The translations under genes and the position numbers were made by a program. Under the pieces are notes generated by a model. The model was not told the origin of the DNA, did no database searches, and was given only the letters and a program-made list of their open reading frames with translations. Below, one piece after another: positions 1 to 64,000 of a stretch of 64,000 bases of DNA. The stretch is from an uncultured Chloroflexia bacterium (lineage in GTDB: Bacteria; Chloroflexota; Limnocylindria; QHBO01), in assembly GCA_963814375.1 (NCBI GenBank), contig CAWFCQ010000002.1, positions 64,001-128,000 of the forward strand. Reading direction: 5' to 3'. Position 1 is the first letter of the stretch, and each line of letters begins with the position of its first letter.

Positions 1-123
1 CGTCCGCGCCCGCCCACTCCTTCCGCACGAAGAGGCGACCTGCCCGGATCCCGCCGGCTGAGCATCCTGTCTCCGGCGCGCTGATGGCGCCCGACGCGGT
101 CGCGCCGCGCGGGCGCCCTTCGC

Positions 124-129
124 TACAAT
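124..129 (+). promoter_or_regulatory. -10 element (TACAAT) of the cox operon
   Basis: Near-consensus TACAAT in a GC-rich intergenic stretch about 95 nt upstream of the coxB ATG. Confidence 0.5.
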
Positions 130-223
130 GCGGGGCGTGTCGCCGTCAGCCCACGAGCGTGTGCGTGCCTGACGCCCGTGTCGCCCACCTCCGGTGTTCC
201 GTAGGAGCCTCGAGAACGAGCTG

Positions 224-1267
224 ATGCCACGAACGGCGCCCGCCAGCCGGCTGCGGTCGATCCTCAGGATCGGCGCCCCGCTGCTGCTCGTCGTCCTGCT
301 GGCCGGATGCCTCCTGCCACCAGAGCCGAAGACCGAGAGCGGCCAGGACGTCTTTAACCTCTACCTGCTCGTCCTGGGACTCGCCGCCATCGTCTTCGTC
401 GGCGTCGAGGGCTTCATCATCTATGCGGTCATCCGCTATCGGCGCCAGCCCGGCGACGACGTCCTCCCGCCGCAGCTGCACGGCAACAACACGGTCGAGA
501 TCATCTGGACCGCCATCCCGACCGTCATCGTGTTCGTCCTCTTCATCTTCAGCATGATCACCCTCGGCGAGGTCGAGGCCCGCTCGGAAGACCCCGTGAC
601 GATCGAGGTCGAGGGCTTCCAGTGGCAGTGGATCTTCCGCTACGAAGAGGGCGCCGAGGTCATCGGCAACGCGGAGGAGCCGGCGGTCATGGCCGTGCCG
701 GTGGGCGAGCCGGTTCGGCTCGTGCTCGCCTCGACCGACGTCAACCACGCCTTCTACGTCCCGCAGTTCCTCATCAAACGCGACGTCATCGATCCCGGCG
801 AGAACGGCCGGCCGAACGAGCTCGAGTTCACCGTCACCGAGGCGGGCACGTACTCCGGGCAGTGCGCCGAGTTCTGCGGGTCGCAGCACGCCGAGATGAC
901 ATTCACGGTCGAGGCCATGCCGCGCGCCGAGTACGACGCCTACATCGCGGCCCTGGCCGCCGGGGAGACCCCTCCGCCGCCGCCGACGGGCGAGTGCGGC
1001 ACGACGATCCAGGTCGCCGCGATCCCGTCCATCCAGTTCGATACCGACTCGATCGAGGCGCCCGCGAACGAGGACTTCTGCATCGAGTTCACGAACAACG
1101 ACAGCGCGGTGCACGATATCGGAATTGAGGAGATCGACTTCAATGGCGACGACGTCCAGCCCGGCGAGTCGATCACGTACGTCATCCCGGCCATGGAGGC
1201 CGGCGACTTCACCTTCTATTGCACGTTGCACCCGACCATGACGGGTGACCTGACCGTGACGGAGTAG
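224..1267 (+). CDS. ctaC: Cytochrome c oxidase subunit II with C-terminal cupredoxin domain
   Basis: Lipobox LLAGC, two TM helices, QWQW, CuA ligands H...[12 protein letters not shown]; extra C-terminal H...CTLHPTM type-1 Cu motif. ATG at 224 preferred over GTG at 194. Confidence 0.95.
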
Positions 1268-1277
1268 CGAGAGAGCC

Positions 1278-2966
1278 ATGGCAACCACCACGCTCGAGCC
1301 CCGCGCCGGCGCCTATCGGCGTTCCTGGGTGCTCGACTGGCTGACGACCGTCGACCACAAGAAGATCGGGATCCTGTACATCGTCAACAGCTTCCTCTTC
1401 TTCTTCGCCGCCGGGATTCTCGCGCTGGTCGTCCGCTCCGAGCTGGCCGTGCCGGGCCTCCAGTTCCTGGACCAGGACACGTTCAACCAGGCCTTCACGA
1501 TGCACGGGACGATCATGCTGTTCCTGTTCATCATCCCGGCGCTGTCGGGCTTCGCGAACTACATCGTTCCGCTCCAGCTCGGCGCGCCGGACATGGCCTT
1601 CCCGCGCATCAACGCCCTCAGCTTCTGGCTTCTCCCGCTCGGCGGGCTGCTGATCTTCTCCGGCTATCTCTTCGGCGGTGCCGCCGCCGAGGGCTGGACC
1701 GGCTATGCGCCGCTCACCGACGACCGCTTCGCACCGGGTGTTGGCACCGACCTGTGGATCATCGGCCTGACACTCGTCGGCACGGCCTCGATCCTGGGCG
1801 CCGTCAATTTCATCGCCACCGTATTCAAGATGCGCGCGCCGGGGATGACGCTGTTCCGGATGCCGATCTTCGTCTGGACCGTGCTTGTCACGGCGACGCT
1901 GATCCTGCTCGCCACCCCGGTGCTGACCGCCGGGCTGATCGCGCTGTTCATCGACCGCAACTACGGCGGCTCCTTCTTCGACCCGAGCGTCGGCGGCAAC
2001 CCGATCCTGTGGCAGCACATCTTCTGGTTCTTCGGCCACCCCGAGGTGTACATCGTCATCCTGCCGGCGATGGGGGTGGTCAGCGAGGTGCTGCCGGTCT
2101 TCAGCCGCAAGCCGCTGTTCGGCTACCGCGCGTTCGTGTTCGCCACCATCGCCATCGGCCTGCTCAGCTTCAGCGTCTGGGCGCACCACATGTTCACGAC
2201 CGGCGCGGTCTTCCTGCCGTTCTTCAGCTTCATGACCGCCCTCATCGCGATCCCGACCGGGATCAAGATGTTCAACTGGCTCGGCACCCTGTGGCGCGGG
2301 AAGCTGATGCTGACGACCGCGATGCTCTTCGCGCTCGGGTTCATCAGCATGTTCCTGATCGGTGGCATCAGCGGCGTCATGCTCGCCTCGCCCCCGATCG
2401 ACTTCCACGTCCAGGACACGTACTTCGTGGTCGCCCACCTGCACTACGTCTTCTTCGGCGGGTCGGTATTCGGCGTCTTCGCCGCGACCTACTACTGGTT
2501 CCCGAAGATGAGCGGGCGTCGCCTGAACGAGCCGCTCGGCAAGGTCCACTTCTGGATCCACTTCATCGGCTTCAACCTCGCGTTCTTCCCGATGCACCAG
2601 CTCGGCCTCTCGGGCATGCCGCGACGCATCAGCGACTACAGCCCCGACGCCGGGTGGACGATCCTGAACTTCGCCTCGACGATCGGCGCCTTCATGATCG
2701 CGATCAGCATCCTGCCCTTCCTGGTCAACGTCGTCGCCTCGCTGATCAACGGCGAGCCGGCGGGTGACGACCCGTGGGAGGGCAACACGCTGGAGTGGGC
2801 GACGACCTCGCCGCCGCCGCCCTACAACTTCGACAAGCTCCCGCCGATCCACTCCGAGCGCCCGCTCTTCTTCCTGACCCACGGCCACGGGCATGCCGCC
2901 GAGCGGCCGGACGACCTCGAGGAGTCGCCCGAGGACGACGTGGAGCGCCGGGGAGGTGTCGTGTGA
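1278..2966 (+). CDS. ctaD: Cytochrome c oxidase subunit I (type A1)
   Basis: [31 protein letters not shown] motifs. Confidence 0.98.
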
Positions 2967-3583
2967 CGGCCGAGACGATGAGGGCGGAGTCAGCGGGCAC
3001 GGAGCGTCACGAGCCGATCGTGACCCACGCGACCGGCATGCCGACCGCGCTGGTCGGGATGCTCCTCTTCATCGCGTCCGAGGTGATGTTCTTCGGCGGC
3101 CTCTTCGCCACCTATTTCAACGCGCGGGCCAGCGTGGCGCCGGAGCCGTGGGAGCCGCCGCCCGGCGGCGAGCTGGACCTGCCGCTCGCGGCAGTTCTCA
3201 CCGCGGTCCTGATCGCGTCCAGCTTCACGATGCAGTTCGGAGTCTGGGCGGTCCGTCGCGGCGACACGGGCAAGCTCAAGATGTGGACCGGGATCACGCT
3301 GGCGCTCGGCATCCTCTTCCTCGCTGGCCAGCTGTACGACTACAGCCAGCTCGGCTTCGGGATCAGCGACGGCGTCTTCGGGACGGTCTTCTACACCCTC
3401 ACCGGGTTCCACGGCGCGCACGTCTTCGGGGGAGCCGTCGGGCTGACGATCGTTCTCGCCAGGGCCCTGAGCGGCCAGTTCAGCGCGCGCAACCACGTCG
3501 CCGTCGAGGCAGTGAGCATGTACTGGCACTTCGTGGATGTCGTGTGGATCTTCGTCTTCTCGACGATCTACCTGCTGCGCTAG
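2963..3583 (+). CDS. ctaE: Cytochrome c oxidase subunit III (short form)
   Basis: [26 protein letters not shown]; GTG start overlaps ctaD stop (GTGA). Confidence 0.95.
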
Positions 3584-3595
3584 GGAAGGGGCAAC

Positions 3596-3943
3596 ATGTC
3601 GGACACGGCCGTGGGGTTCCTGCTCGTCGGCAGCGCCATGCTCGTCGTGCTCGGCATGGTTTTCGCCATCTCGTCGCGCTCGGGGCGCACGGGCGCGCGG
3701 CCGAAGCCACCGCGCGGTGTGCACCTCCCGCCGCCCAGCTTCCTGCCGGCGATCCTCTCGCTCGGTGCGGCGCTCATCGGCGCCGGCCTCGCCTTCCGCG
3801 GCGACGATCAGCTGGCAAACCCGTTTCTCGCCATCCCGGGACTGATCATCATGGTCCTCGGCTGCGTGTGGTGGGTTCGGGCCGCGGACCACGAGTGGCG
3901 CGAGACCGAGCATGGCTCACACGACGACGGCGCCGGTCACTGA
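3596..3943 (+). CDS. Probable cytochrome c oxidase subunit 4 (CtaF-like membrane protein)
   Basis: Three TM helices, HLPPPS motif, directly after ctaE. Confidence 0.65.
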   Translation: MSDTAVGFLLVGSAMLVVLGMVFAISSRSGRTGARPKPPRGVHLPPPSFLPAILSLGAALIGAGLAFRGDDQLANPFLAIPGLIIMVLGCVWWVRAADHEWRETEHGSHDDGAGH

Positions 3944-4493
3944 TCGTCCGGCGACCACGCCGGACTTCCAGCGCCTCCCGCGCCATTACCTCGTGATCGC
4001 CGCGATCCTCCCGATCGTGCTGCTCACGGTGCTCGGCGCGGTGCTGCTCCTCCGCTCACCGGCGCCGCTTGCGACGATCGGGAGCGACGCGCCGGACATC
4101 ACCCTGGCGGACCTGGACGGCAACCCGGTGCGGCTCGCCGATCTGCGTGGGCGCCCGGTGATCGTCAACTTCTGGGCCAGCTGGTGCGGGCCGTGCGTCG
4201 AGGAGTTCCCGCTGCTGCGCGATGCCGCGGAACGGCATGCCGGCGACCTGGCGGTGATCGGGGTCGTCTACCAGGATCGCTCGGAGGCGGCACGCGCCTT
4301 CATGGAGCGCAACGACGCGGCGTGGACCGCCGCGATGGATCCGGGTGATCGCACCGCGACCGCGTATGGCATCGTTGGCGTGCCGGAGACCTTCTTCATC
4401 GGGCGGGACGGTACGATCGTGGCTCGCCAGATCGGGCAGCTCTCGGCGGCCTCCTTCGAGGAGAAGCTGGCCACGATCACCGAGGAGGAGTGA
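3912..4493 (+). CDS. TlpA/ResA-family membrane-anchored thiol-disulfide oxidoreductase
   Basis: N-terminal [21 protein letters not shown]; start uncertain. Confidence 0.9.
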
Positions 4494-4672
4494 GCATGGA
4501 GCCGAACCTTCCCGCCACGACAACCGAGACCGGCCTGGTCGAGGCCGAGGAGCCGGCGGCCCCGCTCCCTCCGCGTCAGCCGCTCAGCGTCGCCTTCCTG
4601 CCGCTGGCGCTCGTCGCCTTCGTCATCGTCGCGTTCGCGATCGCCGCCTGGACGTTCCTCGCCGCGGCCTGA
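4490..4672 (+). CDS. Small single-TM membrane protein
   Basis: Overlaps upstream stop after GAGGAG RBS; C-terminal hydrophobic helix. Confidence 0.5.
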   Translation: MSMEPNLPATTTETGLVEAEEPAAPLPPRQPLSVAFLPLALVAFVIVAFAIAAWTFLAAA

Positions 4673-4682
4673 CCTGGCCGGA

Positions 4683-5111
4683 TCAGGCCGGGGAGGCCGG
4701 CCGCGCGCCTCGCAGGGTGTCCCGGGCTGCCTGGGCAACGCGTGCGGGCGATCCGTAGACGCGAACGAGGTCGCCGACGACGAGGGCGATCAGCGCAACC
4801 TCGATGGCCTTCGCCACCCAGCCGAGGCTGAAGTACGGGCCCATCACGAGATAGGCGAGGATGGTGGTGGCCGCGTAGCCGGCAAGCCCGAGCCGCGGCA
4901 GCCAGCCGAAGCGATGGACGACCGGATGCGGGACGAGGCACACCGCGTAGGCGGCGGCGAGGGCTGCGTAGCCGGCGGCGTTGAGCGTGAAGAGGGGACC
5001 GCCGAGGCTGAGATGGATGTACGCCGTCGTCAGCGCGAGGTCGACGATGGCGACGGTCAGTGCGATCCCCACGAACGTCGCGCCGCGGGTTACTGGTGTC
5101 GTGCTGGGCAC
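4683..5111 (-). CDS. Hypothetical four-TM membrane protein
   Basis: Hydrophobic ORF, GGAGG RBS, upstream TATACT -10 (5151-5156). Confidence 0.7.
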   Translation of the reverse strand: MPSTTPVTRGATFVGIALTVAIVDLALTTAYIHLSLGGPLFTLNAAGYAALAAAYAVCLVPHPVVHRFGWLPRLGLAGYAATTILAYLVMGPYFSLGWVAKAIEVALIALVVGDLVRVYGSPARVAQAARDTLRGARPASPA

Positions 5112-5179
5112 GTGGTGCCTCCGCTCATAACGTGCTACCTATGTGGAGCAAGTATAGGGCGGGATCGAGAGCCGCGCAA

Positions 5180-5193
5180 GGGGCAGATGTCCC
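5180..5193. promoter_or_regulatory. DosR-box-like site GGGGC-AGAT-GTCCC
   Basis: One mismatch to GGGAC-N4-GTCCC, about 24 bp upstream of the -10 of gene 4683-5111. Confidence 0.5.
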
Positions 5194-6422
5194 TAGGAGG
5201 CGCGGCCCGGCGCGGGATATCTGCGGTCGACGTACGCGTCGAGGATGGCGAGGAAGCGCGGGACGATGTCGTCGCCGCGCAGGGTTTCGGTCTTGGCCCC
5301 GTCGACGAACACCGGCGCGACCGGCTCCTCGAAGGTTCCCGGCAGCGAGATCCCGATGTCGGCGTGCTTCGACTCGCCGGGCCCGTTGACGACGCAGCCC
5401 ATGACCGCGACGCGCATCTCCTCGACGCCCGGATGCGTCTCGCGCCAGCCAGGCATCTGCTCGACGAGGTAGGCCTGGATGTCCCGCGCCATCTCCTGGA
5501 AGAAGGTCGAGGTCGTGCGACCGCAGCCGGGGCAGGCCGAAACCTGGGGCAGGAACGAGCGCATGCCCATCGACTGGAGGACCTGCTGCGCCACCTGGAC
5601 TTCCTGGGTCCGGTCGCCACCCGGCTCCGGCGTCAGCGAGACGCGGATGGTGTCGCCGATGCCGCGCTGGAGGAGGATCGCGAGCCCGGCGGTGGAGGTG
5701 ATGATGCCCTTCGATCCCATGCCCGCCTCGGTCAGGCCGAGGTGAAGCGGATAGTCACACCGGTCCGCCAGGCGGTCGTAGACCTCGACGAGATCCTGGA
5801 CGCCGGAGACCTTGGCGGAGAGGATGATCCGATCGTGGCCAAGCCCGGTCTCCTCGGCCAGGCGCGCCGAGCGCAGGGCGGACTCGATCATGGCCTCGAT
5901 CATCACCTCGCGGCTGTCGCGCGGATCGGGCAAGGCGGCATTGGCGTCCATCATCTCGGTCAGCAGCTGCTGGTCGAGGGAGCCCCAGTTCACGCCGATG
6001 CGAACGGGCTTGTCGTTGGAGATGGCGACGTCGATGATCTGGACGAACTGCTCGTCGCGACGCTTCGTCCCGACGTTGCCAGGGTTGATGCGGTACTTCG
6101 CCAGCGCAGCGGCGGCGGCCGGGTACCGCGTGAGGAGCAGATGCCCGTTGTAGTGGAAGTCCCCGATCAGCGGAACGCCGACGCCGAGCGCGTCGAGCTT
6201 GGCGCGGATGACCGGGACGGCCTCGGCCGCCGCGTCGTTGTTGACGGTGATGCGGACGAGCTCCGAGCCGGCGTGCGCGAGCTGAGCGACCTGGATTGCG
6301 GTGGCGTCGGCATCGGCGGTGTCGGTGTTCGTCATCGACTGGACGACGACCGGATGGTCCGAGCCGACCGGGACCCCGCCGACCTCGACGGTCACGGTGC
6401 GGCGTCGGGCCTGGGTGCTCAT
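5193..6422 (-). CDS. ispG: (E)-4-hydroxy-3-methylbut-2-enyl-diphosphate synthase
   Basis: [40 protein letters not shown]; start set at MSTQ (TACCAT 7 nt upstream). Confidence 0.97.
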
Positions 6423-6481
6423 GGCAGCCATGGTAGAACCTGGCTTCGGCTGCGGCATGGGGCCTGCAGGCGGCGCGACGC

Positions 6482-6901
6482 ATGACCGGTGGCGCCACGA
6501 GCGACCGGGGAGGGCGCTGGGCGCTCTGGGTCGTCGAGGACGAGCCGGCATCCGCGCGACTGGTCGCCGAGCTGTGCCTGGCGGCCGGCGGTGACGCATC
6601 GGTCTTTCCGGCACCGACGCCGTTCCTGGCAGCCCTGCGCGACGGGTCGCCACCGCGGGCGGTGGTGCTCGACTGGCGGCTCGGCCACGAGGTCAGCGCC
6701 GCGCTCTTCCTCGCCACCCGGCACCGCCATCCCGGGCTGCCGGTCATCTACTGGACCGCCACCGATGCGCGCAACCTGCCGGCCATGATCCGGGAGGATG
6801 GCTTCACGATCATCGTCGACAAGGCGGGTGGGGCAGCCTCGCTGGAACGAGCACTGGCGTGGGCGGTCACCGAGCGCCGTGTCGACTGGGCGTCGGACTA
6901 G
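6482..6901 (+). CDS. Stand-alone response-regulator receiver domain
   Basis: VVEDE, VLDW (phospho-Asp), YWTA, VDK motifs. Confidence 0.7.
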
Positions 6902-8130
6902 GCGCGGCCGATGACGAGGGCGGCATTCATGCCGCCGAACCCGAAGGAGTTGGAGACCGCGGCCTCGACGGGGGTGGCCCGTGCCTCCATCAGGAGCTCG
7001 AGGTCGATCTCCGGATCGGGGTCGCGCAGGTTGCAGGTGCCCGGCAGCACGCCACGTTCGAGGGCGAGTGCCGTGATCGCGGCCTCGACGGCGCCGGATG
7101 CTCCGAGAGCGTGGCCGTAGAGGCCCTTCGTGCTCGAGACGGGAATCTCATCGGTGCGGGCGCCGAAGGCGAGGCGGATGGCACGAGCCTCGGCCGGCTC
7201 GTTGAGCTGGGTGCTCGAGCCGTGAGCATTGACATAGCCGATGCGCTCCGGCGCGACCTCGCCGTCGGCGAGCGCCGTGGTGATCGCGCGCGCGGCATCC
7301 CGCCCGTCGGGCCGCGGCGCGGTCATGTGGTAGGCGTCGTTGCTCGAGCCGAAGCCGAGGATCTCGGCAATCACGCGCGCGCCGCGGGCCCGAGCCGACG
7401 AAAGATCCTCGAGGACGAGGATCGCCGCCGCCTCGCCCATCACGAACCCGTCGCGCTCACGATCGAACGGCCGTGAGGCCGTGGCGGGATCGTCATTGCG
7501 CGCAGAGAGGACCCGGATGAGGGCGAAGGCGCCGAAGGTCAGCGGAGCCAGCGGCGCCTCGGCGCCACCGGCGAGGGCGACGTCGACGGTCCCGTCGCGG
7601 ATCGCCCCGAAAGCCTGGCCGATCGCCATCGCGCCAGACGCGCAGGAGTTGGCGTTTCCGACCGCCGGTCCGGTCAGCCCGAGGTCGAGCGCCACGTTGC
7701 TCGCCCCGGCGCCGCCGAAGACCGCCAGGGCGAGCGTCGGCGAGACGCCACGCGCGCCGCGCGCCACGAAGCCGGCGTGCTGCTCCTCGCCGTAGGCGAC
7801 GCCCCCCAGCGCCGACCCGACCCAGACGCCGGTGCGAGCCGCCGCCCCGTCGTTGAGCTTGAGGCCGGCGTCCTCGACCGCCTGGCGGGCGGTGGCGACG
7901 GAAAGAGCACTGAATCGGTCGAGGCGCCGTGCCCGGCGCACGTCGAGATGCGCCGCGGGATCGAAATCGTCGATCTGGGCTGCGATCCGCGACGGGAAGG
8001 CGGAAGCGTCGAACCGATCGATCGGCCGTACCGCCGATTTGTCGGCGAGGACGCCGGCCCACAGTCCCTCGGCGCCGGACCCGATCGGGGTGATGGCACC
8101 GATGCCCGTGATCGCGACGCGGCGGCTCAC
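6898..8130 (-). CDS. Beta-ketoacyl synthase II (FabF-like ketosynthase)
   Basis: RRVAITGIG start, NSCASG (Cys), NAHGSST and GHALGASG (His-His), NSFGFGG; GTG at 8130 coupled to upstream stop. Confidence 0.93.
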   Translation of the reverse strand: MSRRVAITGIGAITPIGSGAEGLWAGVLADKSAVRPIDRFDASAFPSRIAAQIDDFDPAAHLDVRRARRLDRFSALSVATARQAVEDAGLKLNDGAAARTGVWVGSALGGVAYGEEQHAGFVARGARGVSPTLALAVFGGAGASNVALDLGLTGPAVGNANSCASGAMAIGQAFGAIRDGTVDVALAGGAEAPLAPLTFGAFALIRVLSARNDDPATASRPFDRERDGFVMGEAAAILVLEDLSSARARGARVIAEILGFGSSNDAYHMTAPRPDGRDAARAITTALADGEVAPERIGYVNAHGSSTQLNEPAEARAIRLAFGARTDEIPVSSTKGLYGHALGASGAVEAAITALALERGVLPGTCNLRDPDPEIDLELLMEARATPVEAAVSNSFGFGGMNAALVIGRA

Positions 8131-8570
8131 CCGCCCGCCTCCGCCAGCTCCCGCACCCGTCGCAGGGTGCGTCGAGCGATGGCCTCGATGAACTGCGGCC
8201 CGACAACCCGCTCCGCCGCGAAGGTGCCGATGATCGGCCAGTCCAGCTCGAGCCGATGCTCGATGCTTACGTCGACGCTGTCGGCCTGCTCCTCGAAGTG
8301 CCAAGCCACCCACATGCCGCGCGTCACGCCGCCCACGTGGACGAACTCGATGCGACGCTCCTCGCGCAACGGGCGCTGGAGCGCCTCCCAGCGCACCGGC
8401 AGCGGGCCGCGCCGGGCGCCCATCGCGAAGCGGCGCCAGCCGGCAGGGGCAGGGAGGGGCCGCACGTAGCGGTAGTGCGGGAGGATGGCCGGCCAGCGCT
8501 CGACGTCGGCGGCGAGATCGAAGATGCGATCGAACGGCGCCCGCATCGGCTCGTGCATCTCGCTTCTCAC
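8127..8570 (-). CDS. SRPBCC/START-fold polyketide cyclase/aromatase-like protein
   Basis: IFDLAADVERWPAILPHY...GMWVAWHF pattern; 3' part of ORF 8127-9614, GTG overlapping upstream stop. Confidence 0.85.
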   Translation of the reverse strand: MRSEMHEPMRAPFDRIFDLAADVERWPAILPHYRYVRPLPAPAGWRRFAMGARRGPLPVRWEALQRPLREERRIEFVHVGGVTRGMWVAWHFEEQADSVDVSIEHRLELDWPIIGTFAAERVVGPQFIEAIARRTLRRVRELAEAGG

Positions 8571-9739
8571 GGCGACAGCACGTCGAACAGGGCCGATGGG
8601 GCCAGGGCATCGGTTGCCGGCCGGCAGTCGCCGAGCGCGGACCCGAGCCGCAGGGCCGCGGCAGGGCGGTCGGACAGGCGCTCGACGACGTGCTCGAGGA
8701 GCACCGGGACCGCGAGGAAGCCCTGCACCAGCCAGCTCAGCGTTGCCTTGGCGGCGAAGGCGCTCCGTCGCTCGCGCCGGTAGCGCCGGGCCGCGTCGCC
8801 GCCGGGCCGAATGGCGTCGACGGCCGCTCGCGCCGAGCGCAGGGCGCGATGGATCCCCTCGCCCGTGAACGGGTCGACGAACCCGGCGGCGTCGCCGATC
8901 AGGAGCCAGCCCGGGCCGGCCGCATCGCTGACCCGGTGGCCGATCGGCGCCGCCCCGCGGATCGGTGTGAGGCGCTCCGCTCCAGCGAGCCGGCGTGCGA
9001 CGGCCGGAAGTCCCTCGATAGCGGCCCCGAACCGCGCGCGCGCTGTGCCGGCGCCGTCCATCGGGAGCGCCATCCCGACGTTCAGCTCGCCGCCCGGTGT
9101 CGGGGCCAGGCCGACGTAGTAGCCCGGCCCGACGTGCATCTCGCCGTGATCGGTCAATGCGTCGAGCCCGGACACGTGAGCGACGAGGCCGAGCCTGCGC
9201 GGGAAGCGCACCGGGCGCTCGACGCCGGCGAGCCGCGCGATCGTGGATCGCGCCCCATCGGCGCCGATGACGACGTCGGCGCGGACGACCTCTTCCGTGC
9301 CGCGCTCGCGGTCGCGGATCCTGACGCCGTCCACCCGGCCCCGATCCTCGACAAGGGCGACCGCGCGCGCCCCCTCGCGCAGCTCGGCGCCGCACGCCGC
9401 CGCGTGGGACGCCAGCATCGCGTCGAAGGTCCGGCGGTCCACGCCCCACGCGGATCTCGGTCCACGACCATCGGCGTAGCCGATCCTTACGGCGTGCGAG
9501 CCGGCATGCAGCTCCATTCCGGTCAGCGGCACCGCATCGCCGCGCCATGAGGCGGGCGGCAGCCCGATGCGGATGAGCTCCTCCACGATCCGCGGGCTGG
9601 CGTACTCGGCGCAAGCCTTCGGCCGTGGGTGATGCGCGGCCTCGAGGAGGAGGACGCGCGCGCCATCGCGCGCCAGCGCCGCCGCGGCAGCCGCTCCCGC
9701 GGGTCCGGCCCCGACGACGACGGCATCGAGCCGGCTCAT
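8567..9739 (-). CDS. NAD(P)/FAD-dependent oxidoreductase (geranylgeranyl-reductase/MenJ-like family)
   Basis: VVVGAGPAG, PRPKAC, IGADG, LIGDAAGFVDPFTGEGI. Confidence 0.9.
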   Translation of the reverse strand: MSRLDAVVVGAGPAGAAAAAALARDGARVLLLEAAHHPRPKACAEYASPRIVEELIRIGLPPASWRGDAVPLTGMELHAGSHAVRIGYADGRGPRSAWGVDRRTFDAMLASHAAACGAELREGARAVALVEDRGRVDGVRIRDRERGTEEVVRADVVIGADGARSTIARLAGVERPVRFPRRLGLVAHVSGLDALTDHGEMHVGPGYYVGLAPTPGGELNVGMALPMDGAGTARARFGAAIEGLPAVARRLAGAERLTPIRGAAPIGHRVSDAAGPGWLLIGDAAGFVDPFTGEGIHRALRSARAAVDAIRPGGDAARRYRRERRSAFAAKATLSWLVQGFLAVPVLLEHVVERLSDRPAAALRLGSALGDCRPATDALAPSALFDVLSP

Positions 9740-10440
9740 GGCGCCGATGCCGCCGTCACCACGCGCGGCAGCCACCGGGCAGACTGCCAGCGCCGCGTCA
9801 GGCCGGCGGCGGAGACGAGCTCGTCGAGCTCGTCGAGCGAGTAGGCCCGGCGCGCGGAGATCATGCCGTCGGTGCGCGTGACCCGGCTTCTGCCGAAGGC
9901 CGTGACCGTGACCGCCGTCGCGACGAGCGGAAAGAATCCGCGACGGAGATCGTTGATGACGACCCCGTGCCGCGCGACTCGAGCCATCTCGCGCAGTGCA
10001 TCGACGACGTCGGACGGGTCGAGATGGTGGACCAGGAGCGAGGAGTGCGCCACGTCGAAGGCACCATCGTCGAAGGGCAGCGCCCGGACATCGGCCTCCA
10101 TCACCTCGACCAGGGACGTTCGGGCGGTGGCGCGGCGCGCGACGGCGAGCACCTGGTGATTCGTATCGACGGCGACGGTCGACCAGCCACGCCGCGCGAA
10201 GGCGATCGGCACATCGGCCCTGCCGGTTCCGACGTCGAGCACGCGCGTCCCCGCCCCGCTGCCCGAGAGGTGCTCGATGGCGGCGATGCTGGTTGCGGCG
10301 CCGCCCGGCAGCCGGTTCATGCGCGCCAGGTCGGCAAGGTTGGCCTCGACCTCGGTTGGCGAGAGGACGCCGGCTTCCAGCAGCTCGACCTCATCCGCCC
10401 TCGCGCCGACCGCGAGCCGGCGGCGCATGCTGCTCAGCAT
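9736..10440 (-). CDS. Class I SAM-dependent methyltransferase
   Basis: VLDVGTG, LPFDDGAFDV, VINDLRR; start 10440 or 10428. Confidence 0.88.
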   Translation of the reverse strand: MLSSMRRRLAVGARADEVELLEAGVLSPTEVEANLADLARMNRLPGGAATSIAAIEHLSGSGAGTRVLDVGTGRADVPIAFARRGWSTVAVDTNHQVLAVARRATARTSLVEVMEADVRALPFDDGAFDVAHSSLLVHHLDPSDVVDALREMARVARHGVVINDLRRGFFPLVATAVTVTAFGRSRVTRTDGMISARRAYSLDELDELVSAAGLTRRWQSARWLPRVVTAASAP

Positions 10441-10507
10441 CTGACCGTCACGCGCTCGATGATAGGGGTCGGCCGAGGCCGACGCTCTTGGGTACACTTG
10501 GCCGACG

Positions 10508-11512
10508 ATGACCGCCACCGTGCCGCCGGGCACCGACCTGCCCGACGAGAGCCAGACGCAGGTCATTCGCCGCAAGGTCGCCATCATCGGATCGGGCCCC
10601 GCCGGCCTGACGGCGGCGATCTACGCCGGGCGCGCCAACCTCGAGCCGATCGTGATCGCCGGCAACGTCCCCATGGGCCAGCTCATGATCACGTCGGACG
10701 TCGAGAACTACCCCGCCTTCCCGGACGGCATCCAGGGGCCGGAGCTGATGCAGCTGTTCCGCCAGCAGGCGGAGCGATTCGGCGCCACCCTGCTCGAGCG
10801 CGACGCGACCCGCGTGGACCTCGGCTCGCGACCCTTCGGGATCTGGGCCGGCGAGACGGAGATCCGCGCCGATGCGGTGATCGTCGCCACCGGCGCATCG
10901 GCCCTCTGGCTCGGCCTTCCATCGGAGGAGGAGTTCCGCGGGCGGGGAGTCTCCGCCTGCGCCACCTGCGACGGCTTCTTCTTCCGAGGTCGCGAGATCG
11001 CCGTGGTCGGCGGCGGCGACACCGCGCTCGAGGAGGCGACCTTCCTGACCCGCTTCGCCGACAAGGTCACCATGCTCGTCCGCCGCGAGGAGTTCCGCGG
11101 CAGCAAGATCATGCAGGACCGCGCGATGGCCAACGACAAGATCGACGTCGTGTGGAACACCGAGGTCATCGAGGTGCGTGGCGACATGACCGTCAGCTCG
11201 CTCATGCTCCGCGACACCGTGACCGGCGAGGAGCGCGAGATGGCCACCCAGGGCCTCTTCATCGCGATCGGCTACAAGCCGAACACCGACCTCTTCGCCG
11301 GGCAGCTCGAGATCGGGCCGGGCGGCTACCTCGAGGTGGTCGGCGAGACCGGCTCGAAGGTCGAGGGCGTCTTCATCGCCGGCGACGTGCACGACCACCA
11401 CTACCGCCAGGCGGTGACGGCCGCCGGCGACGGCTGCAAGGCAGCCATCGATGCTGAGCGCTGGCTGGCATCGGTCGGCGAGATCGAGGCCTCGACCGCC
11501 ACGAACTGGTGA
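10508..11512 (+). CDS. trxB: Thioredoxin-disulfide reductase
   Basis: IIGSGPAG, SACATCDG, GGGDTALEEA, YRQAVTAAG. Confidence 0.97.
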   Translation: MTATVPPGTDLPDESQTQVIRRKVAIIGSGPAGLTAAIYAGRANLEPIVIAGNVPMGQLMITSDVENYPAFPDGIQGPELMQLFRQQAERFGATLLERDATRVDLGSRPFGIWAGETEIRADAVIVATGASALWLGLPSEEEFRGRGVSACATCDGFFFRGREIAVVGGGDTALEEATFLTRFADKVTMLVRREEFRGSKIMQDRAMANDKIDVVWNTEVIEVRGDMTVSSLMLRDTVTGEEREMATQGLFIAIGYKPNTDLFAGQLEIGPGGYLEVVGETGSKVEGVFIAGDVHDHHYRQAVTAAGDGCKAAIDAERWLASVGEIEASTATNW

Positions 11513-11541
11513 TGCGCCCGCTCTGATCGGCGCGCCCGCAG

Positions 11542-11568
11542 GGGGTCGTTGACTACACTAACGACCCC
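11542..11568. promoter_or_regulatory. 9-bp inverted repeat enclosing a TACACT -10 (operator or terminator)
   Basis: GGGGTCGTT-GACTACACT-AACGACCCC between trxB and the S9 peptidase. Confidence 0.45.
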
Positions 11569-11591
11569 ACCAGCAGGAGACCGATCGACCG

Positions 11592-13724
11592 ATGGCCGCC
11601 CGCGCCCCGCGCCCCGAGGACCTCTACGACCTCCGCGTCCCGACCGACATCGCGCTCTCGCCCGACGGCCGCTTCGTCGCCTTCAGCGTCAAGAGCGTGG
11701 CGCCCGGCAAGGACGGCTACCGCACCTCGCTCTGGCTCGCGCCATCCGACGGCAGCGCCCCTGCGCGGCAGCTGACGGTTGGAAGCAAGAACGACGCGAG
11801 CCCACGCTGGAGCCCGGACAGCCGCCAGATCGCGTTCCTCTCCGATCGTGGATCCGTGCTCCAGGCCGGCGGCGGCGGTGCCAAGCCCGGCAAGGCCGAG
11901 GCGCCCAAGGAGGGCGGCAACCAGGTCTGGCTCCTTCCCTTCGCCGATGGCGGGGAGGCGCGCCAGCTCACCGACCTGCCGAAGGACGTCGAGGGGATCT
12001 CGTGGTCGCCCGACGGCCGACGGCTCGCGATCGTCAGCACCGCCGACTCGCTCGAGCCCGCCAGCAAGCCAGAGCGGAAGCCCGGGGACCCGCCCGCACC
12101 CGACACGCGCCTGATCGACACGCTCGCCTACGAGTTCAACGGCATGGGCTTCGTCAACGAGCGCTTCACGCGCCTGTGGACCGTCGAGGTGGCGAGTGGC
12201 ACCACCGAGCTGCTGACGCGCGGCGACCACCACGACGGCGATCCGCAGTGGTCGCCCGATGGCCGGCAGGTCGCGTTCGTCTCCGACCGTCACCCGAACC
12301 CGGACCTCGGCTGGCGCAGCGACATCTATCTCGTCGACATGAGGACGAAGGCGGTCCGGCAGCTGTCTCCCGGTCGAGGTCGCCAGGCGTGGGGAGCCCC
12401 GGCCTGGTCGCCGGACGGCCGCTGGATCGCCGCGATCGGCAGCCGGGACTGGCGGCGCGGTGAGCTGAACCAGCCATCGGTCTGGCGTATCCGCGTGCGC
12501 GATGGGACTGCGGAAGACCTCATCGGGGCCGCGGACCTCGAGGCTGCGCCCGGCATGAACAGCGACCTGGTGGGTGGCGCGGTCAGCCGTCCGGGCTGGA
12601 TGGCAGATGGCCGCTGGGTCGTGTTCGGCGCGCCCGTGGACGGCTCGCTCGAGCTCTGGCGCGTCGAGGTCGACGGTGGACGCGTCGAGCGCCTCACTCG
12701 CGATCGGCATTACCTGAGCCGCACCGACCTCGTGGCACTCCCGCGCGGCGGCGCGCGGATCGCCACGTCGCGCGCGACGGCGACGCGGGCTCCGGACGTG
12801 GTCGTCGGCGACGTGCCGCCGGGTCGCATCGCGGCGGATGCCAGCATCGGCCTCCGCCAGGTGAGCGACCTGATGGGGGATACGTGGGGAGACGTCCGCC
12901 TGGTGACGCCGGTCGAGCGCTGGCACGAGGTGGACGGTCGCCGGATCCAGGGCTGGTTCTACGAGGCTCCGTCGAGCACGCGCCGCCGGCCCGCCCCGGT
13001 CGTGCTCCAGATCCACGGCGGCCCGGCCACGCTGTACGGCTGGTCGCTGATGTGGGAGTGGCAGCAGCTGGCGGCATCCGGGATCAGCGTCTACGCCTGC
13101 AATCCACGCGGCTCGCAGGGCTATGGGCAGTCCTTCCTCACCGCGAACGTGCGAGATTGGGGCGACGGCCCGATGGACGACGTCATGGCCGGGCTCGACT
13201 CGCTCATCGCCGACGGGCTGGTCGACGGCGACCGCATGGGAGTCACCGGCGGCTCGTACGGCGGCTACCTCACCTCCTGGATCGTCGGTCACACGGATCG
13301 ATTCAAGGCGGCGGTGACATGCCGGTCGGTGAACGATCTCATCAGCCAGATGCTCTCCGGCGACATCGGCGGGCCGACGTTCGGCCTGTACGAGTACGGC
13401 GTCCATCCGTGGGAGGACTGGGACCTGTACCACCGGCACTCGCCGCTCACATACGCGACGCAGGTGACCACGCCGCTGCTCATCCAACATGCGGAGAAGG
13501 ACCTGCGCTGCACGATCACCCAGGCGGAGGAGCTGTTCGCCGTCCTCCGCTCGCTGCGCAAGACGGTTCGCCTGATGCGGACGCCGGACGAGTCGCACGA
13601 GCTCACCCGATCCGGGACGCCGTTCCGTCGGGTCGACAACCTGCGCCTCATCGACGAGTGGTTCCGCCACTTCCTGGTCGAGGGCAAGACCCGGCTGCCG
13701 AAGGTGGATCCGAAGCGCGGATGA
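11592..13724 (+). CDS. S9C family peptidase (acylaminoacyl peptidase-like)
   Basis: WSPDG propeller repeats, IHGGP, GGSYGG nucleophile, D-x-R, ESH. Confidence 0.95.
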   Translation: MAARAPRPEDLYDLRVPTDIALSPDGRFVAFSVKSVAPGKDGYRTSLWLAPSDGSAPARQLTVGSKNDASPRWSPDSRQIAFLSDRGSVLQAGGGGAKPGKAEAPKEGGNQVWLLPFADGGEARQLTDLPKDVEGISWSPDGRRLAIVSTADSLEPASKPERKPGDPPAPDTRLIDTLAYEFNGMGFVNERFTRLWTVEVASGTTELLTRGDHHDGDPQWSPDGRQVAFVSDRHPNPDLGWRSDIYLVDMRTKAVRQLSPGRGRQAWGAPAWSPDGRWIAAIGSRDWRRGELNQPSVWRIRVRDGTAEDLIGAADLEAAPGMNSDLVGGAVSRPGWMADGRWVVFGAPVDGSLELWRVEVDGGRVERLTRDRHYLSRTDLVALPRGGARIATSRATATRAPDVVVGDVPPGRIAADASIGLRQVSDLMGDTWGDVRLVTPVERWHEVDGRRIQGWFYEAPSSTRRRPAPVVLQIHGGPATLYGWSLMWEWQQLAASGISVYACNPRGSQGYGQSFLTANVRDWGDGPMDDVMAGLDSLIADGLVDGDRMGVTGGSYGGYLTSWIVGHTDRFKAAVTCRSVNDLISQMLSGDIGGPTFGLYEYGVHPWEDWDLYHRHSPLTYATQVTTPLLIQHAEKDLRCTITQAEELFAVLRSLRKTVRLMRTPDESHELTRSGTPFRRVDNLRLIDEWFRHFLVEGKTRLPKVDPKRG

Positions 13725-15280
13725 CGTCGCCTGACTTCGTCGCGACCCTGAACGAGGCATACGCGTTCGAAGAGCCGTCCGTCACCTTCGGCTCGGCCAT
13801 GCGGGGCGACGAGGCCGTGCCGGCGGTCCAGGTCCGCGCGCCCTTGGCCATGCTCAACCGCCATGGGCTGGTGGCCGGCGCGACCGGCACCGGCAAGACG
13901 AAGACGCTCCAGGTCCTCGCCGAGCAGCTGAGCGACGCAGGCGTGCCGGTCTTCATCAGCGACATCAAGGGCGATATCAGCGGCCTCGTCGCACCTGCCG
14001 AGCTCAACGACAAGATCAGCGGTCGTGCCACGGCCATCGGTTTCGCCGACTATGCGCCGAAGGCGTTCCCGGTCGAATTCCTGACCCTGGATCGCGAGGG
14101 GAAGGGGGTGCGCCTGCGCGCATCGGTCAGCAGCTTCGGGCCGATCCTGCTGGCCAAGGTGCTCGACCTGAACGAGACACAGCAGTCGGTGCTGTCGCTC
14201 GTCTTCAAGTACAGCGACGACAAGCAGCTGCCACTCGTGAATCTCGAGGACCTGCGGGCGCTGCTCAACCACCTGAGCTCGGACGAGGGCAAGGCCGAGA
14301 TGGCCGAGTACGGCGGGGTCGCCACGGCCACCGCCGGGGTCATCATCCGCAAGATCGTCGAGCTCGAGCAGCAGGAGGCCGATGCGTTCTTCGGCTCGCC
14401 TGAGTTCGACGTCGACGACTTCCTGCGCCTGACCGACGACGGCCGCGGCGTCATCAGCGTGCTCGAGCTGGCCGAGATGCAGGATCGGCCCGCGCTGTTC
14501 AGCACGTTCATGATGTGGCTCCTCGCGTCGCTGTACGAGTCGCTGCCCGAGGTCGGGGATCCGGAGAAGCCGAAGCTCGTCTTCTTCTTCGACGAGGCGC
14601 ACCTGCTGTTCCGCGACGCGAGCAAGACATTCATGCAGCAGGTCGAGCTCGTGGCGCGGCTCATCCGATCGAAGGGGGTCGGCGTCTTCTTCGTCACGCA
14701 CTCGCCATCGGACGTCCCGGCCGAAGTGCTCGGCCAGCTCGGCAACCGCGTGCAGCACGCGCTGCGCGCCTTCACGCCGAAGGACCTCGAGACGGTGCGT
14801 GCCACCGCCGACACGTTCCCGACCACCGAGCTGTACGACGTCGCCGAGGAGCTGACCGCCCTCGGCACGGGCGAGGCGCTCATCACCGCGCTCGATCTCA
14901 AGGGCAGGCCGATGCCGACGGTGCGGACCATGATGCGACCGCCCATGTCGCTCATGGCGCAGGTCGAGCCGGCCGCCTTCGACGCCGCCGTGGCCGAGTC
15001 CAAGATCGCGGCGACCTACGCCGCCGACACCGACCCCGAATCGGCCAAGGAGCTGCTCGCCGCGCGCATGACCCGCGCAACCGAGGCCGCGAAGGAGCCG
15101 ATGGAGGGCGTCCGCGATCCCGAGACGCCCGACGAGCGACGGATGCGGCCGACGCGTGCCCCGGAGCGCGGTACCGATTGGGGCAAGGTCGCCACCGAGG
15201 GATCGCGCGTGCTGCGCTCCGGGACGTTCAACACCATCCTGCGCACGATCTTCGGCATCCTCGGCGGCAAGTCCCGGTAA
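13721..15280 (+). CDS. HerA-like ATPase (DUF853/YjgR family)
   Basis: NRHGLVAGATGTGKTKT, FFFDEAHLLF, RSKGVGVFF, QHALRAFTP; ATGA coupling. Confidence 0.93.
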   Translation: MTSPDFVATLNEAYAFEEPSVTFGSAMRGDEAVPAVQVRAPLAMLNRHGLVAGATGTGKTKTLQVLAEQLSDAGVPVFISDIKGDISGLVAPAELNDKISGRATAIGFADYAPKAFPVEFLTLDREGKGVRLRASVSSFGPILLAKVLDLNETQQSVLSLVFKYSDDKQLPLVNLEDLRALLNHLSSDEGKAEMAEYGGVATATAGVIIRKIVELEQQEADAFFGSPEFDVDDFLRLTDDGRGVISVLELAEMQDRPALFSTFMMWLLASLYESLPEVGDPEKPKLVFFFDEAHLLFRDASKTFMQQVELVARLIRSKGVGVFFVTHSPSDVPAEVLGQLGNRVQHALRAFTPKDLETVRATADTFPTTELYDVAEELTALGTGEALITALDLKGRPMPTVRTMMRPPMSLMAQVEPAAFDAAVAESKIAATYAADTDPESAKELLAARMTRATEAAKEPMEGVRDPETPDERRMRPTRAPERGTDWGKVATEGSRVLRSGTFNTILRTIFGILGGKSR

Positions 15281-15329
15281 GCCATCGGTCTTCCATGCGA
15301 GGACGGGCGGGCGTAGACTCGACGCCCGG

Positions 15330-15393
15330 GCCGCCCGGAACGCGCCGGTCACTCCTCCGGACCGGCGGCTGGGCGGCACGACGGATCGGGAGG
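15330..15393 (+). promoter_or_regulatory. Structured 5' UTR (hairpin with anti-SD loop)
   Basis: GCCGCCC/GGGCGGC and GCCGGTC/GACCGGC stems; loop ACTCCTCCG can pair with GGGAGG SD; TAGACT -10 at 15314. Confidence 0.35.
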
Positions 15394-15399
15394 TGTCCC

Positions 15400-15807
15400 A
15401 TGCGCGCGTTCATCGTTGAGCTCGAAGACAAGCCGGGCCAGCTGGCCGATCTCGGGGATGCGCTCGGCGAGCGCGGGATCAACATCAGCGGGGTAGCCGG
15501 CTCCACCTGGGACGGCAATGGCGCCATCGCCATCATCACCAACGACGACGCCGGGACGCGATCGGTGCTCGAGGATCGCGACGCCGACTACCGCGACGTC
15601 GAGGTGGTTTCCGTGGGTCTCGAGGACAAGCCCGGCGCGCTCGGCGCGGCGGCGCGTCGCCTCGCCGACCGCGGGATCAACATCGCGCTGATCATGCCGA
15701 CGGGCATGCAGGGCTCGCGGATCACGGTAGCCCTCGGTGTCGACGACGCGGCCGGCGCGCGCGAGGCGCTCGGCGATCTCGCCGCCACCGGCGCGCAGGC
15801 GCTCTAG
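15400..15807 (+). CDS. Tandem ACT-domain protein
   Basis: Two LEDKPG..L...L..RGINI repeats; GGAGGT RBS. Confidence 0.88.
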   Translation: MRAFIVELEDKPGQLADLGDALGERGINISGVAGSTWDGNGAIAIITNDDAGTRSVLEDRDADYRDVEVVSVGLEDKPGALGAAARRLADRGINIALIMPTGMQGSRITVALGVDDAAGAREALGDLAATGAQAL

Positions 15808-16556
15808 GCCCGGCCCAGCGCCTCTCTCGCGATTCGGGGCACGTCGGTGACGAAGCCCCACAGGCCGAGCGCCGCCAGGTGCTGCATCCGCTCGGGGTCG
15901 TTGATGACGTAGCAGCCGATCTCGCGGCCGAAGGCCTGCGCCTTGGCGATGATCGGGAGGGGATCGATTCCGAGATCACCCTCCCACGGAAGCACGCCGG
16001 TGTGCCCGTGCTCGGTGGCCCAGACCAGCGCAGGCTCGATCGGCTGGGATGGGACGAGCAGATACCCGGTCTTGATGTCGGGCTCGCGCTCTCGGACGCG
16101 CTCGATGGCGGCCTCGTCGAAGCTGATCACGCTGAGCCTGCCGTCGGAGCGAACGGCGTGGGAAGCCACCGCATCCACGACCGCGTCGGCCGCGGCCCGC
16201 GCCTTGATCTCGACCACCAGCCCCGCGGTCGCGGGTAGCCAGTCGAGCACCTCGTCCAGCGTCGGGACGGTCAGGCCGCGTCCGGCAAACGGATGGCCCG
16301 AGTCATCCGGGCGCGAGAAGGTCGCGCCCGCATCGGCCTCGCGAATCTCCGCCATGGTGAGATCGGCGATCCGCCCGGTGCGATCGGTGGTGCGGTCGAG
16401 CGTCTCGTCGTGGATGACGGCGAGCTGGCCGTCGGCGGTGAGATGGACGTCGAGCTCGATCGCATCGGCGCCGGCCTCCAGCCCGAGCCGGAAGGACTCC
16501 ATCGTGTTCTCCGGCGCCTCGGCGGCCGCCCCGCGATGCCCGACGATGATCGTCAT
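15804..16556 (-). CDS. Glycerophosphodiester phosphodiesterase family protein
   Basis: GHRGA..APENT, IELDVHLTADG, HDETLDRTT. Confidence 0.92.
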   Translation of the reverse strand: MTIIVGHRGAAAEAPENTMESFRLGLEAGADAIELDVHLTADGQLAVIHDETLDRTTDRTGRIADLTMAEIREADAGATFSRPDDSGHPFAGRGLTVPTLDEVLDWLPATAGLVVEIKARAAADAVVDAVASHAVRSDGRLSVISFDEAAIERVREREPDIKTGYLLVPSQPIEPALVWATEHGHTGVLPWEGDLGIDPLPIIAKAQAFGREIGCYVINDPERMQHLAALGLWGFVTDVPRIAREALGRA

Positions 16557-17881
16557 GCGGCCATCCCCTCGACCAGCGCCTCGGCGGCGCGCTCCTCGTT
16601 GTCGGCCTCGCCCTCGGGCACGCCACGCAGGATCCAGACGCCGACGAGGAGGAGGACGAAGAGCGAGGCGATCGCGATCTGGTAGGCGGCCGTGTCGAGC
16701 GAACCGACCAGCGTCGAGACGATGACGCCGTAGAGGATCGGCCCGACGACCGCGCTGAACTTCCCGACCAGCCCGTAGAGACCGAACATCTCGCCCACCC
16801 GCTCGGGCGGTGTGAGCCGGAGCAGCATGAGCCGATCCACGACGCCGACTCCTCCGAGGCCCGCCCCGCACAGCGCCCCTCCGATGAGGAACGGCACGGT
16901 CGACAGGAAGAGGGCGAGGACGGTGAGACCGGCTGCCCACGCGGCAAGGACGGCGAAGAGGGTGCGACGCGGGCCCCAGCGGTCGGCGAGGTAGCCCCAG
17001 CCGAAGCTGGCGAACACCGCCACGACGGTCAGGAGCAGGAGCACCTGGAGCGCCTCGCCCTCGGTGAAGCCGACGGCGAAGACCGCGAAAGCGCTCATCA
17101 CAGCGATCGCCGTGTTGACCGGGTCGGAGTAGAAGAAGCGGGCAACGATGAACCGTAAGAGCCCGGGCGACTCCCGCGCATGCCGGACGGTCGTGCCCAG
17201 CTGTGCCCAGGAACGAGCGGCATCGGCGGCGCTGAACGGCGTTCCGGGGCGGTCGCGCTCGCTGACGAGGAGAAACAGCGGGGCGGCGAAGAGGAGGAAG
17301 AGCCCGCCGACGAGCGCGAACGTCGCGGCGGTCGTCTCGCCATCGGCGTCGGCGCTGACCCCGGCGAGGAGGAGCGCGCCGACGAGAAGGGTGCCGCAGT
17401 AGCCGAGCCCGACCCCGATGCCGGAGAGGCGTCCACGCGCGATCGGCCGCGCGACGTCGGGCAGGAGGGCGTCGTAGTAGATGAGCGCCGCCTGGTAGGC
17501 GAAGTTGGCGATCGCGAAGGCAACCAGCCCCAGCCGGATGTCGACGAAGCCGATAACGACCGTCCCGACGATGCACAGCGCGGTGAAGAAGGCGAGAAAC
17601 GGCTTGCGGCGGCCAACCCGGTCGCTCATCGCGCCGAGGATCGGCGAGACGGCCGCATTGATGAGGACCGATACGCTCAACGCCGCGGTGAACCAGAAGG
17701 TGCCGTCGGCCTCGCCCAGGAATCGAATCGCCCACAGGCTCATGGCGAAGCTCACGACCGCGAAGCTGAAGATCGTGTTGGCGAGGTCGTAAAGCGCCCA
17801 CGCCAGCGCCTCGATCGCCGATCCGGTCCGCGTCAGGGCGCCGAGACCGCGCCACCAGCCGGCCGGGGCGAGGACGGTCAT
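16553..17881 (-). CDS. MFS transporter (UMF1-like)
   Basis: AWALYDLAN, GAMSDRVGRRK, about 12 TM helices. Confidence 0.9.
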   Translation of the reverse strand: MTVLAPAGWWRGLGALTRTGSAIEALAWALYDLANTIFSFAVVSFAMSLWAIRFLGEADGTFWFTAALSVSVLINAAVSPILGAMSDRVGRRKPFLAFFTALCIVGTVVIGFVDIRLGLVAFAIANFAYQAALIYYDALLPDVARPIARGRLSGIGVGLGYCGTLLVGALLLAGVSADADGETTAATFALVGGLFLLFAAPLFLLVSERDRPGTPFSAADAARSWAQLGTTVRHARESPGLLRFIVARFFYSDPVNTAIAVMSAFAVFAVGFTEGEALQVLLLLTVVAVFASFGWGYLADRWGPRRTLFAVLAAWAAGLTVLALFLSTVPFLIGGALCGAGLGGVGVVDRLMLLRLTPPERVGEMFGLYGLVGKFSAVVGPILYGVIVSTLVGSLDTAAYQIAIASLFVLLLVGVWILRGVPEGEADNEERAAEALVEGMAA

Positions 17882-18175
17882 CGGCTCGATATGCGGCGCT
17901 TCACGCTCGCGATCATAGCGGTGGCGCTCGAGGCGTCGCGATTCATCGCGGCCGATGCACCAGAGGGCGGATGGAGGTGCGGTTCTCGTGATCTTTCGCG
18001 GCCCGACCCGCACGAGCGGCGCCTCCGGGTGTACCTCAGGCGTGCCAGCTCGCGATCGATCGCGGGAACGCAACCCAACGACACGTTCTGGTGATGATGG
18101 CGCGAAAAATCGCGAAGTCCGTGGTCGCGGTAAAGTCTCGGAAACGACCCGCCACCCGAGCGAAGAACTCCACCA

Positions 18176-20671
18176 ATGCGCCGCCCCCTCATCCTCACCG
18201 CTTTCCTCGCCATGCTCGCCGCCACGTGGCTCGCGCTGCGCGGGGGCGGCGGCTCCGACGCGCCACCGTATCCGGCCGATCCGCCCGTTGAGCCGGAGCC
18301 GCAGCTGTCCACCGTCCACAACGGAGGTTTCGCCGCTCTGGGCCGGGCGACCTATCGGCATCGGCGCTGGTTGCCGGTCGCCGGGCTGGCCGTCGTCATC
18401 GGGCTAAACGTCTGGGCAGCCACCGCGGGAAGCCGTCTCAGCCAGGGCGGCTGGCAGATCGCCGGATCGGAGGCGGTCCGCGCCGAGGCGCTCCTGGCCG
18501 ATCGATTCGGAGAGCAGGCCACCAGCCTCATCGTCATCCTCACCGACCCCGACGGCGATGCGGCCTCAGCCGAGTTCCAGGGGACGGTCGCGGACGCGGT
18601 CGCGCCGCTGGCGGATGAAGCGATCGTCGACGAGATCCTCACCTACGCCGACGTCGGCGACACCTCGTTCATCAGCACCGATGGCTCTCGGACCTTCGCG
18701 GTCATCCGGCTCAACGAGGACGTGGAGGAGTCGGTCGACGATGCCGAGCATCTCGCGAGCCTTGTCGCCGCACCCGATGGCGTCGAGACGATCGTGACCG
18801 GCATCCCGCTCGTGCAGCACGAATTCAACGAGGCGGTGGAGCGGGACCTGTTCCGGGCCGAGCTCATCAGCCTGCCGGTCGCCATGCTCATCCTGTTGGC
18901 GGTGTTCGGCACGGTGGTCGGTGCGATCCTGCCGATCGTGGTTGCAGGGATCGCCCTCCCGAGCGCGATGGCCATGATCACGCTCCTCGCCGGCGTCACC
19001 GAGATGAGCATCTTCGTCACCAACGTGGCGACCATGATCGGCCTTGCATTGGCGATCGACTACTCGCTCTTCATGGTCAGCCGGTTCCGCGAGGAGCTGC
19101 GGCATCGGTCAGTGGCCGACGCGGTCGAGCACACCATGGGGACCGTCGGCAAGGCGGTGGCCATCAGCGGGATCGCCGTGGCGATCGGCCTGGCGAGCCT
19201 CACCGTCTTCGAATCGCCGGCGCTGCGCAGCATGGGGATCGGCGGCGTCGTGACCGTCCTCTCCACCCTCGTCTTCGGCCTCACCGTGCTGCCGGCGCTG
19301 CTCGGGATGCTCGGGCCTCGGGTCAACCGCCTGCGAGTGCCGATGCCCCGCGCGCTGCGGCTCATGGACGAGACCGGCGCGGCCGGCGAGGCACGCCACG
19401 GGCACGGGCTGTGGAGCCGGATCGCGCGCGCCGTGATGCGTCGGCCGATCCTCATCGCCACGCCGGTGCTCGTCATCCTGATCCTGGCCGGGCTGCCGTT
19501 CCTCCGGATCCAGCTCTCGACCGGCGGCAACCTGGACGATCTCCCGCCGTCGGAGAGCGTGAGCGGCTTCGAGATCCTCGCCGACGAGTTCCCCGGCGGT
19601 GGCGCCGACCCGATCGAGGTCGCCGTGCTGGACGACGAGCCGATCCTCGTCGACGGCGCCCTGCCGCCTGAGCAGGCGGAGGCGCTCCAGGCCTACGTCG
19701 ACGAGCTGGCGCAGATCACTGACGTGACCGAGATCGAGTCGGTCCTCAGCCCGCCGGCCGGGCTTGACGAGGCGACCTACCTTGCGCTGGCCGCGACGCC
19801 GGAGGACCAGCGGCCGCCGGAGGCGGCGGGCGTGGGCATCTATCTCGATCAGTGGATCGCCGACGACGTCGTCCGCGTCGACGTGTTCAGCTCGGCGCTC
19901 CCGGACTCGAGCGCCGGCCGTGAAGTGGTGGCCGACGTCCGGGCGGTGCCCCCGCCGGACGGGTTCGCCGAAACCTTCACCGCCGGGCTCTCGTCGCGCT
20001 CGGCCGACTTCATGGCCAGCTTCGCCGAGTCGGTGCCGTCCGCCGTCGCCGTGGTGGTCGGCGTGACGATGATCGTCCTCTTCCTGAGCTTCGGATCGGT
20101 GCTGCTGCCGATCAAGGCGGTCCTCATGAGCCTCCTCAGCATCACGGCCAGCTTCGGTGCGCTGGTCTGGATCTTCCAGGAGGGCAACATGTCGGGGGTG
20201 CTGAACTTCGAGGCCTCGGGGACGATCATCGCCTCCACGCCGATCCTCATGTTCGCGGTGCTCTTCGGCCTGAGCATGGACTACGAGATCCTGCTCCTCT
20301 CTCGGATCCGGGAGCGCTACCTGATCACCGGCGACAACACGCGAGCCGTGGCCGAGGGCATCGGTATCACCGGCGGGATCATCACCGGGGCGGCGCTCAT
20401 CATGGTCGCTGTCTTCGGCGCGTTCGCGATGTCATCGGTGATGGTGATCAAGTCGCTCGGCTTCGCCATGGCGCTCGCCGTGCTCATCGACGCCACGGTC
20501 GTGCGCGGGATCCTGGTCCCGGCCTTCATGCGCGTTATGGGCGACCTCAACTGGTGGGCGCCGCGCTGGATGCAGCGTGCCGTTGCCCGGTTGGGGCTGT
20601 ACGAGGGACCCTCGCCCGGGAACGTGCCGGCAGCTGAGGCATGGACGGGCGCCGCTCCTCAACCCGACTAG
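18176..20671 (+). CDS. MMPL family (RND-superfamily) transporter
   Basis: GLALAIDYSLFMVSRFREE, FGLSMDYEILLLSRIRE, DATVVRGILVPA, NWWAP; start uncertain. Confidence 0.93.
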   Translation: MRRPLILTAFLAMLAATWLALRGGGGSDAPPYPADPPVEPEPQLSTVHNGGFAALGRATYRHRRWLPVAGLAVVIGLNVWAATAGSRLSQGGWQIAGSEAVRAEALLADRFGEQATSLIVILTDPDGDAASAEFQGTVADAVAPLADEAIVDEILTYADVGDTSFISTDGSRTFAVIRLNEDVEESVDDAEHLASLVAAPDGVETIVTGIPLVQHEFNEAVERDLFRAELISLPVAMLILLAVFGTVVGAILPIVVAGIALPSAMAMITLLAGVTEMSIFVTNVATMIGLALAIDYSLFMVSRFREELRHRSVADAVEHTMGTVGKAVAISGIAVAIGLASLTVFESPALRSMGIGGVVTVLSTLVFGLTVLPALLGMLGPRVNRLRVPMPRALRLMDETGAAGEARHGHGLWSRIARAVMRRPILIATPVLVILILAGLPFLRIQLSTGGNLDDLPPSESVSGFEILADEFPGGGADPIEVAVLDDEPILVDGALPPEQAEALQAYVDELAQITDVTEIESVLSPPAGLDEATYLALAATPEDQRPPEAAGVGIYLDQWIADDVVRVDVFSSALPDSSAGREVVADVRAVPPPDGFAETFTAGLSSRSADFMASFAESVPSAVAVVVGVTMIVLFLSFGSVLLPIKAVLMSLLSITASFGALVWIFQEGNMSGVLNFEASGTIIASTPILMFAVLFGLSMDYEILLLSRIRERYLITGDNTRAVAEGIGITGGIITGAALIMVAVFGAFAMSSVMVIKSLGFAMALAVLIDATVVRGILVPAFMRVMGDLNWWAPRWMQRAVARLGLYEGPSPGNVPAAEAWTGAAPQPD

Positions 20672-20685
20672 GCTAGGCTCGCGCG

Positions 20686-20952
20686 GTGACCCGCGAACGC
20701 CTGGAAGCGCTGACGGACCGATGGCGCGCTCGCCACGACGCGCGAGCCGCGGGTCCCCGCCCGGTCGCCGACCCCGAGCGAGAGGCGTTGGCGGCACGGT
20801 CGTTTCCATACCGATCCGTGCGGCCTCACGAGTACGTGGCGATGCACGGCGCGGACATGATCGGCTTCACGTACGACGAGGCCCGATACGCCGATCCGGA
20901 GCTCGACGCCTGGCTGGTCGAGGTTGGACGCCTCCTGCGGGATAGCAGGTGA
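20686..20952 (+). CDS. Hypothetical protein
   Basis: TAGGCT -10 six nt upstream of GTG; GTGA-coupled to next gene. Confidence 0.65.
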   Translation: MTRERLEALTDRWRARHDARAAGPRPVADPEREALAARSFPYRSVRPHEYVAMHGADMIGFTYDEARYADPELDAWLVEVGRLLRDSR

Positions 20953-21552
20953 AGCTTCCGGGCTGGGCGATCGCGCTCGTCGCGGAAGTCTGCGCCGCTG
21001 CCGGCACCCAGCCGCCACGGCTCACGTGGCGGGCACGGAGAGGGGAGCATTCCACCGGGGTGACCCGCCGGGACGCTCGGCGTGGTCTCGGTCCGTGCCG
21101 GAACCGATACGCTCGACCAGCGGCTCACCCTGCTGCACGAGCTCGCCCACTGGCTCTCGCCGTCACCGCGCCGCCATCGTGGCCGGGCGACACACCATGG
21201 GCGCGCCTTCTACACGATGGCATTCGACCTCTACCGCCGTCACGGCATTCCCGATGCGGATGCGCTGCGGCTGGAGTCGGGCCGCTATCGCAGCTCGCTC
21301 CGCCACGCTGCCGCCCTCGAGGTCTCGGGGGCCCTCGAGGCTCTGGCCGAGCATCGCGCATCTCTCCGCGCCCGTCCGCGGCGGCGCTGGCGCGTCCTGG
21401 TCGCGGAGCATGTCATCCGTCTCGAGCGCTCCGGGCGGTGGACCGTCTGCTCGCGCTGCGGTCAGCGCGTCGTTGGCCAGAACCTCGCCCGGCTGCGGCG
21501 CACGCGCCGTCCCGTGTCGCACGTCCTGATGACGAGCGCCGAGGCGTCCTGA
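20949..21552 (+). CDS. SprT-like HExxH zinc metalloprotein (frameshifted at about 21078)
   Basis: N-terminus in frame 20949 joins LLHELAH...HHGRAFY and C-terminal CSRC in frame 21082. Confidence 0.65.
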
Positions 21553-21561
21553 GCGGGCCGC

Positions 21562-22458
21562 TCAGGCGGGCGCGCCGACCAAGTCCCTCGCGCGCGCTGC
21601 CGCTTCGGCGAGCGCATTCACCGATGCCACCGAGCGCGGGAAGACATGCGTGATGAGGTGGTCGATTCCGAGCTCGGCGTAACCGGCCAGCCCGGCAGCC
21701 ATCTCGTCGACCGTGCCGCGCATGGCGTGCTCCGGCGTGTCGGCGTCGGCGCCCTCGAAGGCGGCGTGGATGCCGGCGGTCAGCGTCAGCGTCGTCGGAT
21801 CCCTGCCGGCCGCATCGATCGCCGCCCGGAGGTTCGTGAGCCTCGTGCGCAGCTCGTCGGCGGCTTCCGGGAAGCCGAACCAGGCGCCGTTCCACTGGTC
21901 GGCGTGCCGCGCGACGAGGTCGAGCATGCGCGGCTGCTTGCCGGCGATGAGGATCGGCGGCCCGCCGGGGCGCACGGGACGCGGCAGGAGCTCGGTCTCG
22001 GCGCGGTGCCATCGGCCGCTGAAGCTGACCTTCCCGTCGCGCAGCAGTGACGCGATGATGGTCAGCGCCTCCTCGAACCGGCCGACGCGATGGTCGAACG
22101 GGTAGTCGTAGTCGTCGAACTCGGGCTGATGCCAGCCGCAGCCGAGGCCGAGGATGAGCCTGCCTCCGCTGACGTCGTCGAGCTCGGCGGCCATCTTGGC
22201 GGTGAGCGCCGGGTTGCGGAACGGCGTCGCCAGCACGAGCGGTCCGATCTCGACGCGGCTCGTCACCGCGGCGACTGCCGTGAGCACGGTCCAGGCCTCG
22301 TGGATCCCGACGACCTCCTCGCCGTCGCGGAAGATGAGGTGGTCGGGCAACCAGACGGAGTCGAGTCCGCCGGCCTCGGCGGCCAGTGCCATCTGCTTGA
22401 TGTCGTCGTAGCCGGCCACGTCATCGTCGCCGAGGGGGAGCATCAGTCCGATCTTCAT
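21562..22458 (-). CDS. LLM-class flavin-dependent oxidoreductase
   Basis: SVWLPDH, SGGRLILGLGCGW, RFEEAL; TAGCAT -10 7 nt upstream. Confidence 0.92.
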   Translation of the reverse strand: MKIGLMLPLGDDDVAGYDDIKQMALAAEAGGLDSVWLPDHLIFRDGEEVVGIHEAWTVLTAVAAVTSRVEIGPLVLATPFRNPALTAKMAAELDDVSGGRLILGLGCGWHQPEFDDYDYPFDHRVGRFEEALTIIASLLRDGKVSFSGRWHRAETELLPRPVRPGGPPILIAGKQPRMLDLVARHADQWNGAWFGFPEAADELRTRLTNLRAAIDAAGRDPTTLTLTAGIHAAFEGADADTPEHAMRGTVDEMAAGLAGYAELGIDHLITHVFPRSVASVNALAEAAARARDLVGAPA

Positions 22459-22508
22459 GGTGCTCATGCTAGCGTCGCGCCTCGGACGCATCGGTCTACC
22501 GTAGGCCG

Positions 22509-23627
22509 ATGTCCGATCTGCCCCTCACCGGGATCCGCGTCGCAGACCTGAGCCGGGTTTTGGCCGGGCCGTTCGCGACGATGCTGCTGGGCGATCTCGG
22601 CGCGGACGTCATCAAGGTCGAGCCGCCGGATGGTGACGAGACCCGGACATGGGGACCGCCGTGGTGGGGGGATCCGTCAGATCGGCGTAGCGCCTATTTC
22701 GCATCGGTCAATCGCAACAAGCGCAGCATCGTGCTCGACCTGCGCACCGATGAAGGTCGCGTCACCCTGGACCGCCTCCTGGCGCGCAGCGATCTGCTCG
22801 TCCACAACTACCGGCCGTCGACCGCCCTTCGCCTGGGCCTCGAGACCGATGCGCTCCGCGAGCGCCACCCTGACCTCGTTGTCGCCACCGTGGGTGGCTT
22901 TCCCGGCGCCGATGCCGAACGTCCCGCCTACGACCTGCTGGCGCAGGCGGTCTCCGGGCTGATGTCGGTGACCGGGGAGGCCGATGGTCCGCCGATGAAG
23001 GTCGGCGTGGCGCTGCTCGACCTCATCGCCGGGCTCGAGTGCGCCGTCGGGGCGCTCGCCGCGCTCGTCGGTCGCGGTCGCGGTTCGGGCGTCGCCACCG
23101 TGCAGGTGAACCTCGTCGAGGCAGGCGTCACCTCGCTGATCAACGTCCTCGGCAACTACCTCGCGACCGGCGTCGAGCCTGGGCGACATGGCAATGCGCA
23201 TCCGAACATCGCGCCGTATCAGGCGTTCTCGGCGCGCGACGGCCATCTCGTGATCGCCGTTGGTAACGACGCGCAGTTCGGTCGGCTCCTCGCCGCACTC
23301 GGGCTCGAGGATCCCGACGGGCGTTTCGCGACGAACGCGCTGCGGGTGGCCGCGCGCGAGGAGCTGTCGGCGTGGCTCGGCGGAGCGATCGGACGATGGG
23401 AGCGTGGTCAGCTCGTGGCCGCGCTGTCCGAGGCCGACGTGCCCGCGGGGCCGGTCAACAATGTGCCCGACGCACTTTCGGCTATGGGCGACGGATGGGT
23501 TAAGGAGCTCGACGGTGTGCGCGTGGCGCCCGGTCCGATGCGCATCGACGATCAGCTCACGCCGCTGCGACGACCATCCCCACGCCTGGGCGAGCACACC
23601 GACGAGGTGCTCGCGGAACTCGAATGA
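22509..23627 (+). CDS. CaiB/BaiF family III CoA transferase
   Basis: DLSRVLAGPF, GADVIKVEPP, NRNKRS, P.LGEHTDEVL. Confidence 0.95.
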   Translation: MSDLPLTGIRVADLSRVLAGPFATMLLGDLGADVIKVEPPDGDETRTWGPPWWGDPSDRRSAYFASVNRNKRSIVLDLRTDEGRVTLDRLLARSDLLVHNYRPSTALRLGLETDALRERHPDLVVATVGGFPGADAERPAYDLLAQAVSGLMSVTGEADGPPMKVGVALLDLIAGLECAVGALAALVGRGRGSGVATVQVNLVEAGVTSLINVLGNYLATGVEPGRHGNAHPNIAPYQAFSARDGHLVIAVGNDAQFGRLLAALGLEDPDGRFATNALRVAAREELSAWLGGAIGRWERGQLVAALSEADVPAGPVNNVPDALSAMGDGWVKELDGVRVAPGPMRIDDQLTPLRRPSPRLGEHTDEVLAELE

Positions 23628-23631
23628 GGAA

Positions 23632-23707
23632 TGGAGCGGGAGACGGGATTCGAACCCGCGACAGCCGGCTTGGAAGGCCGGTACTCTTCCAACTGAGTTA
23701 CTCCCGC
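23632..23707 (-). tRNA. tRNA-Gly(TCC)
   Basis: 76 nt GCGGGAG...CTCCCGC-T-CCA; anticodon stem CCGGC/GCCGG with loop CTTCCAA; GGTTCGAATCC T-arm; encoded CCA. Confidence 0.97.
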
Positions 23708-24324
23708 GCGGAGCGCGCTACCCACGTCCTCAGACGGTGGCAGTTCGCGCAGACGATATCGCATTTCGCGACCTCGCCCAAGATTGTCGCAGTGGACTGC
23801 CGGCCGACCATTCGCGTAACCGTATAGAGCTTGTCGGCAGGATCGCGGTGATCGAAGTCCATCGAGCATGCCTCGAAGCGTCCGCTGCAGTCTGCGCACG
23901 GCACGTCGCGAAGCCCGTCCAGGAGTCTGACCTGCTCTCTCCATTTCCGGAGCCTCAGGACCTGCGAAGGCGCCTTCGACGCATCCCTTCTCGGTCGCCT
24001 GCGCTCTGTGTCGCGAGTCCGGAGTCGGTGGCAGTTGACGCAGACGATGTCGCATTTCGCTACTTCCGCGAGAACCCGCTGCGTGGACATGAGCATCGCG
24101 CGGCCGGTCATCACGTTGAATGACTTCGTCGACGGATCTCGATGGTCGAAGTCCATCTGGTGAGGCTTGAGCTGCCTGCCGCAATCCGTGCACGGGACGC
24201 GTCGCAGGTCGCGGAGGAGCTCGACCATGCCCGCCTGCCGAACTCGCACGCGCTGGAGCTCGAGCTCGCGATTCCGCGCGTAGTACTCGACGTTGTATGG
24301 GCGTTGGCTGCGTCTGCGCGACAT
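23698..24324 (-). CDS. Tandem double-HNH endonuclease-like protein overlapping tRNA-Gly
   Basis: Two copies of CxxC...MDFDHRDP...KCDIVCxNCHRLRT, 97 aa apart; TAA stop lies inside the tRNA. Confidence 0.85.
   Translation of the reverse strand: MSRRRSQRPYNVEYYARNRELELQRVRVRQAGMVELLRDLRRVPCTDCGRQLKPHQMDFDHRDPSTKSFNVMTGRAMLMSTQRVLAEVAKCDIVCVNCHRLRTRDTERRRPRRDASKAPSQVLRLRKWREQVRLLDGLRDVPCADCSGRFEACSMDFDHRDPADKLYTVTRMVGRQSTATILGEVAKCDIVCANCHRLRTWVARSARE
23735..24060. repeat. Intragenic direct repeat (23735-23769 and 24026-24060)
   Basis: 35-nt copies with 3 mismatches, 291 bp apart, encoding the AKCDIVCxNCHR motif. Confidence 0.85.
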
Positions 24325-24329
24325 GCACG

Positions 24330-24348
24330 ATTATAGCACAGATGTTCT
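24330..24348 (-). promoter_or_regulatory. Extended -10 promoter (TGcTATAAT) overlapped by a LexA/SOS-box-like site (AGAAC-ATCT-GTGC)
   Basis: Perfect TATAAT 5 nt before the HNH ATG; GAAC-N4-GTTC with one mismatch. Confidence 0.65.
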
Positions 24349-24500
24349 ATTTACCCTCACAAAGGTGGCGCGGACGGCCATGCAATCCACCGAACTCCTC
24401 TTGACCGCACACCTAGACTTACGCCGCGGCCCGGCAACATGAGCCAGGCGGGAGGCTCCTGACCGGACCGTTCGGGGGGCACACCGAGGAGGATTGGCAC

Positions 24501-26016
24501 GTGACAGCTACTGCGCAGTCCCCGGACCCAGCGTCCCCGACCCTCGCGCGCAACGCCATCGGCCTTACCGAGGTCCTGTTCCAGTCGATCACGCACATGG
24601 CGCCGGCCGTCGCCACTGCGATCTCGATCGGCGCCGCGACCGCCTTCGCCGGCGGGATCACGCCGCTCGCCCTTGTGTTCGCCATGATCGCGGTGCTCTT
24701 CACCGCATATTCGATGAGCGAGCTGGCGCGTCACCTGCCCTCGGCGGGTGGGATGTACACCTATGTCGGGCGCGGGCTCGGCTCGTTCTTCGGCTGGCTG
24801 GTCGCCTGGTCGTTCGCCTTCGCCGAGCCCCTGATCATGCCGATTCTGCTCGGCGGCTTCGGCTTCTACGGGGCGATCTTCCTGTCGACCTACCTCGGCA
24901 TCGAGTTCGAGATGGCCTGGATCGTCCTGGCGCTCGTGTGTGCGGCGCTCGTGTGGTTCCTCAACTACCGCGGCATCGCGCTCTCGACTCGAACGGGAGT
25001 GGCCCTCGGCCTGATCGAGATCGGGATCTTCCTGCTCATCTCGACGCTCCTGATCGTCAACGCCGAGGAGAACACGCTGAGTGTCTTCGTCCCCGGGGAG
25101 GCGGGCCTGCTTCCGGCGTTCCAGGGGATGATCTTCTGCCTCCTGGCATTCATCGGCTTCGAGGCCGCCGCCCCGCTCGGCGAGGAGACGGAGGAACCGC
25201 GGCGCACGATCCCGAAGGCGGTGATCTACTCGGCGGTCCTCGTCGGCGTCTTCTATGTCTTCAACATGTACGCCGCGACGGTGTACTTCGGTCCCGACAA
25301 CATGACCGACTTCCTGGCTGCCAATGACGGCGACCCGTGGGGTGGGATGGCGACCGAGGTGATGGGCACGCTCGGCGGCCTGCTCGTGATCTTCGCGATC
25401 CTCAACAGCTGCATCGCGAACGCGAACTCGAGCGCAACGGCGGCCACGCGTTCACTGTTCGCGATGGGCCGGGCCACCCTGATCACGCGCTGGTTCGCAA
25501 CGATCCACCCGACATACAGGTCACCGGTGAACGCGGTCCACTTCCAGACGATTCTGGCGGTCATCGTCGCCATCGGGATCGGGCTCGCCCTCCCTGACGA
25601 CCCGATTCCGGGAGCACCCGGGCTCAACGTCTACATCTGGCTCGGGACCGCCGTCGGGCTGCTGTTTGCCGGGATGTACATCCTGGTGAATCTCGCCTGC
25701 ATCGGCTACTTCCTGCGCGAGGGCAGGAGCGAGTTCAACCCGCTGAAGCACGTGGTGGTGCCGATCCTCGGCGTGATCGCGATGATCCCGGCGGTATTGG
25801 CCGTGATCGGCGGCGTCACCATCCCGATCCTCGATGTCGAGCTCGCCCCGTACGAGAACTCGCTGCGCTGGACGGCACCGGTCGTCGGCGTGTGGGTCCT
25901 GCTCGGGATCGTCTTCTACTTCGTGCTCCGGGCCAGGAACCCGGAGGCGCTGGAGCGCGTGGACGATGTCTACGGCGGCGAGGATGCACCCGGTCGAGCA
26001 GCCCGCCAGCTCCTGA
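24501..26016 (+). CDS. APC-family amino acid/amine permease
   Basis: GAGGAGG RBS, PSAGGMYTY, FIGFEAAA..GEE; natural end probably EDAPVEQPASS* at 26016 (extra C near 25990; the ORF as given runs to 26087). Confidence 0.9.
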
Positions 26017-26052
26017 CCGATGCGGGCCGGCGGACGACCGCCGGCCCGTTCG

Positions 26053-26994
26053 CTACGCGAAGATCCCGAGGGGGCAGTGGGCGGTGACGACGAAGTTCGG
26101 CACGTCCACGATCTCGCTGATGCGCAGGTCCACCGCGACCGAGCACAGCAGGTAGGCCTGGATCGGGTCGAGGTCGTGCTCGCGACCCAGCCACTCGATC
26201 ATGCGCGAGATCGCGTCGCGCGAGGCGGTCATCAGGTCCGGCCCGATGCCGTCGGTGGCGTACCTCGCGCCGTTGCGCAGCGCGGCATGCGGGTCGGGTG
26301 CGGCGACGAACTCGGGCCCGGTGACGTGGAGGTCCTTGCGCACGCTGAGGCGGACGAGCGCGCGCATCGGCGTCTCGATGGCCGTGCCCGAGACCTCGCC
26401 GTCGCCCTGGGTTGCATGCCCATCGCCTATCGAGAAGCGAGCTCCCGCATGGAATACCGGCAGGAAGAGGCTCGAGCCGGCGACGAGGTGGCGGGTGTCC
26501 ATGTTGCCACCGTGCAGGTCGGGCGGAATGGTCGAGAGCGGCCCGGTCTCTGGCGCGACCCCGAGCTCTCCGCAGAAGGGCGCGAGGGGCAGCCGGATGC
26601 CCGGCCAGAACTCGACGCGGTCGGCGCCCGGGTCGAGGCGCGTGATCTTGAGCGAGGCGTTCGGGAAGTCGTCCGCCATGAGCCCGAAGCCGGGGATCGA
26701 GGCGGTCCAGCCCCAGTCCGCGGGCTCGAACTCGAGGAGGTCGACCTGGAGGGTGTCGCCCGGCTCGGCGCCGGCGACCTCGACCGGACCGGTGACCTGG
26801 TCGACGCTCGCGAAGTCGAGGGTCGCCAGCGCGTCGGTCGTCGAGTCCGCGGTGATCTGGCCGTTGGAGGCATCGAGGCAGTCGAACTCGACCACGTCGC
26901 CCGACCCGACTGTCGCCACCGGTTCGATGGCCGGATCCCAGGCCAGGTGGTTCTGATCGGCGCCGATGCGTGTCGCCGGACCAGCAGAGCCCAT
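26053..26994 (-). CDS. Acetamidase/formamidase family protein
   Basis: TGPVEVAGAEPGDTL, HGGNMD, GDGHATQGDGEVSGTAIE. Confidence 0.95.
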   Translation of the reverse strand: MGSAGPATRIGADQNHLAWDPAIEPVATVGSGDVVEFDCLDASNGQITADSTTDALATLDFASVDQVTGPVEVAGAEPGDTLQVDLLEFEPADWGWTASIPGFGLMADDFPNASLKITRLDPGADRVEFWPGIRLPLAPFCGELGVAPETGPLSTIPPDLHGGNMDTRHLVAGSSLFLPVFHAGARFSIGDGHATQGDGEVSGTAIETPMRALVRLSVRKDLHVTGPEFVAAPDPHAALRNGARYATDGIGPDLMTASRDAISRMIEWLGREHDLDPIQAYLLCSVAVDLRISEIVDVPNFVVTAHCPLGIFA

Positions 26995-27005
26995 GGGTCG
27001 ACCTC

Positions 27006-27302
27006 CTACTCGATCTTGATCTCTTCGTGCTGGCTGCCGGTCTTCTCCTTGGCCTCGGCCTCGTCGAGGCGCTCGATCCAGCGATCGAGGTACACCCGCG
27101 CGGCGAGCAGCTGCTCGCGGCCCGCGGTCTTGAGGTGCTTCCGGGCCTCTTCGGGGAAGACGGCATGCATCACGGCCCAGAAGGCGCTCTCCATCCCGCT
27201 GCGGCTGTCGTCCACGGTGGATCGCCAGGTGCTCCGCTTCTCGAGCTCGGCGATGCGCGACTCGAGCTGTGCGGTTCGGTCGGTGGGCTGTTCATCGGTC
27301 AC
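27006..27302 (-). CDS. Small helical protein coupled to the ArsA/Get3-like ATPase
   Basis: GTGA overlap, GGAG RBS; coiled-coil N-terminus and HLKTAGREQLLAAR motif. Confidence 0.75.
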   Translation of the reverse strand: MTDEQPTDRTAQLESRIAELEKRSTWRSTVDDSRSGMESAFWAVMHAVFPEEARKHLKTAGREQLLAARVYLDRWIERLDEAEAKEKTGSQHEEIKIE

Positions 27303-28492
27303 GACGGTGTCTCCTGTTCGCGGGCGGTCCCGCTGCCGAATCGGATCCTGAGGGTGCCGTCCTCGAACTTCGCGCCGCTCGTCGGCGCGTCCACGAGGAG
27401 CCGAGGAAGGATGAGCGTCCGTCGCCACGTGCCGAGGTCGATGATGAGCTCGTCGCCATGGCGTGAGAGATGGATCTGCTGCTTCTCGGTGAAGGGTAGA
27501 TCGACCGACAGCAGGAAGGTGCCGTTGTCGCGGACGACCTCGTAGGGACGCCCTCGGTAGAAGAAGGCGGTCGGGTCGGCATCGGCGTACAGCGCGTTGG
27601 ACAGCTCGCGGAGCAGATCGACGCCGACCATCTCGCGGTCGAAGAAGGGCGCCTTCTTGACCGGGATCGGATGGAACGTCTTCTCCACGAGCGGGCCGTA
27701 GCGCTGCTGGGCCTCGTACCAGCCGCGGAAGTACTCGCCGACCTCGTCGGGCAGCACGCGGTTCGCGACGACGAGGTCGGTGGGGTAGCCGTAGAGGTGG
27801 AAGTAGGTGAACGAGCGCTGTGCCTCGGCGATGACGACCTGCTCGAGCGTCAGCACCACGCGGACGGACGTGGTGTCGCGATCCGTCAGGAGCGTATGCA
27901 TGTGCTCGAGGCGCGCGAACAGCTCCTCGCCGGCGTCGAAGACGTCGTCGCCGGGCATCGGCATGCCGACCACACGCTGGATCAGCGGGCCGGTGAGCTT
28001 GGTGATGCGCCGGGTGAGCGGCTCGATGCGCTGCATCCACCAGCGCGCCGCGTCGGGCAGCGACAGCAGGCGCAGCGTCTCGCCGGTGGGGGCGGAGTCG
28101 ACGACCACGACGTCGTAGGCGCCCGAGTCGTGATGGTCCGCGATCCACAGCAGGGCTCCGACCTCGTCCATGCCGGGCAGGACGGTCATCTCCTCCGCCA
28201 TCACGTCATCCAGCCCTCTCCAGCGCAGGACCGATGCGGCGTACTGCTGGATGCGACCCCAGTAGCGCGTGACGTTGAAGAAGACGTCCGACTCCTGCGC
28301 CCACAGGTTCGGCACGATCTCGCGCGGGGTTGGACCGAGCTCGAGGTCGAAGGCGTCGCCCAGGCTGTGGGCGATGTCGGTCGACATCACGATCGTGCGG
28401 TAGCCACGATCGGCGCATGCCAGGGCAGTCGCGGCGGCGACGCTTGTCTTGCCGACGCCGCCCTTACCGGTGTAGAGGAGGATGCGCGTCAC
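27299..28492 (-). CDS. ArsA/Get3-like ATPase with C-terminal HSP20-like domain
   Basis: YTGKGGVGKTS, STDIAHSLGD, DSAPTGETLRLL; C-terminal beta-rich ..GDELIIDLG..AKFEDGTLRIRF. Confidence 0.92.
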   Translation of the reverse strand: MTRILLYTGKGGVGKTSVAAATALACADRGYRTIVMSTDIAHSLGDAFDLELGPTPREIVPNLWAQESDVFFNVTRYWGRIQQYAASVLRWRGLDDVMAEEMTVLPGMDEVGALLWIADHHDSGAYDVVVVDSAPTGETLRLLSLPDAARWWMQRIEPLTRRITKLTGPLIQRVVGMPMPGDDVFDAGEELFARLEHMHTLLTDRDTTSVRVVLTLEQVVIAEAQRSFTYFHLYGYPTDLVVANRVLPDEVGEYFRGWYEAQQRYGPLVEKTFHPIPVKKAPFFDREMVGVDLLRELSNALYADADPTAFFYRGRPYEVVRDNGTFLLSVDLPFTEKQQIHLSRHGDELIIDLGTWRRTLILPRLLVDAPTSGAKFEDGTLRIRFGSGTAREQETPS

Positions 28493-28558
28493 GGCGCGGG
28501 AACGCCTCCGATGCGAGCGTCGATTCTACCGACGTCCGAGGCTCAGGAACGTCCGTCG

Positions 28559-29503
28559 TCAGGTTCCGGCCAGCTGCTCGACGACGGCATCGAGCTCGCC
28601 GACCTCGCCGACCATGATCGACGTGATCCCGAGCTCATCCCGGAGCCTTCGGAACTTCTCGACGAAGCCGTCCGCGGTGTTGATGAAGATGTGCGGCGAG
28701 TCGAGCAGCTCCTCCGCCGTGATCGGCACGCCGCTCCGCTCGGTGAGGCGCTCGGCGACCTCGCCGGCCTCGCGCAGCGGTGCATCGGTGACGCTGATGC
28801 CGGTCATTGACGGGTAGATGTTGAGCTCGAGGGTCTCGAACCGATCGCCCGCCGCCTGCCGCACCCAGTCGATCTTCTCGCGGGTGCCCTCGATGGTCAC
28901 CGAAGACGGATCGGCGGCTCCGACGGGCAGGATTCTTGGCGCCATCCCGACGATCTGCGCCTCGCGTGCCGCGAGCTCGAGGGTCCGCCTCCCGCCGCCG
29001 CCGATGAGGATCGGCGGATGTGGCTTCTGGATCGGCTTTGGCTGAGCGTCGTACTCGCGGATCGTGTAGTGCTCGCCGGCGAAGCTGAACGGCTCGTCCG
29101 CGAAGCAACGCTTGAGGATGGTGACGGCCTCCGCCAGGCGCGCCTGACGCACGGGCGTCGGATCGAACGGCAGGCCGATCGCCTCGTACTCTGGGCGGTT
29201 CCAGCCGGCGCCGATGGCGACGTCGAGCCGCCCCTCGCTGAGGATGTCGAGGCTCGCCAGGTCCTGCGCCAGCACGGCGGGATGGCGGAGGTCGTTGTTC
29301 AGGACGAATGCGCTGATGCGCAGGGTCTCGCTGATCGCGGCGATGGCCGCCATCGTCGGCGCCGGCGAGAGCTGCGGGATGAGGTGATCGGGCACGACCA
29401 GCGTGTCGATCCCGATGGCCTCGGCGCGGCGGACCGTCTCGGTCAGCTCTCGGATGCTGGCGATGCCCCGCGCATCGGCGAGGAAGCGGAACGGACGAGC
29501 CAT
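28559..29503 (-). CDS. LLM-class (probably F420-dependent) oxidoreductase
   Basis: MARPFRF, PDH, NNDLRHPAVLA, GAGWNRPEY, IGGGGRRTL. Confidence 0.9.
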   Translation of the reverse strand: MARPFRFLADARGIASIRELTETVRRAEAIGIDTLVVPDHLIPQLSPAPTMAAIAAISETLRISAFVLNNDLRHPAVLAQDLASLDILSEGRLDVAIGAGWNRPEYEAIGLPFDPTPVRQARLAEAVTILKRCFADEPFSFAGEHYTIREYDAQPKPIQKPHPPILIGGGGRRTLELAAREAQIVGMAPRILPVGAADPSSVTIEGTREKIDWVRQAAGDRFETLELNIYPSMTGISVTDAPLREAGEVAERLTERSGVPITAEELLDSPHIFINTADGFVEKFRRLRDELGITSIMVGEVGELDAVVEQLAGT

Positions 29504-29602
29504 GTGGTCATTGTGACTGAACACGAGCCTCCGCGGGATTGCGGTGCACCCGCGCCACGGCGTGATGCGGTGCGGTGCGGTCCGGTGAGATGCCGCGAGT
29601 TG

Positions 29603-29619
29603 TGGCATGCATGCTGCCA
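29603..29619. promoter_or_regulatory. Palindrome TGGCA-N7-TGCCA, also sigma54-like GG-N10-GC
   Basis: TGGCATGCATGCTGCCA 12 nt before the ATG at 29632. Confidence 0.35.
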
Positions 29620-29631
29620 TGTTCCACTCCG

Positions 29632-30318
29632 ATGATGACCGCCGACCGAGCACGGAGTCGCCGATCCCGGCGCCGCGACCGCTTCGCCACCTTCTCGGTC
29701 GCGGTCGACCTGGCCCGGCGCGGCGAGACGGTGCTCACGCTGATCGACCCTGAGGCGCGCGACCGCGACCCCGATGGCTACGGGGAGTGGCTGCGCGCGC
29801 GCCTGACGATCGCCGAGCTGCCCCGCCTCATCGTTCCCGGATGCGACGCCCGCTGCGACGGCGCCACCCACGACCCGGATGCGCTCGTCACGCTGAGTGC
29901 GATCGCTCTCGATCCGACCGAGCCGCGGGGTCCGGACTGGTGGTCCGGCTGGAACGACAGCCTCGAGCTCGCCCATCAGTACGGCCGCACGTGGTACGCC
30001 GGCGCACCGGCCATGCCGGTCACGCCGAACCGGAGACGCCTCGCGGCGGGGACGAGCCTTCGACGCATCGCCAGCACCGATCCGGCACGGATCGCCCACG
30101 ACCGCACCGCGGAGGAGAGCCTGTACGAGATCGGTGCCGGCCCCTTCGCGGGCGACTCGCTCGTGGCGGTGAGCTTCGGCCCATCGCCCCTTCTTCCCGG
30201 GCTGGCCGGCGCCCTGATCGCGCCGGATCATCCGCCGGCCCGGGATCCCCAGGTGGCGATCCGTCTCCTGGCGGCCGGCTGGTCGGCGGTGGAGCGAGGG
30301 CTTCCGTTCGAGGAATAG
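29632..30318 (+). CDS. Hypothetical protein
   Basis: Fills the gap between genes with GC-typical codon use; no family recognised. Confidence 0.65.
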   Translation: MMTADRARSRRSRRRDRFATFSVAVDLARRGETVLTLIDPEARDRDPDGYGEWLRARLTIAELPRLIVPGCDARCDGATHDPDALVTLSAIALDPTEPRGPDWWSGWNDSLELAHQYGRTWYAGAPAMPVTPNRRRLAAGTSLRRIASTDPARIAHDRTAEESLYEIGAGPFAGDSLVAVSFGPSPLLPGLAGALIAPDHPPARDPQVAIRLLAAGWSAVERGLPFEE

Positions 30319-30324
30319 CGCTCG

Positions 30325-32349
30325 TCAGCCGCGGTCAGGCTCGGAACGCTGGCGCGGCTTGGCCCGGGCCGGCTCGGCCACCGGTCCGGCGCCGTCATGC
30401 TTCATGGTCTGCGGTGAAAGGGGCGCGTCGGACCGCATCGGTGCCGTATCGCGCTCGGCGTGGATCACGTGCATCACGGCGTTGATCAGGGCGAGGTGCG
30501 TGAAGGCCTGGGGGAAGTTGCCGAGGTGGCGGCCGGTGTCGGGGTCGAGCTCCTCCCCGTAGAGGCCGAGCGAGCTCGCGTAGGAGAGGAGCTTCTCGCA
30601 CAGGCGGCGGGCGCGATGAACCTCGCCGATCTCGACCAGCGCCGAGACGAGCCAGAAGGAGCAGATCGTGAAGCTGCCCTCGGCGCCCGAGAGGCCGTCG
30701 TCGGTGAGCTCGGTGCGATAGCGCAGGACGAGCCCGTCATCGGTCAGCTCATCCGCGATGGCGAGGACCGTGCGGCGGATGCGCTCGTCGGTCGGTGGCA
30801 GGAAGCGCACGAGCGGCATGAGCAGAAGGGAGGCGTCGAGCGCATCGGTCTCGTAGTGCTGGGTGAAGACGCCGCGCTCGTCGAGGCCGTTCTCGCAGAT
30901 GTCGGCGTGGATCTCGTCCGCCGCCGCCTGCCAGCGTTCGACCAGCTCGGTTTCGTCACGCAGCCGCGCGAGGCGGGCGCCGCGATCGGCGGCCACCCAG
31001 CACATGAGCTTCGAGCTGGTGAAGTGCTTGGGATCGCCGCGCACCTCCCAGATCCCGCGGTCGCGCTCACGCCACGCCGCCAGGGCGGCCTCGACCTGGC
31101 GGACCATCAGCGGCCAGATGCGTTCATCGAGGTGGTCGCGCGACTTGGTGTGGAGATAGACCGAGTCCAGCACCGCCCCCCACACGTCGTGCTGGCGCTG
31201 CCCGTAGGCGTCGTTCCCGACGCGCACCGGGCGGGCGCCCTCGTACCCGTCGAGGTGGTCGAGGATTCGCTCCGGCAGCGCACGCTCGCCGTCGACGCCG
31301 TACATGATCTGGAGCTGCTCGTCGCGCTCTGCGACGTCGGCGATGAAGTGGAGATAGTCGTTCGCCTCCCACTCGAAACCGAGGGTGTAGAGGCCCCACA
31401 GCGCGAAGGTCGAGTCCCTGATCCAGCTGTAGCGGTAGTCCCAGTTCCGTTCGCCGCCCGGCGTCTCGGGCAGCGAGGTCGTGGGCGCAGCCACGATCGC
31501 CCCGCTCGGCGCATAGGTCAGGCCCTTGAGCGTCAGCGCCGAGCGCTCGAGGTGCGAGCGCCAGGGATGATCGGGGAACGTGCCGCGCGCCAGCCAGTGC
31601 TGCCAGTGGTGGGCGGTCCACACCAGTCGCCGGTAGGCATCGTCCGCGGTGCGGGGTCCCGCGGCTCCATTCCAGGCGAGAGCGACGAAGCGCTGCTCGC
31701 CCTCCTTGATCATCGTCCGGCCGACAGCGCGGTTGCGCTCGAAGCCGATGTTGATATCGCTGCTGAGGACGAGCTCGACGTCGCTGGCGTCCGATCGACA
31801 CACGCCCTGCTGGTAGGCGTCCTCGGTGTAGCTCCACGTGCCGCGATGGAGGCCGTACTCGAAGACCGGCTCGCAATCGAGCGTCAGCTGCATCTCGCCG
31901 TTCACGCAGCGCACCATGCGCAGCAGGACATGGCTGGCGTCGTAGTCCGTCGGCGGGCGCCGATGCGTGTGCGACCGCTCCTCGGTATGCCGCCACGGGC
32001 CGATCAGGAGGACGTCGCGCACGATCACCCAGCCGGTCGGCGAGCCCCAGCTCGTCTCGAGGACCATGGTCCCCGGCAGGTAGCGGCGGGCAGCCGGGAC
32101 GAGGATGTCGGACGGGCCGAAGCGGAAGCTGCCCGCGTCGCGGTCGAGGATCGCGCCGAAGACGCTGGGCGAGTCGAGCCGCGGTAGGCACAGCCACTCG
32201 ACATTGCCGGACGGGGCGACCAGCGCGGTGCTCTCGCAATCGGAGAGGAAGCCGTACTCGCCGATCGGCGCGAACGGTGATGCGCCGAATGGTCGGTCGG
32301 CATCGGGCAGGCTGCGCTCGTGGCGTCCGACCAGACCCTCGCTTGCCAT
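30325..32349 (-). CDS. Glycoside hydrolase family 15 (trehalase/glucoamylase-like)
   Basis: PTTSLPE..GGERNWDYRYSWIRD, GIWEVRG, GNFPQAFTH; GGAGGT RBS. Confidence 0.95.
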   Translation of the reverse strand: MASEGLVGRHERSLPDADRPFGASPFAPIGEYGFLSDCESTALVAPSGNVEWLCLPRLDSPSVFGAILDRDAGSFRFGPSDILVPAARRYLPGTMVLETSWGSPTGWVIVRDVLLIGPWRHTEERSHTHRRPPTDYDASHVLLRMVRCVNGEMQLTLDCEPVFEYGLHRGTWSYTEDAYQQGVCRSDASDVELVLSSDINIGFERNRAVGRTMIKEGEQRFVALAWNGAAGPRTADDAYRRLVWTAHHWQHWLARGTFPDHPWRSHLERSALTLKGLTYAPSGAIVAAPTTSLPETPGGERNWDYRYSWIRDSTFALWGLYTLGFEWEANDYLHFIADVAERDEQLQIMYGVDGERALPERILDHLDGYEGARPVRVGNDAYGQRQHDVWGAVLDSVYLHTKSRDHLDERIWPLMVRQVEAALAAWRERDRGIWEVRGDPKHFTSSKLMCWVAADRGARLARLRDETELVERWQAAADEIHADICENGLDERGVFTQHYETDALDASLLLMPLVRFLPPTDERIRRTVLAIADELTDDGLVLRYRTELTDDGLSGAEGSFTICSFWLVSALVEIGEVHRARRLCEKLLSYASSLGLYGEELDPDTGRHLGNFPQAFTHLALINAVMHVIHAERDTAPMRSDAPLSPQTMKHDGAGPVAEPARAKPRQRSEPDRG

Positions 32350-32408
32350 CTTCACCTCCCGCCGATTGGGGGCGACAGTCTCACACGGAGGTGCAAGCCC
32401 CGCCAAGC

Positions 32409-33269
32409 CTACAGATCGGCCTCGAAGGTGTTGCAGCCGTTCGCCGAGCCGGATTCCATCCCGTTCGTGAACCATTCCTGGCGCTGCTCGGACGAGCCGT
32501 GGGTCCACGTCTCCGGGGTGACCTGGCCCTGGGTCTGCTCCTGGATGCGATCGTCGCCGATGACCGATGCCGCATCGAGCGCCTGCGCGATCTGCTCCCG
32601 GCTGAGCGGCTCGAGGAAGCCGGTCTCGACCGCGTTCGCGCCCCAGACGCCGGCGAAGCAGTCGGCCATCAGCTCGACACGGACGGCGCCGCCCTCGGCC
32701 CCAGCATCGCGGCCCTGCTCGAGGAAGCCGAGCAGGTTCTCCATGTGGTGCCCGTATTCGTGGGCGATCACGTACATCTCCGCGAAGGGCCCGCCCTCCG
32801 CGCCGAACCTCGACTCGAGCTCGTCGTAGAAGCCGAGATCGATGTAGATCGTCTGGTCCAGCGGGCAGTAGAACGGCCCGACCGCGCTCGTGGCGCCGCC
32901 GCAGGCGGTGTTGACTGCTTCGCTGAAGACCTCGACACCCGGCTGCTGGAACTCACCCTGGTTGGCGTAGGCTTCGGCCCAGTAGGCGTCCAGGCTCTGG
33001 ATCGCCCCGAGCAGACGGCAGTCCTGCCGCGTGTTCGCGTCCGCGCCGGTCTCGCACTCGCTGATCGCCTGGCTGCCGACCGGACCCTCGCTCAGTCCGC
33101 CTCCCAAGCCGGCCAGGTCGCCGAGATCGCCGCCGAACAGGAGGACGACGGCGACGAGGATCAGGCTGCCAAGCCCGCCGCCCACCGCGAGGCCGCCACC
33201 GCTGACGCGGCGTCCACGGCTGTCGCGGACCCGGCCCGGATCGAGGTCAACATCCCGTCGAAAGGTCAT
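32409..33269 (-). CDS. Neutral zinc metallopeptidase (YpfJ-like)
   Basis: GPFYCPLD, AHEYGHH, ELMADC, THGSSEQR; distal part of chimeric ORF 32409-34313. Confidence 0.92.
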   Translation of the reverse strand: MTFRRDVDLDPGRVRDSRGRRVSGGGLAVGGGLGSLILVAVVLLFGGDLGDLAGLGGGLSEGPVGSQAISECETGADANTRQDCRLLGAIQSLDAYWAEAYANQGEFQQPGVEVFSEAVNTACGGATSAVGPFYCPLDQTIYIDLGFYDELESRFGAEGGPFAEMYVIAHEYGHHMENLLGFLEQGRDAGAEGGAVRVELMADCFAGVWGANAVETGFLEPLSREQIAQALDAASVIGDDRIQEQTQGQVTPETWTHGSSEQRQEWFTNGMESGSANGCNTFEADL

Positions 33270-33376
33270 GTGGTGCGCTCTCCGAGTCGATTGATCATTC
33301 GCTTGGTCGCTGAGCGACCACTGCCGCATCCATAGCGTCCGGCGTGCCAGCGCCGGTCGGATGCGTGATTCCGCGC

Positions 33377-34416
33377 TCACGGCGCCAGCCGTCTCGGCCA
33401 GCCAGCCGATGGCCTCCGGATACCGCCACTCGATGCCCGCGTGGGTCCCGTCGAAGAGCTCGTAATGCACGATCGGCTCCCCGATGCCGATCGACTCCAG
33501 CTCGGCGCGAAACGCGTCGGCGCCCAGGTCGAGGTAGAAGTCGTCGCTGCGCCCGGCGTCGATCCAGATCGCGCGAAGCGAGCGCAGCGCGTCGGCGTGG
33601 CGGGCGACCATCCGCACCGGGTCCCACGCGAGCCAGCGTTCCCAGACGTCAGGGCGCAGCCGGCCGGTGGTCGGCTCGAACGGGACCTGGACCGTGCCGT
33701 CGGCATCGGCGGAGTAGCAGGCGGCCATGCACCATGTGTTCAGGAGAGCGTCGTCCGACCGCTTCGGACGGCCGGGACGGTCGCGGACGTCCGCCCAGAA
33801 CGCGTCGAACGAGCCGTCGTACATGTCGCGCAGGGAACGGGCCGCGTCACGGAAGTCCGGCAGATAGCACGCCTCGAAGAGGGCGTCGCCCGCATGCGTG
33901 GCGAGGCCCCCGAAGAGGTCGGGGCGCAGCATCGGCGTGACCATGGCGCCGTAGCCGCCGCTGCTCTTGCCGGCGATGCCGCGGTGCGCCGCCGCGGCCA
34001 GCGTGCGGTAGCGATCGTCGACGAATGGCACGACCTCGTCGCAGAGGTACGTGTGGTAGCGCCCGGTCGCCGCCGAGTCGAGGAACTGGGACCCGCCGAT
34101 GCTGGTCCAGGCGTCGACGAAGACGACGAGCGCGGGTGTCGCCGCGGAGGCGAACCAGGCGTCGATCGTCTCGATCGGCGACGCCACGAACGCCTTGCGG
34201 TTGCGCCACATGTCGAGCTGGCCGGTCAGCCCCTGGATGACGTACACGGTCGGGTATCGGCGATCCGCGTCCTCGTCGTAGCCGGGCGGCGTGTAGACGT
34301 ACAGGGGCCGCACATGCGGGTCGCCCAGCGGATTGCCGGTGAGTGCCTGGCTGTCGATCGTGATGCTCGTCGAGCCGGCCCGCCCAGCGGTGGCCCCAGG
34401 GTGGCGGTAGCTCCAT
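33377..34416 (-). CDS. Alpha/beta-hydrolase esterase (two apparent frameshifts, about 34366 and 33393)
   Basis: GNPLGDP.VRPLYVYTPPGY, GKSSGG, catalytic His in GTH; N-terminus MELPP and C-terminus RLAP* lie in adjacent frames. Confidence 0.85.
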
Positions 34417-34464
34417 CGGCGGAGCGTAGCAGGCGTGAGCGGTCACCGGCCCCCTGGGTGTCCC

Positions 34465-35190
34465 TCAGGTCTCCCCGCGCAGCTCGACGGTCTCGAGACG
34501 TCTCACGGCCAGGATCGCGGCACCGGCGGTCACCACCACGATCGCGCCGATCGCGACCTGCAGGCCGATCTCCGCGACTCCGGTCGCGTTCTCCCCGCCG
34601 AGCGCCTCCGCGACCGCCAGCACGTGCTGGCGGACGCTGAACGTGCGGGTGCCGGCGAAGAGCCCGGCCACGACGCCCTCCCAGATGACGACGTATGCCA
34701 GCCCGACGATCAGCGCGCGCGACGTGACGAGCGACAGCGCGACGAAGATCGCGGTGTACTCGAGGGCCCCCACGGTCGCCGCCACCGCGAAGGCGATGGC
34801 GAGCGCCGGATCGTCCAGGCCGATGAGCCCGGCAACGAGCGTCGCGGGAACCACGAGGAGCGCGACGACGACCCAGGCCACGAGGAGCTTCACGATCACG
34901 ATCCGCCACCTCGGGACGGGCCGGGCCAGGAGGTAGACGATCGTCCCGTCGTCGAGCTCGGAACCGATCGCCGCGGTCCCGACGATCACGGCGACGAGTG
35001 GCAGGAGGACGCCGATGGCGAGGTCGCTGAGCAGGGTCCGCGTGACCTCCCGCGCCTGCTCGGGCGTCGGCTCGCTGAGAAGGAAGAGGCCGACGATCGC
35101 GATCAGCATGACCCCGAGCAGCGCCAGCAGCAGCGTGCGCCGACGGTTCAGGAGCGAGCGGAGGGTGATCGAGACGAGCGCTCCGGTCAT
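34465..35190 (-). CDS. ABC-2 type transporter permease
   Basis: ELDDGTIVYLLARPVPR, about 6 TM. Confidence 0.9.
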   Translation of the reverse strand: MTGALVSITLRSLLNRRRTLLLALLGVMLIAIVGLFLLSEPTPEQAREVTRTLLSDLAIGVLLPLVAVIVGTAAIGSELDDGTIVYLLARPVPRWRIVIVKLLVAWVVVALLVVPATLVAGLIGLDDPALAIAFAVAATVGALEYTAIFVALSLVTSRALIVGLAYVVIWEGVVAGLFAGTRTFSVRQHVLAVAEALGGENATGVAEIGLQVAIGAIVVVTAGAAILAVRRLETVELRGET

Positions 35191-36098
35191 CGGCGAACGA
35201 GGTAGCTGAAGACCGATTCGAGCGACTCGTCTGCCGGCCGCAGCTCGAGGAGCGACACCCCCGCGCGCTGTGCGGCCGGGCCGACGTTCCGCGTCAGCGC
35301 GCCGTAGTCGCGGGTGCTGACGGTGAGGACGCCCTCGTGCAGGTTGACGGCATCGACCTCCGGCGTGGCGAGGAGCTCGCGCGCGAGCCGCCGATCGTCG
35401 CTCGAGCGGAGCGTGAAGCTGTGCGGTCGATCGGTCATCAGGCGGCGGATCCGCCGGAAGTCGCCCGACGCGGCCAGCCGTCCGGCGACCACGACGAGGA
35501 CCTGGTCCGAGAGCCGCTCGACCTCCTCGAGGATGTGGCTGCTGAACAGGATGGTCCGACCCTCGGCCGCCATCGAGCGGAGCAGGCCCATCATGTGAAG
35601 CCGCTGACGCGGATCCATGCCATTGAAGGGCTCGTCGAGGATGAGGACCGACGGATCGTGGACGAGCGCGGCCGCGACCTTCACCCGCTGGCGCATGCCC
35701 TTCGAGTAGCCGCCGATCGCGCGCCCGGCGGCGTCATGCAGGTCGACCAGGCCGATGGCTCGCTCTGCCGCACCGCCCGGATCGTCGAGCTCCTGGAGCC
35801 TGGCGGCGGCGGTCACGAACTGGAGCCCGGTCAGGAAGCCGTACACAGCCTCGCGCTCGGGGACGAGGCCCACCCGCCGGTACAGCTCGGGATGCCGCCA
35901 GGTCGGAGTCTCATCGAGCTGTACGGTGCCGGCGCTCGGGCGGAGGAAGCCGGCCATCATGTGCAGCAGGGTCGTCTTGCCGGCTCCGTTCGGGCCGAGC
36001 AGGCCGGTGATGCCAGCCCCCACTTCGAAGGTCACATCGTTGACCGCGACGACGTTGCCATACCAGCGCGACGCGGCCTCGAGGCGCAGGACGCTCAT
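35187..36098 (-). CDS. ABC transporter ATP-binding protein
   Basis: GPNGAGKT, YSKGMRQR, ILDEP, SSH. Confidence 0.95.
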   Translation of the reverse strand: MSVLRLEAASRWYGNVVAVNDVTFEVGAGITGLLGPNGAGKTTLLHMMAGFLRPSAGTVQLDETPTWRHPELYRRVGLVPEREAVYGFLTGLQFVTAAARLQELDDPGGAAERAIGLVDLHDAAGRAIGGYSKGMRQRVKVAAALVHDPSVLILDEPFNGMDPRQRLHMMGLLRSMAAEGRTILFSSHILEEVERLSDQVLVVVAGRLAASGDFRRIRRLMTDRPHSFTLRSSDDRRLARELLATPEVDAVNLHEGVLTVSTRDYGALTRNVGPAAQRAGVSLLELRPADESLESVFSYLVRR

Positions 36099-36982
36099 AC
36101 CGTGATGCGCCGATAGCGCACGAAGAGCACGAGCCACGATCCCAGCAGGAGAACGGCAGTCGCGAGCCCATACACGGGGAGCGGAACGCTGCTCGACCCG
36201 ACCGGCGACTGGGCAACTTCGCCGCCGAACACCCATTGTCGAGCGCCGTCGATGATGCTCAGCGGGTTGAGGAACGGCGCCCAGTCGTCGAACGCCCCGC
36301 CCGCCTCTCTGAGCACCTCGCTGATCACTCCGCCGATGAGGAACACGGCCAGGACCGCGCCGGCGGCGTATGCGCGGCGCGAGGCGAGGGAGCAGATCGC
36401 GATTCCGACGCTCGCCAGCACGACCGCGTGAAGCACCCCGCTGCCGACGATGGCGGGAAGGGAGCCGATCTCGTCACCCAGCGCCCCAAGCAGGTCGTCG
36501 GCGGCGAGGACCTTGCCGACGAAGAGGATGAGCAGCGGCAGGAGCGTCAGCGACAGGAGGCCCAGCGTGAGGGCCACGAGCTTGGCGCTGACGTAGTCGA
36601 AGCGGCTCATCGGCCGGCTGAAGTAGAGCGGCAGCACGCGGTAGCGGATGTCGTTGACGACGAGCTCCGGCGCCTGGGCGGCGAGGAAGATCCCGAAGAG
36701 CCCGCCGATCTGCCAGAGGTAGTTGTCGTAGTCGTAGAGGTCCGGGATGATGTCGCCCGCCAGGACCCGAACGGCGACCGCCACGATTGCCGGCAGGATG
36801 GCGAGGATCACGGCTCCCCACGGGATGATCTTCGAGCGCCCCGAGCGCCCGAACCCGAAGACGGCGCGCACGCCGGCCCGCACGACGGCGCCGACCGCAC
36901 CGCCACGACCGAGGCGCGGGCCGTCATAGCGGCGGTAGCCGATGTCGTAGATCGTCCCCCCGGCGTCGGCCTGGGCGGTCAT
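36095..36982 (-). CDS. ABC transporter permease
   Basis: IYDIGYRRY, LYFSRP, multiple TM. Confidence 0.88.
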   Translation of the reverse strand: MTAQADAGGTIYDIGYRRYDGPRLGRGGAVGAVVRAGVRAVFGFGRSGRSKIIPWGAVILAILPAIVAVAVRVLAGDIIPDLYDYDNYLWQIGGLFGIFLAAQAPELVVNDIRYRVLPLYFSRPMSRFDYVSAKLVALTLGLLSLTLLPLLILFVGKVLAADDLLGALGDEIGSLPAIVGSGVLHAVVLASVGIAICSLASRRAYAAGAVLAVFLIGGVISEVLREAGGAFDDWAPFLNPLSIIDGARQWVFGGEVAQSPVGSSSVPLPVYGLATAVLLLGSWLVLFVRYRRITV

Positions 36983-37902
36983 GCGGCGCTCTCGTCGCGG
37001 AAGAGGTCCTCGAGCTGGTGGCGCCGATGCTCGATCCTCACGAGCGGCATACCGAGCGCGACCGCCTCGTCGCGCACGGCGTCGTAGACGTCGAACTCGC
37101 CGCCGCCGGCCGAAGCGATCTCGACGAGCACCGTGCGTCCGGTCGCCGTCGCCGTCAGCCCGCGGCCCGTGAGCCGCTCCGCGAGCGGACCGGCCGCCTC
37201 CTCGGTCTCGACCACCAGCTGGCCGGTGCGCTCGGTGAAGCTCGTCAGCGGCGCGGTTCGCAGCAGCCGCCCGGCGTCGATCGCGACGAGCCAGTCGGCG
37301 ACGCGCTCGATCTCGCCCAGGAGGTGGCTTGCGACGACCACGGTCATCCCGAAGTCGCGCCCGATCCGTTCGATCAGGCCGAGCATCTCGTCGCGGCCCG
37401 CCGGGTCGAGCCCGTTGGTCGGCTCGTCCAGGAAGAGCAGGCGCGGGTCGTGGACGATGGCCTGGGCGAGCTTGACGCGCTGCTTCATGCCGGTCGAGTA
37501 GCCCCCGATCGGCCGATACCGCTCCTCGTAGAGGCCGACATGGCGAAGCACGTCCGCCGTCCGCTCGCGTGCCGCGCCTCCCGGCAGTCCGGAGACGCGG
37601 GCCATGTGGCTCACGAACTCGGTGGCGCTGACGTCCGTCGGCAGGCAGTCGTGCTCGGGCATGTAGCCGACCAGCTCGCGGATCCGTGCTCCCTGGCTCC
37701 GCGTGTCCAGGTCGAGGACGGTGGCGTCGCCCTCGGTCGGCTCGAGCAGACCCAGCAGGATCTTGATCAGCGTGCTCTTGCCGGCCCCGTTGGCGCCCAC
37801 GAGGCCGATGACGCCTTCGCCGATCTCGACACTGAGGCCGGCGAGCGCGGTGACGCCGCCGGGGTAGCGCTTCGTGAGCGCCCGGGTGCTGATGAGGGAC
37901 AT
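36979..37902 (-). CDS. ABC transporter ATP-binding protein
   Basis: GANGAGKS, YSTGMKQR, FLDEPT. Confidence 0.95.
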   Translation of the reverse strand: MSLISTRALTKRYPGGVTALAGLSVEIGEGVIGLVGANGAGKSTLIKILLGLLEPTEGDATVLDLDTRSQGARIRELVGYMPEHDCLPTDVSATEFVSHMARVSGLPGGAARERTADVLRHVGLYEERYRPIGGYSTGMKQRVKLAQAIVHDPRLLFLDEPTNGLDPAGRDEMLGLIERIGRDFGMTVVVASHLLGEIERVADWLVAIDAGRLLRTAPLTSFTERTGQLVVETEEAAGPLAERLTGRGLTATATGRTVLVEIASAGGGEFDVYDAVRDEAVALGMPLVRIEHRRHQLEDLFRDESAA

Positions 37903-37925
37903 GCGCCCCTCAGTCTAGAGGGCGG

Positions 37926-38123
37926 CTACATGTGCGGTTCGTACGACGGGTCGAGGAATTTCGCGGGGTCCTCCTCGAAGTCCAGCTTGCAGCCTCGACC
38001 GCAGAAGTAGTACGTCGCCCCGTCATGTTCCGCGCTGAGTCCCCCTGCGCCGGCGATCTCCTCGTTGACCTTCATGCCGCACACGGGATCGGTTGCCGTC
38101 GGTGTCGTCGGTAGCTCGTTCAT
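37926..38123 (-). CDS. YHS-domain protein
   Basis: DPVCGM...YYFCGRGC...F..DP; coupled to copA. Confidence 0.9.
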
Positions 38124-40398
38124 CGGATCTCCATGGAGTTCTGACCGGTCATGCGGAAGGCGCGAAGCCGCAGCGAGTTGCCGACGACGCTCACGCTCGA
38201 GAGGGCCATGGCGGCGGCCGCCAGCGCCGGGTTCAGCAGCAGCCCTGCCACCGGGTAGAGGATCCCGGCCGCGACCGGGATGAGGAGGACGTTGTATCCG
38301 AAGGCCCAGCCCAGGTTCTGCCGGATCGTTCGCATCGTGGCGCGCGACAGGCGCACGGTGGTCGGCACACCGCCGAGGTCGTCTCGAACCAGGGTGATGT
38401 CCGATGCCTGGAGCGCGACGTCGGCGCCGGTGCCGATCGAGATCCCGACATCGGCCCGTGCCAGCGCCGGGGCGTCATTGATCCCGTCGCCGACCATCGC
38501 GACGACGGCGCCGGATGCCGCCAGCTCTTCGACGAACGCGGCCTTGTCGCCCGGCAGGACCTCGGCCCGGATGCGTTCCGGTCCGATGCCGACGAGCTCG
38601 CCGACGGCTTCCGCCGTCGTCCGCCGATCGCCGGTCACCATCCAGACATCGATGCCGAGCCCGCGAAGCGCGGCGACCGCATCGGCCGCCCTCGGCTTGA
38701 CGGTGTCGGCCAGGCCGACCTCGCCGATGAGCTCGCCGTCGCGCGCCACGTGAACCAGGGACATGCCGGGATCGCCTCCTTCGTCGGGCGGGGAGGCATC
38801 GATCCCTGCGTCGGAGAGGAACCGAGCGGTCCCGACCAGGATCTCGGCGCCTTCGACCGTGGCGCGAACGCCCATCCCGGCGACGGCGGCGAACGACGTC
38901 GCCTCGAGCGGCTCGATGCCGAGGAGGTCGGCGTGGCGAACGATCGCCTCGCCAAGCGGGTGCTCGCTGCCACGCTCTGCGGTCGCGGCGAGACGCAGGA
39001 GCGCGCGCTCATCGACTCCCGCAGCCGGCCGCACCACGGTCACCGATGGCTCTCCGCGCGTGATGGTGCCCGTCTTGTCCAGGACGACGGCGTCGATGCG
39101 CTCCGCGTGCTCGAGCGCGGCGCCGTCGCGGACGAGGACCCCGTTCTCGGCCCCCTTGCCGGTGCCGACCATGATCGCGGTAGGGGTGGCGAGACCCATG
39201 GCACAGGGGCAGGCGATGATGAGGACGGCGATCGCCGAGCTCAATGCCAGCGGCAGGCGAGGTTCCGGACCGAGCAGCATCCAACCGGCGAAGGTCACAG
39301 CGGCGATGACCATGACGGCGGGGACGAACCATCCGGTGACGCGATCGGCGACCCGCTGGATCGGCGCCTTGGACCCCTGGGCACGCTCGACGAGCGCGAC
39401 GATCTGCGCGAGCGCGGTCTCGCTCCCGACGCGCTCGGCCCGCATGACGAACGACCCGCTCGCGTTGATGGTGGCGCCGATGGCCCGGTCGCCGCTGCGC
39501 TTCTCGACGGGGAGGGCCTCGCCGGTCAACATCGACTCGTCGACGGCCGAGGCACCGTCGACGATCACGCCGTCGACGGGGATGCGGTCACCCGGGCGCA
39601 CCCGCAGCAGGTCGCCGATCGCGACCTGCTCGACGGGGACCTCTCGCTCACCGCCGTCGCGCAGGACGCGCGCCGTTGGAGGCTGAAGATTGAGGAGCGC
39701 CTTGACGGCCCCGGCCGCGCGTCCCTTGGCGCGCGCCTCGAGCCATCGACCGAAGAGGACGAGTCCGATGATGACCGCGGCGGTGTCGAAGTAGGTCTCG
39801 TGGGACAGTCCGGCCGCCATCACCGCCTCGGGCATGAGGGTGATGAACAGCGAGTAGCCGTACGCGGCCATCGTCCCGAGGGCGACGAGCGTGTTCATGT
39901 TCGCCTCGCCGTGCCGCGCGCCGCGCAGGGCGGCCACGAGGAACCGGCGCCCGAACACGAACTGGACGATCGTTGCCGGCACGAGGAGCCAGCGATTGAT
40001 CTGCTCCATCGGCCACGGCGCGCCGCCGGGCCAGAACATGATCGCCATCATCACCACACCGATGCCCAGCGACGCGAGTGCCTGGAACAACAGCTCCCGC
40101 TGCTCGGTAACGTGTGCCGCCTCCTCGGCATGCTCGGCTCCCATCGAGGCGCCGGAGCTTTGGCGGCGACGTCATATCCGGCGGCCTCGATCGCGGCCAC
40201 GATCCCAGTGCGGTCGATGCGCGCCGGGTCGAAGCGCACCGTGGCCCGCTCGGTGGCGAGGTTCACGGTCGCCTCGTCGACGCCCTCCGCGCGGTTCACG
40301 AACCGCTCGATCCGGTTGACGCAGCTGGCGCAGGTCATGCCGAGCACGCTGATCGAGATCTCGGACGTCGGCGGCGACGTGGGGGAAGCGTTTGTCAT
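38120..40398 (-). CDS. copA: Cu(I)-translocating P1B-type ATPase (frameshift about 40145-40170)
   Basis: GMTCASC HMA in upstream frame; TGE, CPC, DKTGT, HP, GDGIND, YN, MALSS. Confidence 0.92.
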
Positions 40399-40409
40399 CG
40401 GCTGACAGG

Positions 40410-40426
40410 ATACTACAGGGGAGTAT
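40410..40426. promoter_or_regulatory. CsoR-like operator overlapping the copA promoter
   Basis: ATACT-ACAGGGG-AGTAT: TAC/GTA arms around a G-tract, overlapping a minus-strand TATCCT -10. Confidence 0.7.
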
Positions 40427-40523
40427 ATGAGCCTAGCGGCGCGGCAGGCCAATTCGGTGGCCAGTGCACATCGCGGCACGCGCATTGCTGAACGCGGCCA
40501 CAACACTCACGCAAAGGGGGACC

Positions 40524-40949
40524 GTGGTCGCCCAGCAGCATCAGCCCCGCCGAGGTGTCGCACCGATCGTGTTCGTCGTCGACGACGACGCGTCGACGCT
40601 GGCGTTGCTGTGCGACGTGGCGGAGGCGGCCGGGTGGACTGCGCGCGGGTTCAGGCGCCTGCACGAGGTCCGCGCGCAGATCGGCGCCCATCCGCCCTCG
40701 CTCGTCATCGTCGACGACGAGCTGCCCGATGGGCGCGGAGGAGACCTCGCGCGTGATCTTCAGGATGACGGGCAGGCCAGCGTTCCCATCGTGGTGTGCA
40801 CGGCGGCGCATCCGCGGCGCCAGGCCGAGATCGGGGCCTGGGCACCGGTCATCTCCAAGCCATTCGACCTCGTGGACATCGAGCGGCTGCTTCTGTCGGT
40901 CGGTGACGGAGGAACTTCGGGAGCGGTGGGCACGCCGCGCGGCGGTTAG
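40524..40949 (+). CDS. Stand-alone response-regulator receiver domain
   Basis: VVDDD, IVDDELPDG, CTA, KPF; start uncertain. Confidence 0.78.
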   Translation: MVAQQHQPRRGVAPIVFVVDDDASTLALLCDVAEAAGWTARGFRRLHEVRAQIGAHPPSLVIVDDELPDGRGGDLARDLQDDGQASVPIVVCTAAHPRRQAEIGAWAPVISKPFDLVDIERLLLSVGDGGTSGAVGTPRGG

Positions 40950-40958
40950 GCTGAGGGC

Positions 40959-42158
40959 GTGCGTGCGCTCATCCTCACGAACGAGTATCCGCCCGAGATC
41001 TACGGTGGCGCGGGCGTCCATGTCGACGAGCTGACCAGGCACCTGCGCGAGCTGGTCGAGCTCGATATCCGGACCTTCGGCTCGCGGGCCGAGGCCGCAG
41101 ACGGCTGGCGTGTGCAGGGCTATCCGCCGGCCCACGACCTGGCGAGTGCCGAGGAGCCGCTGCGACCGATGCTATCGGCCCTGTCGCGGGACCTCGCGAT
41201 GGTCGCCGATCCGGTGAAGGCGGACGTCGTGCACGTGCACACGTGGTACACGCACCTGGCGGGGATGCTCGTCCGGCTCGCCTACGGCATCCCGCTCGTG
41301 CTGACCGTCCACTCGCTCGAGCCGCTCCGGCCATGGAAGCGCGAGCAGCTCGGCGGCGGCTACGAGGTCAGCAGCTGGGTCGAGCGCATCGCCATCGAAT
41401 CTGCCGATGCGGTCATCGCGGTCAGCGAGGGGACCCGCGCCGACGTGCTGCGCCACTTTGGGGCGCGCGAGGAGCGCGTCCACGTCATCCACAACGGGAT
41501 CGACCCGGACTTCTATCGGCCCGACGCCGCAACCGATGCGCTCGCGCGTCACGGCGTCGACCCGGCGGTACCCTACGTCCTCTTCGTCGGGCGGATCACG
41601 CGCCAGAAGGGGATCGTTCATCTCGTCCGCGCGATCAGCCACCTCGTTCCCGGCATCGGCGTCGTGCTCTGCGCCGGACAGCCCGACACGCCGGAGATCG
41701 CTCGCGAGATGGAGGACGGGGTGCGGGCAGCACAGGCCGAGCGCCCAAACGTGGTCTGGATTCCCGAGATGGTGAGCCGGGAGGATGCGCGCCAGCTGTA
41801 CTCGCACGCCGCCGTCTTCTGCTGCCCTTCGGTCTACGAGCCGTTCGGGATCATCAACCTCGAGGCTGCGGCCTGCGAGACGCCTGTGGTGGCGAGCGAC
41901 GTCGGCGGAATCCCCGAGGTGGTGGTGGACGGCGAGACCGGCCTGCTCGTCCCGGTCGAGCTCTCGCTCGAGGACCCCATGCGCCCGGTCGATGCCGACC
42001 GCTTCGAGCTCAACCTCGCCGGGGCCATCAACGCGCTGATGGCCGATGCGGCAACGCGGGAGGTCATGGGCCGTGCCGCGCGCCGGCGCGCGATCGAGCA
42101 GTTCGGCTGGCCCACCATCGCCCGTCAGACCGCCGCCCTCTACAGCACCCTGTTCTAG
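40959..42158 (+). CDS. glgA: GT4 glycosyltransferase, glycogen synthase/GlgM-like
   Basis: EYPPEIYGGAGVHV, HTWY, HSLEPLRPWKREQLGGGY, YEPFGIINLEA. Confidence 0.92.
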   Translation: MRALILTNEYPPEIYGGAGVHVDELTRHLRELVELDIRTFGSRAEAADGWRVQGYPPAHDLASAEEPLRPMLSALSRDLAMVADPVKADVVHVHTWYTHLAGMLVRLAYGIPLVLTVHSLEPLRPWKREQLGGGYEVSSWVERIAIESADAVIAVSEGTRADVLRHFGAREERVHVIHNGIDPDFYRPDAATDALARHGVDPAVPYVLFVGRITRQKGIVHLVRAISHLVPGIGVVLCAGQPDTPEIAREMEDGVRAAQAERPNVVWIPEMVSREDARQLYSHAAVFCCPSVYEPFGIINLEAAACETPVVASDVGGIPEVVVDGETGLLVPVELSLEDPMRPVDADRFELNLAGAINALMADAATREVMGRAARRRAIEQFGWPTIARQTAALYSTLF

Positions 42159-42800
42159 GCCGGCGAAACGCGAGCCATGAGGGCCAGCGTGTTGCCCTCG
42201 CCGTCCTCGAAGAAGGTCATCCATTCCTCGGTGCCGTCGTCGTGGGTGTGGATGATGTGCGGCGCCCCGCTGAAGTGGACTCCCTTCGCGACCAGCGACT
42301 CCTGGGCGGCATGGATGTCGTCGACTGAGGAAGTAGAGGACCGAGCTCGGGCGCCACTCGGACTCGTCCTTGCGGTGGAGGTAGAGGCGGGTCCCGTCGG
42401 CGTCGAAGAAGGCGAGATCCCCGAACGTGAAGAGATGCGGCAGGCCGAGGATCTCGCCGTAGAAGCGCCCGGCGCGCGCCGTGTCGCGGATCGAGAGCGA
42501 GACCTGGCCGATCGACCCGAGCCGGGTGGTGGTGGACGTCGTCATGCGATTCGTTCGTCTCCTGGCTGTGAGTGGGCTGGTGGCGGGGACGCCCGGCCAT
42601 CGGCGCAGCTGTCGCGCCCCGACGCCGAGCTTGTCGCCGATGTTGGCGAGGTGGTACTTCACGGCATCGACGCTCGTGCCGCGGCGCCGCGCGATCTCCG
42701 CGCGCCGCATGCCGTGCCGCACGAGATCGAGGACTTCCCACTCGGCCGGGGTCAGCACGTCCGGGTGCGGAGGCCGCCCCCGGCCGCGGCGCGTGGTCAT
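42155..42800 (-). CDS. LuxR-type HTH fused to VOC/glyoxalase domain (frameshift about 42329)
   Basis: LTPAEWEVL...EIARRRGTSVDAVKYHLANI, then IGQVSL..FY..LGL and, after the shift, VDDI...FFEDGEGNTLALM*. Confidence 0.78.
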
Positions 42801-42889
42801 ATGGACAGCGTACCCGGCGGCCAAGCGAATTTCCCTACCCGTCGATCGATACCCAGCGCCCGTACCCGGCACCCGGTAGCATGGCGGCC

Positions 42890-43699
42890 ATGGCCAGCTC
42901 GACCTCGGTCCCCGACGCCGCCCGCCCCAGCGACGTCGGCGCGCCGATCATCTCGGTCAGCGACCTCCGCAAGCGCTACGGGACGCTGACCGCGGTCGAC
43001 GGGGTGAGCTTCGAGGTGGCGGAGGGCGAGGTCTTCGGCATCCTCGGGCCGAACGGCGCCGGCAAGACGACGACGCTCGAGATGATCGAGGGCATGCGAC
43101 CGATCGACGAGGGGAGTGCGGTCATCGACGGGATCGACGTCGGCAGCCATCCGCGCGATGTGAAGCGGCGAATCGGCATCCAGCTCCAGGCATCGGCCTT
43201 CTTCGACGAGCTCACCCTGGTCGAGCTGCTCGATCTCTTCGGCCAGCTCTACGAGCGCGACGTCAACCCGATGCACCTGCTCGAGATGGTCGACCTGACC
43301 GAGAAGGCCAAGAGCCAGGTGCGGACGCTGTCCGGCGGCCAGAAGCAGCGCTTCAGCATCGCATCCGCGCTGGTCAACGAGCCGCGCGTGCTGTTCCTCG
43401 ACGAGCCGACCACCGGGCTCGACCCGCAGGCGCGCCGGCACATGTGGGGCCTCGTCCGGGCCATCCGCGAGCAGGGCCACACGGTCGTGATGACAACGCA
43501 CTACATGGAAGAGGCGGAGGAGCTGTGCGATCGGGTCGCGATCATGGATCGCGGCCGGATCATCGCCCTCGACGCGCCACGCAACCTCGTCGACCAGCTG
43601 ATCGGACGGGGATTCAGCAAGGAGCGCGTGGAGCGGCTCGCGAACCTGGAGGACGTGTTCATCGACCTCACCGGCCACGAGCTGCGGGAGGAGGACTGA
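42890..43699 (+). CDS. ABC transporter ATP-binding protein
   Basis: GPNGAGKTT, LSGGQKQR, LDEPTTGLDP, TTHYMEEA. Confidence 0.95.
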   Translation: MASSTSVPDAARPSDVGAPIISVSDLRKRYGTLTAVDGVSFEVAEGEVFGILGPNGAGKTTTLEMIEGMRPIDEGSAVIDGIDVGSHPRDVKRRIGIQLQASAFFDELTLVELLDLFGQLYERDVNPMHLLEMVDLTEKAKSQVRTLSGGQKQRFSIASALVNEPRVLFLDEPTTGLDPQARRHMWGLVRAIREQGHTVVMTTHYMEEAEELCDRVAIMDRGRIIALDAPRNLVDQLIGRGFSKERVERLANLEDVFIDLTGHELREED

Positions 43700-43702
43700 C
43701 CG

Positions 43703-44799
43703 ATGCGCCTCGGCGTCCTGTGGGCCCTCTTCGTCGCGAGCTTCAAGATGTTCATCCGCAACCGCGCGGCGGTCTTCTTCAGCCTCTTCCTGCCGCTCAT
43801 CATCATGCTGATCTTCGGGGTCCTGAACTTCGAGGGCGCGACCGAGCTCGATCTCGGCATCGCCGATGAGGCCGAGAACGCCGCCAGCGCCAACCTGATC
43901 GAGCGGCTCGGCGTGTACGACTACCTCATCATCACCACGGGCACCCGCGAGGCGGAGATGGCCGAGCTCGAGGATGGCGAGCGGGACTTCGTGCTCGTCA
44001 TCCCGGAGGGCTGGGAGGTGCCGCCGCCGGGCACGGAGTCCGGGCTCGTGGCGTACGGCAGCAACAACGATCCCGCCCAGGCTCAGGTCGCGCAGGGCCT
44101 CATCCAGCAGGCCGTGGCGCAGGCGATGTACGCGCCGGCGGTGGGGGCGGTGTGGCTGCAGCGTTCACGCCACCGGTGTCCTTCGAGTCGGTCGAGTCGC
44201 GCGACTACGGCTACATCGACTTCCTCGTCCCGGGCATCGTCGGCATGACGATCATGCAGCTCGGCCTCTTCGGGGTCGCCTTCGGCTTCGTCCAGCTCAA
44301 GCGCACCGGAGCGCTGCGGCGGCTCTTCGCGACGCCGACGTCGCCCTCCTACTTCCTCTCGGCGCAGGTCCTGTCGCGCCTCATCATCGGCGTCGCCCAG
44401 GTCGCCATCCTCTTCGCCATCGGCATCTGGTTCGGGCTCCAGATGTTCGGCGACTACTTCAGCCTGCTGGTGATCGTGCTGCTGGGGTCCGCCATCTTCC
44501 TGGCCATGGGCTTCGCGATCGCGGGCTGGGCCAAGAACGAGGACCAGGCGGCGCCGGTCGCGAACCTCATCAGCCTGCCGATGATGTTCCTCTCCGGTGT
44601 CTTCTTCCCGCGCGATGCGATGCCCGAATTCCTGGCGACGATCACCGCGTTCATGCCGCTCACCTACGTCATCGAGGCGCTGCGCGGCATCGTCAACGAT
44701 GGTGCGAATCTCGTCGAGCTCGGCACGCAGCTGCTCGGTATGGGGGTCTGGATGGCGATCAGCTTCGTCGTGGCCCTCCGTCTGTTCCGCTGGGAGTGA
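43703..44799 (+). CDS. ABC-2 permease (frameshift about 44130-44150)
   Basis: ORFs 43703-44248 and 44152-44799 are the two halves; YIDFLVPGI, FLSGVFFP. Confidence 0.88.
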
Positions 44800-45158
44800 T
44801 GCGGTCGGTCGACTGGATCCTGCGCGCCGAGTCTCTCGCCATCTTCGTGGTGGGCGTGCTCCTCTATCTTCAGCTCAACGGCAGCGCGCTCTGGCTCCTG
44901 CCGCTGCTGCTCGTGCCGGACGTCTCGATGGTCGGCTATCTCGGCAACCCGCGCCTCGGCGCCATCACCTACAACCTCGCGCATAACCTCGTGACGTCGC
45001 TGCTCCTGCTCGGCATCGGCTGGTTCGCGGCAATCGCGCCGCTGGCGCTGGCCGGTGCGGTCCTGCTCGCCCACGTCGGGATGGATCGAGTCCTGGGCTA
45101 CGGCCTCAAGCTGCCGACCGACTTCAAGGACACCCACCTCGGACGCATCGGCCGATAA
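44799..45158 (+). CDS. DUF4260-like membrane protein
   Basis: LRAE, PDVSMVGYL, YNLAH, HVGMDR..GYGLK...FKDTHLG. Confidence 0.88.
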   Translation: MRSVDWILRAESLAIFVVGVLLYLQLNGSALWLLPLLLVPDVSMVGYLGNPRLGAITYNLAHNLVTSLLLLGIGWFAAIAPLALAGAVLLAHVGMDRVLGYGLKLPTDFKDTHLGRIGR

Positions 45159-45165
45159 TGGGCCG

Positions 45166-46566
45166 ATGCACTCCCATCCGGCTCCGATCAGCCGCCGGAG
45201 GCTTCTGCAGCTGGGAGCTGCCGCGTCGGCCGCGGGCCTGGCGGCGTGCACCACGCCGATCCCGTCGCTGACGCTCGGACCGTCGCCGAGCTCGACCGCA
45301 CTCCCATCACCGACGCCATCGCCGACTCCGAGCCCCACGCCGGCCCCGACGCCGCGACCTTCGGCCGCGCCGCGCAGCGGCCGCGTTCTCTACCGCGACG
45401 GCGCGCTCGCCGATGGACGGGCCGATGCGCTTCAGCGGAACGTGAGCATCCTCGTCGTCGACGGTGCGATCGCGTGGATCCGGCCCACCGGCGGCGAGGA
45501 GGATCCCGGAGACGCGGCCGTGATCGACTGCGCCGGAGCGACCTTCGTCCCCGGCATGGTCGACTGCCACAGCCACGTCACCGGTCCCGGAGGCGCGAAC
45601 TGGATCGAGCGCTTCAACGACGCGCCCGAGACGCTCGCCGCGGTGGCCGAGCACAACGGCCGGCTGGGCCTCGCCGCCGGCGTGCGCTGGATGCGGGATG
45701 TCGGCTCGCCGATCGCCGTCGATCCGGAGGACGGCCGCGAGCGGGCGCTCGCCCTCGGCGTTCGGGACCGATGGGTGGGTCGCAACGACCGTCCCTACCT
45801 GCGAGCCGCCGGCTCGTGGATCTTCAAGACCGGCGTGGCGCCCCTGAACGGGGCAATCGAGGCCGCAAACGCCGATGAGCTGCTGGGCGCCGCCATCGGC
45901 CAGCTCGACGCCGGCGCCGATCTCGTGAAGATCTACATGGACGGGCCGGACGCGAACGTCTCGCCCTGGACCGCAAACGAGGTCGGCCGGGTCACTGCGG
46001 CGGTCCACGAGCGGGGCGCCCGCGTGGCGGCCCACTCCGGACGGCTGAACGGCGCGCGCGAAGCCGTGCTCGGTGGCGTCGACTCGATCGAGCATGGGTT
46101 CGAGCTGGACGCGGGGGTCGCCGCCGAGATGGCGGCGCGTGGCACGACCCTCGTGAGCACGCTCGCCGTGCAGCGCTCGTGGCTGACGTTCGGCGACACC
46201 ACGACGATGGAGCGCTTCGCCGGGGCCGCTGGCAGATCGGCCATCCAGGCACGGCTCGAGCAGGGAGAGGCGTCGGTGCGCGCCGCCCGGGACGCGGGGG
46301 TGCCGATCGCCACCGGCACCGACTTCGGCGGGGGCTCGCTGCGCGCCAACCAGCTGGCGTGGGAGGTCACCAGCCTCGTCGCCGCCGGCCTCGCCCCGGT
46401 CGCCGCGCTGGCGGCCGCCACGTGGAGGGGTGGCGCCCTCATCGGCGAGGAGGAGGCGGGCGTGATCCGCGAGGGCGGCCCGGCCGACTTCTTCCTCGTC
46501 CACGGCGACCCGCTCTCCGAGCCGGAGGCACTGTGGCGCGTCTGGCGCGCCGCCTGGGAGGACTGA
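45166..46566 (+). CDS. Tat-exported lipoprotein amidohydrolase
   Basis: SRRRLL...LAAC, Pro/Thr linker, DCHSH, VKIY, AH, IEHG, GTD. Confidence 0.85.
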   Translation: MHSHPAPISRRRLLQLGAAASAAGLAACTTPIPSLTLGPSPSSTALPSPTPSPTPSPTPAPTPRPSAAPRSGRVLYRDGALADGRADALQRNVSILVVDGAIAWIRPTGGEEDPGDAAVIDCAGATFVPGMVDCHSHVTGPGGANWIERFNDAPETLAAVAEHNGRLGLAAGVRWMRDVGSPIAVDPEDGRERALALGVRDRWVGRNDRPYLRAAGSWIFKTGVAPLNGAIEAANADELLGAAIGQLDAGADLVKIYMDGPDANVSPWTANEVGRVTAAVHERGARVAAHSGRLNGAREAVLGGVDSIEHGFELDAGVAAEMAARGTTLVSTLAVQRSWLTFGDTTTMERFAGAAGRSAIQARLEQGEASVRAARDAGVPIATGTDFGGGSLRANQLAWEVTSLVAAGLAPVAALAAATWRGGALIGEEEAGVIREGGPADFFLVHGDPLSEPEALWRVWRAAWED

Positions 46567-46585
46567 GGGCGCGCCGGCAGGCGAT

Positions 46586-46879
46586 TCAGGCGGACGTCGG
46601 CCCGTCGTCGGTGCCGGGCTCGACCTCTCGCTCGACCACGAGCGTGCAGCGCGTCGCCACGGCTGCCAGCGCGCCGATGGCGGCCAGCACCGGAAGCAGC
46701 GCGGCGCCGATCAGGCCCAACGTCAGCGGCACCTCGAGCATCGTGCGGCCATCCTCGTTCTTGATGATGATCCGCCGGATGTTGCCCTCGTGGATCAGCT
46801 CCTTGACCTTGTGGAGGACCTCGTCGCCGTCGAGCGTGAACTCCTGGGTGCGTGACGCCCCAGATGGATCCTGGTTCAT
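46586..46879 (-). CDS. DUF4342-like protein
   Basis: KVKELIHEGNIRRIIIK...LEVPLT.G...CTLVVER. Confidence 0.88.
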   Translation of the reverse strand: MNQDPSGASRTQEFTLDGDEVLHKVKELIHEGNIRRIIIKNEDGRTMLEVPLTLGLIGAALLPVLAAIGALAAVATRCTLVVEREVEPGTDDGPTSA

Positions 46880-46883
46880 CGGT

Positions 46884-47093
46884 TCAGGCTACACAGAAGG
46901 AGTGATCGCGGTCATTCGACGCGTCGTCGAGGAGGTGGCACGCGAGGCACTCGCCAAGGGTCGCGGCCCCGGAAGCCCGGATTGGGCAGGCCGCGATCCC
47001 CTCACGCACCTCGCGCAGCAGGCCGCGGCATACCACCCACACTTCATCCGGCTCGCCAGGCTCGGACAAGAGCGGGACGTCGGGCCCGATCAC
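46884..47093 (-). CDS. Small Cys-rich protein
   Basis: GTGA-coupled, 5 Cys including CLACH. Confidence 0.55.
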   Translation of the reverse strand: MIGPDVPLLSEPGEPDEVWVVCRGLLREVREGIAACPIRASGAATLGECLACHLLDDASNDRDHSFCVA

Positions 47094-47482
47094 GGTGCCA
47101 CCTCGGCTGCGTCGGCATCGGCCTTCGTGTCGTGCACCGTTCCCGGCGCATGCTCGGGTGGCGCGTACACCGTGATGAGCCGCAGCGGCTCGTCACCGAT
47201 GTTGACGAAGTTGTGCCGGGTGCCCGCTCGGACGAAGACGAGCTCCTTGGGACCGACCTCGAACGCATCGGCGTCGAGGCGCGCTTCGCACCTGCCGTCC
47301 ACGAAGAGGAGGACCTGGTCCGTGTCGGGGTGGACCTCCTCGCCGATCTCGGCACCGGGCGGGATGGTCATGACGACGACCTGCTCACGATCGCCAGTCG
47401 TGACCTCGCGCCGGAAGGCGTCGTTCTCGCGGGCAGCCCGGAACACGTCCAGGCTGTCGGGTCGCTGTCGGGCGCCCATCAT
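47090..47482 (-). CDS. Cupin-domain protein
   Basis: IGEEVHPDTDQ, GTRHNFVN, TVYAPPEH. Confidence 0.92.
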   Translation of the reverse strand: MMGARQRPDSLDVFRAARENDAFRREVTTGDREQVVVMTIPPGAEIGEEVHPDTDQVLLFVDGRCEARLDADAFEVGPKELVFVRAGTRHNFVNIGDEPLRLITVYAPPEHAPGTVHDTKADADAAEVAP

Positions 47483-47761
47483 TCAGGCTCCGATCGTCAC
47501 GTGCGCGCCAACGCCGCCGGTCAGCCGCCGCACCTCGGCGACGACGTCGACGACGGTAGGGTCGAGCACGATGTTGGCGCCCACCGCCTTCGCACTCGCG
47601 GCCCGGATGATGTCGCTCTCGACGGCGATCACCCTGGCCGCACCGGCCTGCTTCGCTCCTGCGATCGCCGAGAGGCCGCCGGGTCCCTGATCCAGGACGA
47701 CGACGGTGTCGCCGGCACGAACCCGACCGCGTTCCGCGATGGGGGCCTGTCGACTGGTCAC
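47483..47761 (-). pseudogene. Zn-dependent alcohol dehydrogenase fragment (Rossmann part only)
   Basis: GDTVVV..QGPGGLSAIAGAK..GA.RVIAV...VRRLTGG; no catalytic domain; coupled at both ends. Confidence 0.6.
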
Positions 47762-48189
47762 GATGCGGCCCCCGTCTCGGCGGCCAGCGCAACGAAGTCC
47801 ATCGACGAAATGACGCCAATCGGACGGCCATGCTCGTCGACGACGACGAGCCGATGGAGGCGCTCCGCATGCATGCGCGAGGCGGCCTCGCGCACCGTCG
47901 CGAGGCTCGAAATCGTCACGGGAGGCACGCTCATCACCTCGCCCACTCGGATCCCTGACTCGCGGTGCCTGATGAGCGACTGGATGCTGGGCAGCGCCAG
48001 GTAAAGGAGATCGGTCTGGCTGATCACCCCGACGAGCCGACCGCCGAGGTCGACGACGGGCAGCCCGGTCACACGATTGATGCGCAGCAGCTCCTCGGCA
48101 TGCTCGAGTGGCGCTTCGACCGAGACGGTCACCGGATCGATCGTCATCAGCTCGGCGACCCTCATCTCGGTGGTGGTAGTAGTCAACAT
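47758..48189 (-). CDS. CBS-pair protein
   Basis: Two CBS repeats (LPVVD..GRLVGVIS; LVVVD..GRPIGVIS); GAGGAGG RBS. Confidence 0.93.
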   Translation of the reverse strand: MLTTTTTEMRVAELMTIDPVTVSVEAPLEHAEELLRINRVTGLPVVDLGGRLVGVISQTDLLYLALPSIQSLIRHRESGIRVGEVMSVPPVTISSLATVREAASRMHAERLHRLVVVDEHGRPIGVISSMDFVALAAETGAAS

Positions 48190-48272
48190 TCGAGATCCTC
48201 CTCAGGCTGTCCCTTCAGATCACAGTGCCCTTCCGTCGATGACGAGGCGACTGCCGTCCGGCCCGAATGGGC

Positions 48273-48406
48273 GGGCCGAATGGCCCGCGCATCTGGGTGG
48301 GCCGGACCCCGATCGGTCGGACCGTACGTCCAGTGCTGACGACGTGGCGTGCCGCCCTACCGACTGGGCGTGACGGATGGCCCGCCCCTCATGGGTCACT
48401 CGGCCC
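48273..48406. promoter_or_regulatory. DosR-box-like sites in the CBS / oxidase divergent promoter
   Basis: GGGCC-GAAT-GGCCC (48273), GTGAC-GGAT-GGCCC (48370), GGGTC-ACTC-GGCCC (48393). Confidence 0.6.
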
Positions 48407-48490
48407 TCCCCGGACGAGCCGGCACCCACCACCGTGGCCCGAGGCCGCCACAATGCCGGAGCGATATCCGCACGCACTCGGAGCCAATCG

Positions 48491-49837
48491 ATGAAGCGCA
48501 CACTTCTCTACTTCGCCGCATTCACCGGAATGGCGACCGTCTTCGGCGCCACCCTGCTCGTCATCGCTCTCGTGCTGGGCGAGACGGGCGAGGGCGGCAC
48601 CGGCACCGCGCCATCCGATGAAGCGTCGCCCTCGGCGCCGGCCGCAGGCGGAGCTGTCCACGCGTTCACCATCACCGCCTTCGACCTCGGCTTCGAGCCG
48701 GCGATGGTCCACGTGCCCGAGGCGGGCACCTACGCCGTCACCTTCGTCAACGACGGCGGCACGCTGCACGACGTGACGTTCGCGGATGGGACGAAGATCT
48801 CGGCCGACGGCCACGCGAGCAATACAGGCGAGGTCGACATCCCAGCCGAGGGGATCAGCTTCATCTGCTCGGTCCCCGGCCACGCGGACGCGGGCATGAC
48901 CGGCGACGTGATGGTCGAGGCCGTCGCGGGCTCCGGCGCGCCCGAGCCATCGCCCGGCGAGACGATGACGGCCGAGGAGATGCGCGACATCGATGCGGCG
49001 GTCACGGCGCAGTTCCCGGCGGAGACCGAGGGCGAGGGCAACGAACTCCTCGAGCCGGAGATCCAGGCCGACGGCACGCTGCAGTGGGAGCTGACCGCAT
49101 CGGTCATCGAATGGGAGACCGAGCCGGGCACGATCGTCGAGGCCTACGCCTACAACGGGATGGTGCCCGGACCGCAGCTGCGCGCGGAGGTGGGGGACCG
49201 GATCCGCATCATCCTCCACAACGAGCTGCCGGTTCCGACCACCATCCACTCACACGGGCTGTTCGTGCCGCCCGACATGGATGGCGTGCCGGTCATCAGC
49301 CAGCCGGCCGTCATGCCCGGTGAGACGTTCACGTACGAGTACACGCTGCGAAATGCCGGTTCGCACATGTACCACAGCCACTTCCATGCGGAGGAGCAGG
49401 TGCCGATGGGTCTGCTCGGCGCATTCGTGGTCACCGATCCCGACGCCGACAATCCGGCGGTCGACCAGGACATCGCCATGATCCTCAACGACGGCCCGCT
49501 GGGCTTCACGATCAACGGCAAGGGTTTCCCCGCCACCGCGCCGCTCGTCGCGGGCCAGGGAGAGACGATCCGCATTCGGTACATGAACGAGGGGCTCCAG
49601 ATCCACCCGATGCACCTGCACGGGATTCCCCAGCTCGTCATCGCCAAGGACGGATGGACCCTCCCGACGCCGCACTACGAGGACACCGTGCTCGTGGCAC
49701 CCGGCGAGCGCGTCGACGTCCTCGTGGAGGCCACCGAGGTCGGCACCTGGGCCTACCACTGCCACGTCCTGACCCACGCCGAGGGCCCGGAGGGCATGTT
49801 CGGCATGGTCACCGCCCTGATCGTGGAGGAGCAGTAG
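48491..49837 (+). CDS. Membrane-anchored cupredoxin plus two-domain multicopper oxidase
   Basis: N-terminal TM; H...CSVPGHADAGM; HSHG, MYHSH, HPMHLHG, HCHVLTH...M. Confidence 0.9.
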   Translation: MKRTLLYFAAFTGMATVFGATLLVIALVLGETGEGGTGTAPSDEASPSAPAAGGAVHAFTITAFDLGFEPAMVHVPEAGTYAVTFVNDGGTLHDVTFADGTKISADGHASNTGEVDIPAEGISFICSVPGHADAGMTGDVMVEAVAGSGAPEPSPGETMTAEEMRDIDAAVTAQFPAETEGEGNELLEPEIQADGTLQWELTASVIEWETEPGTIVEAYAYNGMVPGPQLRAEVGDRIRIILHNELPVPTTIHSHGLFVPPDMDGVPVISQPAVMPGETFTYEYTLRNAGSHMYHSHFHAEEQVPMGLLGAFVVTDPDADNPAVDQDIAMILNDGPLGFTINGKGFPATAPLVAGQGETIRIRYMNEGLQIHPMHLHGIPQLVIAKDGWTLPTPHYEDTVLVAPGERVDVLVEATEVGTWAYHCHVLTHAEGPEGMFGMVTALIVEEQ

Positions 49838-49889
49838 CGGCCCGCCGAGGGATGGCGGTTCCCGGCGCCCGGCCGCTCGCGCACGACGA

Positions 49890-49942
49890 AGGAGCCTGCC
49901 CTCCGACGAGCCACCGGTGGTCGTCGGTAGGGACAGGCTCCT
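49890..49942. terminator. Long hairpin between convergent genes
   Basis: AGGAGCCTG-CCCT-CCGACGA...TCGTCGG-AGGG-CAGGCTCCT inverted repeat. Confidence 0.7.
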
Positions 49943-49983
49943 CGCGCTGTCCGCAGTGTGGGGAGCTCACGCTCCCGCGGGCT

Positions 49984-50673
49984 TCAGGCGGCGAATCCCG
50001 CTGGCTTGAGGACCGGGACAGGCTCCTTCTCGGGCCTCGTGGCCCAGACCACTCCTCCGCCGGTGACGATCAGCGTCCCACCGACCATCGCGAACAGGGC
50101 GGCCAGTCCGAGCCCGAGCTGCAGGGATGCGGCTGTCGAGGCTCCGACGCCGAGCTCACCGATCAGGGCGTGTGCCACGCCGGTCCATGCCTGGGCGCGG
50201 ACCGCAGCGTCGATTGGGTTCTCGCGGTCGAACTGTGCCCAGTAGCGGCCTTCGACCGGGATCTCGTATGGCGTGCCGGCGGTGTAGACCGTGCCGTCGG
50301 GAGCCGTGAAGTCCTCCTCGAGGATGACCGTCTGGGTGCCGTGCAGCGTGTGATAGGCGACCGTCGCCATCTGGTACATGTACTCGCTGCCGGTGTTGAC
50401 GATTGGGTCGTTCGGGTCGAGCTCACCTGTTACGACCGGATAGCCCCAATCCTCGGTGAGGAGGGCCATGATCGACGCAGCGCCCGCGACCTCGCCGCCG
50501 TCGACGAGCTGCCCGTCTTCGTTGTAGCTCAGCTCGACGCCCTGCGCCGCGCTGAACGCCTTCAGGGAGGTCGTCCCTTCCTGGACCTTGAAATAGGCGA
50601 AGCCACCGGCCACGATGAATGCGAGGCCGATGAGCCCCAATACAATCCCCAGAATTCGCAATCGACCGATCAT
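49984..50673 (-). CDS. Hypothetical membrane protein (two TM with extracellular domain)
   Basis: N- and C-terminal TM helices; GAGGGA RBS; DosR-like sites upstream. Confidence 0.8.
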   Translation of the reverse strand: MIGRLRILGIVLGLIGLAFIVAGGFAYFKVQEGTTSLKAFSAAQGVELSYNEDGQLVDGGEVAGAASIMALLTEDWGYPVVTGELDPNDPIVNTGSEYMYQMATVAYHTLHGTQTVILEEDFTAPDGTVYTAGTPYEIPVEGRYWAQFDRENPIDAAVRAQAWTGVAHALIGELGVGASTAASLQLGLGLAALFAMVGGTLIVTGGGVVWATRPEKEPVPVLKPAGFAA

Positions 50674-50729
50674 CAGAGTGTCCCTCTCGTGTGCAGGTAG
50701 ATGTAGTCCACCTGCACTGTCACGCACGG

Positions 50730-50780
50730 GGCCCATCGGTCACAGATGCCAGATGGCCCGGTCTCGGGACCATCCGGCAC
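50730..50780. promoter_or_regulatory. DosR-box-like sites
   Basis: GGCCC-ATCG-GTCAC (50730), ATGCC-AGAT-GGCCC (50746), GGACC-ATCC-GGCAC (50767). Confidence 0.4.
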
Positions 50781-51046
50781 CTCCTATCCGTGCCGTTTGC
50801 ACCGCACAGGTTCGGGCTTCGAGAGATCTCCTACGTCGTCGACCTAGCCCTCCGCCTCTCCGCGGAAGGAAAGCACTGCATCGGAACCAAGATCCATGGT
50901 GGGAGCCCGCGTGCAGCGGCATAGACCCACCACGCGCAACGCTTCCAGCCCGGGACGGTCCCCGGGACCCAGGTGCAGGAGAGACGAGCGCGGTGCGAAC
51001 GCATCACTTGCCGGTGTGATGCGATCGATCGGCGTTCCGGGACCGG

Positions 51047-51121
51047 CTGACGAAAGGCGGCCCACAGCGGAGGGCGCCCGGTAAAGAGCGTGATCGCGGC
51101 GCCAAGGCCGAGCAAAGCGAC
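51047..51121 (-). pseudogene. Possible VIT1/CCC1 transporter C-terminal remnant
   Basis: VALLGLGAAITLFTGRPPLWAAFRQ resembles the late helices of VIT1/CCC1 proteins; rest is missing. Confidence 0.35.
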
Positions 51122-51136
51122 TCGGTCGGACGCCCT

Positions 51137-52408
51137 CTAGACGTGGTAGAGCCTGCGCGTTTCCTGGTTCAGGTGATCCCGGACATCCGGATGGGCAATG
51201 GCGATGAGCTCGGCGACGCGCTCACGGATACTTCGCCCGAACAGTTCGGCGACCCCGAACTCCGTCACAACCGTCCGGACGTGGGCCCGGCTGGTCACGA
51301 CGCCGGCCCCCGGTGCCAGCACCGGGACGATCCGCGAGATCTCGCCGCCGGCGGCTCGCGACGGGAGCGCGATGATCGCGCGCCCTTCGGCCGCAAGGGC
51401 GGCGCCGCGCATGAAATCCATCTGGCCGCCGACGCCGGAGTAGAAGCGCGTGCCGATCGAATCGGCACTCACCTGGCCGGTGACGTCGATCGAAATCGCC
51501 GAGTTGATCGCCACCATTCGTCGAAATCGGCGGATGACCGATGTGTCGTTCGTGTAGTCGACCGGACGCATCTCGATCATCGGGTTGTCGTCGACGAAGT
51601 CATAGAGACGTTGGCTGCCCATCAGAAAGGCCGAGACGATCTTGCCGCGGTTGATCTCCTTCTCGGCGCCGGTGATGGCTCCCGACTCGACCAGGTCCAG
51701 CACCGGATCGGTGAAGAGCTCTGTGTGCACGCCGAGATTGCGCTTGTCGCGGAGGGCAAGCGCAACCGCGGTCGGGATCGACCCGATACCCATCTGGATG
51801 GTCGCTCCGTTGGGGACGAGCTCGGCGACGAACTCGCCGATGCGGCGCTCGACGTCGCCGATCGGTGGGGAAACGTGCTCGTGTGGCGCCTGATCGACCT
51901 CGACTCCTACGTCGATCTCATTCACGTGGATGAAGGAGTCGCCGAGGGTCCGGGGCATCGAGGCGTTGAGCTGGGCGATGACCGTCTTCGACGCTCGTGT
52001 CGCGGCAAGGGCGGCATCGATGCTGGTGCCCAACGAGCAGTATCCATGGGCATCAGGCCGGGTGAGGTTGAGCAGCACCGTGTCGAGCGGCAGGACGCCG
52101 TTAGCGAACAGCTCGGGCACGTCGGAGAGGAAGATCGGCACGTAGTCCGCGCGGCCATCGTTCACCGCGGACCGCGCGTTGGCGCCGATGAACAGGGCCC
52201 GATGGCGAAAGCTGGACGCCATCTCCGGCTCCAGATGCGGCGCCGGTCCCTCGATGTGGAAATGCACGATGCCGACGTCGCGAAGCTCGCCCGCTCGTCG
52301 CGCGAGCGCCTCCAGCAGCAGCGACGGCGACGCGGCCCCACCGTGAACGAAGACCTGCTGCCCGGAGCGGATGCCTCCAACGGCCTCATCGGCGCTGACG
52401 ATTCGCAC
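51137..52408 (-). CDS. Acetyl-CoA hydrolase/transferase (4-hydroxybutyrate CoA-transferase-like)
   Basis: QMGIGSIP, GVHTE, SGVGGQMDF.RGA, IAHPD; start GTG 52408 (alternative 52450). Confidence 0.93.
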   Translation of the reverse strand: MRIVSADEAVGGIRSGQQVFVHGGAASPSLLLEALARRAGELRDVGIVHFHIEGPAPHLEPEMASSFRHRALFIGANARSAVNDGRADYVPIFLSDVPELFANGVLPLDTVLLNLTRPDAHGYCSLGTSIDAALAATRASKTVIAQLNASMPRTLGDSFIHVNEIDVGVEVDQAPHEHVSPPIGDVERRIGEFVAELVPNGATIQMGIGSIPTAVALALRDKRNLGVHTELFTDPVLDLVESGAITGAEKEINRGKIVSAFLMGSQRLYDFVDDNPMIEMRPVDYTNDTSVIRRFRRMVAINSAISIDVTGQVSADSIGTRFYSGVGGQMDFMRGAALAAEGRAIIALPSRAAGGEISRIVPVLAPGAGVVTSRAHVRTVVTEFGVAELFGRSIRERVAELIAIAHPDVRDHLNQETRRLYHV

Positions 52409-52443
52409 GGGAGCAGTGTGGGCCGCGCGGGCGGCCGTGTGGC

Positions 52444-52479
52444 GGGCCATTCGGTCCCAACGATCGGGCCGTTCAGCCC
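52444..52479. promoter_or_regulatory. Pair of DosR-box-like sites
   Basis: GGGCC-ATTC-GGTCC (52444) and GGGCC-GTTC-AGCCC (52466), 22 bp apart. Confidence 0.55.
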
Positions 52480-52518
52480 TGACGGCTCAGCCTCCGTTTG
52501 TTCCACGATCGGAACGTC

Positions 52519-53016
52519 ATGATCGCGAAGCAGGAACCTGGACTCTCTATCGCGATTCGTCCCGTCCGCCGCTCCGATGCGATCGGCCTCGTTGACTTCT
52601 ACGCCCGGCTCACGGCGGAGTCACGCCGCCGACGGTTCTTGAGCGGATCGATGCCCGATCCGGGCTTCATCGCCAGGCTCGCCGGCGACCCAGGCATCGT
52701 TGCCGTCCTGGAGGGATCGGCGACGCGGGAAGGAGCCATCGTGGCCCACGCGTCGGTCCAGCCCGATGGCCACCATGGTGCGGAGATCGCGTTCGCGGTC
52801 GCCGATGCGTTCCAGGGTCATGGCGTGGGTCGCCGGCTCATGAGCCGGGCACTGCACCTCGCGCGGGAGCTCGGTGCGGATCGGGCCTCCGCAACCCTGA
52901 TGCCGGGTAATCTCCCGATGCGTCATCTGTTGACGGCAGCGGGGCAGCCCGTCCGGGGCGACTGCCTCGAGGCCGGGACGGAAGAGATCGACCTCGACCT
53001 CCGCCTGGCGTTGTAG
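52519..53016 (+). CDS. GNAT N-acetyltransferase (resembles the Pat GNAT domain)
   Basis: IRPV..D, SRRRRF, AEIAFAVADAFQGHGVG, N.PM. Confidence 0.85.
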   Translation: MIAKQEPGLSIAIRPVRRSDAIGLVDFYARLTAESRRRRFLSGSMPDPGFIARLAGDPGIVAVLEGSATREGAIVAHASVQPDGHHGAEIAFAVADAFQGHGVGRRLMSRALHLARELGADRASATLMPGNLPMRHLLTAAGQPVRGDCLEAGTEEIDLDLRLAL

Positions 53017-53185
53017 GCAATGCATACGTCGGGTGCTGGTTCACGAGGCCGTCCGACCATGGTGGCACCGATGATCCTGGCCCGGACACGAACCGGCGGG
53101 CGACGTCGCCGGTCGCTCCACCTCGCCGCAAACGCCACGGCTCGCCGGCTGCCGACCGAGTTCGACCGGGCGGCATTGCCTGGGA

Positions 53186-53863
53186 CTAGCCGCCGGCGGG
53201 GGGCTCTCCGAGGTGGTGCTTGGCGACGAAGGCCGCCGCCTGCGTGCGCCGCTGGAGGTTGAGCTTCGAGAGGATGCTGCTGACATAGTTCTTGACGGTC
53301 TTGTCCGACAGGAACACGTCGGCCGCGATCTCCTTGTTCGTCATCCCCTCGGCCACGAGCAGCAGGATCTTGCGCTCCTGCGGGGTCAGGTCGGCCAGCT
53401 CATCGGTGGCTCCGCCCGTGGCTGCGGCGCGCACCCGCTCGAGGACGCGCTCGGTGACTGCGGGGTCCAGCAACGAGTCGCCGCGGCCGACTGACTCGAG
53501 CGCGGTGACGAGGTCGCGGCCGCGAACCTGCTTGAGCAGGTAGCCGCTGGCTCCGGCGATGATGGCCGAGAGGACCGCCTCCTCGTCGGGGTAGCTCGTG
53601 AGCATCACGACGCGGGTCTCGGGCCGGTTGGCACGGATCTCGCGGCACGCCTCGATGCCGGAGCCATCCGGCAGGCGAACGTCCATGACGACCACGTCCG
53701 GCTCGAACCGATGCGACAGCGCGATCGCATCGGCGACCGTCCCGGCCTGGGCAACGACCTCAAAGCCGGACTTCCGGTCAAGGAGGGCCACGAGACCCTG
53801 GCGCACGATCTCGTGATCGTCGACGACGAGCAGGCGGAGGGGACGTTGAACTGGATCGGTCAC
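53186..53863 (-). CDS. DosR/DevR-like NarL-family response regulator
   Basis: VDDHEIVRQG, DVRLPDGSGIEACR, GASGYLLKQ, FLSDKTVKNYVS. Confidence 0.93.
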   Translation of the reverse strand: MTDPVQRPLRLLVVDDHEIVRQGLVALLDRKSGFEVVAQAGTVADAIALSHRFEPDVVVMDVRLPDGSGIEACREIRANRPETRVVMLTSYPDEEAVLSAIIAGASGYLLKQVRGRDLVTALESVGRGDSLLDPAVTERVLERVRAAATGGATDELADLTPQERKILLLVAEGMTNKEIAADVFLSDKTVKNYVSSILSKLNLQRRTQAAAFVAKHHLGEPPAGG

Positions 53864-55035
53864 GCCTGAGCGTCCTCGGCTCGATCGCGCTGGTGCGGTG
53901 CGCGAACCATGATAGTGGTGCCCTTGCCGGGGTCGCTCTCGACTTCCGCCGAGCCACCGATGGCCTCGCTGCGTGCGCGGATGTTGGCGATGCCCTGGTG
54001 ACCGTGCGCCTTGGCCTGATCGGCGGTGAATCCGCGCCCGTCGTCGCGGATCTCGAGCCGGATCTCGCGCCGGCCGGTATCAAGCCGGACCCACGCGTGC
54101 GTCGCCGATGCGTGCCGCGCGATATTCGAGAGCGCCTCGCGCGCGATGGCAAGGAGCTCGGCCACGAGCTCCATCGGCAGGTCCGCGACCATTGCGTCGG
54201 GGTCCGTCACATCAACAGCGACCTCGACCCCGCCACTGCGACGGAGCTCGCCCGCGAGATACCGAAGTCCATCGGCGAGGGTCCCCGTCTCGAGCAGCAC
54301 GGGGCGCAGGCCGAAGATGAAGTTGCGGATGTCGCGGATCACGGCGTGCAGCGCGTCGATCGCCTCGTCCACCCGCCGCCGGGCCTCGTCCGGATCCTCG
54401 CCCACGAGATCCGGCACGTCGTCCAGCGCGAGGGTCTGGCCGTAGATTGCCTGGATCACGCTGTCGTGGAGGTCGCGGCTGATGCGGTCGCGCTCGTCGA
54501 CCACGGCAAGGCGGCGGACCTGCTCATGGAGCCGCGCGTTGGTGATCGCGATGCCCGCGTGCAGCGCGAAGATCTCGACCAGCGCCTCGTCCTCGGCGCT
54601 GAACTCCGAAGCGTCGATCTTGTTGGTCAGATACAGCCGCCCGACGGTGTCGCCGCGGGTGACGATTGGCATTCCCAGGAACGAATGCATCTCGGGATGA
54701 TGGGGCGGGAACCCATACGACTCCGGATGGCTGCCGATCTCGGCAATCCGGTAGGTGCGGTTCTCGCGGATGATGAGGCCGAGCAGTCCGCGGCCGCGTG
54801 GCAGGTCGCCGATCCGCCTCCGCTGCTCGTCGCTGATGCCGCTCGTGATGAATCGCTCGATGGCCCCCTCGGCATCGACGATGCCGATCGCGGCGTATTC
54901 GGCGCGGACCAGGTCGCGCACTTGATCAGCGATGAGCTGCAGGACTCGGTCGACCTCGAGGGTGCCGCTGATGCCGCGGATCGCCTGGTCGAGCGCGTCC
55001 ACCACAGGTGGGAGCTGGAGGTCGCGGCCTGACAT
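53860..55035 (-). CDS. DosS/DosT-like GAF sensor histidine kinase (single GAF)
   Basis: GLLG...HPESYGFPPHHPEMHSFLG (heme-GAF His), RDLHD H-box, EALSNIARHA, DDGRG. Confidence 0.92.
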   Translation of the reverse strand: MSGRDLQLPPVVDALDQAIRGISGTLEVDRVLQLIADQVRDLVRAEYAAIGIVDAEGAIERFITSGISDEQRRRIGDLPRGRGLLGLIIRENRTYRIAEIGSHPESYGFPPHHPEMHSFLGMPIVTRGDTVGRLYLTNKIDASEFSAEDEALVEIFALHAGIAITNARLHEQVRRLAVVDERDRISRDLHDSVIQAIYGQTLALDDVPDLVGEDPDEARRRVDEAIDALHAVIRDIRNFIFGLRPVLLETGTLADGLRYLAGELRRSGGVEVAVDVTDPDAMVADLPMELVAELLAIAREALSNIARHASATHAWVRLDTGRREIRLEIRDDGRGFTADQAKAHGHQGIANIRARSEAIGGSAEVESDPGKGTTIMVRAPHQRDRAEDAQA

Positions 55036-55095
55036 CGGCCCAAGGCTAGCGCGCCGGCCCAGTGGCCGGCGCGCTCCCGCGGTGTCTCTCGAATG

Positions 55096-55677
55096 TCAGG
55101 CGGGCACGGGCTCCGGGGAGATCCCCTGCGCCTCCCTCGTGTGCGGGCTTCCCGAGAGGAGCCAGCGCCGAATGGCCGGCGAGACGGACTCCCCAAGCGA
55201 GCGGTCCAGCCCGTAATAGTTGCCAGCGCCGATCAGGCCCAAGAAGCCGGTGACCAGCGCGTAGGTCAGGTGCTGGTTGACGATCCCGAACTGGAAGTCC
55301 CAGGCCGCCAGGAAGAAGAAGAGCATCATCAGGGTGCCCATGGCCGCGCTGAAGCGGGTCAGCAGGCCGAGGATGAGCCCGATGCCGATGCCGATCTGGC
55401 CCCACGGCACGAGCACGTTGATCACCGTCATCGCCGTCTCGTTCGTGGCGAAGCCGGCCCAGAGGTCGTGGGTCGGGTTGAAGACGGTGCCGTCCGCCAC
55501 CTCGCCGGTCACGAAGGGCCAGCCCAGGCTGCCGAGGGTGCCCCCCTGGAGGAAGCCGGCGGCCGAGAACGGCTCCGGGGCGAAGATCTTCTCCAGCCCG
55601 GCCCACAGGAAGATGATTCCGACGCCGATCCGCAGGATCGCGATGGCGATCTGATGGGATGGCTCAACGATGCGCAT
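55096..55677 (-). CDS. DoxX/DoxD family membrane protein
   Basis: LRIGVG..FLWAGLEK, GLILGLLTR, GAG.YYGLD. Confidence 0.88.
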   Translation of the reverse strand: MRIVEPSHQIAIAILRIGVGIIFLWAGLEKIFAPEPFSAAGFLQGGTLGSLGWPFVTGEVADGTVFNPTHDLWAGFATNETAMTVINVLVPWGQIGIGIGLILGLLTRFSAAMGTLMMLFFFLAAWDFQFGIVNQHLTYALVTGFLGLIGAGNYYGLDRSLGESVSPAIRRWLLSGSPHTREAQGISPEPVPA

Positions 55678-55748
55678 GTCGCTGTCCTCCGGGATGGGGT
55701 GGGAGCGATTGTCGCACTAAGCCTCTCCACCGGGCGCGCTGTCTGCGA

Positions 55749-55839
55749 GGGCCGGATGGCAATCGTCGACGGGCCAACCGGCCCGCGATCGAGCCGTCTA
55801 ATCGGTCCTTGTGGCCCGTCACGGCAGGACAACCGGCAG
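55749..55839. promoter_or_regulatory. Two tandem pairs of DosR-box-like sites in the doxD/nirK divergent promoter
   Basis: GGGCC-GGAT-GGCAA (55749), GGGCC-AACC-GGCCC (55771), GGTCC-TTGT-GGCCC (55804), AGGAC-AACC-GGCAG (55826); 22-bp spacing within pairs. Confidence 0.6.
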
Positions 55840-55900
55840 GTCACGCGGGAGCCGTCGGCTCATATAAGTGAGGCGACCACTTTTGTCTCGGAGACTCGTC

Positions 55901-56992
55901 ATGCAGCGCTTCTTCTGGTACGCCGGGCTGACCGCGGGCGGCACCACCTTCTTCCTCACCCTCGTCTTCGTCGGATCGATCCTCGTGGGCGGCGCCGCGA
56001 CCACCGGTACTACAGGCACGAACGCGCCTGCGCAGCCGGCGGCGAGCCATGCGGACCATGGGTCGTCCGGTGGCGCCACCCTGGTGGAGGCGAACCCAGA
56101 GGCGCCCGAGTACGTGCTGCGAGACCCGACCGCTCCCGCGGGCGCGGAGGGCGAGGTGCACGAGATCGAGCTCGTCATGAGCGAGACCCAGATGACGGTG
56201 GCCCAGGGCTACGAGCAGCTTGTCTGGACCTTCGGTGACGAGGTCCCCGGGCCGGTTCTGCGGGTGAAGGTGGGGGACCTCATCCGCGTGACGCTCGTCA
56301 ACCCCGACACGAATACGATGCCGCATTCGATCGACTTCCACGCCAGCCTGGTCGCCTGGAACGACGAGATGCGGTCCATCAATCCGGGCGAGGAGCTGGT
56401 CTACGAGTTCGAGGCGAAGTACGCGGGCGTCTTCATGTACCACTGCGGCACCGCCTCGGCGCTGATGCACATCGCCAACGGCATGTTCGGGATGATCATC
56501 GTCGAGCCGACCGAGGGCCTTCCGCCAGTCGACCACGAGTACGCCCTCGTCCAGAGCGAGTGGTACCTCGGCGCGCAGCAGCAGACGATCGATATCAACA
56601 AGGCATCGGCCGCTGCGCCGGAGCCCGACTTCGTGGTCTTCAACGGCATCGCCAACCAGTACGCCGACCACCCGATCGAGGTCCCGGTGGGTGAGACGGT
56701 CCGCGTCTTCGTCCTCAACGCCGGTCCGAGCGTCGACTCGAGCTTCCACGTGGTCGGATCGATCTTCCACAGCGTGATCAAGGAGGGCGTCCACCTCGCC
56801 GAAGGCAACGCAGGCAACTGGGGCGCCCAGGCCGTCGACCTCTCGCCGGCGCAGGGGGCGATCGTCGAGATGCGCTTCGACGAGGACGGGATGTACCCCA
56901 TCGTGACCCACGCCTTCAACTTCGTCGGCAAGGGCGCGCTCGGTCTCTTCCAGGCCGGTGACGGCGGCGAGGCGGTCGAAGGCGGCCACTGA
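55901..56992 (+). CDS. nirK: Copper-containing nitrite reductase, membrane anchored
   Basis: PHSIDFHA, MYHCG...HIANGM, SSFHVVG, YPIVTHAF: T1, T2 and catalytic Asp/His all present. Confidence 0.88.
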   Translation: MQRFFWYAGLTAGGTTFFLTLVFVGSILVGGAATTGTTGTNAPAQPAASHADHGSSGGATLVEANPEAPEYVLRDPTAPAGAEGEVHEIELVMSETQMTVAQGYEQLVWTFGDEVPGPVLRVKVGDLIRVTLVNPDTNTMPHSIDFHASLVAWNDEMRSINPGEELVYEFEAKYAGVFMYHCGTASALMHIANGMFGMIIVEPTEGLPPVDHEYALVQSEWYLGAQQQTIDINKASAAAPEPDFVVFNGIANQYADHPIEVPVGETVRVFVLNAGPSVDSSFHVVGSIFHSVIKEGVHLAEGNAGNWGAQAVDLSPAQGAIVEMRFDEDGMYPIVTHAFNFVGKGALGLFQAGDGGEAVEGGH

Positions 56993-57076
56993 TCGAGACC
57001 AGGCCCGGTGGCGCTCAGCCGCCGAATGCGCGAGCCTTGTCGTCGAGTCGTTGAGCTGGCAAGGAGGCTAGGTTTC

Positions 57077-57541
57077 ATGGTTGAGGTAGGGGACACGGTT
57101 GCGACCGTCGCTCGCGAGGTCGCGGGTGGTCAGATCCAGGTCGGTCAGAGCGCGGTCGGGATCATCCGCGCCGACAACGTCGAAGCAAGCATGGCCGGCG
57201 TCGGCATGGTGTTCGCCGGCGGCGACGTGTCCGTCACCCAGGGTGGGGGCCGCACGTTCGTGGCTGGCGGCGATCTGCGCGTGCAGCAGGGCGGCGCCGC
57301 GACGCTCGTCTCCGCCGGCAGCGCCTCGATCCAGCAGGGCGGCGTCGGCATTGCGCTGGCGCCTCGCGTGGACGTCGGCGGCGGCGGGATCGTCGGCATC
57401 GCGCTCGCTCCCCGCGTGGACGTCGCGGCGGGAGGAAAGGTCCTGCTCGGACCGCGCGAGGCACTGCTCGCCGGAGCCGCCATCGGGATCGCGGTCGGGT
57501 TGGTCCGTTCGGTCGTCGGAGCGCGCCGCCGGGCCGAGTGA
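57077..57541 (+). CDS. Hypothetical Gly/Val-rich repeat protein with C-terminal TM
   Basis: AAGGAGG RBS; repeated (V/I)xQGG units; duplicated GIALAPRVDV. Confidence 0.7.
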   Translation: MVEVGDTVATVAREVAGGQIQVGQSAVGIIRADNVEASMAGVGMVFAGGDVSVTQGGGRTFVAGGDLRVQQGGAATLVSAGSASIQQGGVGIALAPRVDVGGGGIVGIALAPRVDVAAGGKVLLGPREALLAGAAIGIAVGLVRSVVGARRRAE

Positions 57542-57621
57542 CACGGCTGGCCTCGTCGGATTGATGACGGCCGATGGCAGGAATCGGCTCCATGCTGAGG
57601 CGCCGATAGACTGGATGCATC

Positions 57622-60600
57622 GTGCCGACTGCCACCCGCAACGATCCCCTCGCCCCCTTCAGCGAGCCGACGCAAGCCTGGTTCCGCGAAGCGTTCGCTG
57701 AGCCGACGCGCGCCCAGGAGCTTGGCTGGCCGGCCATCAGCGGCGGCCGCCACACGCTCATCCACGCGCCGACCGGCTCGGGCAAGACCCTGGCGGCCTT
57801 CCTCTGGTGCCTCGACCGCCTGGCGGCAGAGCCGCGACCGGCGAAGCGGACGGTCCGCGTGCTGTACATCAGTCCGCTCAAGGCGCTGGCGTACGACGTC
57901 GAGCGCAACCTCCGTTCGCCGCTGGCGGGCATCCGGCGCACGGCCGAGCGCCTCGGGCAGGCGGTGCCCGAGGTCAGCATCGCGTCACGCACCGGAGACA
58001 CGCCCGCCGATGCCCGGCGCGCACTCACGAAGGCCCCGCCTGACATCCTCGTCACCACCCCGGAGAGCCTCTACCTCCTGCTCACCAGCCAGGCGCGCGA
58101 GATCCTGCGCGGCGTCGAGCACGTCATCGTCGACGAGGTGCACGCCATCGCCGCCACGAAGCGCGGCTCGCACCTGGCGCTCAGCCTCGAGCGCCTGAGC
58201 CACCTCGCCGATGCCGATCCGCAGCGGATCGGCCTGTCCGCCACGCAGCGACCGCTGGAGTTGATCGGCGCCTTCCTCGGCGGCGTAGGGCGCGAGGTGG
58301 AGATCGTCGACGCCGGAGCCCGCAAGGAGCTCGACCTCGAGGTGATCGTGCCGGTCGAGGACATGGCTCGCATCGGCGACACGATCGACATCGACGAGGC
58401 GCCCGGCGGTCCGGCAGCGGGACCGGAGGCGAAGCACTCGATCTGGCCGTCGGTTCACCCGAAGCTGCTCGAGCTGATCCGGGCGCATCGGTCCACGCTG
58501 GTGTTCGTCAACAGCCGGCGGCTGGCCGAGCGGCTGGCAAGCCGGCTGAACGAGCTGGCAGGCGAGGAGCTCGTCCGCGCCCATCACGGCAGCGTCGCCC
58601 GTGAGCAGCGGCTCCAGATCGAGGAGGAGCTCAAAGCCGGGCGCCTGCCGGCGCTGGTGGCGACGTCGAGCCTCGAGCTGGGCATCGACATGGGCGCCAT
58701 CGACCTCGTCGTCCAGATCGAGGCGCCGCCCTCGGTCGCTTCGGGCATGCAGCGCATCGGCCGTGCCGGCCACAGCGTCGGCGAGCCGAGCGTCGGCAAG
58801 ATCTTCCCCAAGTACCGCGGCGACCTCGTTGAGGCCGCGGTGGTGGTCCAGCGGATGCGAACCGCGGCGATCGAGGAGACACGGATCCCACGCAACCCGC
58901 TCGACGTGCTGGCGCAGCAGCTGGTGGCGACCTGCGCCCACGACCGTTGGACCGTGGACGAGCTGCATCGGCTCGTGACCCGAGCGGAACCGTTCCGCGA
59001 CCTGTCGCGGGAGCAGCTCACGGGGGTGCTCGACATGCTGTCGGGGCGCTATCCCTCGGACGAGTTCGCCGACCTCAAGCCGCGTGTGGTGTGGGACCGC
59101 CAGACCGATGTGGTCGCATCGCGCAACGACGCCCGGGTGGTCGCCATCACGAGCGGCGGCACGATCCCGGACCGCGGCCTCTTCGGCGTCTTCCTGCCCG
59201 GCGACGACTCGCAGCGCGGCGGCCGGCGCGTCGGTGAGCTCGACGAGGAGATGGTCTACGAGTCGCGGGTGGGAGAGACCTTCCTGCTGGGGGCCTCGAC
59301 CTGGCGGATCGAGGAGATCCGGCCGGACCGAGTGATCGTCACCCCGGCACCCGGCGAGCCCGGGAAGATGCCGTTCTGGCACGGTGATGCCATCGGTCGC
59401 CCGATCGAGCTGGGCCGGGCCATCGGCGCCTTCCTGCGCGAGCTCGAGCCGATGAAGCCGGCGGACGCAGTGCGGCGCGTGCGCGAGGAGAACGCTCTCG
59501 ACGAGCTGGCAGCACGCAACCTCGTGGCCTATCTCGGCGAGCAGCGCGAGGTGACCGGGGTGCTCCCGACCGACCGCACCATCGTCATCGAGCGCTTCCG
59601 CGACGAGCTCGGCGACTGGCGCGTCGTGCTGCTCACTCCGTTCGGCGGCCGCGTCCATGCGCCGTGGTCGATGGCCATCGAGTCACGCCTGCGCGAGCAC
59701 CACGGGCTCGAGGTGCAGTCGATCTGGTCGGACGACGGCATCGCGGTGCGGCTGCCGGAGGGGGTCGACACCGACGGCGCCACGATCGAGGGCGCCCTGC
59801 TGCTCGATCCGGACGAGATCGAGGATCTGCTGATGGCGGAGCTCGGCGGGTCGGCGCTGTTCAGCGCGCGCTTCCGCGAGAACGCCGCCCGGGCGCTGCT
59901 CCTCCCACGTCGGCGGCCGGGTCAGCGCACGCCGCTGTGGATGCAGCGCCAGAAGTCGGCCGACCTGCTCGCGGTCGCCAGCCAGTACGGTTCTTTCCCG
60001 ATCATCCTCGAGACCTACCGCGAGGTCCTGCGCGACGTCTTCGACATGCCCGCGCTTCACGATCTGCTGGTCGAGATTCGCGCCCGGCGCATCCGGGTCG
60101 TGAGCGTCGAGTCGAAGTCGGCTTCGCCCTTCGCCAGCTCGCTGCTGTTCGACTACATCGGCTCGTTCATGTACGAGGGTGACGCTCCGCTGGCCGAGCG
60201 CCGCGCGCAGGCGCTGGCCCTCGATCGCGAGCTGCTGGCCGAGCTCCTCGGCACCGAGGAGCTGCGGGAGCTGATCGATCCCGAAGCGGTCGCCGATCTC
60301 GAGCTCGAGCTCCAGGCGCTGGCCGGTCCTCGTCGCGCTCGAACGACCGATGGCGTCGCCGACCTCCTGAGGCGGCTGGGCGACCTGCGGGCCGACGAGA
60401 TGGCCGCCCGCGTCGCCGACCCGCTCGACGCCGACACGGCCCTGGCCGAGCTCGAGACGATGCGCCGTGCGATCCGGCTGCGCATCGGCGGCGAGGAGCG
60501 CTGGATCGCGATCGAGGACGTCGGCCGCTATCGCGACGCGGTCGGGGCCAGCCCGCCGGCCGGCGTGGCCGAGGCCCATCTCGAGGCGGTCGATCGCCCG

Positions 60601-62079
60601 CTCGAGCTGCTGCTCGCGCGTTGGGCACGGACGCATGGCCCGTTCGTGGCCGATGCGCCGGCCGGCCGTTGGGGGATCGCCGTGCCGACCATCGAGGACC
60701 GGCTGCGGGCGATGTCGGCCACGGGTTCGCTGCTGGAGGGCGCCTTTCGCCCGGGTGGCGCGGCGCACGAGTTCACCGATCCGGATGTGCTGCGCCAGCT
60801 CCGTCGGCGATCGCTCGCGCGTCTCAGACGCGAGGTCGAGCCGGTCGAGCCGGAGATCCTGGCCCGCTTCCTGCCCGCCTGGCACGGCATCGGCGGCACA
60901 GCCGGAGGCCTCGGGCGGCTGGTCGAGGCGGTGGCACAGCTCGAGGGCGTCCCCATCCCGGCATCGGTCCTCGAGCGTGACGTGCTGGCCGCCCGGGTCG
61001 CCGGTTACGCGCCGCGCCTGCTTGATGAGCTGGGTGCGGCCGGCGAGGTCGTGTGGATCGGCCGCGGGTCGCTCGGGCGCGACGATGGGCGCGTGGCGCT
61101 CTACCGCCGCGATCGGGTCGATCTGCTGGCGCGCGCCGGCGCCAACGAGGAGCGGCCCTCGGATCCGGTCCACGACGCGGTCCGACGCCATCTCCAGCGC
61201 CGCGGCGCCTCGTTCTTCCCGCAGATGCGCGCGACGATCGCCGAGGCACGCACCGATGGCGAGCTGCTGGAGTCGATCTGGGACCTTGTCTGGGCGGGAG
61301 AGCTGACGAACGACACGTTCGCGCCGCTCCGCGCCCTCTCCCTTCCGCGCAGTCGCTCGAAGGCGACGCCCCGGCCCGGCCGGCTCATGTCGCTCGGACC
61401 TCCGAGCGCGGCCGGTCGCTGGTCGCTCGTCGCCGACCTGGTGGGCGAGGAGCGGTCACCCACCGAGCGCGGCCACGCCTTGGCGACGACGCTCCTCGAG
61501 CGCCAGGGCATTGTCACCCGCGAGGGCGTCGCGGCCGAGGGGATCGCCGGCGGATACGCATCGGTCTACCCGGTCCTGCGCGCCATGGAGGAGTCGGGCC
61601 GGGCACGCCGCGGCTACTTCGTGGCGGGTCTGGGCGCCGCCCAGTTCGCGCTGCCCGGCGCGGTCGACCGGCTCCGCGCCGTGCGCGAGGACGAGCCCAC
61701 AGTCCGCCTCCTCGCCGCCACCGATCCCGCCCAGCCGTACGGTGCCGCCCTGCCGTGGCCGCGCGGGGAAGGGGATGAGCGGCTGCCCCTCCAGCGAGCG
61801 GCCGGTGCCTACGTCGTCATGGTCGACGGTCGCGCCGCGCTCTACCTGGAGCGAGGCGGCAGGAGCCTGCTCACGATGCCCGGCATCGACCCGGAGGTGA
61901 TGTCCCGCGCGGTGGCGGCGCTGACCTCTCTCGTCGCACCGGGCGGGCCGGTGCGTGAGCTGCGTCTCGAACGCGTCGACCGCGGTCCGGTGGCGGAGTC
62001 ACCGCTCGCGGACACCCTGCGCGACGCGGGTTTCCGTCCAAGCTATCGCGGCTATCTCCTCCGGCGGCCGGACCGCTAG
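57622..62079 (+). CDS. lhr: Lhr-family SF2 helicase, long form
   Basis: APTGSGKT, DEVH, SAT, LELGIDMG, QRIGRAGH, GGTIPDRG, RRGYFV.GLGAAQFA. Confidence 0.96.
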   Translation: MPTATRNDPLAPFSEPTQAWFREAFAEPTRAQELGWPAISGGRHTLIHAPTGSGKTLAAFLWCLDRLAAEPRPAKRTVRVLYISPLKALAYDVERNLRSPLAGIRRTAERLGQAVPEVSIASRTGDTPADARRALTKAPPDILVTTPESLYLLLTSQAREILRGVEHVIVDEVHAIAATKRGSHLALSLERLSHLADADPQRIGLSATQRPLELIGAFLGGVGREVEIVDAGARKELDLEVIVPVEDMARIGDTIDIDEAPGGPAAGPEAKHSIWPSVHPKLLELIRAHRSTLVFVNSRRLAERLASRLNELAGEELVRAHHGSVAREQRLQIEEELKAGRLPALVATSSLELGIDMGAIDLVVQIEAPPSVASGMQRIGRAGHSVGEPSVGKIFPKYRGDLVEAAVVVQRMRTAAIEETRIPRNPLDVLAQQLVATCAHDRWTVDELHRLVTRAEPFRDLSREQLTGVLDMLSGRYPSDEFADLKPRVVWDRQTDVVASRNDARVVAITSGGTIPDRGLFGVFLPGDDSQRGGRRVGELDEEMVYESRVGETFLLGASTWRIEEIRPDRVIVTPAPGEPGKMPFWHGDAIGRPIELGRAIGAFLRELEPMKPADAVRRVREENALDELAARNLVAYLGEQREVTGVLPTDRTIVIERFRDELGDWRVVLLTPFGGRVHAPWSMAIESRLREHHGLEVQSIWSDDGIAVRLPEGVDTDGATIEGALLLDPDEIEDLLMAELGGSALFSARFRENAARALLLPRRRPGQRTPLWMQRQKSADLLAVASQYGSFPIILETYREVLRDVFDMPALHDLLVEIRARRIRVVSVESKSASPFASSLLFDYIGSFMYEGDAPLAERRAQALALDRELLAELLGTEELRELIDPEAVADLELELQALAGPRRARTTDGVADLLRRLGDLRADEMAARVADPLDADTALAELETMRRAIRLRIGGEERWIAIEDVGRYRDAVGASPPAGVAEAHLEAVDRPLELLLARWARTHGPFVADAPAGRWGIAVPTIEDRLRAMSATGSLLEGAFRPGGAAHEFTDPDVLRQLRRRSLARLRREVEPVEPEILARFLPAWHGIGGTAGGLGRLVEAVAQLEGVPIPASVLERDVLAARVAGYAPRLLDELGAAGEVVWIGRGSLGRDDGRVALYRRDRVDLLARAGANEERPSDPVHDAVRRHLQRRGASFFPQMRATIAEARTDGELLESIWDLVWAGELTNDTFAPLRALSLPRSRSKATPRPGRLMSLGPPSAAGRWSLVADLVGEERSPTERGHALATTLLERQGIVTREGVAAEGIAGGYASVYPVLRAMEESGRARRGYFVAGLGAAQFALPGAVDRLRAVREDEPTVRLLAATDPAQPYGAALPWPRGEGDERLPLQRAAGAYVVMVDGRAALYLERGGRSLLTMPGIDPEVMSRAVAALTSLVAPGGPVRELRLERVDRGPVAESPLADTLRDAGFRPSYRGYLLRRPDR

Positions 62080-62119
62080 GGACCACCAGGATCGCTCGGG
62101 CTGCGAGGCGTCGTCGGCG

Positions 62120-63637
62120 TCAGGGAAGTTCGGTCAGGACAGGTTGCCACACCGCCTGCTGGCCGCTCGCACCGTCGGGGGAGATCTGGCGTGGCTCGTC
62201 TCCTCCGTCGGCTCGCACGATCCACAGCGTCGGCTCGCGGCCGGTCGAGGTCGTATACATGAGCCACCCGCCGCTCGGCGACCAGGCCACCTCGCCGATG
62301 AAGGTGCCACTGTCGATCTGCACGAGGACGTCGGCGCCGCTGCCGTCGCCAGCGGCCACGGTCACGCCATCGGACGTCGCCATGGCGAGGCGGGTCCCGT
62401 CCGGCGACCAGGCCGGCATGCTGGTCGCCGTCGTGCCGCCGAGCACCGGGGCCGGCTCGCCGCCATCGATCGGCACCACGAAGGCGCGGGAAGGCGTTGC
62501 GCCGCTGAGGTCGACGAAGAGGACGCTCAGGCCGCTTCCATCGGGCAGCCACGCGAGGCCGCCCGGGTAGGCAGGCTCGGTCAAGGGCACCGGGTCGCCG
62601 CCGCCGACCGGCACGACGTACACCGCCGACGGCGGGTCGATGGTCTCGCCGCCCGCTCCGGCGGTCATGGCCAGCCGAGTCCCGTCCGGCGACCAGAATG
62701 GACCACCGGGTGAGAGGCCACCAAGCTCGAGCGGCTCCGGCGCGAGCTCCTGATCGGTGACGACGACGCCGCCGCCCGGCTCGCCGAGCCAGGCTAGACG
62801 TGTCCCGTCCGGCGACCACGCTGCCGCGACGCCGATGCCCAGCTCTCCGATCTCGGTGCCGTCCGGAGCGAGGAGGGCAAGCCGTGTCGGGAGCGTCGTC
62901 CCTCCCCTCGCCACCACCATCCGGGTGCCGTCGGGCGACCAGCGCCACTCGAGCAGCTCGGTCGACGATCCCAGGGAAGTGATGGCGGCGTCGCCGAACG
63001 GCGTGACGCTGACGACCATCGGCCCCTCGGCGCAGCCGTCGCAGCGGAACGTGAGCTGACCATCCTCGACCAGCCGCAGCCACGCGCCATCCGGCCCGCC
63101 AGCGACCCAGCCGGCGAGGGAGCCGGGACCGATGCGGACCTCGTACCACTCCATCTCGCCGGCCGCCACCTGGTTGCCCGTGGCGCCCATGAGCTGGCCG
63201 CGGCGCAGCGTGGCAACGACGTCGGCGTCGTCGGAGGCTTCCGCCCGCACGCGCAGCCCGTCGGCCTCGACGAACAGCGTGCGACCCGTCAGGAAGGCCG
63301 GGTCGGGAGCGACCGACGGCCCGTCGGAGGGCGCTGCCTGGCTCGGCGACGCGCTGGCTGCCGGGCTGACCACAGCCACGCCAGATGAAGTCGGCTCGGG
63401 AGACTGGGTGGCGTCGACGAGGAGCGGCAGTCGCAACCACCCGGAGCCAAGCGCCGCGCCGGCGGCCAGCGCGGTCAGGAGCAGCGCCGCAGCCAGCAGC
63501 AGGAACGGTGTCCGCCCTCGGCGGCGGTCGTCCGCGGTGACGGCGAGGCGGTCGAAGAGTGCGTCGGCGAACGCCGGGTCGGGCTCTTGGTCGCGCTCGA
63601 GGTTACGCAGGAGACTGCGAATCTGATCGTCATGCAT
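62120..63637 (-). CDS. Putative anti-sigma factor with TM, SH3-like and TolB-type propeller domains
   Basis: Short cytoplasmic N-terminus, TM, Pro/Ser linker, LRVR...WYEV...GWVA, repeated WSPDG. Confidence 0.75.
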   Translation of the reverse strand: MHDDQIRSLLRNLERDQEPDPAFADALFDRLAVTADDRRRGRTPFLLLAAALLLTALAAGAALGSGWLRLPLLVDATQSPEPTSSGVAVVSPAASASPSQAAPSDGPSVAPDPAFLTGRTLFVEADGLRVRAEASDDADVVATLRRGQLMGATGNQVAAGEMEWYEVRIGPGSLAGWVAGGPDGAWLRLVEDGQLTFRCDGCAEGPMVVSVTPFGDAAITSLGSSTELLEWRWSPDGTRMVVARGGTTLPTRLALLAPDGTEIGELGIGVAAAWSPDGTRLAWLGEPGGGVVVTDQELAPEPLELGGLSPGGPFWSPDGTRLAMTAGAGGETIDPPSAVYVVPVGGGDPVPLTEPAYPGGLAWLPDGSGLSVLFVDLSGATPSRAFVVPIDGGEPAPVLGGTTATSMPAWSPDGTRLAMATSDGVTVAAGDGSGADVLVQIDSGTFIGEVAWSPSGGWLMYTTSTGREPTLWIVRADGGDEPRQISPDGASGQQAVWQPVLTELP

Positions 63638-64000
63638 CGGTTCGGTCTCCGTAGGCGCGGCGGAAGCTGTCGCGCGCGCGGGTGAGCAGCGATTCGGTGG
63701 CCTTCTCCGACCGCCCGAGCACGGCGGCCACCTCGCGGACGCTCAGCCCGTCGAGGTACATGAAGAGCAGCGCCATGCGCTGGTCCGGGGCGAGCATCGC
63801 GAGCGCCGCCTCGACCTGCTGACGCGTCTCGGACGAGCGCCATTCGGAATCGGCGCCCGAGCGTTGCTGGTCCACGAGCTGGAGATGGCGCCGCTCCTCG
63901 CGCCCGTGGCGCCGGTAGTGATCGACGAGCTTGTTTCGGCCGATGGCGCACAGCCAGGTGACGACGCTTGAGCGTCCATCGAAGCGATCGCGGCTGCGAA
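63630..64000 (-). CDS. ECF sigma factor (5' truncated by window edge)
   Basis: FDGRSSVVTWLCAIGRNKLVDH region 2; L.PDQR...GLSVREVA..LGRS...RAR region 4. Confidence 0.9.
   Translation of the reverse strand, partial: RSRDRFDGRSSVVTWLCAIGRNKLVDHYRRHGREERRHLQLVDQQRSGADSEWRSSETRQQVEAALAMLAPDQRMALLFMYLDGLSVREVAAVLGRSEKATESLLTRARDSFRRAYGDRTDA

Follow-up and report, generated by a model that had tools for sequence, protein, structure and literature searches.

A putative SOS-controlled double-HNH nuclease gene ends inside a tRNA-Gly(UCC) gene in Limnocylindria

In the genome of an uncultured Chloroflexia bacterium, the reading frame of a predicted tandem HNH nuclease has its only stop codon inside the adjoining tRNA-Gly(UCC) gene. 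The overlap appears to lie at the 3′ edge of a cassette that is conserved in Limnocylindria, a class of Chloroflexota, and has three parts: a LexA-box promoter, from which mRNA would be made only after DNA damage; a 208-aa protein with two complete predicted HNH repeats of the phage/giant-virus 'HNH endonuclease' kind; and the cell's tRNA-Gly(UCC) gene, which the ORF would abut or overlap. The explanation that we favor, with somewhat more confidence than doubt, is that this is an SOS cassette in which a selfish-like nuclease gene has inserted at tRNA-Gly, the tRNA is served by a −10 element internal to the insert, and the stop within the tRNA is a by-product of compaction with low nuclease output as a putative consequence.

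Results

The nuclease ORF closes within a canonical tRNA gene

Coordinates below refer to the 64,000-nt stretch of DNA that was analyzed (the window), and the cassette lies on its minus strand. ARAGORN calls a single tRNA in the window, a minus-strand tRNA-Gly with anticodon tcc at 23632..23707 and an encoded CCA end (23634..23632). Rfam model RF00005 aligns over its full length (model positions 1–71; 70 bits, E 1.9e-14) and puts the tRNA 5′ end at 23707. Cloverleaf, anticodon and encoded CCA are all those of a canonical bacterial tRNA, and this gene is the sole canonical tRNA-Gly(UCC) found in the 89%-complete genome; the other 'tcc' call, at C8:404715, is 87 nt long and has an odd 5′ end.

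The nuclease ORF (23698..24324, minus strand, stop included; 208 aa) shares 10 bp with the tRNA gene (23698..23707, minus strand). Sequence and translation give tRNA nt 1–10 (GCGGGAGTAA) decoded as xxG CGG GAG TAA, the TAA at 23700..23698 being nt 8–10 of tRNA-Gly(UCC). ARAGORN, Rfam and the translation thus bear out the initial annotation, which had read the ORF end as ...GCG CGG GAG TAA with its stop at these three nucleotides. The translated frame contains no in-frame stop ahead of 23700, and a scan of 23400–24700 found no terminator-like site in or just 3′ of the ORF. As its only stop codon is the one within the tRNA, any transcript for the full protein must carry the 5′ part of the tRNA.

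At 70% G+C, an open frame that enters a tRNA is little evidence by itself. Spurious open frames of 100–500 codons enter other tRNAs in this genome, for example one of 243 codons that lies antisense to a RecA-like gene and reaches into tRNA-Ala(cgc), and 27 of the 62 ARAGORN tRNA calls offer a stop at nt 8–10 when tRNA +1 is the third base of a codon. We judge the overlap to be real because of homology and linkage, not because of the open frame alone. The C-terminal '...RE' that results from translation of tRNA nt 2–7 recurs in 102 of the 120 closest of 2975 homologues. The neighborhood is compact: a convergent CoA-transferase family III gene (22509..23627, plus strand; Pfam PF02515, 1.2e-105) ends 4 nt from the tRNA 3′ end, and a divergent amino-acid permease gene (24501..26087, plus strand; Pfam PF13520, 9.2e-34) is separated from the nuclease start by a 176-bp gap that contains the putative SOS promoter.

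The ORF encodes two predicted HNH repeats

The nuclease has 2975 homologues at E ≤ 1e-3, and three PHROG families of HNH endonucleases match it in two stretches each (phrog_3106, 1.9e-47; phrog_2255, 6.2e-41; phrog_4234, 3.4e-19). No Pfam HNH family passed, the sole Pfam match being NinE at 0.0034, under its cut-off; an NCBIfam search with the protein returned only sub-threshold noise, the PADLOC defense-family search no match, and the PDB sequence search only HypA noise (E 0.18). Repeat 1 (residues ~41–103; 24016..24204, minus strand) comprises C45xxC48, D60-H61, C91 and C95xN97-C98-H99, and repeat 2 (residues ~139–200; 23725..23910, minus strand) comprises C143xxC146, D158-H159, C188 and C192xN194-C195-H196. 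In a 30-sequence alignment, C48, D60, H61, C91, C95, N97, C98 and H99 are invariant, as are C146, D158, H159, C188, C192, N194, C195 and H196, and C45 and C143 show conservation of 90% or more. The catalytic His/Asn/His set and the Cys4 zinc ligands of the HNH (beta-beta-alpha-Me) superfamily are therefore present. Most synonymous sites vary in codon use, in the manner of a coding gene.

An AlphaFold2 model of high confidence (pLDDT 91.8) contains the beta-beta-alpha element, which in repeat 1 consists of strands 57–61 and 91–95 and helix 96–109. The best PDB fold matches are HNH enzymes, but they are weak (Foldseek E ≥ 0.48); the VIA rows, which include Gme HNH (4h9d) and T4 endonuclease VII, reach Z ≤ 4.0, and a close solved relative is absent. 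Strong matches come from BFVD, to predicted tandem-HNH proteins of giant viruses (TM ~0.7, E 1e-12). With phage and giant-virus HNH proteins (phrog_3106, phrog_2255) the protein shares a helical N-terminal arm, the Cys4 zinc site and the DH..N..H pattern, and with the BFVD matches from Medusavirus, Clandestinovirus, Marseillevirus and Pithovirus the two-repeat architecture over ~200 aligned columns; these viral proteins are longer, at 277–545 aa versus 208 aa here. As predicted, a protein with two HNH repeats could cut both DNA strands as a monomer.

A LexA-type box marks the probable nuclease promoter

Upstream of the ORF lies a candidate LexA (SOS) box, GAACATCTGTGC (24336..24347, minus strand), with one mismatch (GTGC) to GAAC-N4-GTTC, the motif that LexA recognizes in Gram-positive bacteria and in Chloroflexi. 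The segment between box and start codon (24325..24335, minus strand) holds a −10 element, TATAAT (24335..24330), preceded by TGC as an extended −10. The ATG at 24324 follows 5 nt past this element, and the mRNA is thus probably leaderless. A single match to the motif is no evidence, as the genome holds 23 for 19.5 expected. The position of the box is conserved: 64 of 73 related loci have a LexA-type box with at most one mismatch at the same place, 38 without any, and in most it ends 9–13 nt 5′ of the start codon; the spacing of box, −10 and start is kept across loci. The genome also encodes LexA (PF01726 match, C6:161380-161559), and the region upstream of lexA reads TTGACA-AT-A-GAACATCCGTTC-TGCTAGCGT; with GAACATCCGTTC between TTGACA and TGCTAGCGT, it has the same architecture as the nuclease promoter. 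LexA with this motif at its own promoter and a box that keeps its place in orthologues are what is expected of an SOS regulon. No LexA-type box was found within 260 nt upstream of recA.

A promoter scan of 23400–24700 returned 0 promoters and 0 terminators; since it requires both hexamers, it misses promoters that have only a −10. Metatranscriptome contigs of 151–247 nt from four runs of one study, with 1–6 differences, cover 23738–24326, and one ends at ~24326–24329, which is a weak hint only of the promoter start, as these contigs carry no end or strand information and may include DNA carry-over. In the same four runs no RNA contig spans the tRNA junction with 31 nt on each side or lies within 24330–24540, and the contigs have no bearing on co-transcription.

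A candidate tRNA promoter lies within the last HNH motif

A candidate −10 element for the tRNA, TATCGT (23753..23758, minus strand), is embedded in the codons Asp189(GAT)-Ile190-Val191 and ends 45 nt 5′ of tRNA +1. Of 69 ORFs, 62 encode Asp189 with GAT and 7 with GAC, whereas for the paralogous Asp92 the split is 55 GAC to 13 GAT among 68. The synonymous-site constraint that creates TATCGT falls 42–65 nt 5′ of the tRNA across loci. TAnnnT is present at the Asp189 position in 67 of 75 loci, and four of the other eight carry TAGAAT, TAGACT or TATCGT in the tail. Among alleles that lack the nuclease (HNH-less), those of G075, G192, G401, G234 and G372 have TATCGT, as GTATCGT or ATATCGT, 14–25 nt 5′ of tRNA +1, where we read it as their −10. 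HNH-less alleles have a −10-like TAnnnT 8–25 nt before +1; in filled loci no such element keeps a fixed position in that interval. One synonymous site and the recurrence of the motif thus suggest that the tRNA's own promoter is located within the nuclease ORF. No −35 element is conserved for it, and the Leu182 codons are unbiased.

The stop position drifts among relatives

The partner of the ORF is constant. Among the best 80 of at least 401 species-level loci, a tRNA-Gly(tcc) lies directly 3′ on the same strand in 77, and the contigs of the other three end within ~50 nt of the stop. The stop is less constant. Counted on 76 of these loci, it coincides with tRNA nt 8–10 in 38 and nt 13–15 in 11, lies past the tRNA in 12, straddles +1 (TA/G) in 2 and is wholly upstream of +1 in 13. 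It includes or follows +1 in 63 of the 76, although the loci share descent and such counts overstate independence. A tree of 34 proteins implies ~12 changes of stop position, some of them between sister taxa (8 in G000 versus 97 in G183; −15 in G016 versus 8 in G049), and wholly upstream stops are found in at least three clades that outlasted speciation. In the sub-clade of the 120 closest homologues, where the RE ending prevails, the nt 8–10 stop is rather stable, which leaves room for selection.

A paralogous family of ~330-aa tandem HNH proteins adjoins another isoacceptor gene: in 14 of 15 loci sampled the ORF is directly 5′ of tRNA-Gly(ccc), and in 12 of the 15 GAAC-N4-GTTC is near the ORF start. 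Here the stop is upstream of the tRNA in 13 of 14 loci, often as the TAG within a TAGAAT −10. The initial annotation had supposed that the gene could borrow a stop from many different tRNAs; this is wrong, as the partner is always tRNA-Gly, UCC in this family and CCC in the paralogues. A family-wide lack of stops 5′ of the processing site, as arfA-type control would call for, is not found in either family. On these counts, the borrowed stop looks like a labile side effect of compaction and not a selected switch.

The nuclease gene is sporadic and is linked to a distinct tRNA allele

An empty site exists in a genome of the same genus. Contig C2 of G054 aligns to window positions 22518..23710 and 24400..26048 and shares the flanking genes; 107 bp separate the two aligned blocks, where the window has an unrelated 692-bp segment (23708..24399, minus strand) made up of ORF and promoter. 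Of 401 genomes of the class, 112 contain any match to the nuclease, as do 6 of 51 from the same genus, and the gene is absent from most of the latter, near-complete genomes of few contigs included. Copies that are fragmented or have internal stops occur in G016, G170, G288, G331, G163, G384, G187, G028 and G124, and loci L064, L065 and L068 are likewise degenerate. Presence/absence polymorphism at one locus and degenerate copies are both properties of homing endonuclease genes. The tree of 34 HNH proteins follows host families (3 label changes; minimum 2, shuffled mean 12.7), and the conflict between gene tree and host tree that would mark horizontal spread is not seen among these proteins. 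Spread looks mainly vertical or within families; transfers within families may have occurred and are compatible with the tree.

The tRNA appears to travel together with the nuclease gene. The window tRNA is identical to the standard UCC allele of HNH-less relatives at 65 of 76 nt (86%), and none of 78 HNH-linked tRNAs equals that allele, which is 95–100% conserved among HNH-less genomes of two families. The HNH-linked tRNAs carry signature changes: G27:C43 is replaced by C:G in 59 of 78, C20 is altered in 78%, and T-loop positions 59–60 in 76–79%. At most, these differences are indirect evidence that a homing enzyme would cut the gene-less allele and spare its own. A tRNA of the cassette type also occurs in the HNH-less genomes G057, G228 and G404, which may have lost the nuclease recently. 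A suggestion that HNH-linked tRNAs evolve abnormally fast is tempered by a CCC control: the tRNA-Gly(CCC) of G000 shows only 89–100% conservation in its genus, and just 43 of the 151 genomes of the family contain a match at E ≤ 1e-22. Notable here are the split into two classes and how uniform the standard UCC allele is, and not the speed of change.

Discussion

A model for the cassette

We propose that the nuclease gene is a persistent selfish, homing endonuclease-like insert whose niche would be the 5′ edge of tRNA-Gly genes. As the insert would cut the tRNA off from upstream promoters, a replacement −10 (TATCGT) would have been retained within the last HNH motif. A short C-terminal helix of the nuclease would be encoded across the tRNA leader, and the ORF would close at the first in-frame stop met, in this genome U8-A9-A10 of the tRNA. 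Because the ORF ends at whichever in-frame stop comes first, the borrowed stop would drift freely. SOS transcripts would run into the tRNA, and an RNase P cut at +1 would strip the stop, leaving a message that ends inside codon 206. Later ribosomes would then come to a halt and depend on tmRNA (tag GNDSYALAA) for their release, and the loss of the stop, together with the missing 3′ hairpin, would hold nuclease output low.

That RNase P leaves a non-stop nuclease mRNA was the central proposal of the initial annotation, and it holds in part. The ORF depends on the tRNA for its stop, the genome encodes RNase P RNA (C8:348511-348834) and tmRNA (C3:183544-183906), and most homologues stop at or after +1. 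The annotation had counted homologues that stop before the tRNA and an own internal promoter of the tRNA as arguments against it; both came to light to a degree, in the 13 of 76 upstream stops and 13 of 14 CCC-linked paralogues and in the TATCGT candidate within the ORF. An internal promoter cannot logically block RNase P truncation of the SOS transcript, so the mechanism is best regarded as a plausible consequence of the arrangement and not as a conserved design.

Competing explanations

It is unlikely, in our view, that the stop was placed in the tRNA by selection as a device in which RNase P generates the non-stop mRNA, tmRNA has most of the product destroyed, and stable nuclease comes only from ribosomes that outrun RNase P. 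The preponderance of stops at or beyond +1, the RE ending of the nearest homologues and the presence of genes for RNase P RNA and tmRNA fit such a device, as do LexA-type boxes at fixed promoter places of rnpB (23 of 28 loci) and ssrA (27 of 28) in the genus, by which nuclease, cutter and tagger would rise together; programmed non-stop control has a precedent (PMC3989581). It is at odds with the wholly upstream stops, which persist through speciation in at least three clades, with the upstream stops of the CCC-linked paralogues, often provided by their −10, and with frames and stops that differ between sister taxa. The rnpB and ssrA boxes are also present in HNH-less genomes, and the ssrA box was not found beyond part of family f1 (at class level, a perfect box in 5 of the 11 further f1 loci and in none of 16 from f2–f5). 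A more elaborate form, in which each transcript yields roughly one stable nuclease, we regard as quite doubtful. After LexA cleavage, a leaderless message with its only stop inside the tRNA would be translated by a first ribosome close behind the polymerase, which would keep the acceptor stem open and finish; once it had left, the tRNA would fold, RNase P would remove the stop, and each later ribosome would give an SsrA-tagged, short-lived product. Through the boxes on rnpB and ssrA, damage would induce three things at once: the nuclease, the RNase P that disarms its mRNA, and tmRNA as the tagger.

The remaining alternatives concern what the gene is. A vertically inherited host nuclease for SOS repair or recombination, next to tRNA-Gly by a frozen accident without functional or selfish meaning, would account for the congruence of the HNH tree with host families, for the conserved LexA box and for catalytic motifs that are invariant in 30 sequences. 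We nevertheless consider it improbable: most same-genus genomes do without the gene, broken copies exist, the HNH-linked tRNAs form an allele class of their own, and a second, paralogous family is also joined to a tRNA-Gly gene, which makes an accident hard to credit. The strict pairing with tRNA-Gly isoacceptors might instead point to a toxin that acts on tRNA-Gly RNA or its gene, with the linked variant tRNA as a resistant 'immunity' copy; the linked tRNAs do show compensatory stem changes relative to the standard allele and keep the anticodon loop. A second tRNA-Gly(UCC) of the standard type, which such a toxin could attack, is missing from the HNH-bearing genome, PADLOC matched no defense family, and to our knowledge HNH enzymes of this kind are DNases, all of which render this reading very improbable. 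That the ORF is an annotation artifact, untranslated or with a true end further upstream, is scarcely credible. Long spurious frames do enter other tRNAs of this G+C-rich genome, but the idea is already contradicted by thousands of homologues with conserved motifs, coding-like codon use, a confident predicted fold and the absence of an in-frame stop before 23700.

Relation to known systems

Parts of the cassette have counterparts elsewhere. In animal mitochondria, tRNA excision sets the 3′ end of the upstream mRNA, whose coding sequence abuts or overlaps the tRNA; there polyadenylation completes a partial stop, whereas here processing would delete a complete one. In the secG-leuU co-transcript of E. 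coli, RNase P parts the mRNA from the tRNA and leaves it without a terminator hairpin, but that ORF has its own stop and a spacer, and the nuclease ORF has neither. LexA silences the HNH colicins E7 and E9 and the mycobacterial REP13E12 HNH genes until DNA damage releases them; in contrast to these, the present gene has no export, immunity or lysis partners, encodes 208 aa and sits in a tRNA-fused locus.

The closest likeness among homing systems is to SegB, a free-standing homing endonuclease of the phage T4 tRNA gene cluster. Its recognition site includes conserved tRNA sequence, the T-psi-C stem-loop; it spreads along with neighboring tRNA genes, and it is missing from that position in relatives (PMC2330249). 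SegB is a GIY-YIG enzyme of a phage, whereas the present protein is a tandem HNH of a bacterial chromosome with a LexA box, a tRNA overlap and a host-following tree; SegB homes, whereas homing and cleavage specificity are putative here. For E. coli arfA, an RNase III cut removes the stop, with an SsrA-tagged product at low level (PMC3989581; PMC10107115). There RNase III acts at a hairpin and the control feeds back on ribosome rescue, whereas here RNase P would act at a tRNA; the lack of an upstream stop is not conserved in the HNH families.

Implications

Searches of literature outside subscription journals found no account of an HNH–tRNA overlap, and none of such a gene or of rnpB being under LexA control. 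If the anatomy holds, the cassette would be a compact and widespread lodging for a potentially dangerous nuclease gene in a bacterial chromosome, with 401 or more species-level loci within a single class of uncultured Chloroflexota from soil, and the gene would be silent until DNA damage. As it is joined to an essential tRNA, probably with the tRNA promoter in a catalytic motif, losing the gene outright would deprive the cell of that tRNA; such entrenchment of a selfish gene has no description in the literature searched. The loci would offer a natural bacterial test bed for the fate of an mRNA whose stop lies inside a tRNA, and for whether homing nucleases specific to tRNA genes occur outside phages. 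For annotation they carry a warning: '...RE' tails and 'AGVAQLVER...GSNPVSRS' extensions are translated tRNA.

A tie between the LexA-type boxes of rnpB and ssrA and the nuclease was rejected, given their occurrence in HNH-less genomes. In their own right, these boxes, if real, would extend the SOS regulon to stable RNAs.

Junction of the nuclease ORF and tRNA-Gly

The nuclease ORF (208 aa; 24324..23698, minus strand) ends GCG CGG GAG TAA, and its final ten bases are nucleotides 1–10 of tRNA-Gly(UCC) with encoded CCA (23707..23632, minus strand; ARAGORN; Rfam 70 bits, 5' end 23707), the sole tRNA that ARAGORN calls in the window. The TAA stop is U8-A9-A10, exactly as the initial annotation described. 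By itself this overlap means little, because the genome has 70% G+C, a stop at nt 8–10 in the same frame is available in 27 of its 62 ARAGORN calls, and other tRNAs are also entered by spurious open frames hundreds of codons long. A 243-codon frame ending at nt 8–10 of tRNA-Ala(cgc) was rejected as spurious; it is antisense to a RecA-like gene.

The nuclease ORF is a real gene, with 2975 homologues in the database (E ≤ 1e-3), most of them 206–212 aa long. A Pfam search returned no family and no defence-system family matched. In PHROG, by contrast, the search reached HNH-endonuclease families at 1.9e-47 and 6.2e-41, in two stretches apiece. The alignment resolves two complete HNH units in tandem, with DH, N and H residues invariant in each; the zinc cysteines are likewise invariant, except C45 and C143, whose conservation is 90% or higher. 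With a pLDDT of 91.8 the AlphaFold model is confident, and it is matched across both repeats by giant-virus 'HNH endonucleases' (TM ~0.7, E 1e-12 to 1e-10) and across one repeat by actinophage HNH proteins. Solved structures match weakly (Z ≤ 4.0), the best rows being HNH enzymes. CxxCH motifs probably explain why some deposited homologues bear misleading names, for example 'formate-dependent nitrite reductase cytochrome c552 subunit' and 'L-lysine 2,3-aminomutase'.

Position of the stop codon among relatives

Scanning one genome per species yielded 401 loci that encode a relative, and we examined the best 80 of the 401, nearly all from Chloroflexota or Ca. Limnocylindria MAGs. Every genome compared is a MAG, and because the loci are related the counts are not independent. 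A same-strand tRNA-Gly(tcc) lies 3' of the ORF in 77 of these best 80 loci; in the other three the contig ends within ~50 nt of the ORF stop. Among the 76 of the best 80 having both an ORF stop and a tRNA, the stop occupies tRNA nt 8–10 in 38 (30 TAG, 8 TAA) and nt 13–15 in 11, lies past the whole tRNA in 12, straddles +1 as TA/G in two, and is wholly upstream of +1 in 13 (seven abutting +1, one 1 nt off, four 12–13 nt off and one in a truncated gene). The stop therefore takes in or lies past +1 in 63 of the 76, and the upstream class partly bears out the refuting case of homologues that stop before the tRNA. The ORF enters the tRNA with +1 at codon position 3 in 42 loci, position 1 in 29 and position 2 in five. 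The tight ORF–tRNA junction is universal, whereas the place of the stop is not.

The protein ends in 'RE' in 102 of the 120 closest database homologues, and about ten of the 120 bear a translated tRNA ('AGVAQLVER...GSNPVSRS'). The same translation forms the C-terminal extension of several deposited entries (P0043, P0049, P0109 and others). By our reading, the stop state switches about a dozen times on a maximum-likelihood tree built with 34 proteins, unpublished genomes being left out. Sister pairs differ in the tRNA position of the stop: 8 in the window's genome (G000) vs 97 in G183, -15 in G016 vs 8 in G049, and 13 in G154 vs 100 in G055.

In family f2, weaker multi-copy matches represent a paralogue of ~330 aa whose two HNH units each follow a CxxC...CxxC finger. 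Among 15 loci analysed, with one unpublished-genome locus set aside, 14 place the gene immediately 5' of tRNA-Gly(CCC) and 12 have GAAC-N4-GTTC close to the ORF start. The stop falls 9–30 nt ahead of the tRNA in 13 of the 14 CCC-linked loci. It is frequently supplied by a TAGAAT -10-like hexamer 9–15 nt before the tRNA, whose TAG, as the sequences read, doubles as stop codon and promoter element. The remaining CCC-linked paralogue (L178) ends 'RE' at tRNA nt 8–10. Some linked CCC and UCC tRNAs share an unusual body (GCGGGTGTGTTGTAG...). The proposal that the gene can borrow a stop from many different tRNAs must be dropped: the partner is always tRNA-Gly, UCC for the nuclease and CCC for the paralogues.

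Promoters of the nuclease and the tRNA

GAAC-N4-GTTC with at most one mismatch stands upstream of the start codon in 64 of 73 assessable loci and is perfect in 38; this is the palindrome that LexA binds in Gram-positive bacteria and Chloroflexi. Its place is fixed, with the -10 (TATAAT, TATACT or TAACTn) directly after it and the start codon 3–7 nt later. In the window, the box GAACATCTGTGC (24347..24336), the -10 TATAAT (24335..24330) and the ATG at 24324 follow one another on the minus strand. The genome encodes lexA, whose promoter has the same layout. The short distance from -10 to start codon implies a leaderless message, of which one RNA contig ending at ~24326–24329 gives a weak hint.

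Because LexA would repress this upstream promoter, the tRNA should need an internal one. Most of 24 same-genus loci lacking the nuclease gene (HNH-less) have a -10-like TAnnnT 8–25 nt before tRNA +1, often TGn-extended (for example TGGTAGGCT, TGCTACGCT and TATCGT). In the 30 nt before +1 of 78 nuclease-bearing loci, no A+T-rich element is conserved at a fixed distance. Across 69 ORFs, Asp189 is encoded by GAT 62 times and by GAC seven times. Its repeat-1 paralogue, Asp92, shows the opposite bias (55 GAC, 13 GAT), and GAC is favoured at most other Asp sites. With fixed Ile/Val codons, the Asp189 T creates, in 67 of 75 loci, a TATCGT (or TATTGT) located 42–65 nt 5' of the tRNA. TAGAAT, TAGACT or TATCGT is present in the tail of four of the eight loci without this hexamer vs nine of the 67 others. 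TATCGT also occurs, within GTATCGT or ATATCGT, upstream of the tRNA in HNH-less G075, G192, G401, G234 and G372, where we read it as the tRNA -10. From related sequences and one synonymous site we infer a constitutive tRNA promoter inside the last HNH motif; no -35 is conserved across the nuclease loci.

A model for the borrowed stop

The sequence itself shows which parts there are, how they are ordered, how far they are conserved and that the stop is labile. In the working we propose, LexA would hold the nuclease promoter shut until DNA damage opens it, while the internal promoter would supply the tRNA constitutively. The leaderless nuclease message would run on into the tRNA, since there is no 3' UTR and no terminator. 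RNase P, from its established behaviour, would cleave the long transcript at 23707/23708. What is left of the mRNA would break off in codon 206 with neither stop nor protective hairpin, and tmRNA (tag GNDSYALAA) would rescue the stalled ribosomes.

The borrowed stop could be a selected switch resembling arfA (PMC3989581), or it could have arisen as a by-product of compaction. Lineages with a stop upstream of tRNA +1 persist, and 13 of 14 CCC-linked paralogues stop upstream, so the biology of these genes can accommodate a stop ahead of the tRNA. Given that persistence, we rate the by-product above the switch: judged from sequence comparison, compaction is the probable origin, and a selected switch seems unlikely.

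Distribution and tRNA alleles

Any nuclease match is found in 112 of 401 class genomes and six of 51 genomes of the window's genus, tallies that take in genomes flagged unpublished, such as G314. An empty site is preserved in G054 (same genus, 9 contigs), which keeps the same CoA-transferase, tRNA and permease. There, window positions 23708..24399 give way to 107 bp of unrelated sequence in which TGCTAGGCT lies 9 nt before tRNA +1, and homology restarts 3–4 nt before +1. Several lineages hold nuclease copies with internal stops or in pieces. The protein tree tracks host families (3 label changes vs 12.7 with shuffled labels), and descent looks largely vertical or confined to families, with numerous losses.

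The standard tRNA-Gly(UCC) of HNH-less genomes in families f1 and f3 is 95–100% identical; across several genera identity is 100%, and across two families it is 96–99%. Within the genus, identity to this allele reaches 95% or more in 30 of 45 HNH-less genomes and falls short of that in all seven HNH-bearing genomes, a comparison that includes the unpublished G314, G296 and G123. None of 78 linked tRNAs equals the standard allele; they comprise 61 distinct sequences (median identity 86%), with G27:C43 changed to C:G in 59 of 78, C20 altered in 78% and T-loop positions 59–60 in 76–79%. As a control, the CCC isoacceptor is itself only 89–100% conserved within the genus, so tRNA-Gly(UCC) is notable for its two allele classes, not its rate. 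Uniformity of the standard allele possibly reflects strong constraint or horizontal cassette replacement. G057, G228 and G404 have a cassette-type tRNA but no nuclease, which they may have lost. The allele pattern fits a nuclease that would target the standard tRNA-Gly gene and to which its own allele would be immune, a target likened to that of T4 SegB, which recognises a tRNA T-loop sequence (PMC2330249).

LexA-type boxes elsewhere in the genome

Outside the window, a perfect GAAC-N4-GTTC (G000:C8:348475-348486) precedes the RNase P RNA gene rnpB (G000:C8:348511-348834), 8 nt ahead of its TACAAT -10. The same-place box recurs in 23 of 28 same-genus rnpB loci (L184-L213), HNH-less genomes among them; the count left out one unpublished-genome locus and one cut at a contig end. 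Our literature search found no LexA-type operator on rnpB, though preprints and subscription journals may contain pertinent reports. Another perfect box (G000:C3:183955-183966, also outside the window) overlaps TTCACA, the -35 of ssrA, which encodes tmRNA and whose promoter has a 17-nt spacer (TGGTAGAAT). The divergent 239-aa ORF beside it matches no Pfam family. Across L214-L271, the ssrA box occurs in 27 of 28 same-genus loci, five of 11 other f1 loci and none of 16 loci of f2–f5; ssrA looks like a lineage-specific addition to the SOS regulon.

Two tRNA clusters occur twice in G000, in opposite orientation: Leu-Cys-Gln-Gly-Phe-Val-Leu-Leu (C4:430-438 kb and C8:548-556 kb) and Ala-Ala with a RecA-like gene (C2:225-238 kb and C5:241-253 kb). 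The repetition points either to duplicated contig ends or to a bin that mixes two strains (contamination 4.5%). A further LexA box outside the window (G000:C2:238180-238191; L167) separates a RecA-like gene (268 aa; PF00154, 1.8e-23), which we read as imuA-like, from the divergent tRNA-Ala(cgc). It lies ~20 nt upstream of the TATACT -10-like hexamer of that tRNA and may touch both promoters.
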